Shown: positions 1 to 64,000 of the stretch, in pieces
How the letters are laid out: each line of letters opens with the position of its first letter
Numbering within the stretch: position 1 is the stretch's first letter
Source of the DNA: Alphaproteobacteria bacterium
GTDB lineage: Bacteria > Pseudomonadota > Alphaproteobacteria > UBA828
Length of the DNA stretch: 64,000 nucleotides
Assembly: GCA_965237415.1 (NCBI GenBank)
Contig: CBDEFM010000001.1
Span: forward strand, 480,001 to 544,000
Direction of reading: 5' to 3'
Notes under the pieces: generated by a model
What the model was told of the DNA's origin: nothing
What the model saw: only the letters and a program-made list of their open reading frames with translations
Databases searched by the model: none
Made by a program: the position numbers and the translations under genes

Positions 1-891
1 GTAGTCGAGCGCCTCGGCGGCGGCTTGGAAGCGCTCGTAGGGCATCACGCAGGCGCCGGCGAAATAGTTTGCCAGGTTGATGGCGAGGAGGCGGCGCGCC
101 TCCCCCTGAAAGCCCGACTGGTCTGCGATGTCGTCGAAAAGCTCGTGCCAGCCGAGCAGCGCCAGCTGATGGGCGAGCTGGAAGACGCGCTCCTCAGGCG
201 CCAACGCGTCGGACAGCAGTACGCGCCGGCCGTGGCGGTCGTAGCGCCGGACCAGGTCGTGCATGACGTGCGCGGGCATGATGCGGACCTTGAGGCCGTG
301 GGCGTCCGTAAGGACGGCGCGCAGCCCCTCGTAGAGGCCGTCGGCATCGAGGCTCGCGTCGGCCCAGAGCCGTTCGGCTGCCTCCTCAAGCTCGGGGAAA
401 TAGCCGGACCGGGCCTGGACGACGTCATGCACCTCGTCGCTCGGGACCCCGGCCGCCGCAGCCAGGGGGGCCGGCGGGCTCTTCTCCCCGGCGCCGCCGA
501 GACCCTCGGCACCGTTCATCGTGTTTTCCAGAAGGTCGCGGTAGGCGCGGAAGAGGAGAATGACGGCATCGCCGAGCGCGGGGCTAGCCTGGGCCGCGTC
601 GCGAATGTCTTGATCGCCCACTTGGCTTCGGGCAAATAGCGGATCGCCGAACACCTCCCGCAGTTGGGCGGTGACACGCCCCTCATCGTCATCCGCGAAG
701 CGCTGGAGATCGATGTCGAACGCCTGGCCGAGCTTGAGCAGGAAGGGAACCGTCACGGGCCGCTGGCTGCGCTCGATCAGGTTCAGGTAGCTCGTGGAGA
801 TTCCGAGTTGAGCCGCCATGCGCGCCTGGGTGAGTCCGCGCTCGCGCCGGAGCCTGCGTACTCTTTGGCCCGCCATCACCTTGCCCTGCAT
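1..891 (-). CDS. XRE-HTH short-chain fatty acyl-CoA regulator (RamB/PccR/ScfR family), runs off window edge
   Basis: Hand translation from ATG at 891: MQGKVMAGQRVRRLRRERGLTQARMAAQLGISTSYLNLIERSQRPVT, a typical XRE HTH. Divergent from aceBA. Not in the ORF track because it is truncated. Confidence 0.85.
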   Translation of the reverse strand, partial: MQGKVMAGQRVRRLRRERGLTQARMAAQLGISTSYLNLIERSQRPVTVPFLLKLGQAFDIDLQRFADDDEGRVTAQLREVFGDPLFARSQVGDQDIRDAAQASPALGDAVILLFRAYRDLLENTMNGAEGLGGAGEKSPPAPLAAAAGVPSDEVHDVVQARSGYFPELEEAAERLWADASLDADGLYEGLRAVLTDAHGLKVRIMPAHVMHDLVRRYDRHGRRVLLSDALAPEERVFQLAHQLALLGWHELFDDIADQSGFQGEARRLLAINLANYFAGACVMPYERFQAAAEALDY

Positions 892-1086
892 GGTCCGCCC
901 CTCGCACAAATGCCCGATACGCCCCGTGCGCACGCACAATATTTTACAGAATTCACAACATGACAGCAATCTACATACTAAACATGAATGAAATACACGT
1001 TTTTTTCCAACAAGTTATAGACATTTCCCCCCTATCGCGCGACATTGATGTCGTATTGCGATGCAACACGAAAGGAGTAGCACGCG

Positions 1087-2733
<1,647 letters not shown>

Positions 2734-2743
2734 GGAGGATGAG

Positions 2744-4045
<1,302 letters not shown>

Positions 4046-4067
4046 ACGCCCCAGATTTCGCGGCGGC

Positions 4068-5789
4068 CTACGAGCGCGGGCCGGCCTGCGGGCCCCGAAG
4101 CAGGCGGCCGGGGAGCGCGCCGGTCGCCTCGCCGTCCCGATACACAGGGACGCCGGAGACCACCGTCGCGGCGTACCCCTCGGCCCGCTGGATGAGGCGC
4201 CGCCCACCGCCGGGGAGATCGTAGACCGGCTCCGGGCAATGCAGCGTCAGCCCATCGAGGTCGATCACGTTGAGGTCGGCCTTGTAGCCGGGCTGGAGCA
4301 GCCCGCGGTCTTCGAGGCCGAGGGCAAGCGCGTTGTCGCGCGTCATGCGTTTCACCGCCCAGGGGAGAGACATCCGCTCGCCTTTCGTCCGGTCGCGAAC
4401 CCAGTGGCTCAACATGTAGGTGAAGGCGCTCGCATCGCACAGCATGCCCACATGAGCGCCGCCGTCGCCGAGGCTGACGAGCGTGTTCGGGTGCCGCAGC
4501 ATCTCCCCCACGGCATCCAGGGAGCCCTCGCTGTAGTTGCTGACCGGCCGGTAGAGCAGCGCCTTCCCGTCGCGCTCCAACAGGTAGTCGTAGGCGACGT
4601 CCTCGGGCGTGCGCCCCTCGCGGGCGGCGATGGCGGCGATGCTCCGCTCGGCGGGCGGCTCGTAGTCAGGCGGCGTGCCGAGCGGGTAGAGCCGGTCCCA
4701 GCGGCAGACGCGCTTGGCGACGAACGCGTCCGAGCACTCTTCCTCGAAGAGGCGGGCGCGGAACGCGGGCTGCCGCAAGGTCTCCAGCTTCTTCTCGAGC
4801 GGCAGGTGGGCGATCGCCTCCCAGCTCGACCGGCCGGAGAAGGGGTTCACCGAAATCTCGAAGCCAAGCAGGACCCCGGTGGCGCGGGTCAGCGTCTGGC
4901 CGATCATCGGGAGGCCCGCACGGTTCGCCTCGGCGATAAGATCGAGAAGACGGCGCCAGCCATCCGGCCTGCGGTCGTTCTGGAGGATGGTGATGGCTAT
5001 CGGCCGCCGGCTGCGCTCGACCACGCGGCGCAACATGGCGAACTCCTCGTCGAGATCGTGAAAGTCGGAGATCACCTGCAGCCAACCGGTTCCGACCGTG
5101 CCCATCGCAACGCAGATGGCACTCAGCTCGTCCTCCGCCGCCGTCAAAGTCGGGATCGGGCGGCCGTCCAGCGTCTTGTGGTTGAGCGTGCGCGAGGTCG
5201 AGAAGCCGAGCGCGCCGGCCCGCACACCCGCCGCCGCGATCTCTGCCATTGCCGCGTTGTCCTCAGGGCTGGCGGGCTCCCGCTCCACGCCCCGCTGGCC
5301 CATGACGAAGACACGCACCGGCGAATGCGGCACCTGCGCCGCGATGTCGAGGTCGTAGGGCCTGGCGTCGAGCGCGTCCATGTATTGCTCGAAGCTCTGC
5401 CAGGTCCACGGCAGCCCTTCGTCCAGCACCGCGCCGGGGATGTCCTCGACGCCCTCCATGAACTCCACCAGCGTCTCCCGCTGGTCGGGCCGACAGGGCG
5501 CGAAGCCGACGCCGCAATTGCCGATCATCGCGGTGGTGACGCCGTTCCAGGACGAGGGCGTGAGCCGGCTGCTCCAGGTGGCCTGCGCATCGTAATGGGT
5601 GTGGGGATCGATGAAGCCCGGCGTCACGATCATGCCGCGCGCATCGATCTCCTCATCGCCGGGACCGAGATTGGGCCCGACCGCCGCAACCAGACCGCAT
5701 GAGATCGCGACATCCGCCTCGCGGGGCTCGCTGCCTGAGCCGTCCACGACGGTGCCGCCGCGGATTACCAGCGCATATGGCCGAGTCAT
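4068..5789 (-). CDS. N-acyl-D-amino-acid deacylase family amidohydrolase
   Basis: PGFIDPHTHYD, GNCGVGFAP and LGDGGAH motifs. Confidence 0.9.
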   Translation of the reverse strand: MTRPYALVIRGGTVVDGSGSEPREADVAISCGLVAAVGPNLGPGDEEIDARGMIVTPGFIDPHTHYDAQATWSSRLTPSSWNGVTTAMIGNCGVGFAPCRPDQRETLVEFMEGVEDIPGAVLDEGLPWTWQSFEQYMDALDARPYDLDIAAQVPHSPVRVFVMGQRGVEREPASPEDNAAMAEIAAAGVRAGALGFSTSRTLNHKTLDGRPIPTLTAAEDELSAICVAMGTVGTGWLQVISDFHDLDEEFAMLRRVVERSRRPIAITILQNDRRPDGWRRLLDLIAEANRAGLPMIGQTLTRATGVLLGFEISVNPFSGRSSWEAIAHLPLEKKLETLRQPAFRARLFEEECSDAFVAKRVCRWDRLYPLGTPPDYEPPAERSIAAIAAREGRTPEDVAYDYLLERDGKALLYRPVSNYSEGSLDAVGEMLRHPNTLVSLGDGGAHVGMLCDASAFTYMLSHWVRDRTKGERMSLPWAVKRMTRDNALALGLEDRGLLQPGYKADLNVIDLDGLTLHCPEPVYDLPGGGRRLIQRAEGYAATVVSGVPVYRDGEATGALPGRLLRGPQAGPRS

Positions 5790-5870
5790 CCTCGCCCCCT
5801 TCTCACACCCGGAGAGCAGCCCATTAGAAAGAAATCGCGCGTGGCCGCAAGGGTGGAGTGCACCAAAGTG

Positions 5871-6008
5871 CGGCGCGTGATCGCCGGCACCGACTGCGGC
5901 TTCAGCACCTTCGCGAGCTACCAGTTCGTGGCAGATGACGTGGTATGGGCGAAGCTTCGCATGGTCGCCGACGGCGCCGCGCTCGCCACCGAACGGCTCT
6001 GGGGATAG
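5871..6008 (+). pseudogene. C-terminal remnant of a cobalamin-independent methionine synthase II / epoxyalkane:CoM transferase family gene
   Basis: Hand translation RVIAGTDCGFSTFASYQFVADDVVWAKLRMVADGAALATERLWG*; no upstream body or start. Confidence 0.75.
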
Positions 6009-6072
6009 CCCGGAATATTGGCCACGGTCGCGGTCGGGTCCCGCCGCCCACCTCGGGCAAACTATATTCTTG

Positions 6073-6300
6073 GCGGGATTCGCCGGGATAAAGTGGGATT
6101 AAGTGGGATAAGTGGGATTCCGCGGGACAGGGTCGCGGGCGCATCCCACAAATTCGGACGCGGGAGCATGATTGCTGCATAGCGCCATCCTGGCGCAGAA
6201 GCCCGGCACCCTGCATCGCACCATGGTCCGTGGTCGCGCGGGCCTGAAAGGTCCCGCGCGCGGAGAAGAGTCGCGCACGCCTGAAAGGTCGTGGGCGCGG
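6073..6300. repeat. composite intergenic repeat, copy A (GGGAT array, conserved block, two hairpins)
   Basis: GGGAT at 6075, 6085, 6095, 6105 and 6114; blocks 6182-6230 and 6233-6300 resemble sequence at 47807-48210. Confidence 0.8.
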
Positions 6301-6360
6301 TACAAAATCGCGCGGACGATGACCGTAGCGAAAAATTCGAGCCAGCCGGGCCGGCCGGCC

Positions 6361-7956
6361 CTAACGATTGAGGATCAGGTCCGACCCCTTCTCGCCGATC
6401 ATGATAGTGGGCGCGTTGGTGTTGGAGCTGGTCACGATCGGCATGATCGAGGCGTCGATCACGCGGAGCCCGTCGATGCCACGGACCCAGAGCTCCGGGT
6501 CGACGACCGCCATGTCGTCGATCCCCATCGTGCAGGTGCTGGTGGGATGATAGGCCGGCAGCGTGTATTGCCGGATATAGGCTTCGAGCGCCTCGTCGCT
6601 CCGGTCCCCGGGCGCAGGCAGGTAAAGCTCCTTGAAGTGCGGCTTGAAGGCCTTGCTCTCGAAGATCGCACGCGAAATCTTGCAGCCGTCGATCATCCGC
6701 CGCATGTCGTCCTCGTCGCCCAAGAGGTTCGAGAAGATGCGCGGCGGCTCGTTGGGATCGGCTGAGCGGAGCGTGAGCCTGCTGCGGCTCTTCGGGCGGC
6801 AGACATTGACCGGCAGAGTGACGCCGGGGCGCTCAAGCAGCTTGATTCCGTCCGGGCCGAACTCGTAGCCAGTCGGCACGAAGTGGATCTGGATGTCGGG
6901 GCGGTCCTCCTCCTCCGGCCGGGTGCGGACGAAGGCCACCTGCTGGGCGATGGGGCTCGCCGCCGGCCCCTTGCCGCGCAGCAACCAGTCGAGGCCGTGC
7001 CGCACGTAGCCCGACGGCGTGACCTCGGTGTTATAGGTGCTGATGTCGACATAGCCGGCCACCCAGGCGGCCGGATGCTCCTGCAAGTTGTTGCCGACAC
7101 CCGGCGAGTCCGCGACCACGGGGATGCCGAGCTGGGAGAGATCGTCCGCCGGCCCTATCCCTGAGCGCAGCAGGATCGCCGGCGATGCGATGGCGCCGGC
7201 GGAGAGGACGATCTCGCCGTCCGCCCTTGCCTCGTGTTTCACGCCGGCCCGGCTGTAGACGACGGCGCGCGCGCGCCCCTCCTCGAACAGCACCTTGTCC
7301 ACCCGCGCCTCGGTCTCGACATCGAGGTTTCTCCGCCCCATCACCGGCCTGAGGTAGGCGCGGGCCGTGCTGTTGCGGCGGCCGAAGCGAACCGTCCCCT
7401 GGTTGGGGCCGGCGCCCTCCTGGCGCTCGCCGTTCACGTCCGGATTGAAGGGGATGCCGAGCTCCTTTGCCGCTTCGACGAAGACGCGGCCCAGCGGATG
7501 CGGCGTCGGCACGTCGGAGACGCGGAGCGGCCCGTCGGCACCGTGATACTCGCTCGGGCCCAGGGGATTGCTCTCCATGCGCTTGAAGTAGGGCAGCACG
7601 TCGCGATAGCTCCACGCGCCGGTGTTGCCGATGAGGCGGGCCCAGCCGTCATAGTCCTCATGCTGACCGCGCAAATAGATCATGCCGTTGATGGAGCTCG
7701 ACCCGCCGAGCACCTTGCCGCCCGGCCACATGGCGTCGCGCCCGTTGAGCGAGGGGTCGGGCTCGCTCATGTACATCCAGTTGAAGCGGGGGTTCAGGAT
7801 CGCTTTGATCTCGCCGGCGGGGACCCGCAGCACCGGCGAGGTGTCGAAGCCGCCGCCTTCGAGCAGCAGGACCTTGTTCGTGCGCTCGGCGGAAAGCCGA
7901 TGCGCGAGCACGCACCCGGCCGACCCTGCGCCCACGATGATGTAGTCCCACGCCAT
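6361..7956 (-). CDS. GMC family oxidoreductase (choline dehydrogenase-like)
   Basis: [14 protein letters not shown] motif, [16 protein letters not shown] and C-terminal [12 protein letters not shown]; start moved to MAWDY. Confidence 0.93.
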
Positions 7957-8179
7957 CCTTCCCTCCGCGCGCCGGGCATGATTCGCGCGGCTAGTGTCGC
8001 AAGCCAAGGGTGGATGGGCAAAGTCATTGAATTGCGGCGAGGCGCCTTTCGCGGTTGCCATCCGCGTAGTCGACATGGCCGGACATAGTCTGCGGAAATG
8101 AGTAACGAAAGCATGGCGAATCAGCCTAGCCCCACACCTCCTCTTCGCCGTAGCCCCTGAAGTCTTCCAATTCAAAACA

Positions 8180-9493
8180 TTAGATCGGAACCTCAGGCAG
8201 GGGTTCAAGTTGAGTCTCCGACAACAGATGAAGGCCTATTACACGACGCTTGGTCTGTTCATTGCCCGCGGAACTTAGTTTGCGAGCCTCAGTTTGAAGA
8301 GCATTTATGCGACGGTCTATTTCTACATCCAACTGCTCGAACACGTGCATTGCTGTGGTGTGACGAAACGACTGAGACCAACTCCATACGATACTATGCA
8401 ACTCAACCATAGACTGATGGTATCGCCGTCGGTGCGACGATGACATGCCTTCGGCAGCCGCCTTCATCTCCCGCTTGGCGTCTTTCACCACCATGTCGAG
8501 TTTCGTCAAGAATTTTTTTCTGGCGGCCCTAGATGGCTCTAAGGAACGGCCAGAAATGCGATATCCCAAGAAATCCGTTCCGTTATGGATATTTCCATCG
8601 TCGACCTTGCCATCATTGCGAGCTTTGACGTCACGCAAGTCGTACACTTCCATATCCATGGCTTTGAGAATCGCACGAGCCGATCGGTAGGCGGACATGA
8701 CTTTGGCTTTGGACGGTCCCAAGAGAATAAAGTCGTCGATATACCGAATACAACTTATTCCTCGTTCATTCATTCTTGCATCAAAGCTGTGCAAGGCAAT
8801 GTTGCCAGCTAGTGCGGACAACGCTGAACCTTGTGCCACTCCGATATCAGGGTCAGGGAACAATTTGAATAGGTTGCGCTCCTCCAACTCCTCTCGGTTT
8901 TCGAGGTTAGTAGTCAGTGCCTCTTCAAAAAAATCGGAAAACTCCGGATCATTTACCGCAGTACCAACAAACGCGTTGACATCAGCTCTTGCAATTCTTG
9001 TGAAGAAATCCCTGATGTCTGACCGAATGAACCAATACTTGCCCGACTGTACCGCTTGATCCACCAAGGCTATGCCCTCTGGTACGCCACGACCGGCAAT
9101 CCCGCCAACGCTAGTCGGCGTCTCCATGATGCTTCGAATAGCTGGTATACCCCGCCACTGACGGTGCCTTTCAGTCGCCGGTCCTCCACAGCCTTGAAGG
9201 ACATCGAGAATAGCGCGCCGAACTATACGGTTCTCAATGGGCGCCAAGACCAACGGACGGACCCCTTTCTTGCCTTTCCCCTTAGGTGGAGCGATGCCGG
9301 TCTCGCCGGAAAACGTGAATCTATGATTCTTCAGCCGACGTTGCAGCCGCTCGAGATTATTCAGAAAGTTGTCGTCGAATTGAATGATGAGGCGTTTAGT
9401 TTTCTCGCTATCGGACTTAAGGCCACTAGTCTTGACCTTACCCCAAGCTGGATACAGCACGCCTCGGTATCGAATTTGGGCGTAGAGACCCAC
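8180..9493 (-). CDS. reverse transcriptase, group II-like (probable G2L4 class, YIDD)
   Basis: RT motifs RPLVLAPIENRIV, SDIRDFF, GVAQGSALS, RYIDDF and FLGY; GTG start with GAGG SD; visibly lower GC than the flanks; no endonuclease domain. Confidence 0.92.
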   Translation of the reverse strand: MGLYAQIRYRGVLYPAWGKVKTSGLKSDSEKTKRLIIQFDDNFLNNLERLQRRLKNHRFTFSGETGIAPPKGKGKKGVRPLVLAPIENRIVRRAILDVLQGCGGPATERHRQWRGIPAIRSIMETPTSVGGIAGRGVPEGIALVDQAVQSGKYWFIRSDIRDFFTRIARADVNAFVGTAVNDPEFSDFFEEALTTNLENREELEERNLFKLFPDPDIGVAQGSALSALAGNIALHSFDARMNERGISCIRYIDDFILLGPSKAKVMSAYRSARAILKAMDMEVYDLRDVKARNDGKVDDGNIHNGTDFLGYRISGRSLEPSRAARKKFLTKLDMVVKDAKREMKAAAEGMSSSHRRRYHQSMVELHSIVWSWSQSFRHTTAMHVFEQLDVEIDRRINALQTEARKLSSAGNEQTKRRVIGLHLLSETQLEPLPEVPI

Positions 9494-9555
9494 GGCAACC
9501 TCGTACTACTTTGGGGGCCCTATCGGCAAACCCGCCCCCGACAGAATCGCGAGGT

Positions 9556-9692
9556 TCGATCCCCAGGGCTCCGAAGGCGCTCAAGGCAGCCTGCGGGTGC
9601 GACCTGCTCCGCAGAAGCATCCGCCCTGCGGTCCCCGCTCCCAGCATAGCCGACGCTCAAGACAAGCCCGACCGCGAGAAGCGGGAGGATCA
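9556..9692. repeat. 137-bp direct repeat, RT-proximal copy
   Basis: tcgatccccagggctccg...gcgggaggatca, identical to 9923-10059. Confidence 0.97.
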
Positions 9693-9922
9693 GGCCCGAG
9701 ACGGAAAATCCGCCGGACCTGCGCGCCGGCAACTTGGCGCGTTTTTGAGAGCGCGGGTCATCTGGCAATCCTCCTGCTGGGCGACCGTATCGTTTTTGGG
9801 TCGTTCATCAAGTGGCGCCAGCGCGCCTCCGCGCCCACGGAAATATAGAAGTTGTCGACCGTCCGATAGGCCCCCATCACGGTTAGGGCTCCGGTGACGT
9901 AGACTTCCGCCGGGCGCGAAGG

Positions 9923-10059
9923 TCGATCCCCAGGGCTCCGAAGGCGCTCAAGGCAGCCTGCGGGTGCGACCTGCTCCGCAGAAGCATCCGCCCTGCGGTC
10001 CCCGCTCCCAGCATAGCCGACGCTCAAGACAAGCCCGACCGCGAGAAGCGGGAGGATCA
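9923..10059. repeat. 137-bp direct repeat, promoter-proximal copy
   Basis: Identical to 9556-9692; 230-bp spacer between the copies. Confidence 0.97.
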
Positions 10060-10067
10060 ACGCAATG

Positions 10068-10096
10068 ACTATACATCATGTCGCCCTCAACCGCAA
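10068..10096 (-). promoter_or_regulatory. sigma70-type promoter driving the repeat leader and RT
   Basis: Minus strand reads TTGCGG-N17-TATAGT; predicted TSS near 10061, at the start of the repeat. Confidence 0.65.
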
Positions 10097-10214
10097 GATA
10101 GGGTAAGGTACGGTATATATTGGGACCGAATTTGGGCGATAATTTGCTGTGCGACCGGACTATGGCGCGCGTCTACAGCCGCCACCCCCGGCCGTTACCT
10201 TTTCGGGATAGTGC

Positions 10215-12662
10215 TCAGCCCCTGACGCGCTCGGATCGGGGGTCGTAGAGGGGGCGGAGGCTGGCCTTCGTGGGGTAGCGGATGCCTGCGACCTCGATCT
10301 CGTAGCGGCCGGCGGCCACGTAGTCGTCGTCCACACCCGCCGCGTTCTCCACATAGCCGAGGCCGACCGCGCCGCCGAGGGTGTGGCCGTACATGCCTGA
10401 GCGCACATAGCCCGCGATCGCATCGTCCCGCCAGATCGGCTCGTTGTGGTAGAGCAGCGGCTCGGGGTCTTCGAGGAGGAACTGCACGAGCCGCTGGCGC
10501 ACGCCTTCCTCCCGCTGGCGCAGCAGCGCATGGCGTCCGATGAAGGGCTCGGGCTTGTCGAGCTTGACGGCGAAGCCGAGGCCGGCCTCCAGAGGCGTGT
10601 CCGCATCGGTGATGTCGTGGCCGTAGTGGCGGTAGGCCCTCTCGATCCTGAGCGAGTTCATGGCGTGCATGCCGACATGGCGGAGCCCCACGTCCTCCCC
10701 GGCGTCGACCAGCGCGTCGTAGATGCCCGCCGCGAACTCGGTCGGGATGTAGAGCTCCCATCCAAGCTCGCCCACGTAGGTGATGCGCGACGCGCGGGCG
10801 CAGGCGTAGCCAAGCTCGATCTCCCGGCTGCTGCCGAAGGGAAAGGCCTCGTTACCGAGATCGTCCGGGCTCAGAGATTGCAACAGGTCGCGCGCAAGGG
10901 GGCCCATGACGCCGAGCACGGCGAGGCCCGAGGTCACATCGGTGAGTACCGCGTGCGCGCCTTCCGGGATGTGGCGCTTGAGCCAGAGGGAATCCCGCAC
11001 CTGGAACTCGCCGGAGGTCACGATCAGATAATCGTCGTCTGCGAGCCTGGTGACGGTGAGATCGGCCTCGATGCCGCCCGCATCGTTGAGCCACTGGGTG
11101 TAGACGATGCGGCCGGGCGGCACGTCCACCTCGTTGGCGGAGACCCGGCCCAGCACCCGCGCGGCGTCGCGGCCCTGGAGGCGGAACTTGGCGAAGGAGG
11201 TCTGGTCGAGAAGGCCCACCCCGTCACGCACCGCCCGGTGCTCCTCCGCCGAACAGGCAAACCAGTTCTGGCGGCCGAAGCTGTACTCGTAGCAGGGCTC
11301 CATGCCTTGCGCCGCGTACCAGTTCGGCCGCTCCCAGCCGAAGGCCTCGCCGTGGCACGCGCCGCGCGCCGCAAGGCGATCGTGAAACGGCGAGCGGCGC
11401 ACCCCCCGCGCGGTCGCGTATTGGCGGAAGGGCCAATGGTTGTCGTAGAGCAGGCCGAGGGTCTCGCTCACCCGCTCGCGCAGATACCGCCGGTTGGTCT
11501 GGAAGGGCAGGTTGCGGCGTATATCCACGTCCCACATGTCGACGAGCGGCCGTCCGGTCTTGATGCATTCGGCCAGCACCCGGCCTGCGCCGCCGGCCGA
11601 CTGGATGCCGATGGAGTTGAACCCGGCGGCGACGTAGCAGCCGGCGAGCCCGGGCGCCTCGCCGAGATGATAGCGGTCGTCGGGCGTGAAGCTCTCGGGC
11701 CCGCAGAAGAAGGTCTGGATGCCGGCGTCGGCCAGCGCCGGCATGCGCTTCAGCGCGTGCATCAGCACCGGCTCGAAGTGCTCGTAGTCGTTGGGCAGCT
11801 GGTCGAAGCAGAAATCCTCGGGGATTCCGTCCATGCCCCAGGGCTTGGCCTCCGGCTCGAAGGCGCCGAGCAGGATCTTGCCCGCGTCCTCCTTGTAATA
11901 GGCGCAGCCGTCGTAGTCGCGCAGCACGGGCAGGTCCGGCGTCACGCCCTCGAAGGGGTCCGTCATCACGTAAAAGTGCTCGCAGGCGTGGAGCGGCACG
12001 TGGACGCCGATCGTGGCCGCAAGCTCGCGCGTCCACATGCCGGCTGACAGCACCACAGTCTCCGCCGCGATGGTGCCCTCCGAAGTCTCGACGCCGGTGA
12101 CCCGCTCGCCGTCATGGGCAATGGCGGTGACGGGGACCCCCTCGCGGATCAGTGCGCCGCCGGCCCGCGCGCCCATGGCGAGCGCCCGGGTCACGTCGAT
12201 GGGGTTGGCCTGGCCGTCGGAGGGGATGAAGATCCCGCCCACCACGTCGTCGACGGCGACCAGCGGGTAGCGATCCTTGATCTCGTCCGGGCCGAGCACG
12301 TCGACACGGAGATCGAATACCTTGGCCATGGAGGCGCTGCGCTTCAGCTCCTCGAAGCGGCCCGGCGTGGTGGCGAGGGATATCGAGCCGTTCTGCTTGA
12401 ATCCGGTCGCCTGGCCCGTCTCCGCTTCGAGGCCCGTGTAGAGCTCGGCCGTGTACTTGGCGAGCTCAGTCATCCGCTTCGAGGGGCGGAGCTGGCCGAT
12501 AAGGCCCGCGGCGTGCCAGGTGGTGCCGCAGGTGAGCTCGCGGCGCTCCAGCAGCACCACGTCGGAAACACGCGCGCGAGCTAGGTGGTAGGCAACGGAA
12601 CAACCCACCACCCCGCCGCCGACGATGACGACCCGTGCCGAGCGCGGCAGGTCCTGAGCCAT
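10215..12662 (-). CDS. GcvT-family FAD-dependent oxidoreductase (dimethylglycine/sarcosine dehydrogenase-like)
   Basis: VVIVGGGVVG, GTTWHAAG, GPESFTPD, GWERP and YVGELGWELY motifs; start MAQDLP overlaps the upstream stop. Confidence 0.93.
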   Translation of the reverse strand: MAQDLPRSARVVIVGGGVVGCSVAYHLARARVSDVVLLERRELTCGTTWHAAGLIGQLRPSKRMTELAKYTAELYTGLEAETGQATGFKQNGSISLATTPGRFEELKRSASMAKVFDLRVDVLGPDEIKDRYPLVAVDDVVGGIFIPSDGQANPIDVTRALAMGARAGGALIREGVPVTAIAHDGERVTGVETSEGTIAAETVVLSAGMWTRELAATIGVHVPLHACEHFYVMTDPFEGVTPDLPVLRDYDGCAYYKEDAGKILLGAFEPEAKPWGMDGIPEDFCFDQLPNDYEHFEPVLMHALKRMPALADAGIQTFFCGPESFTPDDRYHLGEAPGLAGCYVAAGFNSIGIQSAGGAGRVLAECIKTGRPLVDMWDVDIRRNLPFQTNRRYLRERVSETLGLLYDNHWPFRQYATARGVRRSPFHDRLAARGACHGEAFGWERPNWYAAQGMEPCYEYSFGRQNWFACSAEEHRAVRDGVGLLDQTSFAKFRLQGRDAARVLGRVSANEVDVPPGRIVYTQWLNDAGGIEADLTVTRLADDDYLIVTSGEFQVRDSLWLKRHIPEGAHAVLTDVTSGLAVLGVMGPLARDLLQSLSPDDLGNEAFPFGSSREIELGYACARASRITYVGELGWELYIPTEFAAGIYDALVDAGEDVGLRHVGMHAMNSLRIERAYRHYGHDITDADTPLEAGLGFAVKLDKPEPFIGRHALLRQREEGVRQRLVQFLLEDPEPLLYHNEPIWRDDAIAGYVRSGMYGHTLGGAVGLGYVENAAGVDDDYVAAGRYEIEVAGIRYPTKASLRPLYDPRSERVRG

Positions 12663-13333
12663 CAGGAGCTCCCCGCCGCGTGTGCCGGCGCGAGTTGCCT
12701 GATCTCGCTGAGCGCCGATTCGAGGTCGCGCACCTCGGCCCAGCCGACCCGCATCATCTCGATCGCGGGCTCGTGCAGGTGCGGCAGCGTCGTCCCCGTG
12801 CACTCCTCGATCACGATGGGCTTGAAGTCGCGGAACATCGCGTCCTTCGAGGTCGCCGCGACGCATTGATTGGTGAGCACGCCTGTCATCAGCACCGTCT
12901 CCGCGCGCAAGCCCCGGAGGACCACCTCAAGATCGGTGCCGTAGAAGGCGCTGAGCCGCGTCTTCGCGACATACCAGTCGTCCGGTTGGGGGCTGAGGTC
13001 CGCCAGCACCTCCCAGCCCCAGGTCTCGCGCCTGAGGCCGCCCTCTGCAAGAAAGGGCCGGAGCTGCATGAACGGCCCGCCGTCCTCGACACCCCTGATG
13101 CCGTGGCGGGTCCAGACGATGGGGATTCCCTTCGTTCGCGCAGCCGCAAGCAGAGCCTTCAGCGGCTCGATGCAGCGCTGCATGTGGCCGATGTCGATGC
13201 CCTGCGCCGCATACCAGCCGTCTGGATGGAGAAAGTCGTTCTGCGCGTCGATTACGACGAGCGCCGTGCCCCCCGGCACCAGGTCCCAGTGCGCCGCCTC
13301 GAAGGGGGCGGCCTGCCTCTCTTCTCCCGTCAT
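12662..13333 (-). CDS. isochorismatase family cysteine hydrolase
   Basis: ALVVIDAQNDF, KTRLSAFYGT and GVLTNQCV motifs. Confidence 0.9.
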   Translation of the reverse strand: MTGEERQAAPFEAAHWDLVPGGTALVVIDAQNDFLHPDGWYAAQGIDIGHMQRCIEPLKALLAAARTKGIPIVWTRHGIRGVEDGGPFMQLRPFLAEGGLRRETWGWEVLADLSPQPDDWYVAKTRLSAFYGTDLEVVLRGLRAETVLMTGVLTNQCVAATSKDAMFRDFKPIVIEECTGTTLPHLHEPAIEMMRVGWAEVRDLESALSEIRQLAPAHAAGSS

Positions 13334-13470
13334 CGCGTGCCTTTCCGCCGCCTCTGCGCCGTCCGCTGCTGGGAGCGTATCACCCGGCTACGCAAAGTTT
13401 GAGAGCGCCCCCGACTCGTGACAGCGGCTTCACGTGTCAGTGCCCGCGAAATGGCGTATTCCCGGTCTCC

Positions 13471-14703
13471 ATGAGCGGAGGCAGAAGCGGCACAGGCGCA
13501 GGCAGCGGCGCGGGGCGGGAACCCGCGGCGCGCGTCTTCATGGCCTTTCTCCTGCTGGGGCTCACCTCGTTCGGCGGGCCGGTGGCGCACATCGGCTATT
13601 TTCGCGAGGCCTTCGTCACGCGCCGGCGCTGGATCGAGGACCGCGCCTATGCGGACCTCGTCGCGCTTTGCCAGATGCTGCCGGGGCCGACCTCCAGCCA
13701 GGTGGGCATCGGCATCGGGCTCGCGAAGGCGGGGCTTCCCGGCGCCGCAGCAGCGTGGGTGGGCTTCACGCTGCCTTCGGCGGCGCTCATGGTGGCCTTC
13801 GGTTACGGCGTCGTGGCCTATGAGGAGGCGATCCCCGCAGGCGCCCTGCAGGGGTTGAAGGTCGTCGCCGCGGCGGTGGTGGCGCAGGCGGTGTGGGGCA
13901 TGGCGCGGACGCTCTGCCCCGACGCACCGCGCGCGACGGTGGCCGTGCTCGCCGCCATCGCCGCCGTGCTGGCGCCCTCCGTCGTGACCCATGTCGCGAT
14001 CATCGCCGCAGGCGCGCTGGCCGGCCTGCTCTTCCTGCGCCCGGCCGAGAGCGCCCATGACGCCTCCCTCGGGATCGCGGTGGACAGGCGGCTCGCCGTG
14101 CTGCTGCTCGCTCTCTTCCTCGCGCTGCTCGTCGCGCTCCCGATCTTGGCCGCCGCCTGGCCGGCGGAGGCGCTGAGCCTGGTGGACGGCTTCTATCGCT
14201 CCGCGTCCCTGGTCTTCGGCGGCGGTCACGTCGTGCTACCGCTGTTGCAGGCGGAGGTGGTGCCGCCCGGTTGGGTCGCGAACGAGACCTTCATCGCAGG
14301 CTACGGTGCCGCGCAGGCGGTGCCGGGGCCGCTCTTCACCTTCGCCGCCTACCTCGGTGCAGTGGCGGGCATCGGGCCGGGCGGCGTGCTGGGCGGCCTG
14401 CTCTGCCTGGCCGCAGTCTTCGCGCCCTCGTTCCTCCTGGTGGTGGGCGCGCTTCCCTTCTGGGAGCGGCTGCGGCGCATTGCGCTGGCCGACCGTGCGA
14501 TGCTGGGCGTTAACGCGGCGGTCGTGGGTCTGCTCGGCGCCGCCTTCTACGACCCGATCTGGATTAGCGGCATCCGCACGCCACCAGACCTCGCGCTCGG
14601 GCTCGCGGCATTCGTGCTGCTCGCCTTCTGGAAGGTGCCGCCCTGGGCCGTGGTGATTCTGGGCGCGCTCGCGGGCTGGGGGATCGGTGCGCTCCAAGGC
14701 TGA
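13471..14703 (+). CDS. chrA: chromate efflux transporter
   Basis: GLTSFGGP, LPGPTSSQ, VFGGGHVVLP and QAVPGP duplicated CHR motifs. Confidence 0.92.
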   Translation: MSGGRSGTGAGSGAGREPAARVFMAFLLLGLTSFGGPVAHIGYFREAFVTRRRWIEDRAYADLVALCQMLPGPTSSQVGIGIGLAKAGLPGAAAAWVGFTLPSAALMVAFGYGVVAYEEAIPAGALQGLKVVAAAVVAQAVWGMARTLCPDAPRATVAVLAAIAAVLAPSVVTHVAIIAAGALAGLLFLRPAESAHDASLGIAVDRRLAVLLLALFLALLVALPILAAAWPAEALSLVDGFYRSASLVFGGGHVVLPLLQAEVVPPGWVANETFIAGYGAAQAVPGPLFTFAAYLGAVAGIGPGGVLGGLLCLAAVFAPSFLLVVGALPFWERLRRIALADRAMLGVNAAVVGLLGAAFYDPIWISGIRTPPDLALGLAAFVLLAFWKVPPWAVVILGALAGWGIGALQG

Positions 14704-16018
14704 ACCGCCGACCGCGGCAAGCGGTCCGCCGCGCGGGCTCGATCCGCTCATCGCGGTCATCGTCTGCTTCGGCGCGGTGTTCGTCCTGAGCCAGTTCTTC
14801 CGTGCGTCCAATGCCGTGATCGCCAAGACGCTGAGCGCGGAATTCGGCCTCTCGCCCGAGGCCCTCGGGCTGCTCACCGGCATGTTCTTCTTCGCCTTCG
14901 GCGCGGCGCAGATTCCATTGGGCATACTCTTCGACCGCTTCGGCGCACGACGAACGGTGCCCGTCGTGCTCACCGCCGCAATCGCGGGCTCGATCCTTTA
15001 CGGCCTCGCGGACGGAGAGGCGATGCTGATCGCGGGCCGCGTGCTGCTCGGCGTCGGCTGTTCGGGCGTGCTCATGGGCTCGCTCTTCCTCTTCGGCCAG
15101 TGGGCGCCCGCGGCCTCCTTCAGCACCTGGATGGGGCGGATGATCGCCATCGGCGGCGCCGGGGGGCTCCTCTCCACCACACCGCTCGCCGCAATCGCGG
15201 AAACGCTCGGCTGGCGCGTGGCCTTTTGGGGCGCGGCGGGGCTGACGGCGGCGGGCGCCATCGCCATCTACGCGCTGGCGCGGGACCGCCCCTCATCGGA
15301 GAGGGGCGGCGCGATCCCTGCCGAAGGGCTGCGCCAGAGCCTGAGCGGGGTCCGCGCCGCTCTCGCGACACCGGGGTTCCCGACGCTCACCCTGATGGGG
15401 TTTGCGTCCTATCCGGTGGTCATCACCGTGCTGGGCCTCTGGGGCGGACCCTTTCTCGCGGACCGTCACGGCCTTGGTCCGATCGATGCCGGCAACGCCC
15501 TGCTGGTCATGGCGGTCGCGCTGATCGTCACCAATCTCCTGCTCGGGCCGATCGAACGCCGGCTCGATACGCGCAAGGGGATCATTCTTGGTTGCGCTGC
15601 CCCCGTCGCCGGAGCGCTCGCGATGCTCGCCGCGCTGCCGGACCTCGCGACCTGGGCGGTGGTCCTTCTCTTCGCCGTGATCGGCGCCTGCGGCTCCTAC
15701 AACATTCTGCTGGCGGGCCACGCGCGCTCGCTGCTGCCCGACCGGCTCGCCGGGCGCGGCATGGCGCTCATGGCGATCGCCTTCATGGGCGGGCCGGCGG
15801 TGCTGCAGGCGCTGGGCGGAGTCATCGTCGGCGCCTTTCCCGCGACGGACGGCGTGGCGCCGGCCATCGCCTACCAGGCGCTCTTCGCCTTCCTCGCGGC
15901 CCTGGTTGCGCTGGCGTGCCTCGCCTACCTGCGAATTCCGGACGCGAAGCCGAGCGCGGGCTTCGCCGCAGATGTCAGGCACCCCTCTGACGAGCGGCCA
16001 ACGCCAGGCCCATCGTGA
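14687..16018 (+). CDS. MFS transporter
   Basis: Many hydrophobic segments; motif A GILFDRFGARR. Confidence 0.88.
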   Translation: MRSKAEPPTAASGPPRGLDPLIAVIVCFGAVFVLSQFFRASNAVIAKTLSAEFGLSPEALGLLTGMFFFAFGAAQIPLGILFDRFGARRTVPVVLTAAIAGSILYGLADGEAMLIAGRVLLGVGCSGVLMGSLFLFGQWAPAASFSTWMGRMIAIGGAGGLLSTTPLAAIAETLGWRVAFWGAAGLTAAGAIAIYALARDRPSSERGGAIPAEGLRQSLSGVRAALATPGFPTLTLMGFASYPVVITVLGLWGGPFLADRHGLGPIDAGNALLVMAVALIVTNLLLGPIERRLDTRKGIILGCAAPVAGALAMLAALPDLATWAVVLLFAVIGACGSYNILLAGHARSLLPDRLAGRGMALMAIAFMGGPAVLQALGGVIVGAFPATDGVAPAIAYQALFAFLAALVALACLAYLRIPDAKPSAGFAADVRHPSDERPTPGPS

Positions 16019-16028
16019 ACCAGCCGGC

Positions 16029-17171
16029 TCAGCGCACCTCGTCGATGACGGCGGCGAGTGCCTCCAAGGAGCTCCGCCCGAGGCGGTGGCAGCGCGCTGG
16101 CGACCAGCCGTCGCGGGGATCGGGCGCGTTGGCCGCGTCCTTGAAGGGCATTTCCAGGGTCATGGCGAGGCAGCCGTAGGTCTCCGCCACATGATTGGCG
16201 CAGATGCGGAGGTTGGCTTTGCCGGGCGGCGTTGGCGAATAGCCGTACTTGGTCTGGAAATCCGGGTTCGCCGCCACGAGCGCGGCCTGAAAGCGCGCTA
16301 GCTTCTGCGCCAGCGCGTCGGTGTAGGACGGGATTCCCTCGGGCCCGGCGATGAAGTTGTAGGGCAAGGCCTCGTCGCCGTGGACATCGAGACAGAAATC
16401 GACACCGGTCCGCGCCATCTCCGCGCTGACCAGGAACACCTCCGGGCTCTGCTCCATGCTGGGCGCGGCCCAGGCGCGATTGAGGTTGACGCCCGCCGCG
16501 TTGGTCCTGAGATGCCCGCGGCGGCTGCCGTCGGGGTTCATGTTGGGCACCACGTAGAACCGCGCCTTCTCGAGCAGCGCGCGGGCGAGCGGATCGGCGG
16601 GGTCCAGCACCCGTTCGAGAAAACCCTCCATCCACCATTCGGCCATGGTCTCGCCGGGATGCTGGCGCCCGATGATCCAGCAGGTCCGCGCCCGTGCCCC
16701 GCCGATCTCCAGCAGGTCGAGCGGCGCGCCGTCGAGGGTTTGGCCTAGCCGCCGCGCGGTGACGAGAGACGAGCGGCCTGCGCGCGCGATAAGCTCGGCA
16801 TGGCGCGCCATCGGGTAGGGGGCGAAGTAGGCGAAGCGCACCTCGTCGCCGACGGGCCTGTGGCGGATCGTCAGCACCTTGCCGTCGTAGTCGGTCGCGA
16901 CGCGGGGCCAGTCCTCGCCGTCCTCCGAGGCGCAGGCGCGGTAATCCCGCCAGCCGTCCGGGTAGGTGGCGCCGCCGGCGTTCTCGATCCTGAGCACGCA
17001 GTCCTTGCCCGCGGCGCCGCGCACGCTGAAGTAGAACCACTGGAAGAACTCGCCGCCAGCGTCGGGCACGATCTCCAGCCTGATCCTGTCGGGCGCCCGA
17101 GCCGCGAGGCAGCGGATGTTGCCGTCGTCGAAATCGCTGTCGATGGTGAGGCTCAAGGCCGACCCCACCAT
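16029..17171 (-). CDS. M14 family zinc carboxypeptidase (cytosolic type)
   Basis: RQHPGE, NPDG, NLNR, DVHGDE and TLEMPFKD motifs. Confidence 0.92.
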   Translation of the reverse strand: MVGSALSLTIDSDFDDGNIRCLAARAPDRIRLEIVPDAGGEFFQWFYFSVRGAAGKDCVLRIENAGGATYPDGWRDYRACASEDGEDWPRVATDYDGKVLTIRHRPVGDEVRFAYFAPYPMARHAELIARAGRSSLVTARRLGQTLDGAPLDLLEIGGARARTCWIIGRQHPGETMAEWWMEGFLERVLDPADPLARALLEKARFYVVPNMNPDGSRRGHLRTNAAGVNLNRAWAAPSMEQSPEVFLVSAEMARTGVDFCLDVHGDEALPYNFIAGPEGIPSYTDALAQKLARFQAALVAANPDFQTKYGYSPTPPGKANLRICANHVAETYGCLAMTLEMPFKDAANAPDPRDGWSPARCHRLGRSSLEALAAVIDEVR

Positions 17172-17180
17172 CCGCTCGCG

Positions 17181-18464
17181 TCAGGTCGCATAGTTGGACG
17201 CACCGGGCTTGGCCGCCGTGAGGCCGCCGCGCCGCACGTCCGCCGCGACCTCGGCGAGGTCGACGAGGTAGGCGTCGATGCTCTCGGCGTGCTTCATGTT
17301 GATCCAGAGCAGGATCGAATCCGGCTCGCGCATGCGGATCGAGCGCCAGCCGCGCGCCGCCATCCCCTCCTCCACCGCGAAGATGTCGAAGCCCTCTGCA
17401 TAGAAGGTGACGTGGAGCGCGTGCGGGCGGCCGAGCACCGCAAGGCCCTCGATGGCGCCGATGCCCTCGATCAGGCGCTCACGGATGCGCCGCTGGGCCT
17501 CATGGATGCGGAGGTAGCCCTCCTCCCCCAGATGGGTCATCACAGCCCAGGCGCTTGCAACCCCGCCGCCCGAGCGGGTGCCGGTGATGGTGGGCGTCGA
17601 ATAGGTGCCGGCGGGCCAGCCGTCGAAAGTCGTGCGGTGGTAGCGCTCCAGCGCCCTATCGCGCAGCAGGCAGAGGGAGATGCCCTTATGAGCATAGCCG
17701 AACTTGTGCATGTCCACCGACATCGAGGTGACGCCGGGGACGGCGAAGTCGAACGGCGGGATCGCATCGCCCAGCGCCTTCATGAAGGGCAGGATCATGC
17801 CCCCGATGCAGCCGTCGGAATGCATCCAGAGGTCGTGCTCTCGAGCGAGCTGCGCGATCTCCTCGATGGGGTCGGTCTCGCCGTAGGGATAGGGCGGCGC
17901 GGAGCCCGCGATCATGACCGTGTTCTCGCCGATGGCATCGGCCATGCCGGCCACGTCTGCGCGCCAACCCTCGCTCCGGCCCATGCGCACGACCTTCATG
18001 CCGAGCCATTCCGCGCCCTTGTCGAAGGCGGCATGGGCGGTCTTCGGCACCACGACCTCGGGTGCGCCTGAAACCGGGCGATGCTCCCGCGCCCAGTCGC
18101 GCGCGGCCTTCATCGCCATGAGGATGCTCTCGGTGCCGCCGGCGGTGGTGGACCCGCCGGCGCCGTCGGGCGCGTGCAGGAGGTCGAGCACGCCCTCGAT
18201 CAGTTCGCGCTCGCGTGCGGCCAGGCTCGGATAGGCGCTCGCGGCGAAGAGGCCGTTCTCGTCCCGGTAAGCGTCGTAGGCCTCGTGCGCACAGCGCAGC
18301 ACATCCTCGCCGGCGAAGTAGGCGGCGGTGAAGCTCCGTTCGTGGCACCAGGGGTTGTCGCTCTCGCGGGCCGCCAGAATCTCGGCCTTGAGATCGTCCC
18401 AGGTCCGGCCCGTGGTGGGGAAGCCCCGGTTGCGGCGTTGCCCCGTCTCCGCTTTGAGTGCCAT
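17181..18464 (-). CDS. PLP-dependent decarboxylase / sphingosine-1-phosphate lyase-like
   Basis: GGTESI, TAHAAFDK, HSDGCIGG and SVDMHKFG (PLP lysine); start MALKAE after GGAGG. Confidence 0.85.
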   Translation of the reverse strand: MALKAETGQRRNRGFPTTGRTWDDLKAEILAARESDNPWCHERSFTAAYFAGEDVLRCAHEAYDAYRDENGLFAASAYPSLAARERELIEGVLDLLHAPDGAGGSTTAGGTESILMAMKAARDWAREHRPVSGAPEVVVPKTAHAAFDKGAEWLGMKVVRMGRSEGWRADVAGMADAIGENTVMIAGSAPPYPYGETDPIEEIAQLAREHDLWMHSDGCIGGMILPFMKALGDAIPPFDFAVPGVTSMSVDMHKFGYAHKGISLCLLRDRALERYHRTTFDGWPAGTYSTPTITGTRSGGGVASAWAVMTHLGEEGYLRIHEAQRRIRERLIEGIGAIEGLAVLGRPHALHVTFYAEGFDIFAVEEGMAARGWRSIRMREPDSILLWINMKHAESIDAYLVDLAEVAADVRRGGLTAAKPGASNYAT

Positions 18465-18703
18465 CGCCTCCTCCCGCCGCGCGGCGTGACGCCGGACGCC
18501 GCAGCCACGCCGCGTTCCGCCCCGGAGACATAGCAGATCGGAGGCCGGATGGAACGGTGGAGACACGCCGCCGCTGCGGTCTCGCCCCGTCGATGGGTTA
18601 CCGACCTCAACGCGCTGCCGGTCTTGCCGTAGCAGGCGATACGCTCTCAAACTCATCGCATCCCACGCGTTGGCGACCTTGAGGTTAGAAGGACCCTGGT
18701 TCG

Positions 18704-19333
18704 GTGCACAGCAATCCTGCCTTCCGGCGAGTCTCCCGGGACCGCAACTTGAGGTTCGCAGCGCAACGAGGGTTCGGCGTCCTGGCCATCGACGGCGCCG
18801 GCCTTCTTGTCAGCCACATTCCATTCGTTCTGGCCGAAGACGGCGCGGCGGTTCATGCCCATCTCGTTCGTTCGAATCCGATCGCGCGCCACTTGCGTGC
18901 GGAGGAACGGGCAGCCGTGCTCGCGGTCAGTGGACCGGACAGCTACATCTCACCGGACTGGTACGGGACCGGTACGGCGGATCAGGTTCCGACATGGAAC
19001 TATGTGGCCGTGCATATCCGGGGCACGCTCCAACGCCGCGCGGATGAGACGCTCCGCGCCCACCTGGACTCGCTGTCGGCGCGCTTCGAGAACGAGCTTC
19101 GGCCCAAGCCTCCGTGGATGCCATCGAAGGTGTCGCCAGACCAGCTTGGCAAGCTGATGCGCTCGATCATGCCGGTCGAGCTCTCCGTGGAGAGCGTGGA
19201 CGGCACCTGGAAGCTCAATCAGAACAAGGAAGAGAGCGTTCGTCTGCGGGCCGCACGGCATGTCGAGAGCGAAGGCTACGGGCAAGAAGCCGCTTCACTC
19301 GCCCTCCTGATGCGGAGCCCGCCAGACAGTTGA
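18704..19333 (+). CDS. FMN-binding negative transcriptional regulator (PaiB family)
   Basis: SHIPF, GPDSYISPDWY, VPTWNY and KLNQN motifs. Confidence 0.88.
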   Translation: MHSNPAFRRVSRDRNLRFAAQRGFGVLAIDGAGLLVSHIPFVLAEDGAAVHAHLVRSNPIARHLRAEERAAVLAVSGPDSYISPDWYGTGTADQVPTWNYVAVHIRGTLQRRADETLRAHLDSLSARFENELRPKPPWMPSKVSPDQLGKLMRSIMPVELSVESVDGTWKLNQNKEESVRLRAARHVESEGYGQEAASLALLMRSPPDS

Positions 19334-19346
19334 CCTACCGCTTTCT

Positions 19347-19841
19347 CTACTGAGTATTAGCGATGTCCGCACTGACCGTACCGCCGGTGAGGCGTTCCAG
19401 CTCACCCAGGGTGGTAGCGAAAACGCAGTGCGGGTGGCCGGCGGCGGCGTAGACGGTCTCGAAGCGCCCAAGACTCGCGTCGATCGCGACAGGCAGCTTC
19501 GTCTCGTGCGCCACTGGGGCCACGCCGCCAATGGCGAAGCCCGTGGCGTCGCGCACGGCATCGGCATCGGCGCGGCGGACGCGGCCTTCGCGCCCCAGCG
19601 CACCGGCCAGCGCGGCCGTGTCGCAGCGGCGGTCGCCCGCGACCAGCGCCATCACCGGCGCCCCGCCTATGGTGAAGACCAGCGACTTCACGATGCTGCC
19701 CAAGGGCGTGCCGATACTCTGCGCCGCGTCCTCGGCACTCCGCGCGGTGCTGCTGAGGGCGATCACCTGCGCGTCCGACCCGGCGGCGGCGAGCGCCGCC
19801 TGCACCCGGCGCACCGCCGGATGGGCGAGCGGGTCCGCCAT
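19347..19841 (-). CDS. YbaK/EbsC family aminoacyl-tRNA editing protein
   Basis: IVKSLVF, TGFAIGGVAP and AAAG motifs. Confidence 0.9.
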   Translation of the reverse strand: MADPLAHPAVRRVQAALAAAGSDAQVIALSSTARSAEDAAQSIGTPLGSIVKSLVFTIGGAPVMALVAGDRRCDTAALAGALGREGRVRRADADAVRDATGFAIGGVAPVAHETKLPVAIDASLGRFETVYAAAGHPHCVFATTLGELERLTGGTVSADIANTQ

Positions 19842-19851
19842 GTTCAGCCCC

Positions 19852-20469
19852 CTATTGCGGGACCTTGACGCCCCGCTGCACAGCCGGCCGCGCGCCGATG
19901 GTCTCGAACCAACGCTGCAGGTTCGGGTAGTCGGCCCAGTCGATGCCGTGCCACTCCCACCGCCCGACCCAGCCGAAGCAGGCGATGTCGGCGATGGAAT
20001 AGTCGCCGGCGAGGAAGTCGCGCTCCGCCAGCCGGCGATCCATCACGCCGTAGAGCCTGTGCGCCTCGGCGGTGTAGCGCTCGATGGCGTAAGGCACCTC
20101 CACCTTGGCGAAGCGGCGAAAATGGTTGGCCTGGCCGAACATCGGGCCGACGCCCCCCATCTGGAACATGAGCCACTCCATCACCCGCCAGCGGCCGCGC
20201 TCGTCAGCGGGGATCAGCTGGCCGGTCTTGTCGGCGAGATAGAGCAGGATCGCGCCCGATTCGAAGAGCGAGATCGGCTCGCCGTCCGGCCCGTCGGAAT
20301 CGACGATCGCCGGGATCTTGTTGTTCGGGCTGATCTTGAGGAATGCGGGCTCGAACTGCTCGTCTGCCCCGATGTTGACGGGATGGGTCCGGTAGGGGAG
20401 CCCGACCTCCTCCAGCATGATCGAGGCCTTGACCCCGTTCGGCGTGCCCCAGGTATAGAGGTCGATCAT
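19852..20469 (-). CDS. glutathione S-transferase (YfcG-like)
   Basis: TPNG, SPNNKIPAI and FESGAIL motifs. Confidence 0.92.
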   Translation of the reverse strand: MIDLYTWGTPNGVKASIMLEEVGLPYRTHPVNIGADEQFEPAFLKISPNNKIPAIVDSDGPDGEPISLFESGAILLYLADKTGQLIPADERGRWRVMEWLMFQMGGVGPMFGQANHFRRFAKVEVPYAIERYTAEAHRLYGVMDRRLAERDFLAGDYSIADIACFGWVGRWEWHGIDWADYPNLQRWFETIGARPAVQRGVKVPQ

Positions 20470-20479
20470 TGCCTCTCTC

Positions 20480-21175
20480 CTACCGCGCCGCGAACTGCTT
20501 GGCGCCGAACATGATCGAGCGCTCTTCCTCGGTGAACTCGGGCTTCTTGCGGATGCGGTCAGACATCACGTCGAGGCCGCGCTGCACTGCCGGGCGCGCG
20601 TTGTTGCGCTCCAGCCACTTGGCGAGGTCGGGATAGTCGGCGATATCCTGCCCCTGGTTCTCCCAGAGCCGCATCCACGGGAAGATCGCCATGTCGGCAA
20701 TCGAATAGTCTCCGGCGACCCAATCGCGATCCGCGAGGCGCTTGTTTACCACCCGATAGAGCCGACTCGTCTCGTTGACGTAGCGCTCGATCGCGTAGGG
20801 AAGCTTCTCCGGCGCGTAGTTGCGGAAGTGATGGCACTGGCCGAGCATCGGCCCGACATTGCCCATCTGGAAGAAGAGCCACTGCAGCACCTCGGCCCGG
20901 CCCCGCTCGTCGTCGGGGATGAAGCGGCCGTGCTTGTCGGCGTAGTGCAGCATGATGGCGCCCGATTCGAAGAGGCTGAGCGGCGCACCGTCCGCACCCT
21001 CGGAATCGACCACCGCCGGCATCCGGTTGTTGGGTGCAATCGTCAGGAAATCCTGCTCGAACTGCTCGCCCTTGTTGATATCCACCGGAATCACGTTGTA
21101 CGGGATGCCGAGCTCCTCGAAGAGGATGGTGATCTTCCATCCGTTCGGCGTCGGCCAGTAATAGAGATCGATCAT
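20480..21175 (-). CDS. glutathione S-transferase (YfcG-like), tandem paralog
   Basis: WPTPNG, PNNRMP and FESGAI motifs. Confidence 0.92.
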   Translation of the reverse strand: MIDLYYWPTPNGWKITILFEELGIPYNVIPVDINKGEQFEQDFLTIAPNNRMPAVVDSEGADGAPLSLFESGAIMLHYADKHGRFIPDDERGRAEVLQWLFFQMGNVGPMLGQCHHFRNYAPEKLPYAIERYVNETSRLYRVVNKRLADRDWVAGDYSIADMAIFPWMRLWENQGQDIADYPDLAKWLERNNARPAVQRGLDVMSDRIRKKPEFTEEERSIMFGAKQFAAR

Positions 21176-21270
21176 GGCGCGCTTCTCCCTCGCCGCATCG
21201 GGCCGGAGAGCGGCCCGGCCCCGTTATGACCAGCCGGCAGCGGCCGGTCAACGACAGTAGCCCGGGGTCC

Positions 21271-22260
21271 CTAGAAATGCTGGTAGCCGGCGCGCCCAAG
21301 CGCGAGCGGCCGGCCGTCGGCGTCCACGACCGTGACGCCCTGCCCGTGCTCGATGGTCCCGATGCGGCTCACGGCGAGCTCGAGGCGCCGACCGAGGGCC
21401 TCTATGGCACCGCGTTCGGCAGGGGGCGCGCAGAAGAGCAGCTCGTAGTCGTCGCCGCCGGTCACGAGGTCGGCGATCGCCGCCTCACCCCTGTCGATCG
21501 CGCGCTTGGCCGCTGCCGAGAGCGGTACGGCGTCTGCCGCAAATCGGGCTGCGACCCCGGACTCCGCGCAAACGTGGCCGAGATCGGCAACGAGACCGTC
21601 TGAGACGTCGATCGCGCACGTGGCGACCCCGACGAGCGCCGCGCCGAGCGCGAGCCGGGGCTCGGGCAGGCGGAAGCGCGCGGCAAGCGCGGCGAGGTCC
21701 TCCGGCGTGAGGTCCGCGAGGCCGCCGCGCACGGCTCGCAAGCCCAGTGTCGCGTCGCCGACGGTTCCGGAGACAAAGATGTCGTCGCCTTCGCCCGCGC
21801 CCGAGCGGGTGAGGCAGGCATCGCCTGCGACCGTGCCGAAGGCGGTCAGCGAGAGCACCGCCGGCCCTTTCGTCGCCACCGTGTCGCCGCCGATCAGCGC
21901 GACACCGAACGCCTCCTGATCGCGGGCGAGGCCGGCGGCGAACGCCTCCACCCAGGCATCGCCGATATCCTCAGGCAGCGCGAGGCCGAGCGCGTAAGAC
22001 CTGGCGATGGCGCCCATGGCCGCGAGGTCCGAGAGGTTCACACGGAGCAGCCGGCGGGCGACGGTGGCGGGTTCCTCGCCTTCGGGGTAGTGCACGCCCG
22101 CCACCATCAGGTCCTTGGTGACGACGAGGCTCGCGCCCGCGGGCGGTGTCAGCAGCGCACCGTCGTTCCCGAGCGCGAAGGCGCCGGGGGCGGCGCGGCT
22201 CAGCGGCCTGAAGAAGCGCTCGATTAGGTCGAATTCACCGGTCCTGCGCCGGCCGGCCAT
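21271..22260 (-). CDS. thiL: thiamine-phosphate kinase
   Basis: GEFDLI, NLSDLAAMG, GGDT, DVSDG and GGDDYEL motifs; follows nusB. Confidence 0.95.
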   Translation of the reverse strand: MAGRRRTGEFDLIERFFRPLSRAAPGAFALGNDGALLTPPAGASLVVTKDLMVAGVHYPEGEEPATVARRLLRVNLSDLAAMGAIARSYALGLALPEDIGDAWVEAFAAGLARDQEAFGVALIGGDTVATKGPAVLSLTAFGTVAGDACLTRSGAGEGDDIFVSGTVGDATLGLRAVRGGLADLTPEDLAALAARFRLPEPRLALGAALVGVATCAIDVSDGLVADLGHVCAESGVAARFAADAVPLSAAAKRAIDRGEAAIADLVTGGDDYELLFCAPPAERGAIEALGRRLELAVSRIGTIEHGQGVTVVDADGRPLALGRAGYQHF

Positions 22261-22759
22261 GGTCCGCTCCGTCCGCCATCTCCGCCGCACGAAGCCGCCG
22301 CGCCAGGCTGTCCAGCGCGCCGTTGACGAACGCCGGCTCCCGGTCGGAGAAGAAGGCGCGCGCGAGCTCCACGTACTCGTTGATCACCACGCGCGCCGGC
22401 ACGTCGGGGCAGGCCGCAAGCTCGCACGTGGCAGCCCGCATGAGGGCGCGCACGACGGCACCGAGACGCTCCATGCTCCAACGCTCCGCGAGCGTCGCCG
22501 CCACCAGGGCATCGAACTCATCCGCCCGCGCCGAAGCCGCCCGCACGATGCGCTCGAAATGGCGGCGGTGGGGCGCCGCGTAGCGCTCGCCGTCGATCTC
22601 GTGGCCGGCGCGGTGACTCAGGAACTCCTCGATCACCTCGTCCGCCGACTGGCCTGACATCTCGATCTGATAGAGGGCCTGGACGCAGGCGAGGCGCGCG
22701 CTGCTCCGCCCCTGGCCGCGTGGCGCCTGCGCCCGAGCGGTGCCCGGCGCGGCGGTCAT
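22235..22759 (-). CDS. nusB: transcription antitermination factor NusB
   Basis: RSSARLACVQALYQ, VVINEYVELA and FVNGALD motifs. Confidence 0.95.
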   Translation of the reverse strand: MTAAPGTARAQAPRGQGRSSARLACVQALYQIEMSGQSADEVIEEFLSHRAGHEIDGERYAAPHRRHFERIVRAASARADEFDALVAATLAERWSMERLGAVVRALMRAATCELAACPDVPARVVINEYVELARAFFSDREPAFVNGALDSLARRLRAAEMADGADHGRPAQDR

Positions 22760-22764
22760 CCTGC

Positions 22765-23211
22765 CTAACCCCGCGCCTGTGCGCCGAGGGAGGCGAGGAT
22801 CGCCATCATCGCGAGGCACGCCCGGGCGGCGTCGGCGCCCTTGTTGCGCCGGTCGAGAGCCGCCCGTTCCCACGCTTGCTCGCGGTTCTCGGCGGTCACC
22901 ACGCCGAAGCCAAGCGCAATGCGGTGGCGCTTGGCGAGCATGGCGAGCCCGCGCGCGCTCTCGCCGCAGACATGCTCGTAGTGACTGGTCTCGCCCCGGA
23001 TCACGCAGCCGAGCGCGACGAAGCCGTCGTAGCGTCCGCTGTCGATCGCCATGGCGAGCGCCGCCGGCAGCTCGAATGCGCCGGGCACGCTGATCCGCTC
23101 ATGGCCGACGCCGCCCTCGTCGAGGGCGGCCACCGCGCCCGCCACGAGCTGATCGGCGATATCCTCGTAGAAGCGCGCCTCGAGGATGAGGACTCGGCGC
23201 TCCTCAGCCAT
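22765..23211 (-). CDS. ribH: 6,7-dimethyl-8-ribityllumazine synthase
   Basis: VPGAFELP, GCVIRGET and NKGADAA motifs. Confidence 0.95.
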   Translation of the reverse strand: MAEERRVLILEARFYEDIADQLVAGAVAALDEGGVGHERISVPGAFELPAALAMAIDSGRYDGFVALGCVIRGETSHYEHVCGESARGLAMLAKRHRIALGFGVVTAENREQAWERAALDRRNKGADAARACLAMMAILASLGAQARG

Positions 23212-24352
23212 CGCTGCGGGCCATCCATGCGCACCGCGCCTGATCCGAGATCGGGCGCTGATCGACCACCCGGAGCCCATAGCCGTCGAGCCCGACGATG
23301 GTCCAGTGCGTGTTGTGAAGCAGGATCATGTCGCGGACACCGAGGTCGAGCAGGATCTGGGCAGCCACGCCATAGTCTCTGAGGCCCTCGGCATCCTCGT
23401 GCTCCGCGTCGGGGGCCGGCGGCTCGGAGAGCCGGACGGGGTAGGGCTCGCGGATCACCACCACGACGCCGCGGCCGAGCTCGCCGATCATCCTGAGCGC
23501 GGCCTGGAGCTTGCCGGTGTTCTCGCTCGTGGTATCGGCAAGCCCGTCTTCGAGGATGTTGAAGGCGTGGGCGCGCACGGGCACCGGCTCGTTGTCCCAC
23601 ACGTCGCCTTTCACGAGCGCGATGTGCTCGGCCTTTTGGACCGTATCGGCGTAGACGTACATGCGGAAGGTGCCGCCGTGATGCGAGGTGAGCGTGGTCT
23701 CCCGCACCCGCCGGATGATGCTGTCGTGACGCAGCCGATAGGCAATCAGGTCCGCGATGGTCGCGATCTGGACGTTGTGGCGCTGGGAGAAGGCCTCGAG
23801 GTCGGACATTCGCGCCATGGTCCCGTCGTCGTTCATGATCTCGCAGATCACTGCCGCCGGGTTGAGGCCGGCGAGGCGGGCGAGGTCCACGCTCGCCTCG
23901 GTGTGTCCGGTCCGCACCAGCACGCCGCCGTCGCGGGCGACGAGAGGGAAGACGTGGCCCGGCGAGGTCAGGTCGTCCGGGCCGCAGCGCGGGTCGATGG
24001 CGACGGCGATCGTGCGGGCGCGATCGGAGGCCGAGATGCCGGTCGTGATCCCTTCGCGCGCCTCGATGGAGACCGTGAACGCCGTGTCGTGCCTCGATTC
24101 GTTGCGCTTGGGCATCAGCTCGAGACCGAGGTCCCGCACCCGCTCGTCGCTGAGGGCGAGACAGATCAGCCCACGGCCATAGCGCGCCATGAAGTTGATG
24201 GCCTCGGGCGTGGCCATCTGGGCCGGGATGACCAGATCGCCCTCGTTCTCCCGTTCCTCGTCGTCGGCGAGGATGACCATTCGCCCGTTGCGAAACTCCT
24301 CGACCGTCTCTTCGACGGACATGAGCTTGCAGGACGACGCGGTGCGCGACAT
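23204..24352 (-). CDS. ribB: 3,4-dihydroxy-2-butanone-4-phosphate synthase (RibB with degenerate GCHII-like C-terminus)
   Basis: [18 protein letters not shown] and RTGHTEA motifs. Confidence 0.94.
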
Positions 24353-24358
24353 CTCGAC

Positions 24359-24955
24359 CTATCGGCTCTCGGAGTGAAGGCGCGCAAGGTAACGCGCGAT
24401 CAGGTCCACCTCAAGGTTGAGCCGACGGCCCGCGGCGCAGCCGCGGAAGGTGGTTTGGGCCAGCGTGTGGGGAATCAGATTGATTCCGAACACATCGCCG
24501 TCGGCCTCGTTCACCGTCAGCGAGGCGCCGTCGAGCGTGACCGAGCCCTTGGACGCCACGAAGCGCGAGAACTCCGCCGGGCAGCGGACCGTGAGCCGGA
24601 GCGATTCGCCCTCCGGCTCCGCGCTCTCGACCGCCGCGACGCCGTCGATATGGCCGGTCACCAGGTGGCCGCCGAGCTCGTCGCCGAGTGCGAGCGCGCG
24701 TTCCAGATTGACCCCTGTGCCCTCGCGCCAGTCTCCGAGAGTGGTTCGATCCGCCGTCTCGCGGGACACATCGACCGCGAACCAGCCCGACCCCTTGTCC
24801 ACCACCGTCAGGCAGGGTCCCGAGCAGGCGATGGAGGCGCCGAGCGCGATTGTGGCGGTATCGTAGGCGGTGCCGATCTCCAGCCTGAGCCCGCCGCCGG
24901 GGGCTTCGGCGACGGCCCGGACTCGGCCAAAGTCGGTGACGATCCCTGAGAACAT
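24359..24955 (-). CDS. ribE: riboflavin synthase alpha chain
   Basis: [25 protein letters not shown] and KGS motifs. Confidence 0.95.
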
Positions 24956-24965
24956 GGCGTGTCTC

Positions 24966-26084
24966 TCAGCCTGCCGGCACCAGGGTGTCCAGCACGTCCT
25001 CGCCCAGAGAGGTCGAGGAGACGCGGGCGAAGCGTGCCATGTCCGTGGCGCGCCCCACGCCGAGCGCGGCCAGCGCCGGGACGCCATCAGCGCCGATCGC
25101 GCCGGGTGCCCGGAACCACTCGATCCGATCCACCAGGCGGGCGCCGAGCAGGGAGGCCGCGAGCCGGCCGCCGCCCTCCACCAGGATGCGGGTGAGGCCG
25201 CGGGCGGCCAGCGCCTCCAGCGCCGCTGCGAGCGCCGGGCGCCCGTTCGCCTCAGCCGCGACCTCGATGACCTCCACCCCAGTCTCGCGCCAGTCCGCGT
25301 GCCGCCCGTCGCGGCCGAGTGTGGCAGTCGAGACGATCCACGTCGCCTGCTCGCCGGCGCTTGCGATGAGGGCATGCCCCGCAGGCAGCCGGGCGCTGCC
25401 GTCGATGACGACGCGGATCGGGCTCGCGTGCCCCATGCCCGGCAGCCGGCAGGTGAGCGCCGGATCGTCGGCGAGCGCGCTTGCGGCCCCCACCATCACG
25501 GCGTCGTGGTGCGCCCTGAGCAGATGGCCGCGCGCGCGGGCGTCGGCGCCGGTGATCCAGCGGCTGTCGCCGGTGCGTGTCGCGATGCGGCCGTCGAGAC
25601 TGCTCGCGAGCTTGAGCGTCACCAGGGGTCGGCCTTGCCCAATGCGCGTGAGGAAGCCCGCGTTGAGCGCCCGCGCGTCGTCTTCCATGCAGCCAACAGT
25701 CACCTCGATACCCGCCTCTTTGAGCAGGGCGTTGCCGCGACCCGCCACGCGCGTGTCCGGGTCCTCGAAGGCGACGACGGCGCGCGCGATGCCGGCCTGC
25801 ACCAGCGCCTCGGCGCAAGGGCCGGTCTCGCCATGGTGGGCGCAGGGCTCCAGGGTGACGTAACAAGTGGCGCCTTGCGCGCCATCGCCGGCGCGGGCGA
25901 GCGCCTCGGTCTCGGCATGGGGCCTGCCGCCGGGCTGAGTCCAGCCACGGCCGACGATCCGCCCGTCCTTTACGAGCACGCAGCCGACCGCCGGGTTGGG
26001 CCACACGGTGCCGAGGCCGCGCTTGGCGAGCGCCAGCGCCAGCGCCATGAAGCGGCGGTCGAGGCCCGAGTCCGACGCCGCCAC
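24966..26084 (-). CDS. ribD: bifunctional pyrimidine deaminase/reductase RibD
   Basis: PNPAVGC, HAE, TLEPCAH and VEGG motifs. Confidence 0.95.
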   Translation of the reverse strand: MAASDSGLDRRFMALALALAKRGLGTVWPNPAVGCVLVKDGRIVGRGWTQPGGRPHAETEALARAGDGAQGATCYVTLEPCAHHGETGPCAEALVQAGIARAVVAFEDPDTRVAGRGNALLKEAGIEVTVGCMEDDARALNAGFLTRIGQGRPLVTLKLASSLDGRIATRTGDSRWITGADARARGHLLRAHHDAVMVGAASALADDPALTCRLPGMGHASPIRVVIDGSARLPAGHALIASAGEQATWIVSTATLGRDGRHADWRETGVEVIEVAAEANGRPALAAALEALAARGLTRILVEGGGRLAASLLGARLVDRIEWFRAPGAIGADGVPALAALGVGRATDMARFARVSSTSLGEDVLDTLVPAG

Positions 26085-26088
26085 GCGC

Positions 26089-26547
26089 TCAGTCCTGCGC
26101 GTCGGCGAGCCTGCCGATGAACTCCTCGAAGTCCTTCTTCTCGCCGAAGTTCCTGTAGACCGAGGCGAAGCGGACGTAGCCGACCTGATCGAGACCCGAG
26201 AGCGTCTCCATCACCATCTCCCCGATGACGCTGCTCGGGATTTCGGTCTCGCCCAGGCTCTCCAGGCGGCGCACGATAGCGGTCACGATCTGATCGATCC
26301 GCTCGGGCGCGACGGGCCGCTTGCGCAGCGCGATCTGCATCGAGCGCAACATCTTGTCGCGCTCGAAGGGCACCCGTTGGCCGTCGCTCTTGATCACCGA
26401 GAGCTCGCGGAGCTGGATTCGCTCGAAGGTGGTGAAGCGTCCTTTGCACGTCGGGCACTGCCGACGGCGGCGGGTCGCGGTGTTGTCCTCCGTCGGCCGC
26501 GAATCCTTCACCTGCGTGTCGTCATTGCCGCAGAAGGGGCAGCGCAC
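26089..26547 (-). CDS. nrdR: transcriptional repressor NrdR
   Basis: RCPFCG...RRRRQCPTC zinc ribbon and YVRFASVY; GTG start after AAAGGAGG. Confidence 0.96.
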
Positions 26548-26560
26548 GGCGAGCCTCCTT

Positions 26561-27871
26561 TCAGTCGTGGCCGGGATAAACCGGGAAGGCGGCGCAGAGC
26601 GTGCGGACCTCCTCGCGAATCTCCGCCGCGAGAGCTTCTCCGCTGCCCGGTGCGCCGGCCTCGTGATCGAGCAGATCGGCGATCCAGCCTGCGATCCGCC
26701 GGAACTCGGCCGTGCCGAAGCCGCGGCTCGTCGCCGCCGGCGAGCCGAGCCTGATGCCGGATGTGATCCACGGCTTCTGGGGATCGAAGGGGACGCCGTT
26801 CTTGTTGCAAGTGATCCCGGCACGCTCCAGAACCGCCTCCGCCAGCTTGCCGGTGAGCTCCTTGGCGCGAAGGTCGACGAGCAGGAGGTGGGTATCGGTC
26901 CCGCCGGAGACGATGTCGTAGCCACGCTCGACGAGCGCGCCGGCCAGCGCCTTGGCGTTGGCCACGACCTGCCGGGCATAGTCCTTGAACGCCGGCGTCA
27001 TCGCCTCGCCGAACGCCACCGCCTTCGCCGCGATGACATGCTCCAGCGGCCCGCCCTGGAGGCCGGGGAAGACCGCCGAATTGATGCGTTTCGCCAGTGC
27101 CTCGTCGTCGGTCAGGATCATCCCGCCGCGCGGGCCGCGCAGAGTCTTGTGGGTGGTGGTTGTGACGATATGGGCGTGCGGGAAGGGATTTGGATGAATC
27201 CCGGCCGCGACCAGTCCCGCAAAATGGGCCATGTCGACCATGAAGACCGCGCCGACCGCATCGGCGATCGCCCGAAAGCGTGCGAAGTCGATGATACGCG
27301 GATAGGCGGACCCGCCGGCGAGGATCAGCTTGGGTTTCTCCGCCTTTGCAAGCGCCGCCACCTCGTCGAAATCGATCAGCCCGTCCTCGCGGCGGACCCC
27401 GTATTGGATCGCCTTGAACCACTTGCCGGAGAGGTTGGGCGGCGCGCCATGGGTGAGGTGCCCGCCGGCCGCGAGCGAGAGCCCGAGAAAGGCGTCGCCC
27501 GGCTCCAGAGTGGCTAGAAACGCCGCCTGATTGGCCTGCGCGCCCGAATGGGGCTGCACGTTGGCGAAACCGCAGCCGAACAGCGCAATCGCGCGCTCGA
27601 TGGCGAGCCCTTCGGCGATATCGACATTCTCGCAGCCGCCGTAGTAGCGCCTGCCGGGGTAGCCTTCGGCGTACTTGTTGGTGAGCACCGAGCCCTGGGC
27701 CTCCAGCACCGCGCGGCTCACGATGTTCTCGGACGCGATCAGCTCGATGGTCGTCTGCAGGCGTTCGACCTCGCCGCTCACCGCCGCGTGCACCGCCGCA
27801 TCGGTATCCCGCAGCGAGCTGGTGAAGAACGAAGTCCCGGCCCCGCCCTCGGGGCGCGTGGAGACGGCCAT
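26561..27871 (-). CDS. glyA: serine hydroxymethyltransferase
   Basis: [15 protein letters not shown] and [14 protein letters not shown] motifs. Confidence 0.97.
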
Positions 27872-27900
27872 GAACGAGTCCCTTCCTCTACCGGCCCGGG

Positions 27901-28335
27901 TCAGGAGAGCTTGGCCACACGCGCGCTGTGGCGGCCGCCCTCGAAGTCGGTGTCCAGAAACGCCCGCAGGCAGCGACGCGCGGTGTCCTCCGACACGCGG
28001 CGAGCGCCGAGGGCGAGCACATTGGCATCGTTGTGAGCGCGCGCGAGCCGCGCTTCCTCCTCGTCGCGGCAGAGCGCGCCGCGGACTGCGCGGCTGCGAT
28101 TGACTGCGATGCTCATGCCAATGCCGCTCCCGCAAATGAGGACGCCCCGATCGGCGCGCCCGCTCTCGATCTCCCGCGCCAAAGCCTGCGCAAAGTCCGG
28201 GTAGTCGACCGGGCCGTCGCCTCTCGGGCCCAGATCGATCACCTCGCGTCCCGCCTCCTCGAGTGCGGCGCGCAAGACCGCCTTGAGGCCCACGCCCGCA
28301 TGGTCGGAGGCGATGGCGAATCGGTCGTCTGGCAT
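27901..28335 (-). CDS. rpiB: ribose 5-phosphate isomerase B
   Basis: SDHAG, DYPD, CGSGIG, HNDAN and FEGGRH motifs. Confidence 0.95.
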
Positions 28336-28447
28336 GGCCACTCCTCGCGCGCGGCTCGTGGCCGCCCCTATATACGCCGAGCGCCAAGACCCGGGCAACA
28401 CCTTGTGCGAGTACCTACCCTTAGGGGCTCGTGGAAGAACCGGCCCG

Positions 28448-29299
28448 TCAGGATGCGTCGGTAGTCGAGAGCGCCGCCTGATCGTCCGGGTGATCCTCGG
28501 GGCGCATGAAGCGCCGGTCGGCTCCGGCATGGATTCCGCCGCGTTCCTTGACCGCGCTGTCCGGCAGCTTCTGCAGAGGCGTGTAGCGCGGCATGTGATG
28601 GTCCTTGTAGGGGTCGTTGCGGGCGGCGTTGTAGCAGCAGAGCAGCACGTTGCGGCTCTGCTTGGAAATGTTCTTGGAGGAGCCGTGCAGCGTGTTGCAG
28701 TGCAGGAAGAGCGCGTCGCCGGCCACCATCTCGCAGGAGACCGCCTCCAGCCGCTCTAAGGCATGGGCGACCCGCTCCGGCTCGGCGGTGAGCTGGCCCC
28801 CCACCAACTCGTGGTCGAGTCGGCCCATGCGGGCCGAGCCGCGGATGACCTGGAGGCACCCGTTCTCCTCCGTCGCCGGGTCGATGGCGATTAAGACGCT
28901 GAGCATGTCGGGGAAGAGATTGCCGTTGAAGTACCAGTAGCCGTAATCCTGATGCCAATTCCAGGCGCCGCCGGTCTCGGGCGCCTTCAGCGTCAGCTTG
29001 GAGTGGTAGTGATAGACCTCGCCGCCCAGCAGTCGCTCGGCGGCGCCCACCACCCGCTCGCAGCGGGCGACCGCGCCGAACAGGTCGTCGCCGGGGTCGG
29101 TCCACAGCACCGTCGTGGTGAAACTGCCGTCGGCATCCCGCATCGCCATGGTGTTGCGCCGGTCGCCGATGCCCTCGTCGCTCGCGAGCGCTTGGCGCAT
29201 CAGCGCGACTTCTTCGGCATCGAACAGCGCCGGCATGAGCAGATAGCCGTCGCTCTGAAACCGGGCCACCTCGTCGGCGTTCAGGCGGCGGTCGTTCAT
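28448..29299 (-). CDS. phytanoyl-CoA dioxygenase family (Fe/2OG) protein
   Basis: WHQDYGYW, ENGCL and LHGS motifs. Confidence 0.9.
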   Translation of the reverse strand: MNDRRLNADEVARFQSDGYLLMPALFDAEEVALMRQALASDEGIGDRRNTMAMRDADGSFTTTVLWTDPGDDLFGAVARCERVVGAAERLLGGEVYHYHSKLTLKAPETGGAWNWHQDYGYWYFNGNLFPDMLSVLIAIDPATEENGCLQVIRGSARMGRLDHELVGGQLTAEPERVAHALERLEAVSCEMVAGDALFLHCNTLHGSSKNISKQSRNVLLCCYNAARNDPYKDHHMPRYTPLQKLPDSAVKERGGIHAGADRRFMRPEDHPDDQAALSTTDAS

Positions 29300-29472
29300 C
29301 GTCTCCCCCGGCAGCGATGACGAAATCTTGGCCCAGCATGCCCCGTGGGTGACGGCGATGTATAGGCCGCGCACCTTTCGGTGCGACTCGGTGCGACTCC
29401 CGTCCTTGGGCGCCGCCGCTGCCGCCCGCTACAATGGGCGGGCCCAACCCCGGGCAAGCCGCGGAGGAAATC

Positions 29473-31176
29473 ATGGACGTCGTCACGATGAACATCGTCG
29501 AATCGACGATGCTCTCCATCTGCCGGGAGATGGGGATCACCATGATGAAGACGTCCTATTCGACGATCTTCAACGAATCGCTCGACTTCAGCTGCGCCGT
29601 CGCCGACGCCAACGGCGACATGATCGCGGTCGCCGACTACTGCCCGGCACAGATCGGCGGCATGACGCTCCTCATCAAGTCCTGCATCCGCGAGATGGCG
29701 GACGAGCCCGTGCACGAGGGCGATGTCATCGTGCACAACGACCCCTACCGGGGCGGCCTGCACACGCCGGAGCACACCTTCTTCACGCCCTTCTTCGTGG
29801 ACGGCAGGTTCATGGGCTATGCCGTGGCGATCGGCCATGTGGCCGAGGTCGGCGGCATGGTGCCGGGCGGCTTCGCCAGCGAGGCCACGGAGATCTTCCA
29901 CGAGGGCCTGCGCGTCCCCCCGGTCAAGATCAAGAAGCGGGGCAAGGATGTGGACGAGGTGTGGAAGCTGCTGCTCGCGAACGTCCGCACCCCGCGTTAC
30001 AACTACGGCGACTACCGCTCCATGATCAGCGCCTGCGAGCTCGGCGCCGAGCGCATGGTCGGGGTCATCGAGAAGTACGGCGTGCCGCTCTTCCGCGAGA
30101 CGATCGCGGACCTCATGGACTATTCCGAGGCCCGGATGCGGGCCGAGATCGCGGCGATCCCCGACGGCACGTACTCGTTCGAGGACTATATGGAGGACGA
30201 CGGGATCGACGCGCGCCCATACCGCATCGCCGTCGACATGGTGGTGCAGGGCGACGAGATCATCGCCGATTTCGGCCGCTCCGACGCCCAGGCGAAGGGC
30301 GCGATCAACGCGACCCTCGGCGTCACCTGCTCCGCCACCTACAACGCCATGCTGCACCTGACCGACCCGTCAATTCCGCGCAACGCCGGCTGCTACCGGC
30401 CGATCCGCGTGCTGGCGCGACCGACGACTGTGGTCAACGTCGATTTCCCGGCGCCGGAGGTGGGCGGCAACACGGAGACGCACGTCCGCATCTGCTACAC
30501 GGTGATCGCGGCGATGTCCCGCTGCCTGCCGGAGCGCGCGTTCGCGACCGACGCCGGCACCCACGGCAACTTCCTCTTCGGCGGCCACGACCCCGAGAAC
30601 GAAGAGTTCTACGTCTGCTACGACTTCATGGTCGCCGGCTGGGGCGGGCGCCCCTTCGCCGACGGCAACAACACCTGCAACTGCATCAACGGCAACTGCC
30701 GCACGGTCCCGGTGGAGGTCTACGAGAGCCGCTACCCCTGGCTCGTCGAGAACCTCTCGCTCACCGAGGATTCGGGCGGCGCCGGCAAGTACCGAGGCGG
30801 GCTCGGCTCGACCAAGACGCTGGAATGCACGGCCGACGAGATCACCATCAGCTACATGGCCGACCGTCACAAGAAGGCCCCGTGGGGCCTGCTCGGCGGC
30901 GGCTTCGGAGGGTCGGCCGCGCTGCTCATCAAGAAGGCGAACGAGACCCAGTGGATGGACGTGTGCGAGGGCTACGGCAAGGTCTCGCCCAGCAAGTTCG
31001 GCAACGTCTCCATCCGCCGGGGCGATAGGGTCCGCCTCTTGTCTGGCGGTGGCGGCGGCTTCGGTCCCGTGGCGGAGCGGGCGCAGGAGCTAGTGGACGA
31101 GGACGTGCGCGAGGGCTTCATCTCGACGGAGGCTGCCGCTCAGCACTACGGCCACGCCACCCCGGCCGCAGAGTAG
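29473..31176 (+). CDS. hydantoinase B / oxoprolinase family protein
   Basis: DFSC, NDPYRGG, EGL and SGGAGKYRGG motifs; SD GGAGG. Confidence 0.92.
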   Translation: MDVVTMNIVESTMLSICREMGITMMKTSYSTIFNESLDFSCAVADANGDMIAVADYCPAQIGGMTLLIKSCIREMADEPVHEGDVIVHNDPYRGGLHTPEHTFFTPFFVDGRFMGYAVAIGHVAEVGGMVPGGFASEATEIFHEGLRVPPVKIKKRGKDVDEVWKLLLANVRTPRYNYGDYRSMISACELGAERMVGVIEKYGVPLFRETIADLMDYSEARMRAEIAAIPDGTYSFEDYMEDDGIDARPYRIAVDMVVQGDEIIADFGRSDAQAKGAINATLGVTCSATYNAMLHLTDPSIPRNAGCYRPIRVLARPTTVVNVDFPAPEVGGNTETHVRICYTVIAAMSRCLPERAFATDAGTHGNFLFGGHDPENEEFYVCYDFMVAGWGGRPFADGNNTCNCINGNCRTVPVEVYESRYPWLVENLSLTEDSGGAGKYRGGLGSTKTLECTADEITISYMADRHKKAPWGLLGGGFGGSAALLIKKANETQWMDVCEGYGKVSPSKFGNVSIRRGDRVRLLSGGGGGFGPVAERAQELVDEDVREGFISTEAAAQHYGHATPAAE

Positions 31177-31181
31177 TTGAG

Positions 31182-31314
31182 CTAGTCACCTGACACTGAA
31201 GTTGAGATCATTTTCAATTGGCAGTGTCGTCACACTAAGTCGCTCTATTGTCGAAGAATGTGGTCGTGCAATATAGTTGTCTTTATGTGGCGAACTTCAG
31301 ATTCAGGTGACTAG
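31182..31314. mobile_element. MITE-like element with 22-bp terminal inverted repeats and CTAG ends (IS630-like)
   Basis: ctagtcacctgacactgaagtt ... aacttcagattcaggtgactag (20/22 match), AT-rich interior, no ORF. Confidence 0.75.
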
Positions 31315-31517
31315 GGATCCGGCTTCGTCTTGGGCAGCCGGCGGGTCGCGGCCTCGACATCCGCCGCGGTCCAGCGCCGCCCGTCGCGGGTGAGGAAGCC
31401 GCGGGCGTTGAGGTGTTGCGCGAGCGCTTCGGGCTCGCGTGCGCCGCGTGAGCGCGCGAACGCGAGCTCCGCCCGGATGCGGTCGGCGAAGTAGTCGCTC
31501 TTCCGATCGGTGCCGAT
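31311..31517 (-). CDS. small recombinase-like HTH protein with non-canonical (ATC) or mutated start
   Basis: Hand translation IGTDRKSDYFADRIRAELAFARSRGAREPEALAQHLNARGFLTRDGRRWTAADVEAATRRLPKTKPDP*; GAGGGA lies 7 nt before ATC. Confidence 0.5.
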   Translation of the reverse strand: MGTDRKSDYFADRIRAELAFARSRGAREPEALAQHLNARGFLTRDGRRWTAADVEAATRRLPKTKPDP

Positions 31518-31520
31518 GGT

Positions 31521-32441
31521 TTAGTCCCTCCGCGACCAGGGCCGCCGGGGCCGCCGCCCCCAGGGGCCGGATGCGCCGCTCTGGTCCTCCGGCGCGCTGC
31601 CGTTGGGTCGACCGGGGGGCGGCTCCTGCCACGGGGCATCGCCGTCGGCTTCCGGATCGGCGGCCGCATCGGGAGGCGGCTCTTCCCATGGCCCCATTCC
31701 GGGGCTCTCGGCCTCAGGCGGCGGACGGTAGGGCGTCCGCCTCCGTGAGCGTCGGAGACCACGGTCGAAGAGGGGCACGCCGCGCTTCCGCATCGGCAGC
31801 ACCAGCAACGCACCGGCTGCGAAGCCGCCGATGTGGGCGTACCACGCGACCCCGCCGCCGGCCGGGCCGGCGATCAGCGCGTTGAAGACCTGGTAGCCGA
31901 TCCAGAGCCCGAGCACGGCCCAGGCGGGGAAGCGCATCGGCATGAAGAAGACGAGAATCCAGACGCCCCGTTTGGGGTGAAGCAAGAAGTAGGCGCCGAG
32001 CACGCCGGAGACGGCGCCGCTCGCGCCGATGGTGGGGATCTGCGAGGCGGGCTCCACGGCGGCGTGGGTGAGCCCGGCCACCGCGCCGCAGAGGAGATAG
32101 AAGATCGCGAAGCGCCAGTGGCCCATCGCGTCTTCGACGTTGTCGCCGAAAATCCAGAGATAGAGCATGTTGCCGAACAGGTGCCAGAAGCCCCCGTGCA
32201 GGAACATCGAGGTGACGATGGTGAGCCAGGGCGTCACAGCCACCATGTCGGGCTCGCGCCGGAGCTCGCCGAGGACCGTCACGGGGATCATGCCGAGGCG
32301 GAAGACCAGCTCGGCATCGAACTGATCGCCGCCGATGGCCTGGACGATCCAGACCACGGTGCAGGCGGCGATCATCGCCACCGTCACGAACTGAAAGCCG
32401 ATCCGGTGGAGCGGATTGTCGTCTCTGAGCGGCAAGAACAT
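31521..32441 (-). CDS. rhomboid family intramembrane serine protease
   Basis: FLHGGFWHLFGNM, GASGA and AHIGG motifs. Confidence 0.94.
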   Translation of the reverse strand: MFLPLRDDNPLHRIGFQFVTVAMIAACTVVWIVQAIGGDQFDAELVFRLGMIPVTVLGELRREPDMVAVTPWLTIVTSMFLHGGFWHLFGNMLYLWIFGDNVEDAMGHWRFAIFYLLCGAVAGLTHAAVEPASQIPTIGASGAVSGVLGAYFLLHPKRGVWILVFFMPMRFPAWAVLGLWIGYQVFNALIAGPAGGGVAWYAHIGGFAAGALLVLPMRKRGVPLFDRGLRRSRRRTPYRPPPEAESPGMGPWEEPPPDAAADPEADGDAPWQEPPPGRPNGSAPEDQSGASGPWGRRPRRPWSRRD

Positions 32442-33028
32442 GGCTCGACAGACTCAGGCCTATGTCGCCAACTCGCAAGTATGAGGCGTGAAGAGAGAGT
32501 AGCCGCTTTTGCGAAACTGTGGGCGCTCTCCCCTAACCGTTGTCTCGAAAATTGCGAGGCCGGCTCATCCACCCGTGTCAGGGTGCCCGTGTCCCTCTTG
32601 GCGATGACGGCCGCCAAGCCGACCGCTATACTGGATTCTGCAACCTCCAGACCGTGTCCTCGTGGTGCGAACCGGAGGGTTTGCGATGCGGGCGCATCGT
32701 TGAGGAGTGGCGGCGCGTCACTCCGACAGGTGAGCGTGGCACCGCGGGAAGGGAAGCGGTGTTCGATGTGCTCCTCGAGCAAGGCGCTCTTGGGTGCGGT
32801 GGAGCTGTAGCGGAAGCCTGAGGGAACCCCGAGCCAAGCAGTCGGCACGGGAACCACCTCCAGCCAGCCCGATGCCATACTCGGCGGCAATCGTTTTCGA
32901 GCCCCGGTCGGGTAACTCCGACTGGGCATCGGCCTGTCTGGACTAGGTTAACCGACCTCTCCGCACCTCGTGCATAACGGCTCTGACGCGCAGGCCGTCA
33001 CCGACCAACTCGCATTGGGGAGAATGAG

Positions 33029-34171
33029 ATGCCACTTCCAAACGAACCCTGTGGATCGTTACCGAGATCGTCGAAGCTGCAGTCCGCTTACGCTGACTAT
33101 GACGCGGGCAAGATTTCCAAGTCGGACCTTGAAGCTCTGCAAGATGAGGCCGTCCAGGACTCGCTCGAAAGAATGGAGGCAACGGGCCAGGAAATTAATT
33201 GCGATGGCGAACAGCGATGGTCCAGCTTCGCCACCTACCCGATAACGGACACGATGACGGGAACAGGTTTGGTGGACACGCTGGGAGACGGCGGCCAGAT
33301 TTTCGCCTTGTTCCCTGACGGTCATTACAGAAAGCTTCCAAAACTCGTAAAGGGCCCGTTCAAGTACAAGAACTATGCTGCTGAATCGACGAAGAAGGCC
33401 GTTGCGCTCGCCAAGGGTCCGGTCAAACAGGCGGTGATTGCGCCCTCGATGCTGGCGCTACTCTATCCGTTGGACAGCGAGGTCAAAGGCTATACGCACG
33501 AACAGTTCTACGACGATCTCGTCAAGGAGTGCGTCAAGGACGTCAAAATGGCCTTCGCTGCCGGCGCCGCGCGCGTTTCGATCGATTTCACGGAAGGCCG
33601 GCTCGCGTGCAAGAAGGACTCGAACAACCCCTGGACTGGGGCAGGAATGCTGCCTCTGTTCATCGACCTGATAAATCGGGTCCTCGGGGAGTTCACTGCG
33701 GAACAGAGGCTGAATATCGGCGTTCACACATGCCCGGGCAGCGACTGCACGACGACGCACAGTCTCGATGTCGACTACGTTGAGCTATTGCCGGACATGT
33801 TCCGGCTCAACGCAGGGTATTTCTTGATTCAGGCGGCCAGCGAAAACGACCAGGAATATGTCTACAAGCTGATTGGAGAGAATCGGAGAGACGACGCGAA
33901 TGGTGTTCCTCAGACGTGCTTCATCGGCGTCATCGACCCGATCAACCCAGAGGTGGAAAGGCCGCAAGACATCTGCGACGAACTGATGATGGCGGCGCAG
34001 TATATCCCCGCCAACATGCTCGGCGTGACCGACGATTGCGGCTTCCAGCCGTTTAGCAACGATCCAAGACCGAACTACGGATCACCCGACATCGCGCGGG
34101 ACGTTGCCTTCAAGAAAATCACCGCGCGTTTGGAGGGTGCCCGAATGGCGTCGGAGAAGCTGGGAGTCTAG
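33029..34171 (+). CDS. cobalamin-independent methionine synthase II family protein
   Basis: GSLPR, DGEQ, Zn ligands GVHTCPG and TDDCGF; lower GC than neighbours. Confidence 0.85.
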   Translation: MPLPNEPCGSLPRSSKLQSAYADYDAGKISKSDLEALQDEAVQDSLERMEATGQEINCDGEQRWSSFATYPITDTMTGTGLVDTLGDGGQIFALFPDGHYRKLPKLVKGPFKYKNYAAESTKKAVALAKGPVKQAVIAPSMLALLYPLDSEVKGYTHEQFYDDLVKECVKDVKMAFAAGAARVSIDFTEGRLACKKDSNNPWTGAGMLPLFIDLINRVLGEFTAEQRLNIGVHTCPGSDCTTTHSLDVDYVELLPDMFRLNAGYFLIQAASENDQEYVYKLIGENRRDDANGVPQTCFIGVIDPINPEVERPQDICDELMMAAQYIPANMLGVTDDCGFQPFSNDPRPNYGSPDIARDVAFKKITARLEGARMASEKLGV

Positions 34172-34318
34172 TGCCAACTTCGCTTCGCAACCCGGCACGC
34201 CGCACATGAGTGCCGATTGCATCGAAGGCTAGACGACGACCACCCGCGGCACCCCATTAGGGGTGTCCGCGGGTGGCAAACGAGGAGAGCGTAGGCACTT
34301 GGCGCCTGGGCCCGGCAC

Positions 34319-35788
34319 TCAGCCGTCGAGCCTGGCCCGTAGCGCCTCGTTGACCGCCTTCGGGTTGGCCTTGCCGCCCGAGGCCTTCATCACCTGGCCG
34401 ACGAACCAGCCCATCAGCTTCGTCTTGCCGCCGCGATAGTCGGCGACCTTGTCGGGGTTGTCGGTGATCGCCTGATCCACGAGCGCCTCGATCGCGCCCG
34501 TGTCGCTCACCTGCCGGAGCCCCTGCTCCTCGATGATGGTGTCGGCGTCCTTGCCTGTCGAGACCATGGCCTCGAACACGTCCTTGGCCGCGCGGTTGGA
34601 GACCGTGCCGTCCGTCACCCGGTCGATCAGCGCGCCGAGGGCAGCCGCCGAAACCGGGCTCTGCTCGATCCCGACCCCGGCGCGGTTGAGCGCGGCGAAG
34701 AGCGTGCCCGTGACCCAGTTGGCCGCCTGCTTGCCGACGCGGCCGGTCGCGACTTCCTCGAAGTATTCGGCGACCTCGCGCTCCGCCACGAGCACGCCGG
34801 CGTCGTAGGCCGAGAGCCCGTAGTCCTGCATGAAGCGTGCCTTCCTGGCGTCGGGCAGCTCGGGCAGCCGGGCGCGCTCGGCCTCCACCCAGGCGGGGTC
34901 GAGGGTGAGCGGCAGCAGGTCGGGATCGGGGAAGTAGCGGTAGTCGTGGGCCTCCTCCTTGGACCGCATGGAGCGCGTCTCGCCGCGGTCCGCATCGAAG
35001 AGGCGCGTCTCCAGCTCGATTGCGCCGCCATCTTCGAGCACCGCAACCTGGCGCTCGGCCTCGATTTCGATCGCCTTCATGACGAAGCGGACGGAGTTGA
35101 GGTTCTTGACCTCGCAGCGCGTCCCCAGCTCTCCGCCCGGTCGGCGCACCGAGACGTTGACATCGGCGCGCAGCGAGCCCTGTTCCATATTGCCGTCGCA
35201 AGTGCCGATATAGCGAAGGATGGAGCGCAGCTTTCGCAGATAGAGGCCGGCTTCCTCCGGGCTCCTGATGTCGGGTTCGGAGACGATCTCCATCAGCGCG
35301 ATACCGGCGCGGTTGAGGTCGACGCAGGTGGCGTCCGCGCGGCGGTCGTGGATGCTCTTGCCGGCGTCCATCTCCAGGTGCAGCCGGGTGATGCCGATGG
35401 TCCGCTGCGATCCGTCCTCGAGGTCGAGCACGACCCGTCCCTTGCCCACGATGGGCCGCGAGTACTGCGAGATCTGATAGCCGGGCGGCAGGTCCGGGTA
35501 GAAATAGTTCTTGCGGTCGAACACCGAGGTCAAGTTGATCTCGGCTTCCAGCGCGAGCCCCGTGCGCACGGCCTGGGCCACGCAATGGCCGTTGATTACC
35601 GGCAGCATGCCGGGCATCGCCGCATCGACGAGCGAGACCTGGCTGTTGGGCGCGGCGCCGAAGGCTGTGGGCGCGGCGGAGAAGAGTTTGGCCTGCGAGA
35701 TCGCCTGGGCGTGGACCTCCAGCCCGACGGCGATCTCCCACGCGCCGCTCCGCCCGGCGATCCGGTAGTCGCTGCCCTCGCCGCTCAC
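34319..35788 (-). CDS. gatB: Asp-tRNA(Asn)/Glu-tRNA(Gln) amidotransferase subunit B
   Basis: [17 protein letters not shown] and [10 protein letters not shown] motifs. Confidence 0.97.
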
Positions 35789-37272
35789 GCCGCGCCTCCC
35801 GCGCTGCTCCGGTCCGGGCGGTGGGTGAAGCCCGCGGCGCTCTCCAGCACACCCGCCGCACGGAAGAGCGTCGGCTCGTCGAAGGGCCGTGCGATCAGGT
35901 GCAGGCCGAGCGGCAGCCCGTCGTCCGTGAGGCCGGCCGGCACCGAGATCGCGGGGAGACCCGCGAGGCTCGCCGGCACCGTGAACACGTCATTCAGGTA
36001 CATGGCGATGGGGTCGTCCATCTTCTCGCCGATGGCGAAGGCGGCGAAGGGCGCGGTGGGCGTCAGCACCGCGTCCACGCTCTCGAAGGCGGTCTCGAAA
36101 TCGCGCGCGATGAGGGTCCGCACCTTCTGCGCCTTCAGGTAGTAGGCGTCGTAATAACCGGCGGAGAGTACATAGGTGCCGATGAGGATGCGCCGCTTGA
36201 CCTCGCGCCCGAAGCCCGCCGCCCGTGTGCGCGCATACATCTCGGTCGGGTCGTCGCCCTCCACCCGGAGCCCGTAGCGGACGCCGTCGTAGCGCGCGAG
36301 GTTGGAGGAGGCCTCCGCCGGCGCCACGATGTAGTAGGTGGGGAGCGCGTACTTGGTGAGCGGCAGCGAGATGTCCACGACCGTCGCGCCGGCATCGCGG
36401 AACCAGTTGACGCCGTCTTCCCAGAGCGCCTCGATCTCCGCCGGCATGCCCTCCATCCTGTATTCCGCCGGCACGCCGATGGTGAGATCGCGCACGTCGC
36501 CGGTGAGGCTCGCCGTGTAGTCGGGGACCGGGCGGTCGATGGAGGTGGAATCCTTGGGATCGTGACCCGCCATCGCCTGCAGCATGAGGGCGGCATCCTC
36601 GACCGTGCGGGTGAGCGGCCCGGCCTGGTCGAGCGAGGAGGCAAAGGCGATCATCCCCCAGCGCGAGCAGCGACCGTAGGTGGGTTTCATACCGACGATG
36701 CCGCAGAAGGCCGCCGGCTGGCGGATCGAGCCGCCGGTATCGGTCCCGGTGGCGCCCAGGCAGAGCCCCGCGGCCACCGCCGCCGCCGAGCCGCCGGAGC
36801 TGCCGCCCGGCACCAGCGGCTTGTCATCGCCCTGCCGGCGCCAGGGGTTGATCACCGGGCCGTCGGCGCTGGTCACGTTGGCCGAGCCCATGGCGAACTC
36901 GTCCATGTTGGTCTTGCCCAGCATGAGCGCGCCCGCCGCCCACAGATTGGCGGTGACGGTCGATTCGTAGGGCGGCACGAAGCCGTCGAGTATCTTGGAG
37001 CAGGCTTGGCTGCGCGCCCCGCGGGTGCAGAAGAGGTCCTTGACGGCGAGCGGAATGCCTTCGAGATGGCGCCCCTCGCCGGCCGCGAGTCGCCGATCGG
37101 CTTCGTCCGCCGCGGCGCGCGCTTGATCGAAAGTCTCGGCGACGAAGGCGTTGAGGTCGCGTCCGGCCTCGACGGCTGCGATGTGCGCGTCAACCAGCTC
37201 GCGCGCCGAGACCTCGCGCGCGGCGAGCCCGGCGCGGGCTTCGGCGATGGTGAGCGCGGTGAGGTCGCTCAC
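35785..37272 (-). CDS. gatA: amidotransferase subunit A
   Basis: [28 protein letters not shown] and SSNLARYDG motifs. Confidence 0.97.
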
Positions 37273-37556
37273 TCGAGCACCCTGGGGACGACGAAGAAGT
37301 TGTCGTCGGCCTCCGGCGCGTTGGCGAGCAATTCGTCGGTCTGCGCGCCGGCCGACGGCCGGTCCTCCCGTTGCGGGAGCGTCGCGGCGATGGCGCCGGT
37401 CATCGGCTCGACGCCCTCGGTATCGACCTCGCCCAACTGCTCGACCCAGGCGAGGATGCCGTTCAGCTCCTGCGCCATGGGTTCGAGCGCGTCGTCCTCC
37501 ATCGCGATGCGCGAGAGGCGGGCGATCCGCACCACGGTGTCCTTGTCGATGGTCAT
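37269..37556 (-). CDS. gatC: amidotransferase subunit C
   Basis: [17 protein letters not shown]...FFVVPRVLE; directly upstream of gatA. Confidence 0.95.
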
Positions 37557-38698
37557 GACCGAACGAGACCCGTTGAGTCCTGCCAGCGGGCGAGCACGTC
37601 CGGCGCGCTCACGTAATCGACGGGCGGACGCGGCGGCGGGGGTTCGCCGTCGATCCAGCCGGGGAAGAGAATTTCGTAAGCCGGCGTCGGCGTATCGTGC
37701 CGGCGCAGCATCTGCCGTGCCTTGATCTGCGGATGGTCCGGCACGTCCTCCAGGCGATGGACCGGCTCGTAGCAGCAGTCGACGCCTTCCATGAGCCGGT
37801 TCATCTCGTCGAGGGTCCGCGCCTGGACGAAGGCGGCGACCTCGCCGATCAGCGCCTCTTGCGGCCGGGGCTCCCACTGCCGCTCGATCCACTCCGGCCG
37901 GCTGCAGGCGGTGCAAAAGTTGGCCCAAAACTTGTCTTCGAGCGCGCCGAGCGTGATGAAGCGGCCGTCACTGGTCTCGTAGATGTTGTAGAACGCGGCC
38001 CCTCCATTGGGAAACTGCGCCGCTCGCTGGGCGTCCCATTCCTTGTGGAAGAGCCCGTTAAGCGCCCAGACCTGCCAGGGCAGCACGGTCTCGGCAATGC
38101 TGACGTCGATGGTGGCGCCGCGCCCCGCTTCGTTCCGGCTGCGGCCGAGCAGCCCGCCCATGATACTGAGCGCGGCCTGCATCCCGCTCGCGAAGTCGGC
38201 GGTCGGCGGGAAGGAGACCACCGGCCGCTCGGGCACGCCGGAGCGCTCCAGCCCGCCCATCAAGCCCATGTAGTTGATGTCGTGCCCGCCCCGCAGGCGA
38301 TAGGGCCCTTCGAGACCCCAGCCCGAGAGCGAGCAGGAGACGATGCCGGGGTTCATCTCGTGCAGCGCCTCATGGCCGAAGCCGAGGCGGTCGAGCACGC
38401 CCGGCCGGTAGGATTCGAGAAAGGCATCCGACTGCTCCACCAGGGCGTGGAAGTCGCGCTTGCCGTCCTCGGACTTGAGGTCGATCTCGACCACGGTCTT
38501 GCCGCCGTTGACCATACGGTACCAGATCGAGACGCCGGTCTCGTCCTTAGGGCCAACGCCCCGCATGGGCTCGCCGCCGGGCGGCTCGACCTTGATCACC
38601 TCCGCGCCGAGGTCGGCTAGAATCAGGGTCCCGTACGGCCCAGGGATGTACTGGCTGAGGTCGAGGACTCTCAGCCCGGTAAGGAAGGGGATGGGCAC
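37553..38698 (-). CDS. CoA transferase family III (CaiB/BaiF)
   Basis: [19 protein letters not shown] and GHDINY motifs. Confidence 0.92.
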
Positions 38699-38716
38699 TG
38701 CGCGGAGTGCAGTCGG

Positions 38717-41059
<2,343 letters not shown>

Positions 41060-41066
41060 GCGCCGG

Positions 41067-41393
41067 CTACTCCTTCTCCATCGTGCACTGCAGCGGGTGT
41101 TCGTTGCGCCGCGCAAAATCACACACCTGCTTCACCTTGGTCTCGGCAATTTCATAGGAATAGACGCCGCAGATGCCGACCCCGCGCCGATGGACGTGCA
41201 GCATGATCGTGGTCGCGCGCTGCTCGTCCATCCCAAAGATGCGCATCAGCACGATGACCACGAACTCCATCGGCGTGTAGTCGTCGTTCAGCAGCAAGAC
41301 CTTGTACATGGAGGGCTTCTTGGTCTCGCTGCGAGACTTGGTGATGACCGCGGAATCGTCGCCGGGCCGACCGGTTTTCCGTTGATCCGACAT
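41067..41393 (-). CDS. clpS: Clp protease adaptor ClpS
   Basis: [16 protein letters not shown] and HPLQC motifs. Confidence 0.97.
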
Positions 41394-41483
41394 TGCACAC
41401 CACACCCCGCGTTCGCCACGCGTGCTGGCCTGCACTATAGCATGGAGGCCGGGTGCGCGGGACGGGCCAGGCCAGCCGCAGGC

Positions 41484-41906
41484 TCAGCCGACGATATCGG
41501 TCTCCGCGAAGAAGAAGGCGATCTCGATGGCCGCGTTCTCCGGCGAATCCGAGCCGTGCACGGAGTTGGCCTCCACCGACTCGCCGAATTCCTTGCGGAT
41601 GGTGCCAGGGTCGGCGTTGGCCGGGTTGGTCGCACCCATGATCGTGCGATTGGCCTCGACCGCGTTCTCGCCCTGGAGCACCTGAACCACCACGGGGCCC
41701 GAGGTCATGTAGGCGCAGAGATCGTCGTAGAAGGAGCGCTCCTCGTGGACCGCGTAGAAGGCGCGGGCCTGCGCCTCCGTCAGTCTGACCCGGCGCTGGG
41801 CGACGATGGCCAGTCCGCTTTCCTCGAAGCGCTTGTTGATCGCGCCGGTGAGGTTGCGGCGGGTGGCATCGGGCTTGATGATCGAAAGGGTGCGCTGGGT
41901 CGCCAT
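41484..41906 (-). CDS. ndk: nucleoside-diphosphate kinase
   Basis: [10 protein letters not shown] and NSVHGSDS motifs. Confidence 0.97.
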
Positions 41907-41978
41907 GGGTTCTCCCCCGTGCTGTGACGGCTGGCCCTTATAGAGAGTCGGCCCCCGGCCGGCAACGCCGGCGACGGG

Positions 41979-42434
41979 CTAGCGGCGCTCTTTGAAAAAG
42001 CCTCGAAGCAGCTCGGCAGCCCGGCTCTCCTGTATGCCGCCGATGACCTCGGGCCGGTGATGGCAGGTGGGCTGCTGAAAGACGCGGGCACCGTGCTCGA
42101 CCCCGCCGCCCTTGGGGTCCGCCGCGCCGAAGTAGAGCCGCCGCAGCCGGGCGAAGGCGATTGCTTGGGCGCACATGGCGCAGGGTTCCAGCGTGACGTA
42201 GATGTCGCAGTCGACGAGCCGCGCCGTGCCCCGTTCGGCCGCGGCGGCGCGGATGGCCAGCATCTCGGCGTGCGCCGTCGGATCGCGGCCGGATTCCACC
42301 CCGTTGCCGGCCCGCGCCAACACCGCCCCGGTGCTCCCATCGACCACCACCGCGCCCACGGGCACTTCGCCCCGGTCGCGGGCCGCCTCGGCTTCGGCCA
42401 TGGCGAGGTCCATGGGCGAGGGCCGGGTCGTCAC
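41979..42434 (-). CDS. tadA: tRNA adenosine deaminase family
   Basis: GEVPVGAV, DPTAHAE and TLEPCAMC motifs; start may instead be the ATG at 42413. Confidence 0.9.
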   Translation of the reverse strand: MTTRPSPMDLAMAEAEAARDRGEVPVGAVVVDGSTGAVLARAGNGVESGRDPTAHAEMLAIRAAAAERGTARLVDCDIYVTLEPCAMCAQAIAFARLRRLYFGAADPKGGGVEHGARVFQQPTCHHRPEVIGGIQESRAAELLRGFFKERR

Positions 42435-42853
42435 GGAGTTGCCTTGTCAAGTGACTGAATGAAATGGATGCCGCGAACGTGCTTCCTGCTCAGACGATCG
42501 TCGTTGGTGACGAACAGGTCCACGTTCGCCGCCGCCGCGCAGGCAAGCTGGATCGCATCCGGCGCCCGGATTGAACGGTCCCGGCGAATGTCTGCGAAGC
42601 GCCGCGCGGCACGCTGATCGAACGGCAGCACCGTCGCCCCTGCTTCGATGGCATGCTCGTACCGGCGCATAAGCGCCTCGTCGCCCGCCTCCATGGGCTT
42701 CACCAACACCTCGCCGAGGGTGAGCGCGGAGGTCAGCATCTCGTCCTCGCGTTCGATCATCCATTGGCGCAGGGCCACGACCTGCTCGGCCCGCTCGCCC
42801 CGATCTTCCAACAGATACACGAAGAGGTTCGTGTCCCAGAAAATCTTGCTCAA
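42431..42853 (-). CDS. vapC: PIN-domain toxin (VapC family)
   Basis: KIFWDTNLFVY, TLGEVL, PDAIQLA and TND acidic PIN motifs; TTG start overlaps the upstream TGA. Confidence 0.85.
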   Translation of the reverse strand: MSKIFWDTNLFVYLLEDRGERAEQVVALRQWMIEREDEMLTSALTLGEVLVKPMEAGDEALMRRYEHAIEAGATVLPFDQRAARRFADIRRDRSIRAPDAIQLACAAAANVDLFVTNDDRLSRKHVRGIHFIQSLDKATP

Positions 42854-43335
42854 CGCCAGCCCTCGCGCAGACGGCCGACGTAGGCGTCGGCGTCCTCGTG
42901 CGCCCAGACCGCCTTGCCCATCCCGCGCAAGGAGAGAATCGGATCGATGTCGTCTCCGCCATGGGCGCCCGCGTATTCGCGGCGATACCACTGGAGCAGT
43001 TCGCCGTAGGTCGGCGGAATCTCGCGCGCATCGGGGACATCCTTGCCAGAAGCACGCAGCGGGTGGCACGGATCGCCCGGCCTGAAGAGGCGCCGGCGCC
43101 CCTTCGCCGTCTCGACAAGCATGCGGTAGCGCCCCGGATTGGGCGCCTTGTTGGCGACGCAATGCAGGTACGCGTGCACCTGCACGCCGGGCCGCAATCG
43201 CCCGGCGCCGGCCACCTTCTCGGCCTCGGCCCGTCGGACGATCTCTCCGACCGTGAAGTCGTCGCGCTCGGGGTGCTGGCGGTGCAGCAGCGCCGTCGCG
43301 ATCCATACTTCGTCGGCGACGCGGATACTCGCCAT
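42850..43335 (-). CDS. putative antitoxin, 161 aa with VapB-like tail
   Basis: Coupled to the PIN gene; C-terminal LRGMGKAVWAHEDADAYVGRLREGW resembles VapB neutralising tails. Confidence 0.6.
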   Translation of the reverse strand: MASIRVADEVWIATALLHRQHPERDDFTVGEIVRRAEAEKVAGAGRLRPGVQVHAYLHCVANKAPNPGRYRMLVETAKGRRRLFRPGDPCHPLRASGKDVPDAREIPPTYGELLQWYRREYAGAHGGDDIDPILSLRGMGKAVWAHEDADAYVGRLREGWR

Positions 43336-43471
43336 GTCAACTCCCAAATCAACGTCTACTTGGTAAACATAGTGAGGTTGGCCAATTCGAGCAACATCGG
43401 ATTCGGGCGCGACGTGCCAACCGTCGGTGGAGTGTCTCCCCCTGGTCGCGCGTTCAGGCTACAGTCGGCGC

Positions 43472-44185
43472 ATGGCTCAGCCCGTCATCGGCCTCACGCT
43501 CGATTCCGAGCCGCCCGGCGGCTATTCCGGCGAGCCTTGGTATGCGATCCGCGAGAACTACTGCACCGCGGTCGCAGCGGCCGGCGGGATTCCGATCGCA
43601 TTGCCGCACGAGCCGGAGCTTGCGGAGCGCTATCTGGAGACGGTGGACGGCCTCATCATCACCGGCGGCGCCTTCGACGTGGACCCGACCCTCTTCGGCG
43701 CCACCTTGCGGCACGAAACCGTCACCACCAAGGACCGCCGCACCGCCTTCGAGCTTGCCATCACCCGCGCCGCGCATCGGGGGGCGGTGCCCTCGCTCGG
43801 CATCTGCGGCGGCCAACAGCTGATGAATGTGGCGCTGGGCGGCACGCTCATCCAGCACATTCCGGATGCGGTGCCGGACGCGCTCGCTCACGAGCAGCCC
43901 AACCCGCGCACCGAAGCGGGCCACGCCGTGTCGCTGGAGGCCGAAAGCCGGCTGCGGTCCATCGTCGGCACGGAGGCCATGCAGGTGAACAGCGCCCATC
44001 ACCAGGCGGTGGCGGTGACGGCCCCCGGTCTCGTGGTCAATGCGCTGGCGCCTGACGGTGTGATCGAGGGCATCGAGGACCCGGCGCACCGCTGGTTCAT
44101 CGGCGTGCAGTGGCACCCGGAATACGCGATCGACCCCGGCGACGCGCGCATCTTCCGCTCGCTGATCGAGGCTTGTACCCGCTAA
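43472..44185 (+). CDS. gamma-glutamyl-gamma-aminobutyrate hydrolase family (peptidase C26)
   Basis: LGICGGQQ, VNSAHHQ and VQWHPE motifs. Confidence 0.92.
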   Translation: MAQPVIGLTLDSEPPGGYSGEPWYAIRENYCTAVAAAGGIPIALPHEPELAERYLETVDGLIITGGAFDVDPTLFGATLRHETVTTKDRRTAFELAITRAAHRGAVPSLGICGGQQLMNVALGGTLIQHIPDAVPDALAHEQPNPRTEAGHAVSLEAESRLRSIVGTEAMQVNSAHHQAVAVTAPGLVVNALAPDGVIEGIEDPAHRWFIGVQWHPEYAIDPGDARIFRSLIEACTR

Positions 44186-44215
44186 CCCCCGCCGCGAGTG
44201 GCAACAGGGGAATAA

Positions 44216-44839
44216 CTAGTTCGGACCCCAGTCGAACGGCGCGTAGTGGCCGTTGTGGCCGCCCACGGCATCGTCCCAATCGATGCCGAAGGCGTGCAGG
44301 TGGCTGTGGGTCCCGATGGCGAGGTGCAGGCGCTTGTTGGCGGGATGCCCGGTGTTGTCGATCATGATGGTCTCGGACGGGTCCGGCAGGCTGGGCACGC
44401 CCTCGGCCCCGTGGCTCAGCAGATCGCCGGCGGTGATCGAAAAACCCATCTTCCGCCGCTCGATCGCGATCGGGGCCCGCTCGATGCCGGCGAAGGTGCC
44501 GATGAGCGGCGCCATCAACGCCATGGGGCCGCCCTCGTCGCCCGAGCAGATGCGGCCGATGGCGTCCACTTGGCTGTCGCTCGCCTCGTCGTCGATGATG
44601 AGGCCCACGGTCCAGTTGCCGTCGCCCATGGGCCCGGCCACCATTGCCGCGGTGACGAAGGTCACGCCGCCGAGCTGCACATCGCCGTAGTGACCCTCCG
44701 CGATATCCAACACGATCGCGACCTTGCAGATGCCGTCGGTCGGCATCGCGGTCATGTTGGTGAAGATGCAGGGGCACAGGTAGTCGCAGTTGCAGGTCTC
44801 GAAATAGTCGCCCTTGATATGCCAGTCAGCCCCGCTCAT
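44216..44839 (-). CDS. DUF1326 domain protein
   Basis: GDYFETCNCDYLCPC N-terminal cysteine motif. Confidence 0.85.
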   Translation of the reverse strand: MSGADWHIKGDYFETCNCDYLCPCIFTNMTAMPTDGICKVAIVLDIAEGHYGDVQLGGVTFVTAAMVAGPMGDGNWTVGLIIDDEASDSQVDAIGRICSGDEGGPMALMAPLIGTFAGIERAPIAIERRKMGFSITAGDLLSHGAEGVPSLPDPSETIMIDNTGHPANKRLHLAIGTHSHLHAFGIDWDDAVGGHNGHYAPFDWGPN

Positions 44840-44896
44840 GGCCGTGCCCTCCATCTCGCTGCTGCCCGAGCATAGCACGGCGCGCGCCGGTTTCGC

Positions 44897-45328
44897 TCAG
44901 AGAAGGCCCAGCGCCCTGAGCTCGGCGGCCATCTCCGGCGGGAAGGCGTCCTCCGGCAGAGAAACCATGCCGACCGGGCCGAGATCGCGCGGCGCGTCGG
45001 CGGCCTCCAGATAGCGCCACCCCTGGTGCGGGCGACGGTGCACCGGGTCGGTCACAAACAATTCGGGAGCCATTACGATCGCGCACTTGGGCTTGGCCGA
45101 AGCCTGTGTCTCGTGCCGGTCGAAGGCCAGGATCCGCTGGCGCACCCGGATACGGCGCCTGATGACCCAGTACATGGAGCCGCCGGCGAGGATCTCCTCG
45201 GCCCGGCGCGGCGTGAAGCGGGTGACGTGGATCAGGCGGCCGAGCCGCTGAAGCCGCGCCGCCTGGACCGCGCGCAGGTGATCGACACCGTCGATCCCGA
45301 CGGCAAGCTTCAACAGGTTGAGAGACAC
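44897..45328 (-). CDS. DUF1489 family protein
   Basis: LLKLAVG, GGSMYWVI, QGWRYL and ELRALGLL motifs. Confidence 0.88.
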   Translation of the reverse strand: MSLNLLKLAVGIDGVDHLRAVQAARLQRLGRLIHVTRFTPRRAEEILAGGSMYWVIRRRIRVRQRILAFDRHETQASAKPKCAIVMAPELFVTDPVHRRPHQGWRYLEAADAPRDLGPVGMVSLPEDAFPPEMAAELRALGLL

Positions 45329-45341
45329 CGCACTCGATTGC

Positions 45342-46127
45342 TCAGGGGCGCCACTGGGGCGGCCGCTTCTCGAGAAAGGCGGCGATGCCCTCCCTGCCGT
45401 CGTCGGAGGCACGGGCGGCGGCGATCCGGCGCGCGACATCGTCGGCTAGTGCCTCGTCTATCGGCCGGCCCGACACCGCGTCGATCAACGCCTTCGCCCG
45501 GCGATGCGCGTCCGGCGAGCATTGCAGCAGCATCTCGACAACCTCCGCGCCGCGGGCTTCAAGGCCCTCCGCAGGAACCACCTCGTGCACCAGCCCGATC
45601 CTGAGCGCAGTCTCCGCATCGAAGCGCTGGCCGGTGAGCATGAAGCGCCGGCTGTGGGACTCGCCGATGGCCCGGACCACAAACGGGCTGATCACGGCAG
45701 GGATCAGCCCAAGGCGCACCTCGGTCAGCGCGAAGGACACACGCTCGGCGGCAAGCGCGATATCGCAGGCGCTGACCAGCCCGACGCCGCCGCCATAAGC
45801 GGGCCCCTGGACCAGCGCCACGGTCGGCTTTGGCAGGCCGCCCAGCACCATGAGGAGGCGCGCGAGCGCCTGGGCATCGGCGATGTTCTCGGCCTCCGAG
45901 AAGCCCGCGGCTTTCTTCATGTGCACCAGATCGGCGCCGGCACAGAAGGATCTTCCGCGACCGGCGAGGACCACCACCCTCAGATCTTTGCTGGCGCCGA
46001 GATCGCTGAGCGCGTCCGTGAGCCGGGCGATCAGCGCATCGTCGAAGGCGTTGTGCGTCTCGGGCCGGTTGAGCGTCACCGTGGCGACGGCGCCGTCGAT
46101 CCCGACCAGCACGGTGTCGTCCGCCAT
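45342..46127 (-). CDS. enoyl-CoA hydratase (methylglutaconyl-CoA hydratase-like)
   Basis: FCAGADL, YGGGVG and TEVRLGLIP motifs; adjacent to MCC beta subunit. Confidence 0.9.
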   Translation of the reverse strand: MADDTVLVGIDGAVATVTLNRPETHNAFDDALIARLTDALSDLGASKDLRVVVLAGRGRSFCAGADLVHMKKAAGFSEAENIADAQALARLLMVLGGLPKPTVALVQGPAYGGGVGLVSACDIALAAERVSFALTEVRLGLIPAVISPFVVRAIGESHSRRFMLTGQRFDAETALRIGLVHEVVPAEGLEARGAEVVEMLLQCSPDAHRRAKALIDAVSGRPIDEALADDVARRIAAARASDDGREGIAAFLEKRPPQWRP

Positions 46128-46131
46128 GGCC

Positions 46132-47736
46132 CTACATCCTGAAGACGCCGAAGCGCGTGGCCTCGGCCGGGCCGCCCGCGACGATGCCGAGCGCCCGGGC
46201 CAGCACGTGCCGCGTCTCTGCCGGGTCGATCACCCCGTCGTGCCAGAGACGGGCTGCGGCGTAGTAGGGATTCCCCTGCTCCTCGTACTGGGAGAGGATC
46301 GGCGCCTTGAACGCCGCTTCCTCGTCCTCGCTCCAGTCGCCGCCGTCGGCCTCGATCCGGTCGCGCCGGATGCGGGCGAGAACGCCTGCCGCCTGTGCGC
46401 CCCCCATCACCGAGATCCGCGCATTGGGCCACATCCAGAGGAAGCGCGGCCCGAAGGCGCGCCCGCACATGCCGTAATTCCCGGCCCCGTAGCTGCCGCC
46501 GATGATGACCGTGAGCTTGGGCACGGCCGCGCAGGAGACCGCGGTGACGAGCTTGGCCCCGTCCTTGGCGATGCCGCCCTGCTCGTAGCGCTTGCCCACC
46601 ATGAAGCCGACGATGTTCTGGAGGAAGAGAAGCGGGATGTCGCGCTGGCAGCAGAGCTCGATGAAGTGCGCGCCCTTGAGCGACGATTCCGAGAAGAGGA
46701 TGCCGTTGTTGGCGAGGATGCCGACGAGATGCCCGCCGATGCGCGCGAAGCCCGTCACCAGGGTGGCGCCGTAGCGGGCCTTGAACTCGTCGAAGGCGCT
46801 TCCGTCCGCGATGCGCGCGATGGCTTCGCGCACGTTGAACATGGTGCGCAGCGACTGCGGCACGACGCCGTAGATCTCGGCGGGGTCGTAGGCGGGCTCC
46901 GGCGCCGACGAGCCTGGCGCCGCCGGCGGCGCGGCATCCAGGCGGGCGACGATGGCCCGCGCCCGGCGGATCGCGTCGCCATCGTCCGCCGCCATGTGGT
47001 CGGCGACGCCCGAGAGCCGCGTGTGCACGTCGGCGCCGCCCAACTCCTCCGCACTCACCTCTTCCCCGGTCGCCGCCTTCACCAGGGGCGGGCCGGCGAG
47101 GAAGATCGTGCCCTGCTCCTTGACGATGATGGTCTCGTCGGACATCGCCGGCACATAGGCCCCGCCGGCCGTGCACGAGCCCATCACCACGGCGACCTGG
47201 GCGATGCCCTTCGCCGACATGCGTGCCTGGTTGTAGAAGATGCGGCCGAAATGCTCGCGGTCGGGGAATACCTGGTCCTGATGCGGCAGGTTCGCCCCGC
47301 CCGAATCCACTAGATAGAGGCAGGGCAGCCGGTTCTCCTCGGCGATCTCCTGAGCGCGGATGTGTTTCTTGACGGTCATCGGGTAGTAGGTGCCGCCCTT
47401 GACCGTCGCGTCGTTGGCGATGACGACGCACTCGCGCCCCTCGATGCGGCCGATTCCGGTGATGATGCCGGCGGCCGGCACGTCGGCGCCGTAAAGCCCG
47501 TCCGCCGCCAGCGCCGAAAGCTCCAGGAACGATGAGCCCTGATCGATGAGCGCCGCCACCCGCTCGCGCGGCAGCATCTTGCCGCGTTTCCGGTGTCGCT
47601 CGCGTGCCTGGGAGGGACCGCCCTCCAGCACCCGCGCATGGCGGTGGGCGAGGTCGTCCACCAGCGCCCGCATGGCCGCCTCGTTGTTCTTGAACTTGTC
47701 CGAGGCCGGATCGACCGTCGAGCGCAGAACCTCCAT
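46132..47736 (-). CDS. 3-methylcrotonyl-CoA carboxylase beta subunit
   Basis: [30 protein letters not shown] and C-terminal FGVFRM motifs. Confidence 0.94.
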
Positions 47737-47806
47737 CGCCTCTCCTCTGGGTGGCCCCGCCAAGGTACAGGCCGCCATCTGCGATGCAACCACCAGAGCG
47801 CCTAAG

Positions 47807-48210
47807 TCGCGCGGGCCTGAGTCGCGCACGCCCGAAGGGTCGTGCGCGCGGATGTTGGGTCGTGGGTGCCGACGACGAGATGCGAAAGTGGGATCAGCCG
47901 GGATTCAAAGTCGATATTTAGCAATAGCTGGGATTCGGCGGGATTAAGTGGGATTAAGTGGGATGCGGCGGGATTCGGAGCGGACTTGATCGTGAAAGTG
48001 GGATTCGGAAGTGGGATTCGGAAGTGGGATTCGGCGGGATAAGGTGGGATTCCGAGGAAGAGGCGGCGGCGAGGCGGAGCGCAGGCGATACCCGCTCGCC
48101 GAGAGAATGCCGGCTCATCATGCCTCCGCTTGCCGTGACCCGCGTGCTCTCACGCTTCATGGCGCGATCCTGATGCAAGAAGCGCGCACCGTGCACCGAA
48201 CCATGGTCCG
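47807..48210. repeat. composite intergenic repeat, copy B (hairpin, GGGAT array, conserved block)
   Basis: 12 GGGAT copies between 47890 and 48050; modules shared with 6073-6300. Confidence 0.8.
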
Positions 48211-48359
48211 GGGAGTCGGGGGCTGAGGGATATGAACAGGTTGGGAGAGGGTCAGGGTGAAGTGGGGGAATGAAACGCAAGGCGGCGGCCGGGTCACGCC
48301 ATCCCGGCAAGATCGCGCAACTGCTAAGATAGGCTGCCATCGACCAGGGGAGCACCGTC

Positions 48360-49355
48360 ATGCGCCTGCCCACGCTGGCCGCGTTTCAGGAGGCCGCCGC
48401 GTTCGTCCACGAGACCCTCGACCCGACGCCGCAGATCGCCTGGCCGCTGCTGGCCGAGCGCACCGGCGCGCAGGTCTGGGTCAAGCACGAGAACCACACA
48501 CCGATCGGTGCCTTCAAGGTGCGGGGCGGGCTCGTCTTCATGGACGATCTGCGCCGGCACGGGCCGGCCCCCGGCGTGATCGCCGCCACCAGGGGCAATC
48601 ACGGCCAGAGCATCGCCTTCGCCGCGGCCCGGCTCGGCCTCGCCTCGACCCTGGTGGTGCCGGAGGGCAATGCCGCTGGCAAGAACGCGGCGATGGCTGC
48701 GTTCGGCGGCGAGCTCGTGGTGCACGGCGCGGACTTCGAGGGCGCGTTCGACCGCGCGCAGGCGCTGGCGGCGGAGCGGGGCCTGGTAATGGTTCCCTCC
48801 TTCGACGAGCGCCTCATACGGGGCGTCGGCACCTATGCGCTCGAGCTCTTCACCGCCGTGCCCGACCTCGACGCGGTCTATGTGCCGGTCGGGCTGGGCT
48901 CCGGCATCTGCGGGCTGATGGGCGTGCGCGATGCGCTCGGGCTGAAGACCGAGATCATCGGCGTCGTCGCCGAGGGCGCCAACTGCTACGCGCTCAGCTT
49001 CGAGGCGAGGCGGCCGATCTCGACCAACCGGTCTACGACCGTGGTGGGCGACGGGATCGCGACCCGCGTGCCCTCGGCGCAAGCCCTGGAGGCGATCCTC
49101 GCCGGCTGCGCCCGCATCGTCAGCGTCTCCGACGACGAAATGCTGGATGCCATCGCCGCCTACCACGCCGACACCCACAACCTTGCCGAGGGCGCGGGCG
49201 CTTCTCCGCTCGCAGCACTCATGCAGGAGCGCGCCGCGATGGCCGGCAAGAAGGTGGGGCTGATTCTCTCGGGCGGCAACGTGGACCCCGGCGTCTATGC
49301 CCGCGCCCTCGCGCGGCTGGATGCGGGCCCGGCTGCTCGCGCGGCTGCCGAATAA
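48360..49355 (+). CDS. threonine dehydratase-like PLP enzyme
   Basis: KHENHTPIGAFKVRG, TRGNHG, GLGSG and LSGGN motifs. Confidence 0.9.
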   Translation: MRLPTLAAFQEAAAFVHETLDPTPQIAWPLLAERTGAQVWVKHENHTPIGAFKVRGGLVFMDDLRRHGPAPGVIAATRGNHGQSIAFAAARLGLASTLVVPEGNAAGKNAAMAAFGGELVVHGADFEGAFDRAQALAAERGLVMVPSFDERLIRGVGTYALELFTAVPDLDAVYVPVGLGSGICGLMGVRDALGLKTEIIGVVAEGANCYALSFEARRPISTNRSTTVVGDGIATRVPSAQALEAILAGCARIVSVSDDEMLDAIAAYHADTHNLAEGAGASPLAALMQERAAMAGKKVGLILSGGNVDPGVYARALARLDAGPAARAAAE

Positions 49356-49428
49356 GGTTATTGTCGCTCACGGTCGCGGCCTGTCGCGAGCCCGTCAAGG
49401 ACGGACTCGCTCTGGGCGCAGGCGTTGC

Positions 49429-50484
49429 TCAGGCCTGGCGCGGGCCCTGAACCCATTCCATCAGGCGGGCGAAGAGGTTGCGGGCCTGGGCGGTGAGGCC
49501 CTCCGGCACCGCGAGCACGAAGAGCACGAGGATCACGCCGAGGATCAGGTTGACGTCGACGGTCTGCTGCGTGCCGAGCTCGATCGTCGCGAAGCCCAGG
49601 ATCATCGCGCCCACCAGCGGCCCCACCAGGGTGCCGAGTCCGCCGACGACGACCCAGATGATGATCTGCGCGCTGAAGCCGAGGTCGAATACGGTGGGGC
49701 TCACGTAGGAGTTCCAGTTGGCGTAGAGCACGCCCGCGAGGCCCGCGACCGCACCGCCGATCCCGAAGGTCACCATCTTGTAGAGCCGCGTGTCGTAACC
49801 GAGCAGTTCGGCCCGAATCTCGTTCTCCCGCACCGCCGCGACCGCGCGGCCGAAGCTGGAGTACATCAGGAGGCGCAGGCACACATAGACCAGCAGCAGG
49901 CAGATCCCGGTGATGAGGAACATGTCCTCGGGCCAGATGATGCTCATGGGATTGCCTGGCGTGTTGATCGGCGGCAGTGCCGGCATGCCGTTGAAGCCGC
50001 CGAGATGGGCGGTGCCGATGGTGTATTCGTAGCCCGCCGTGTGGCCCAGGAACTTGTAGAAGATCAGCGACACCACGAGGGTGATGACGGCCACGTAGAC
50101 CGTGCTGATGCGGCCATAGAACATGAGATAGCCGAGGAGGAGGGCGGCGCCGGCAGGCACGGCGACGCCGGCGGCGAGCGCGCCCGTGCTGCCCCCCATG
50201 TTGATGGAGACCACGGCGTAGGTGTAGCCGCCGAGGCCGTAGAACGCGGCCTGGCCGAAACTGAAGATGCCGCCATAGCCCCAGACCCAGCCGAGGCTCA
50301 TGGCGAGGATGGCGTAGGCCATGAAGAGCGTGAGCTGCAGCAGGATGAAGATGTCGGAGATGACCAACGGCAGGATCGCGATGACGAGTGCGATGGCCAC
50401 GACCAGCGCGATCGGGCCGGTGAGCGCCGGCGAGAGCCGCCCCACCGTGAGCCCTTCGGCGTTGAGGCTGACGTTCAGAGCCAT
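49429..50484 (-). CDS. branched-chain amino acid/urea-type ABC permease (LivM/UrtC-like)
   Basis: SFGQAAFYGLG, AVRENE and VVVGGLGT motifs. Confidence 0.88.
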   Translation of the reverse strand: MALNVSLNAEGLTVGRLSPALTGPIALVVAIALVIAILPLVISDIFILLQLTLFMAYAILAMSLGWVWGYGGIFSFGQAAFYGLGGYTYAVVSINMGGSTGALAAGVAVPAGAALLLGYLMFYGRISTVYVAVITLVVSLIFYKFLGHTAGYEYTIGTAHLGGFNGMPALPPINTPGNPMSIIWPEDMFLITGICLLLVYVCLRLLMYSSFGRAVAAVRENEIRAELLGYDTRLYKMVTFGIGGAVAGLAGVLYANWNSYVSPTVFDLGFSAQIIIWVVVGGLGTLVGPLVGAMILGFATIELGTQQTVDVNLILGVILVLFVLAVPEGLTAQARNLFARLMEWVQGPRQA

Positions 50485-51341
50485 CGGCGGAAGAAGCGGC
50501 CGGTGATGCCCTGCGGCAGGAGCCTGAGCAGGATGACCGCGGCGATCAGGAGCGCGACATCGCCCATGACCGGCGTCCACAGGAAGGTGGTGACCTGGTT
50601 GACGGTGCCGAAGAGCGCGGCGGCAGAGGACGTGCCGGTGACGATGGCCTCGCCGCCGCCGATCACGGTAATGAAGGCCTTGGCGATGAAGGCGGCGCCC
50701 ATGGTCGGCAGCAGGCCGCTCACCGGCGCGAGCGCGGCGCCCGCGAGCCCGGTCAGCGCCGCGCCGACGCCGAAGGTGATGGTGTAGACGTACTGCGGGC
50801 TGATGCCGAGCGCCGCCGCCATGTCGGCGTTCTGCATCGTGCCGCGGGCGATCAGGCCGGCGCGCGTGTAGCGCAGCACCGCGAAGATCACCGCGATCAC
50901 CAGAACGCCCAGGAAGATGATGAAGAGCCGGTACTGGCTCTCGGCGAACTTGCCGATCTCGAAGCTGCCGAGCGGCGAGACCACGCTCTCGGTCGCATTG
51001 CCGAAAATGGTGGTGATGATGCCGATGAAGAGCAGGCTCAAGCCCCAGGTCGCAATCAGGGTGTCCATCATGCGGCCGTAGAGGAAGCGGACGATGAAGC
51101 GCTCGACGATGACGCCGACGATGCCGACGAAGAGCGGCGCGATGACCAGCATCGACACCCAGAAGTTGATGCCGGCCTTGGTCGAGACGACGACCGCGTA
51201 GGCGCCGAGCATCAGGAACTCGCCGTGGGCCAGGTTGATGACCCGCATCATGCCGAAAATGACGGCCAGCCCCGCGCTGATAAGCGCGAGGCTGGCGATG
51301 GTGTAGCCGATCTGGACGGCGATGATGCCGGCGAGATCCAT
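50475..51341 (-). CDS. ABC permease (LivH/UrtB-like)
   Basis: GLAVIFGMMRVINLAHGEF motif. Confidence 0.9.
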   Translation of the reverse strand: MDLAGIIAVQIGYTIASLALISAGLAVIFGMMRVINLAHGEFLMLGAYAVVVSTKAGINFWVSMLVIAPLFVGIVGVIVERFIVRFLYGRMMDTLIATWGLSLLFIGIITTIFGNATESVVSPLGSFEIGKFAESQYRLFIIFLGVLVIAVIFAVLRYTRAGLIARGTMQNADMAAALGISPQYVYTITFGVGAALTGLAGAALAPVSGLLPTMGAAFIAKAFITVIGGGEAIVTGTSSAAALFGTVNQVTTFLWTPVMGDVALLIAAVILLRLLPQGITGRFFRRWL

Positions 51342-51370
51342 GATCGGTAACGACTGCAGCTAGGTCAGGG

Positions 51371-52612
51371 TCAGTCGACCTTGATCCGGTACTGTGTCGC
51401 CTGATCCGGATTGCTGATCAGGTCGCAGACCGTGGCGGTGTCGTCCGGATGCCGGTTCTCGGCGACCTCGACGATGTCGAAATTGCCGCCGCGGAGCTCA
51501 GCGATCGCCGCGCTCATGATCGTGTGGTGGGTGGGCGGATCCATCGTCACGGTGCCACCCGGCCCCTCGACGGAGATCCCGGTCTCCAGCGCCTCGATCA
51601 CCGCCATGCGCTCGATGGTGCCGGCCATCTCCACGGCCTTCTTCCACATGTTGACCGAGTTGTAGGTGCAGATAGCGAGCGTGCCGATCTCCGCCGCGTC
51701 GGCCCCGTAGCGGGCGCGCCAGTTCTCCAGGAAGGCCGCGTTCGCCGGCGTGTCGATGCTCTGGAAGTAGTGGTACGAGCACATGATGCCCTCGGCCTCC
51801 TCGGCCGAGACGAAGGCGTTCTCCCACGGGCCGAACACGGTGGACGCGACCGGAATCTTGTCCTGCATCCCCGCCGCCGGCCACTGCCGGTAGAAGCCGA
51901 TGTGGTTGCCGCCGACGAGCGCCGAGACCACCAGGTCGGGGGCGGCCTGCTGGATCTTGGTGATGGTCGACGCGAAGTCGCCGACATCGAGGGGGAAGAA
52001 CTCCTCGGCGATGACCTCGCCCCCAAAATCCTTGGCGTACTTCTTGATCCAGTCGGCGGTGATCTGCCCGTAGATGTAGTCGGCGGCGATGGTGTAGACG
52101 GTCTTGGCGCCGAACTTGTTCATCGCGTACTGCAGCAGCGGGCCGTTGATCTGGGCCGGCGTCTCCGCGTTGCAGAAGACGGTCCGGTCGCAGACGCCAC
52201 CCTCGTAAAAGGTGCTGTAGAAGTAGAGCTTTTGGAAGCGGTCGAAGACCGGGCGGATGGATTCGCGCGACGCACTCGTGATGCCGCCGAAGATCACATC
52301 GACCTGGTCGCTGGTGGAGAGCCGCTGTGCATACTGCGAGTAGTTGGCCATGGTCGACTGGGCGTCGTACTCGACGAGCTCCAGCTGCTGGCCGAGCACC
52401 CCGCCGGCGGCGTTGATCTCGTCCACCGCGAAGACGAGCGCGTCGGCCATCTCGTTGCCGTAGATGCCGATCGGGCCGGTACGGTCGTGCAGCCCGCCGA
52501 CCCTGATGGTGTCGGCACGCGCGGGCTTCACGATGATGGTCGGCGCCACAACCAGCGCCGCGCCGGCGATCCCGGCCCCCTTGAGCAATGTGCGACGATT
52601 GACTTTGCTCAT
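51371..52612 (-). CDS. amide/urea-type ABC substrate-binding protein, Tat signal
   Basis: NRRTLLK Tat motif, EINAAGG, TSASRE and YEGG motifs. Confidence 0.9.
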   Translation of the reverse strand: MSKVNRRTLLKGAGIAGAALVVAPTIIVKPARADTIRVGGLHDRTGPIGIYGNEMADALVFAVDEINAAGGVLGQQLELVEYDAQSTMANYSQYAQRLSTSDQVDVIFGGITSASRESIRPVFDRFQKLYFYSTFYEGGVCDRTVFCNAETPAQINGPLLQYAMNKFGAKTVYTIAADYIYGQITADWIKKYAKDFGGEVIAEEFFPLDVGDFASTITKIQQAAPDLVVSALVGGNHIGFYRQWPAAGMQDKIPVASTVFGPWENAFVSAEEAEGIMCSYHYFQSIDTPANAAFLENWRARYGADAAEIGTLAICTYNSVNMWKKAVEMAGTIERMAVIEALETGISVEGPGGTVTMDPPTHHTIMSAAIAELRGGNFDIVEVAENRHPDDTATVCDLISNPDQATQYRIKVD

Positions 52613-52836
52613 CGTTATCCTCCCTGACTCGTTGCGTCCTGCCGTCCGTGCCGGGCGTGGCTCGGCCGGGCGCCGGCGTCGTTATCCAGCGCGACGCAGA
52701 GGATCGTAGCCACCTTCAACTCCGGCCACAATCCGCAGCCGCGCGCAGCCCCACTCAGTGATCGCAGCGTGAGCCGATCGGAACGAATCAAACGAACGCT
52801 TGCCCAAACGGGTTCAGTCCGAAATGATCGTCTGCC

Positions 52837-53421
52837 GTGGCGACAACCGACGCGAAACGCAGGGACAATCGGCGGGGTCGCATCCTCGACGCGGCCGCGG
52901 TCGAGTTCGCGCGGGCCGGTTACAGCGCCACCTCGGTCCGGGACATTGCCGCGGCGGCCGGAATCCTCCCCGGCTCGATGTACTACCACTTCGCCTCCAA
53001 GGAAGACCTGCTTGCGGCGGTGCATGCGACCGGAATCCGGCGGATTAAGGAGCGCGTGCTCGCGGCCATCGAGACCGCGAACGATCCCTGGGGCAGGCTG
53101 GAGGCCGCCTGCGCCGCCCACGTCGAGACCCTGCATCAGAGCAAGGATTACGGCTCGGTCATCGCTACCGAGTTTCCGCACCGGCATTCGCCGAAGCTCC
53201 GCGAGCGCATGATCGAGGAGCGCGACGACTACGAGAACGTCTTTCGCCGTCTGATCGACGACCTGCCCCTGCCGCCGGGCACGAGCCGCAAGTATTTCCG
53301 CCTTGCGCTCATCGGCGCCATGGCCTGGTCGATCGCCTGGTACAAGCCGGGCGAGGACTCGGCGGAGGAGATCGCGCGTCAGATCGTCGGCCTCTTTCGC
53401 CCAGCGGTGGAGCCGACATGA
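52837..53421 (+). CDS. TetR family regulator
   Basis: GYSATSVRDIAAAAGILPGSMYYHFASKE HTH. Confidence 0.92.
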   Translation: MATTDAKRRDNRRGRILDAAAVEFARAGYSATSVRDIAAAAGILPGSMYYHFASKEDLLAAVHATGIRRIKERVLAAIETANDPWGRLEAACAAHVETLHQSKDYGSVIATEFPHRHSPKLRERMIEERDDYENVFRRLIDDLPLPPGTSRKYFRLALIGAMAWSIAWYKPGEDSAEEIARQIVGLFRPAVEPT

Positions 53422-54197
53422 GACTCGAAGGCAAGATCGCGGTCGTGACCGGGGCTGCGCGCGGCATCGGCGCCGCCTGCGCCCGACGCTTCGCCGCTGA
53501 GGGCGCGGCAGTCGTCCTCGCCGACATCCTGGAGGAGCTAGGCGAGGCGACGGCGCAAGCGATATGCAACGACGGCGGCTCTGCCGCCTTCATGCCCTGC
53601 GACACCGGCGACGGCCCGCAGGCCCGCGCGCTGATCGAGCAGACGATTTCGCGCCACGGGCGCATCGACGTTCTGGTGAACAACGCCGGCATCTTCACGA
53701 TCGCGGACTTCCTCGACGTGACCGAGGAGGACTTCGACCGCGTGCTCCGCGTCAATCTGAAGGGCTACTTCCTGGTGGGCCAGGCGGCGGCGCGGGAAAT
53801 GGCGGCCGCAGGCTCGGGCAGCATCATCAACATGTCGTCGGTGAACGGGGTGATGGCGATCGAATCGATCGCGCCCTATGTCGTCAGCAAGGGCGGGGTC
53901 AACCAGCTCACCTCGGTCATGGCGCTGGCGCTGGCGCCCAAGGGCGTCCGCGTCAACGCCATCGGCCCAGGCACGATCCTCACCGAGATGTCGGGGTCGC
54001 TGATCACCGACAAGGCGGCGCAGCGACGGGTCCTCTCCCGCACACCGATGGGCCGCGTCGGGCAGCCGGAGGAGATCGCCGGCATCGCGGTCTTCCTCGC
54101 AAGCGAGGATTCGTCCTATGTCACGGGGCAGGTGATCTATGCTGACGGCGGGCGCATGCGGCTCAACTACACCATGCCGGTGGACGGCGACGGATAG
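53418..54197 (+). CDS. SDR family oxidoreductase
   Basis: TGAARGIG, NNAG and YVVSK motifs. Confidence 0.92.
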   Translation: MRLEGKIAVVTGAARGIGAACARRFAAEGAAVVLADILEELGEATAQAICNDGGSAAFMPCDTGDGPQARALIEQTISRHGRIDVLVNNAGIFTIADFLDVTEEDFDRVLRVNLKGYFLVGQAAAREMAAAGSGSIINMSSVNGVMAIESIAPYVVSKGGVNQLTSVMALALAPKGVRVNAIGPGTILTEMSGSLITDKAAQRRVLSRTPMGRVGQPEEIAGIAVFLASEDSSYVTGQVIYADGGRMRLNYTMPVDGDG

Positions 54198-54208
54198 GGA
54201 GCGCGGCC

Positions 54209-54946
54209 ATGGCGGACGAACGGAGGACGTTGATCCTCACCGGCGCGAGCCAGGGGATCGGGCACGCAACGGTCAAGCGCTTCAGCGCGGCCGGCTGGCG
54301 GGTCATCACCGCCTCGCGCCGGGCCTTCTCGGAGGATTGCCCGTGGGAGGCGGGACCCGAGGACCACATCAGGATCGACTTGTCCGATCCTGGGGACGTG
54401 GCGCGCGGCATCGAGGAGATGCGCGCCCGCCTGGGCGGTGCGCCGCTGAGCGCGCTGGTCAACAATGCGGGCATCTCGCCCAAGGGCGAGAACGGTGCCC
54501 GGCTCGACAGCCTGCGCACCGATCTCGACCTCTGGCGCGAGGTCTTCCAGGTCAACTTCTACGCGCCGCTGGCGCTGGCGCGGGGCCTCTTCGAGGAGCT
54601 GAAGCAGGGCCAGGGCAGCGTCGTGAACGTGACCTCGATTGCGGGCGGCAGGGTCCACCGCTTCGCCGGCAGCGCCTATGCGACCTCCAAGGCGGCGCTG
54701 GCGTCGCTCACGCGCGAGATGGCGGCGGATTTCGGCCCGCTCGGCATCCGCGTCAACGCCATCGCGCCGGGAGAGATCGACACGCCCATCCTCTCGCCCC
54801 AGGCCAACGACCTTCTCCCCGCAATTCCCTTGGCGCGCCTCGGCAAGCCCTCAGAAGTGGCATCCGCGATCTATTTCCTCTGCTCGGACACTGCCGCCTA
54901 CATCACCGGCGGCGAGCTGCACGTGAACGGCGGCCAGCACGTCTAG
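54209..54946 (+). CDS. SDR family oxidoreductase (FixR-like)
   Basis: TGASQGIG, NNAG, YATSK and NGGQHV motifs. Confidence 0.9.
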   Translation: MADERRTLILTGASQGIGHATVKRFSAAGWRVITASRRAFSEDCPWEAGPEDHIRIDLSDPGDVARGIEEMRARLGGAPLSALVNNAGISPKGENGARLDSLRTDLDLWREVFQVNFYAPLALARGLFEELKQGQGSVVNVTSIAGGRVHRFAGSAYATSKAALASLTREMAADFGPLGIRVNAIAPGEIDTPILSPQANDLLPAIPLARLGKPSEVASAIYFLCSDTAAYITGGELHVNGGQHV

Positions 54947-54974
54947 GGCCGCGCGCTGTGCGCGCCCGGCGGAA

Positions 54975-55026
54975 TGGCGCGCCCGGCAGGACTCGAACCT
55001 GCGACCCCAAGCTTAGAAGGCTCGTG
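54975..55026 (-). other. att site: 3' fragment of tRNA-Arg(TCT)
   Basis: Minus strand CACGAGCCTTCTAAGCTTGGGGTCGCAGGTTCGAGTCCTGCCGGGCGCGCCA has the anticodon arm (TCT), T arm and CCA; the 5' acceptor strand and D arm are absent. Confidence 0.85.
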
Positions 55027-55153
55027 GTTTTCCTTTGAAAACAACGCCGTTAGACAGTTTTTCGGCTGTTTTCCCCCACCGCGCACCAAGGGCTTACGGG
55101 CAAAGTGTCTAACAATTTGCCCGTAACCGAGCTCGCCCGGAGAGGGGAGAAGC

Positions 55154-56576
55154 ATGAGCGATCGTCGCGCCGGCGAGAAGGTCGAGGGGCCCCGGACGCC
55201 GCCGAGCAACCTTGAGGCCGAGCAGGCGCTTCTCGGGGCGCTTCCCGTCAACAACGAAGCCATCCATCTGGTCGCCACCTTCCTCGAGCCGGAACACTTC
55301 TTCCTGCCGGTGCATGGCCGCATCTACTCCGCCGTGATGCACATGGTCGGGCGCCGGGAAGTCGCGACCCCGGTGACGCTCAAGACCTACTTCGAGAACG
55401 ACGAGGCGCTGAAGGAGGCCAGCGGCGGACAGTATATCGCGCGGCTCGCCGGCTCGGCGGTGACGGTCATCAACGCCGAGCACTATGGCCGCACCATCCA
55501 CGATCTGCATGTGCGCCGGGGACTCATCGGCGTCGCCGAGGACATGCGTGCGGGACATCGCCTACGACGCGCCCCTCGATCAGCCGCCGGCCGAACAGGT
55601 CGAGCGCGCGGAGTCCAAGCTGCACGAGCTCCTCGAGGGCGCGCCAGGAACGCACTCGGAGCGCCGCACGATCGGCACCGCTGCGCGCGAGGCCACGGCC
55701 GGCATCGAGAGAGCCTTCCAGGCCGATGGCGCGCTCCTGGGGCTCCCTTTGGGCATCAAGGTCATCGAAAACCGCCTCGGCGGCCTCCAGGCGCCCGACA
55801 TGACCGTGGTCGGCGGGCGCCCGGGCATGGGCAAGACCGGCTTGGCGCTCGGGGTTGCCCTGGCAGCGGTCGAGGCCGGCCACCACATCCTCTACGCCAG
55901 CCCCGAAATGTCGGCCGAACAGCTCGGCAAGCGCGCGCTCTCGATCCTCACCGGCACCTCGCACTACCTCTTGCAGCAGGGCCAGATCGAGCAGCACGAC
56001 TTCCAGGCGGTCTACAAGGCGTCGCAGCGGCTCAAGGACATGCCGCTCCTCATCGACGATGCCGGGGGCCAGACGCCCGACTACATCGAGCGCAGCGCCC
56101 GCCGGCTGCACCGCCAGGGTCGCCTTGAGCTTCTGATCGTCGATCACCTGCAACTCATGCGCTCGCCGCGCGAGACAAGGGTGCAGGGGCGGGTCCACCA
56201 GATTACCGACTTCACGATGCGCATGAAGGCGCTCGCCAAGGAGCTCGACATCCCCGTGCTCCTGCTCTCGCAACTGAACCGAGCGGGCGAGCGCACCGAC
56301 AACAAGGTGCCGCAATTGGCGGACTTGCGGGACTCGGGCTCCATCGAACAGGACGCCGACACGATCCTGTTTCTCTTCCGAGAAGCGTACTATTTGGCGA
56401 AGGAAGAGCCAGCCGAAGATGACGTGGTAAAGCACAAAGAGTGGCAGGAAATGATGGCAAGGGCGCGGAATAAAGGCGACGTGTTTGTCGCGAAAAACCG
56501 CCACGGCCCGACCATGAAAATCACGCTCCGCTGGGTAGGTGAAACCATGAGCTATCGGGACTTATTGAGCGACTAG
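55154..56576 (+). pseudogene. dnaB: phage-type replicative DNA helicase DnaB, frameshifted near 55545
   Basis: N-domain PSNLEAEQALLG in one frame; GRPGMGKT, LSQLNR and LRDSGSIEQDAD in another. Confidence 0.88.
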
Positions 56577-56587
56577 GAGACAGGGCC

Positions 56588-57387
56588 ATGAGCATTCGTG
56601 TGATGACACAGGTTTGGGACTACGGACAGTACAACGGAAGCAAGCTGCTTCTACTGCTCGCGCTCGCCGACTTCGCCCACGATGACGGTGGCAACGTCTA
56701 CCCGAGCGTGGACACCCTGGCGCAGAAGACCCGCTGCGATCGACGCACCGTGCAACGGAACCTCCGGCAGCTCGAAGGCGAGGGCGCGATCCTGCTGGTC
56801 AGGCCGGCGACGCGGCATGGCCCAGCCGAGTATCAGATAGGGGCGGCATTTTGCCGCCCCTCAGAGGGTCAGGGGCGGCATCCTGTCCCTTTAGGGGCGG
56901 CATCTGATCCGAATCAGGGGCGGCGTGACGCCGCCCAACCCGCTAGTAAAGAACCACCAAAAGAATCCATCAACGCGCGCGAGCGCGCGCGCGCGAGAGA
57001 GCGGGTGGTAGAGGAAGAATTCGAAAATTGGTATCAGCACTACCCCAGGAAGGTTTCGCGCGGCGCGGCCGAAGACCCGTTCGGCAAGGCGCGGGTGGAC
57101 GGCGGCGTGAGCCTTGAGATTCTGATCGAGGCGACGAAGCACTAGGCGGCGTGAGCCTTGAGATTCTGATCGAGGCGACGAAGCACTACGCGGCCCAGAT
57201 GGCGGGGAAGGACTCTCAATACATCAAGCATCCGGCGACGTGGCTGAACGGGAAGTGCTGGCTCGACGACCCGAGCCCGCTGTCTCAGACCGGGCTCACA
57301 TGCTGGCAAAAGCGCCACATCGACGAAAGCGCGAGGGGAGAGCGATATGGTGAGGAAGTCGATTTGGGCAACAATGGGGGGCAATGA
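56588..57387 (+). pseudogene. phage replication initiator (N-terminal HTH) broken by a 44-bp tandem duplication
   Basis: LLLLALADFA..YPSVDTLA HTH, YPRK and C-terminal YIKHPATWLN; 57101-57144 duplicated at 57145-57188 creates a TAG. Confidence 0.8.
56839..56936. repeat. iteron-like AGGGGCGGC repeats inside the initiator gene
   Basis: Copies at 56839, 56871, 56893 and 56916; the first and last have inverted partners. Confidence 0.7.
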
Positions 57388-57511
57388 GGCTCAAAGATGG
57401 TTATTACCAATTTGGTAAAATCCTCCCATCTAACTGTGTTGCCTTGCGCGTTCCAGGGTATTAGCGTCTCGTGATTCGTTCGGTGAGAGACACAGCGATT
57501 CGGGAGCACCC

Positions 57512-59053
57512 ATGACCCTCGGCGACAGTCGCGTCGGAATTGACTTCAACCCCAGCGGCTCCAAGACGATCGCGGACCTGAAGCGCCGCGCGGCGGACTT
57601 CATCGACGCGGTAGACGCGATCGAGCTCCTCGGCGAGGCTCCCGGCGAGATCGCCCGGCTGAAGGCCCTGGCGATGACCGAGATCGAGTCCGCCGCCATG
57701 TGGGCGGTCAAGGCCGCCGCGCGGTCAGGGGCCGCGTCACGGCTCCCCGGTGTGGCGGCGCGGATTGCGACCACGCTACGGTCATTCTGCGAGGCGGTGG
57801 GCTGGCCACGTCTGCGGCGCTTGTCGGACGCGATCGCGCGCGTCCGTGAGAGCGAGCGCCGGGCGGCGGCAGCGCCCAAGCCGGCGCCCGCACCCGGCCC
57901 GGCCCTCACCGCCGACCCGCAAGGCGAGATTCACCTCGCTGTCACATGGCAACGAGAAATCGACGACAGCGGCGGCAAATATCCGCCGGCCGAGAGCGGC
58001 GGCAAATATCCGCCGGCCGAGAGCGCCGGCGGCTGGCTCTACGGCACGAGCGACGACCCCCGCCTAGCGATCACGTTGGCGTGGACCGAGGCCAAGTTCG
58101 ACCGGAGCACGAGGGAGAATTACGAGACCCTCCACTTCGTCACCGCGATCGGCGAAGTTGAGGGCAAGACGCTCTTCGTGAGCGGCAGGTGCGTCGGCCG
58201 CGTGACCTACAGCAACATTCCTTGCGATGCACAACTCTATCACGAAGTCCACGGCGCGCTGAAGGAAGATCACGGAGGCGGCTTCTTCACCAGCCAGACG
58301 ACCCAGGTCATCGTCGCATTCAGACGCGGCGACGAGCACATGCAGCAGTCTCCCCAGGGCGACCTGTTCAGTGCCCCTCCCGAGCCGCTGGCCGAGCGGT
58401 ACGAGCTAGACGAGGCTTGGCAGACAACGGCCTTCTCCATCGCCTACGGCGGCGAGGCGGCGGCAGACAGGGTCGGCGAGGACACCGAGGCCGAACACGG
58501 CACGGCGCTCGCGTGGGACGAGGACAGCGTGATGACCTCGTGCCCGCGCGGGTGCTGCCTCGTGGAGGCCCCATTGATCACCCCGCTTCACCTCCTGCGC
58601 GGCATGCCACCCGCCATCAAAGGTCGCTCCGTCGACTTCCCGACCTTCCGGCGCCTCGTGAGCCAGTGGGCGCGGGAACAAGGCACCGTGCTCGGCTCAT
58701 GGATGCGCCGCGCCGTGCGGCCGAGCTTGCCGGCGGGTCGGTCTACTTCGTGGTCAAGGGTGAGACGCTGTTCCGAATGCCCTTCGACGGCCTGGAGCCG
58801 GTGCGAGACGGCTTCCCGGACGCGCCCGCCCGCTTCCTCGATCACACCGCCATCATCTGCGCGCCACGCGTCGTCATGGTCGAGGCATACAAGGTTCGCC
58901 GCCTGTGCGGTTGGCGCTACCTCGACGACGCGGACGCCCCGCCCGACCTCGACGCGCCCGACCTGGGGCCCGCGCTCGACGCCGCCCCGCCACCGCCTGC
59001 GATGGCCCGCGAACTCCGCGAGCTTGGCCTCGCCTGAGCGCCCCCCTGATTAG
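57512..59053 (+). CDS. composite/degenerate phage ORF with N-terminal Acb2/Tad1-like helical domain
   Basis: First ~70 aa RVGIDFNPSG...ARLKALAMTEIESAAMWAVKA. The rest looks like fused remnants, including a 27-bp duplication at 57968-58021. Confidence 0.45.
   Translation: MTLGDSRVGIDFNPSGSKTIADLKRRAADFIDAVDAIELLGEAPGEIARLKALAMTEIESAAMWAVKAAARSGAASRLPGVAARIATTLRSFCEAVGWPRLRRLSDAIARVRESERRAAAAPKPAPAPGPALTADPQGEIHLAVTWQREIDDSGGKYPPAESGGKYPPAESAGGWLYGTSDDPRLAITLAWTEAKFDRSTRENYETLHFVTAIGEVEGKTLFVSGRCVGRVTYSNIPCDAQLYHEVHGALKEDHGGGFFTSQTTQVIVAFRRGDEHMQQSPQGDLFSAPPEPLAERYELDEAWQTTAFSIAYGGEAAADRVGEDTEAEHGTALAWDEDSVMTSCPRGCCLVEAPLITPLHLLRGMPPAIKGRSVDFPTFRRLVSQWAREQGTVLGSWMRRAVRPSLPAGRSTSWSRVRRCSECPSTAWSRCETASRTRPPASSITPPSSARHASSWSRHTRFAACAVGATSTTRTPRPTSTRPTWGPRSTPPRHRLRWPANSASLASPERPPD
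58574..59037 (+). pseudogene. island-borne DUF1489-like gene, frameshift near 58700
   Basis: TTG after GGAGG gives ITPLHLLRG; the second frame has PRRAAELAGGSVYFVVKG, GWRYL and ELRELGLA, matching the host gene at 44897. Confidence 0.7.
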
Positions 59054-59818
59054 GTTCGCGCAACACCCACCGCCCGCCTCACCCGCCCCGCACAGCCCCC
59101 ACCAACCCCGCGCATAGCGGCGATGACCCTCCCCACCATCCACCCATCACCAACCGTCCAAAGCCACCTCAAACCGCAGCGTGTCGGCACCCCTGCATCT
59201 ACAGCCCACGATCCCCGCGGAAACACCGGCTATCCCGATGGTGACGCCAGCCTTGCCCGATCACGGACGGCCGGTGACGCCGAATGCAGCCTCACCGAAG
59301 CCGGGGCCGCATCGACAGACACAAGAACGCGGCATCGTCGCGCCACCGTCGCGTCATGCACCCGGCGCGCAGCGTGCAGCGCAGCATCAGAGCCGCGACT
59401 ACCACATCTAGCGGGTCCGCCTCCCCATAATCGCGAAAACGGTCTAAGCTATTGATCTACCGGAATTCTCAATTTACCAGAATGAACGTTATGCGAATCC
59501 GCAGCACCTCGACCCCGCGCTCGACGCATGGCACCTCGACGGGTGCGGAGCCAGCCAGCCGGGCTCATGGCGGCGCCTCGACGGTGAGCCTCGACGACCG
59601 CTGCCGCTCACCCTCAAGCCTGGGGTGCCACGGTGACGCCCCAGCGCAGGAAGCCCACGGCCAGCGCGGGGTTGAGCGCCGCAGCGCCCCCTTGGCCGGC
59701 CCATCCAGCGCGCGCTCGACCGGCCAGCCGCGCAGCAAGGGGGGGGGTGCCAGCCGCCGGCCGCCGGCCGCATTGTGTCGGGTCACCACACACTCCAGCG
59801 CCACTATCGCCCATTGGA

Positions 59819-59880
59819 TGGACAATAATGGGTGGACAAAATAGGATGGACATATATGGACAGGGGCGGAGGGGTGGACA
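59819..59880. repeat. five TGGACA direct repeats
   Basis: Copies at 59819, 59833, 59847, 59857 and 59875 in an AT-richer patch. Confidence 0.75.
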
Positions 59881-60184
59881 AAAAAATGCAATGGGTGGCA
59901 CCACCGACGGGTTCGGCGGCTGACCGTGTTCTCGACAACCTGGGCCGGATACGGAAGGCGGATTGGGAGCGGGCGTGCCGTTGGTGTCCGGGGTGGGTCG
60001 TGGCCGGGACGAAGATGCTGGCCGACCAGGCGGCCGGGCAGCGATGAGCGGCTGTGGTGGTATCTGCCGGTTCTAGAGGCTCAGAATTGACCCGTTACCC
60101 GGATTTTAGACCGCCCGTTCTGAGAAAATTCTCGGTTAGGTTTTCGTTAATCGCCCGGTGGGGGCAGGTCAATCGTCGACGAGT

Positions 60185-61018
60185 TCAATCGGCTCTCTCT
60201 TCTCCATCGCGCGTAACGCAGTGGACGATCTCGGAAGTCACGCAGACGACCATGCCGCGCTCTGCGCCGCTCATGTCGAGGTAGGCGCGGACCTGGGCGC
60301 GGTAGTGCTCGAGGGTCTCGGGCGAAGGGTCCACGTCGCTCTTCCAGTCGATCACCACCTGTGGCACGCCGTCCGCATCGAAGGCTATGGCGTCGACAAA
60401 TCCTGCCGCCGCTTCCTCGTGCGTGTCAGTCATAGTCGACCCGTAGACCGGGAACTCCGGGGTAAGGCCCGGCCTGAGGTCGGCGATCTCGGGCAGCACC
60501 AGTGCGCGGACGACGCAGCCGGCGAGCTCGGCTGGCGCCAGTCCATTGGCGGGATCGTCTACCACAGGAAGGTCCAGGGCGCGGATCAGCCTTTCGGCGC
60601 GGGCGACGACTGCCGGCATCGCCTCTGCCGTCTCGCCGGTGAGAACCTCCTCGATCAGCTTGTGCAGGATGGTGCCGCGCTCGCGCCCGCCCTGAATCGT
60701 GGCAGCGGCAGCGCCGTCCGCCGGCGCGCCGTCGCCGTCGGTCGCGAGGATCGTCCGCGCTTCCTCCCGCAGCACCGGCTGGGCGGTGCCCTCGTCCCGG
60801 CTCGGCGCTCGCCAGACGATGCGCCGATGACGCGCCGCGATCGCGGCCGCCTCGGCGGCGAAGACCCCGCGCGTCTGTTCGTTCTCCGCCGCGGCATCAC
60901 CTGCGCCCACCTCGGGCGAATGATGCTCCAGGTCGAGAGCGGGCAGTGAGGGCAGCGCGAGATCGACGAGCGATATCCAGGCTGTCCCTCGGGGTTCAAC
61001 ATCGAGGCGCGGCAGAAC
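60185..61018 (-). pseudogene. C-terminal PD-(D/E)XK nuclease portion of a UvrD/AddA-like helicase-nuclease, 5'-truncated
   Basis: RGTILHKLIEE, PEFPVY, VDAI, VIDWKS and QVRAY; the frame extends to 61018 without a proper start. Confidence 0.75.
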
Positions 61019-61019
61019 C

Positions 61020-61045
61020 TGTCAACGGCGGAGAGAAACAGTCGA
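61020..61045 (+). mobile_element. IS21-family-like terminal repeat remnant
   Basis: TGTCAACGGCGGAGAGAAA starts where the nuclease frame is cut; no istA/istB follow. Confidence 0.5.
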
Positions 61046-61234
61046 ATTCAGCGACCGGGACACGCGTAGCCCACTGGAGACAAACGTAGCCTAACCGACT
61101 GTAGTCATTCAGATATTCCTTGGATGTCTGGCCTCCTACCCCTTGCATCGGTGACAGACACAGGCCTAATATTGCCACCGATATGATGCCGCGTGTGTGC
61201 GGTTTGATGACGGGTTTTGGAACGAGGGCAGGCC

Positions 61235-62419
61235 ATGCCGAGGCGAAGCACGGTCAAACTGACCAGGCGCAGCATCGACCGGTTGACGGTCGCCGACAAG
61301 GATGCCGTCTTCTGGGACCGGGACCTCCCCGGCTTCGGAGTCCGGGTCCATGCTACAGGGCGCAAGGTCTATGTGGTCCAGTCCCGGGGCCCGGCCGGCC
61401 TGAAGCGAGTCACCCTCGGACCCTATGCCGCCATCTCGATCGAAGACAGGAGACGTCAGGCGGCAGAGGTCATCGACCGCATCAAGCGCGGCGACGATCC
61501 GCTGCCGCCGGAGCCTGCGCCCGAGCCCACGGTCGCCGATCTGGCGGCCCGCTGTCTGTCCGTCCATTTCGGTGTCAGGTGCAGGCCGGTAACGGCCAAG
61601 GCCTACAAGATGGCCCTCGACCTTCATGTTCTTCCTGTCTTCGGGGCAATGCCGCTGAAGGAGGTCGGTCCCGAGGAGGTCGCCGCGCTCCACCACCGGA
61701 TGCGCGACAAGCCATCGATGGCCAACCGGGCGGTGTGGGTGTTGTCCAGGCTGTTCGTCCTGGCCGAGACCTGGGAGATGGTGCCGCCCGGCCAAAACCC
61801 TTGCCGGCATGTCCGCAACTATCGCGAGAAATCCCGCGAGCGATTCCTGACGCCCGAGGAGTTCCGGCGCCTCAGGACGGCATTTCGGAAGTTCGAGGCC
61901 GCGGGTTCGATGCAGCCATCGGCGATCGCGGCGTTGCGCCTGCTGATGCTCACCGGCTGCCGGGCAGGCGAGATCCTGTCGCTGCAATGGGACGACATCG
62001 ACCGCACGGCGGGCGTGTTGCGGCTGCGAGACAGCAAGACCGGCCCGCGCATGGTGCCGCTGACCGGTCCGGCGCTGGCGGTGCTCGACGGCATCGAGCG
62101 GATCGAGGGCATTCCCTGGGTCATCCGCAGCAACAAGCCCGATGCCCACCTGACCAACCTCTTCTCGCACTGGCAGCGGATACGGGAGGAGGCCGGTCTC
62201 CACGATGTCCGCATCCATGACTTGAGGCACAGCTACGCCTCCCGGGCGCTGGCGCTCGGTGAGAGCCTGCCCGTGATCGGTCGGCTGCTGGGCCACAACA
62301 AGGTCGAAACCACCGCAAAATATGCCCACCTGATGCGCGATGCGGAAAAGGCCGCAGCCGCCCGCACCGGCGACAGCATCGGCGCCCACATCATGCCCCA
62401 GGACGCCGAGGCGGCGTAG
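61235..62419 (+). CDS. tyrosine recombinase/integrase with arm-binding domain
   Basis: WDRDLPGFGVRV arm domain; TGCR, KTG, HDLRH, LGH and KYAH catalytic motifs. Confidence 0.94.
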   Translation: MPRRSTVKLTRRSIDRLTVADKDAVFWDRDLPGFGVRVHATGRKVYVVQSRGPAGLKRVTLGPYAAISIEDRRRQAAEVIDRIKRGDDPLPPEPAPEPTVADLAARCLSVHFGVRCRPVTAKAYKMALDLHVLPVFGAMPLKEVGPEEVAALHHRMRDKPSMANRAVWVLSRLFVLAETWEMVPPGQNPCRHVRNYREKSRERFLTPEEFRRLRTAFRKFEAAGSMQPSAIAALRLLMLTGCRAGEILSLQWDDIDRTAGVLRLRDSKTGPRMVPLTGPALAVLDGIERIEGIPWVIRSNKPDAHLTNLFSHWQRIREEAGLHDVRIHDLRHSYASRALALGESLPVIGRLLGHNKVETTAKYAHLMRDAEKAAAARTGDSIGAHIMPQDAEAA

Positions 62420-62431
62420 GGACACTCAGCG

Positions 62432-63601
62432 ATGGCACTGCAACAGAAGATTCTTTCGAACCGCACCGTGGCGGTGCTTGAGGTGGCGCGCGACACGGTG
62501 TTCTGGGACCGGGAGCTCACCGGCTTCGGCGTCCGCGTCTATCCGACCGGCGGCAAGGTCTATATCGCCCAGGCTCGGGGGCCGGACGGGCCGAAGCGGG
62601 TCACCGTCGGGCGCCATGGCGTGATCGGCGCCGAACAGGCGCGCCGGCGAGCGGCGCTGATTATCGCGCGGATCAAGGCGGGCGAGGAGGCGGTCCCCCT
62701 GCCGCTTTCCGCCTTGGCGGCCGGCGGCCCGACCGTGGCCGACCTCGCCGCGCGCTATCTCGAAGAGCATGTCGCCGTGCGCGTGAAGCCCAAGACGGCC
62801 GCGAATGCCCGCATCGCGGTTCACAACCATATCCTGCCCGCTCTCGGCCGGCTGCCGCTCGCAGCGGTGGAGCGCGCCCAGGTCATCTACCTGCAACAGA
62901 AGATGTCCGGCAACCCGTCGGCGGCGAACACGGCCGTCAAGACCCTGTCGCACATGTACGGCCTGGGCGTGGGCTGGCGCATGGTGCCGGAAGGCTGCAA
63001 TCCGTGCCGGTCGGTCGCGAAATATCCCGAACGCAAGCGCGAACGCTTCCTGACCGACGCCGAGTTCACCCGCCTGGGGCGGGTGCTGGAGGACGCCGTC
63101 ACCCAGGGCAACGCATCGCCGACGACCGTAGCGGCGATCCGTCTCTTGATGCTGACCGGATGCCGGAAGAACGAAATCCTGACCCTGCGCTGGAAGGATG
63201 TCGACCTCGATGCCGGTGAGCTCAACCTGGCGGACGCCAAGACTGGCCCCCGCGCGGTCCAGTTGCCCCCGACCGCGGTCCGCATTCTCCAAACCCTGCC
63301 GCGCCGGATCCACAGTCCCTGGGTGTTTCCGGGCCGCGACCCGAAAGCACGTCTGAGCACTGTCAATCATCTCTGGCTCGCCGTCCGGGCGCGGGCCGGA
63401 CTGGAGGATGTCCGGCTGCACGATCTCCGCCATAGCTTCGCTTCCCGGGCGTTGGCGCTCGGCGAGACCCTGCCGGTCATCGGCAAGCTGCTCGGCCACA
63501 GCGACATCGAGACGACGGCCCGCTACGCCCATCTGGCGCGCGATTCCCTCCACGAAGCGGCGGACCGGATCGCCGACAGCATTGCAGCGGATGTCTTGTA
63601 G
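62432..63601 (+). CDS. tyrosine recombinase/integrase, tandem paralog
   Basis: WDRELTGFGVRV; TGCR, KTG, HDLRH, LGH and RYAH motifs. Confidence 0.94.
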   Translation: MALQQKILSNRTVAVLEVARDTVFWDRELTGFGVRVYPTGGKVYIAQARGPDGPKRVTVGRHGVIGAEQARRRAALIIARIKAGEEAVPLPLSALAAGGPTVADLAARYLEEHVAVRVKPKTAANARIAVHNHILPALGRLPLAAVERAQVIYLQQKMSGNPSAANTAVKTLSHMYGLGVGWRMVPEGCNPCRSVAKYPERKRERFLTDAEFTRLGRVLEDAVTQGNASPTTVAAIRLLMLTGCRKNEILTLRWKDVDLDAGELNLADAKTGPRAVQLPPTAVRILQTLPRRIHSPWVFPGRDPKARLSTVNHLWLAVRARAGLEDVRLHDLRHSFASRALALGETLPVIGKLLGHSDIETTARYAHLARDSLHEAADRIADSIAADVL

Positions 63602-63660
63602 GCGCATCGATTCCGGTGGCACGACAGTGCAGATTGCTCGTAAGCCATGGTCTGTCGACG

Positions 63661-63867
63661 CCTCATATCCACGACCTCGGGCACAGCTTCGCGTCACGAG
63701 CACTGGCTCTAGGCGAAAGTCTCACGATGATCGGGAAGCTATTGGGGCATACCCAAGTCCAGACCACCGCTCTCTACGCCCACCTTGCCCGGGATTCCAT
63801 TCAGACGGCGGCCGCGCGGATCACGGGGAGTATTTGGCGGGAACCTCCTGGTGAACCAGGGCGATGA
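63661..63867 (+). pseudogene. C-terminal remnant of a third integrase
   Basis: HIHDLGHSFASRALALGESLTMIGKLLGHTQVQTTALYAHL, with catalytic R replaced by G. Confidence 0.85.
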
Positions 63868-64000
63868 CCCAACGCCGCCTTTGAGGCCCCCTCCACGCGC
63901 GCTTGACCAATCCGCCCTGACTCTGTGTAACCCTTCGCTCAGGCAGTGATGTATCGCTAGATCAGGAGGACTGACATCGGCTGGATGCGCCTCAAATTGC

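Follow-up and report, generated by a model that had tools for sequence, protein, structure and literature searches.

Comparative analysis of the twin-repeat leader of a G2L4 reverse transcriptase gene: a conserved structured RNA and candidate partner of the enzyme

To our knowledge the G2L4 enzymes are the sole reverse transcriptases (RTs) of the group II intron-like type in bacteria with a demonstrated cellular job, which is break repair, and their structures serve as models for the domestication of retroelement RTs. The RT of a group II intron binds its own intron RNA and autoregulates translation through the DIVa site. Retroviral RNA has terminal R repeats, one of them at the transcript start, that permit strand transfer. 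We know of no cDNA product, effector or defence phenotype for the G2L4 type of locus. The published G2L4 RT is a stable homodimer formed via its N-terminal extension and thumb, and microhomology-mediated break repair and translesion synthesis have been shown for the Pseudomonas aeruginosa enzyme. Park et al. 2022 include YIDD instead of YADD in the definition of the family and describe two direct repeats of ~140 nt (LDRs), with a ~240-nt spacer, within 1 kb upstream of the RT. They put this layout in ~70% of G2L4 loci and mention integrase genes near many G2L4 loci, and they report 20-fold higher RNA reads over the LDRs. The RT without LDRs already raises the survival of E. coli after DNA damage in their experiments, so the RNA is not needed for that activity. 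Co-expression of the LDRs modulated survival with the protein level unchanged. They give the LDRs no function.

The first-pass annotation of the locus described here implied that it was highly novel. That view cannot be kept, since the layout, the prevalence of ~70% and the 20-fold excess of RNA over the repeats are already in Park et al. 2022; the locus belongs to an already known G2L4 kind. The structure or role of the LDRs is absent from the searchable literature, where the long direct repeats of G2L4 are discussed in the 2022 preprint only; the structural G2L4 papers and a 2026 imaging paper make no mention of them. What is new here is the conservation of the leader and its lack of codon periodicity, the folds of its domains, its long-range helices, the concerted evolution of the repeats, the recurrent single-domain forms and the depth in metatranscriptomes.

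The same annotation had seen an AT-richer insert between two metabolic genes, holding a 437-aa RT with YIDD and FLGY and with neither an endonuclease domain nor a partner gene, and in these respects we agree with it. In the window, by which we mean the whole 64,000-nt stretch of DNA analysed, a low-GC insert of ~2.2 kb carries the RT gene and the repeats (Table 1). GC is 0.47-0.58 in the RT gene against 0.64-0.72 in the flanks, and the genes on either side are, by Pfam, a DAO/GCV_T dehydrogenase and a GMC oxidoreductase. No integrase was found by Pfam among the genes near the RT. The RT gene starts with GTG and its translation contains RYIDDF and DFLGY. It is free-standing: Pfam gives RVT_1 alone in the protein, with no fused domain, and metabolic genes as neighbours, so that an endonuclease domain and a partner gene are both absent, and Rfam gives no intron RNA in positions 7000-11500. 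The intergenic insertion site is variable among relatives and is empty in one of them, G010; comparison with this sole empty site, in a genome ~88% identical, yielded neither exact insert ends nor a definable target duplication. No conserved element lies 3' of the RT stop in the 15 near-clade loci compared. The module was acquired horizontally into an intergenic site.

Table 1. Features of the locus, in window coordinates.
Feature	Position	Strand	Remark
Tail of inserted DNA past RT stop	8026..8179	(-)	unconserved among loci; homology with relative's empty site resumes near 8025
RT, 437 aa	8180..9493	(-)	RVT_1; matches G2L4 RT of PDB 9d5x/9d4s
RT 5' UTR	9494..9555	(-)	RNA contig 9228-9585 bridges repeat 2, UTR and RT gene
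Shine-Dalgarno GAGG	9502-9499	(-)	in 5' UTR
Strand pB CCGATAGG	9526-9519	(-)	in 5' UTR, in loop of local hairpin; predicted to pair with sB (helix B)
Strand pA	9546-9537	(-)	in 5' UTR; predicted to pair with sA (helix A)
Repeat 2 (LDR2), 137 nt	9556..9692	(-)	covariance-model match 9555-9694, 131.3 bits; domain as in repeat 1
Spacer, 230 nt	9693..9922	(-)	alignments; conserved across phyla
Hairpin CGCGCC/GGCGCG	9741-9736 with 9727-9722	(-)	in spacer; covariation
Motif TTGATG-N16-TACGGT	9811-9784	(-)	in spacer; alignments
Strand sB CCTATCGG	9870-9863	(-)	in spacer; predicted long-range helix B with pB
Strand sA	9914-9905	(-)	in spacer; predicted long-range helix A with pA
Repeat 1 (LDR1), 137 nt	9923..10059	(-)	covariance-model match 9922-10061, 127.4 bits
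Promoter-like site P1	10068..10096	(-)	-35 TTGCGG 10096-10091, 17-nt spacer, -10 TATAGT 10073-10068

The RT is a member of the G2L4 group II intron-like family. YIDD replaces YADD at the active site (CIRYIDDFILLG in the translation), and the assignment to G2L4 first made from this motif is confirmed by a full-length match to the solved P. aeruginosa RT 9d5x_A (E 1.9e-65, residues 3-428 on 4-410). The next matches are to a Cas6-RT-Cas1 protein (E 4.2e-12) and a group II RT (E 2.4e-9), and the RT shares 33% identity with the Pseudomonas fluorescens locus L047. Other identities were rejected. TIGR04416 (group II intron RT) matches in part, at 109.6 bits for a cut-off of 300, and Rfam has no group II RNA family here, so this is not the RT or maturase of a mobile group II intron. 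A retron is ruled out by Retron St85 at 35.1 bits against 235 and the lack of an msr family by Rfam, and a DRT2/UG-Abi defence RT by Drt2 at 49.3 against 390, Drt3a at 38.1 against 200 and Drt4 at 18.1 against 450. PADLOC matches a generic RT model (2e-31) and RT_UG17 (6e-29), both partially and both with models that have no cut-off.

The enzyme may also dimerize as its relative does. Two copies modelled together score 0.75, the best of three controls 0.00, and the mark used is passed by 20/30 solved homodimers and by 1/23 single chains; a like dimer has already been solved, so this pass may reflect likeness only. The modelled dimer has at least 90% contact agreement between runs and a pLDDT of 86, with residues 10, 14-15 and 354-437 at the interface. 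By eye, R12 and R19, two of the three mutated N-terminal residues at the published interface, align with glycines here.

Upstream of the RT gene a direct repeat of 145 nt (9548-9692 and 9915-10059) recurs at a spacing of 367 nt with 99% identity. It contains the two exactly identical 137-nt copies, separated by 230 nt, that the first-pass annotation had pointed out, and 62 nt lie between the end of repeat 2 and the GTG. There are two copies in the 4.75-Mb genome, both at the RT locus, so the repeat is neither dispersed nor due to chance. The duplication is real and not an assembly artefact, since the geometry recurs in 52 other independent assemblies. The homologues share the architecture as well: the twin layout is canonical in 53/73 assessable loci, and in those 53, drawn from several phyla, the ~570-nt leader is conserved in full. 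A detectable twin is missing in 16 of the 73, and at least six loci retain a single domain. Model R1 misses even true twins (L047, L053, L061), and the distant loci without an R1 match (L030, L039, L042, L055, L076-L078, L080) may hold diverged domains. The twin form is on both main branches of the RT tree, where eight single-domain rows require seven changes; single-domain forms arose repeatedly. The two repeats evolve in concert, identical in each locus and diverged between loci. In 52/53 loci the closest relative of a repeat is the other copy of the same locus, and the two copies of a locus have a median identity of 99.2%, whereas the best foreign copy reaches 79.2%.

The alignments show that the leader forms a single conserved and structured RNA of the RT-sense strand, in which a conserved spacer separates two identical three-way-junction domains, the published LDRs. 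The fold of each repeat consists of a closing stem and three hairpins, with 52 pairs in the consensus, and the covariance model finds 68/68 matches on the RT-sense strand, at both expected positions. Of the cells in the repeat-domain alignment 90.6% are paired, whereas shuffling gives 74.1% and sliding 42-49%. Double changes occur at 48/52 pairs, and the observed values were reached in 0/500 shuffles. Two covarying long-range helices, A and B, join the stretch just 3' of repeat 1 to the stretch just 3' of repeat 2. For these, a sequence-only alignment of 53 loci gives 96.8% paired against 81.6% shuffled and 24-46% slid, with double changes at 13/14 pairs. A long-range partner from the same locus pairs better than a foreign one (-24.1 against -18.9 and -30.7 against -24.9 kcal/mol), and this difference is absent for mismatched segment pairs, used as a control. 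The two helices cross, so either a pseudoknot or alternative states would be needed. In the near clade compensatory changes occur in the local hairpin that follows repeat 2; over the 53 loci it shows only 3-4 mostly invariant G-C pairs, and it is, on this comparative evidence, weaker than helices A and B.

Leader conservation exceeds that of the third positions of the RT gene. In the RT gene the diversity at codon positions 1/2/3 amounts to.32/.24/.64, while in three clades it stays flat across LDR1, the spacer and LDR2. Rfam has no match at E up to 1 in positions 7000-11500, and none reaches gathering score in 130 kb from 15 other G2L4 loci. Single-sequence folding is no better than shuffles for the whole leader on both strands (z -0.78, -0.95) or for one repeat (-0.27, +0.45); folding energy by itself is uninformative in such a GC-rich leader.

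The promoter motif TTGCGG-N17-TATAGT that had been proposed for the locus is present and its position is conserved: TTGNNN-N16-18-TANNNN with its end -2 to 25 nt ahead of repeat 1 occurs in 35/51 twin loci (those with enough upstream sequence, two of the 53 being cut) against 16/880 control windows. A stricter consensus scan of 7900-10400 did not call it, and found no promoter and no terminator-like site. P1 is thus supported by comparative position and not by the consensus scan. The sequence upstream of P1 is unconserved in the near-clade alignment, and the start predicted from P1, ~10061, falls at the first bases of repeat 1. RNA contigs give no cover over 10060-10238, missing cover being weak evidence.

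Metatranscriptome contigs cover the leader more deeply than the RT gene. Depth is 38.6 on leader contigs and 0.8-6.2 on RT-gene contigs in run X1, and 16-39 and 3-7 in run X2; the ratio of ~4-10x comes from contig depth, a poor and strandless measure of expression. Leader-only RNA contigs come from two further studies, and one contig runs from repeat 2 through the UTR into the RT gene (Table 1). Uncovered stretches, such as 9298-9579 in X1 or the RT gene in X5 and X10, are no evidence of absence. With covariation on the RT sense, no coding signature, a conserved promoter position at the 5' edge and RNA contigs that include this bridge, the earlier claim of a co-transcribed structured RNA is supported.

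What does this RNA do? Most likely, we infer, it is a cognate RNA of the dimeric RT and binds or regulates it. In full, the conserved structured leader would be the cognate partner of the RT, its twin domains docking the homodimer and gating activity and/or translation, and we give this a probability of about 0.55. Helices A and B would hold the two identical domains together and thereby present two equivalent docking sites to the G2L4 homodimer. Binding of the RT to its leader would then gate RT activity and/or RT translation, like group II intron RNA with its own RT. The enzymatic job in this scheme, microhomology-mediated break repair and translesion synthesis, is borrowed from the P. aeruginosa work. 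We count against a partner role the survival of E. coli raised by the RT without LDRs, the 16/73 loci without a detectable twin, the single-domain loci (at least six), the crossing helices, the glycines in place of R12 and R19, the folding z-scores and the limits of contig depth.

A bolder version, which we offer tentatively, is that G2L4 enzymes, instead of being free-standing repair polymerases, belong to two-part RT-RNA systems. A single-chain, pseudo-two-fold RNA would dock the homodimer, one domain per protomer. It might keep the enzyme inactive, bring it to its site of action, or serve as a terminally redundant template in cDNA synthesis by strand transfer, an activity that would also keep the copies identical. 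The term pseudo-two-fold reflects the fact that the predicted strands of helix A each carry one identical domain at the 5' end.

The leader could instead work as a 5' UTR purely in cis, a riboregulator or attenuator by which the transcription or translation of the RT is set in response to a signal or to a protein that is not the RT. Termination or processing downstream of repeat 2 would then give the abundant short RNA as a by-product. Helix B and its hairpin do stop ~17 nt short of the Shine-Dalgarno site, and pA can pair with sA or locally, so alternative pairings are possible. In run X2 depth is 16-22 across the spacer and falls to 4.07 in the contig beginning where repeat 2 ends. However, this explanation leaves two concertedly kept identical domains unexplained, the scan of 7900-10400 has no terminator-like site to offer, and LDR co-expression left the RT protein level unchanged in Park et al. 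2022. We consider it improbable, though it fares best among the rivals.

A poorer prospect still is a templating role for the leader, of the kind seen in retrons, DRT2 and DRT9. The predicted transcript begins with repeat 1, so a cDNA reaching the 5' end could transfer to repeat 2 as in retroviral R, giving a cDNA of repeated repeat-plus-spacer units, and recombination of this cDNA into the genome would keep the copies identical. The coincidence of the predicted start with the start of repeat 1 fits this, as does concerted evolution, and the reported layout of DRT2 and DRT9 likewise combines an RT with an ncRNA that lies upstream and has its own promoter. There are also spacer-repeat-spacer RNA contigs, one of 397 nt (= 367 + 30) in X5 and a similar one of 311 nt in X10. 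But a k=31 graph of a linear RNA with two identical 137-nt repeats yields such contigs, so they are no proof. Gene conversion between repeats 230 nt apart accounts equally well for concerted evolution, there is no known priming site or cDNA, and the covariation keeps G-U pairs of the RNA strand, which fits a folded functional RNA. We had also considered circular or concatemeric RNA or cDNA, from the 397-nt contigs and from joints that go back 367 nt, and rejected it; a cycle through the 137-nt repeat is expected in the k=31 graph.

A role of the repeats at the DNA level, as sites of recombination or mobility for the island, is very unlikely, and so is an assembly artefact. Park et al. 2022 do place integrase genes near many G2L4 loci, and the module sits in a variable intergenic site. 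Against this, the covariation is strand-specific because of the G-U pairs, all 68 model matches are on the RT-sense strand, no integrase is near this locus, and both repeats are on one flank of an RT with no conservation 3' of it, while an artefact would not repeat its geometry in 52 other assemblies. Least credible of all is that the leader encodes small proteins (an 82-aa ORF at 9520-9768 and a 100-aa ORF at 9758-10060): a matching 'MQKRA...' ORF that includes a hydrophobic stretch is found in many loci, and the frame is open through repeat 2 in many loci of several clades, but GC-rich conserved stems seldom contain stop codons, the ATG is missing at this locus, the conserved ATGCAAAAACGTGCC is a hairpin arm with compensatory changes, and the flat codon-position diversity, with a third-position excess in 0/3 clades and a clear one in the adjacent RT gene, speaks against these ORFs.

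The repeats have been noted since 2022. A comparative model made of domain folds, two compensatory long-range helices, concerted evolution and recurrent single-domain derivatives turns the question of the LDRs into defined mutants and binding tests. If the RNA is the partner of the RT, G2L4 would be a further RT-ncRNA pair beside retrons and DRT systems, and published biochemistry obtained in the absence of the RNA would need revisiting. If it is merely a 5' UTR regulator, the locus is ordinary.

The locus resembles several known systems in part. Like a retroviral R repeat, its direct repeat would begin at the predicted first transcript base and recur downstream, with copies identical per element; unlike R, both copies are upstream of the RT gene, and there are no LTRs and no primer-binding site. 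With retrons, DRT2 and DRT9 it shares a solitary RT, a conserved structured ncRNA just upstream with its own promoter, and an RNA more abundant than the RT mRNA, but its RT falls outside those clades (Drt2 49 against 390 bits, St85 35 against 235). The group II intron RTs are the closest class of relatives outside G2L4, with the partial TIGR04416 match. Here too a structured RNA lies directly upstream and overlaps the region of the RT translation start, but it is built of two repeated three-way junctions and not of domains I-VI, and no Rfam group II domain is present at this locus or in 15 others. Closest is the G2L4 locus of P. aeruginosa AZPAE12409 (Park, Mohr, Yao, Russell, Lambowitz 2022; structures 9d5x/9d4s). 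The RT here is divergent in sequence from that one, its host is GC-rich and alphaproteobacterium-like, and no integrase is nearby. The two loci have in common a YIDD RT alignable over its full length, two direct repeats of ~140 nt with a ~240-nt spacer followed by the RT in a low-GC island, and a higher level of RNA reads at the repeats than in the RT gene.

The leader of this element, with its two repeats and their spacer, is established as a structured RNA with twin domains; it is conserved and abundant, and it runs on physically into the translation start region of the reverse transcriptase (RT). The RT itself is, judged by its sequence, a G2L4 RT. Its best matches among all PDB chains are 9d5x and 9d4s ('Group II intron-like 4 reverse transcriptase', E 1.9e-65), which align residues 3-428 with 4-410 of the G2L4 structures. 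The next matches are Cas6-RT-Cas1 at 4e-12 and group II intron RTs at 2e-9, and the G2L4 assignment of the first-pass annotation stands. The translation carries RYIDDF and DFLGY, which contain the YIDD and FLGY it had described, and RVT_1 is the sole Pfam domain (E 2.1e-11), in agreement with its reading of an RT lacking an endonuclease domain. The group II maturase model matches only in part (109.6 bits vs a cut-off of 300), the scores for Drt2, Drt3a, Drt4 and the retron models fall well short of their cut-offs, PADLOC returns partial matches alone (generic RT and RT_UG17), and no Rfam family, the domains of group II introns among them, matches window 7000-11500 up to E 1. The published G2L4 RT is a stable homodimer held by the N-terminal extension and thumb. 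A two-copy structure prediction for the RT in the window puts the interface at residues 10, 14-15 and 354-437, with pLDDT 86 and contact agreement of at least 90%. It scores 0.75 (best of three controls 0.00), a mark that 20 of 30 solved homodimers reach, as does 1 of 23 single chains, and may show likeness only, because a like dimer has already been solved.

Features of the G2L4 element and its surroundings in the window
Feature	Position	Strand	Remark
RT ORF	8180-9493	minus	437 aa, GTG start
Direct repeat, two copies	9548-9692 and 9915-10059	minus (sense)	145 nt, 99% identical, spaced 367 nt; upstream of RT
Identical repeat core	9556-9692 (repeat 2) and 9923-10059 (repeat 1)		137 nt
Promoter-like TTGCGG-N17-TATAGT	10096-10068	minus	
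Spacer motif TTGATG-N16-TACGGT	9784-9811	minus	inside spacer
Helix A	9914-9905 with 9546-9537		stretches directly 3' of repeat 1 and of repeat 2
Helix B	9870-9863 with 9526-9519		CCTATCGG (a motif in the spacer) with CCGATAGG (loop of hairpin preceding RT)
Open frame, 82 aa	9520-9768	minus	
Open frame, 100 aa	9758-10060	minus	
DAO/GCV_T dehydrogenase	10215-12866		flanking gene
GMC oxidoreductase			flanking gene, other side of insert

The element had been described as an AT-richer insert between two metabolic genes, and this is what we find: GC content is 0.47-0.58 over the RT gene vs 0.64-0.72 in the flanks. The DAO/GCV_T and GMC oxidoreductase genes adjoin each other in relatives, therefore the insert in the window is approximately 8026-10214. 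The site is empty in one related genome (G010, 62% complete), with 73 nt between the flanking genes (L087:1424-1498), and four relatives (L084, L085, L088, L091) have a different insert of about 1 kb there. The one examined of these four (L084:606-1436, genome G004) encodes a toxin-antitoxin-like pair made up of a DUF4258 protein (E 5e-10) with an HTH_3 protein. The contents of this intergenic site differ by genome, and it has the look of a hot spot where small mobile cargo inserts. The G2L4 element is sporadic, since a search of 40 relatives of the window genome (20 of the same genus) gave no repeat domain and no close RT; the two RT matches there are both distant and one is broken. Nothing is conserved 3' of the RT stop in 15 near-clade loci. 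The conserved unit consists of the putative promoter, the leader and the RT.

Within the window the repeat layout is as the first-pass annotation had it, with a 230-nt spacer between the identical cores and 62 nt from the core of repeat 2 to the RT start codon; its observations were right in every checkable particular, the promoter call being qualified below. The 4.75-Mb genome holds these two copies and none beyond the leader. Comparison of the upstream regions of homologs, which it had proposed, shows the architecture to be widespread. We scanned one genome per species; 124 of 140 candidate stretches encode a relative, giving 80 loci, or 81 with the window, of which 8 could not be classified, their upstream sequence being shorter than 400 nt. 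A canonical twin, two repeat copies upstream of the RT, is present in 53 of the 73 assessed loci, with repeats of 95-148 nt (median 130), a period of 334-424 (median 353) and the proximal repeat ending 49-102 nt before the RT. Two loci are variants, L016 (Rhodopseudomonas faecalis, 3230-3930) with three domain copies and L061 (upstream 1 kb) with two copies spaced 772 nt; two are ambiguous (L053, L064), and 16 have no detectable pair. Among the hosts are Alpha-, Beta- and Gammaproteobacteria, Nitrospira and Acidobacteriota. The locus of Pseudomonas fluorescens HK44 (L047, upstream 650 nt) also departs from the twin plan, as BLAST identity between its copies is only 87% and the period is 424. 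Counted from where the match begins, the RT frame ends early, after 59, 106 and 21 codons in L018 (4001-4180), L046 and L077, and the twin repeats are intact in L018 (98%) and L046 (99%); these three may be RT pseudogenes keeping their leader, frameshifts or sequencing errors.

The consensus fold of the repeat (RNAalifold, 15 near-clade repeats) has 52 pairs, arranged as three hairpins within a closing stem; G-U pairs are numerous and the loops vary. A covariance model built from those repeats, a check suggested at first pass, gives 68 matches (E up to 1) across the window and 80 loci, every one of them RT-sense and lying where one of the two repeats is expected. Standard pairs fill 90.6% of cells in these 68 rows vs 74.1% when shuffled and 42-49% when partners are slid, 48 of 52 pairs have changes on both sides, and none of 500 shuffles reaches the observed value, in an alignment that was fitted to the model, so that the structure is favoured, and that counts both copies per locus. 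Two long-range helices, A and B, pair stretches of the spacer with stretches between repeat 2 and the RT. Their sequences are wholly different between clades and their complementarity is kept. With 53 loci aligned by plain MAFFT, in the same alignment from which the 14 helix pairs were picked, 96.8% of cells are standard-paired vs 81.6% shuffled and 24-46% slid, and 13 of 14 pairs show double-sided changes. Helix B alone reaches 98.6%, and one of its pairs is AU in 27 loci and GC in 26. Duplex energies, which need no alignment, agree: own partners give -24.1 vs -18.9 kcal/mol for foreign ones in helix A and -30.7 vs -24.9 in helix B, and mismatched segment combinations show no difference between own and foreign. 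The helices cross, therefore they form a pseudoknot or alternative states. The G-U pairs show that it is the RT-sense RNA that carries the domain fold and helices.

The promoter called at first pass is present as sequence, whereas a stricter consensus scan gave no call. A TTGNNN-N16-18-TANNNN motif ending -2 to 25 nt before repeat 1 occurs in 35 of 51 assessable twin loci vs 16 of 880 control windows, and conservation ends just upstream of it. From its position, transcription in the window would therefore start at about 10061, in the first bases of repeat 1. We mapped contigs from public metatranscriptomes to window 7700-10500. Depth in run X1 is 38.6 for the leader contig, 0.8-6.2 for RT-gene contigs and 2.2-2.6 for flanks, and in run X2 it is 39.3 for the repeat and 16-22 for the spacer, these contigs being strandless, a poor gauge of level and from libraries that may contain DNA. 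An X2 contig at 9228-9585 (depth 4.07) runs from repeat 2 through the UTR into the RT gene; with the RT-sense covariation and the conserved 5' promoter motif it upholds the idea of a co-transcribed structured leader. Two other studies (X5, X10) yield leader-only contigs (repeat and spacer, 9556-9922) with 0 or 1 differences from the window; flank contigs differ at 4-10 positions in X5, and X10 has none. This suggests the same element in related but non-identical hosts, or contigs mixing strains. In the spacer motif the TTG and the T of TA are invariant across 53 loci from several phyla, and the A-run between is nearly so. One possible reading of it is a second promoter, internal to the leader, from which the RT mRNA would start, and another is an RNA motif that stays single-stranded; X2 contigs show no depth increase downstream of it.

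The two repeats evolve in concert. Repeat 1 is closest to its own repeat 2 in 52 of 53 loci and tied in the other, and median identity is 99.2% within a locus vs 79.2% to the best foreign copy. Among the 16 pairless loci, an unfiltered run of the covariance model detects one domain, in the proximal position, at E <0.02 in six (L034, L035, L032, L044, L059, L066) and weakly in two (L058, L024). All eight lack the spacer motif, and in the six a promoter-like motif lies immediately 5' of the domain. This arrangement is what recombination between the two repeats would leave. On a quick, unrooted maximum-likelihood tree of 77 RTs (truncated ORFs L018, L046, L065 and L077 excluded) the twin form occurs in both main branches, and the eight single-domain rows need 7 changes, most adjoining twin loci. 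The simplest reading of this tree is recurrent loss from a twin ancestor, which would imply selection for keeping two copies.

The G2L4 architecture with long direct repeats (LDRs) and its transcription is already published. The 2022 preprint reports a low-GC G2L4 region in P. aeruginosa, 20-fold higher RNA reads over the LDRs, the direction our contig depths also take, LDR co-expression that 'modulated' survival after H2O2 or phleomycin at the same RT protein level, and an RT functional alone in E. coli (Park et al. 2022, bioRxiv 10.1101/2022.03.14.484287). It is the only work that a full-text literature search returns for G2L4 together with long direct repeats; 'direct repeat', 'LDR' and 'ncRNA' are all absent from the texts of the 2025 structure paper (preprint and PNAS) and of the one in Nature Communications (2026), and searchable G2L4 papers give the LDRs no structure or function. 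The comparative structure, long-range pairing, concerted evolution and recurrent single-domain derivatives appear to be new, and they make LDR function directly testable.

What does the leader do? A 5' UTR regulator that works independently of the RT is an unlikely answer, yet the best of the alternatives. That the leader is a template RNA with R-like strand transfer is more doubtful again. Repeats acting at the DNA level are highly improbable and disfavoured by the data. Small proteins encoded in the leader are the least credible of all: long open frames do cross both repeats, and many loci share an 'MQKRA...' ORF that includes a hydrophobic stretch, but repeat 1, spacer and repeat 2 have no consistent third-position excess in three clades. 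Diversity at codon positions 1/2/3 of the RT gene is.32/.24/.64 in the near clade,.35/.26/.68 in the sphingomonad clade and.36/.28/.67 in the acidobacterial clade, compared with.19/.25/.25 for repeat 2 and.27/.34/.35 for the spacer in the near clade, and RT third positions vary more than any leader part. Compensatory changes mark the hairpin in which the conserved ATGCAAAAACGTGCC forms one arm. We reject these ORFs as proteins, and gene callers are likely to mis-annotate them as hypothetical proteins because they are without a codon-position signature.

We favor, as somewhat more likely than not, a leader that would bind its own RT. The activity of the RT alone in E. coli and the loci with one domain or none count against a strict need for the leader RNA. 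At the 5' end of either strand of helix A sits a copy of the same domain, a pseudo-two-fold arrangement, and in the simplest model each domain would dock one protomer of the RT homodimer. Such binding may gate RT activity, translation or both. Group II intron RNA does this for its own RT, and the G2L4 leader may be alike.
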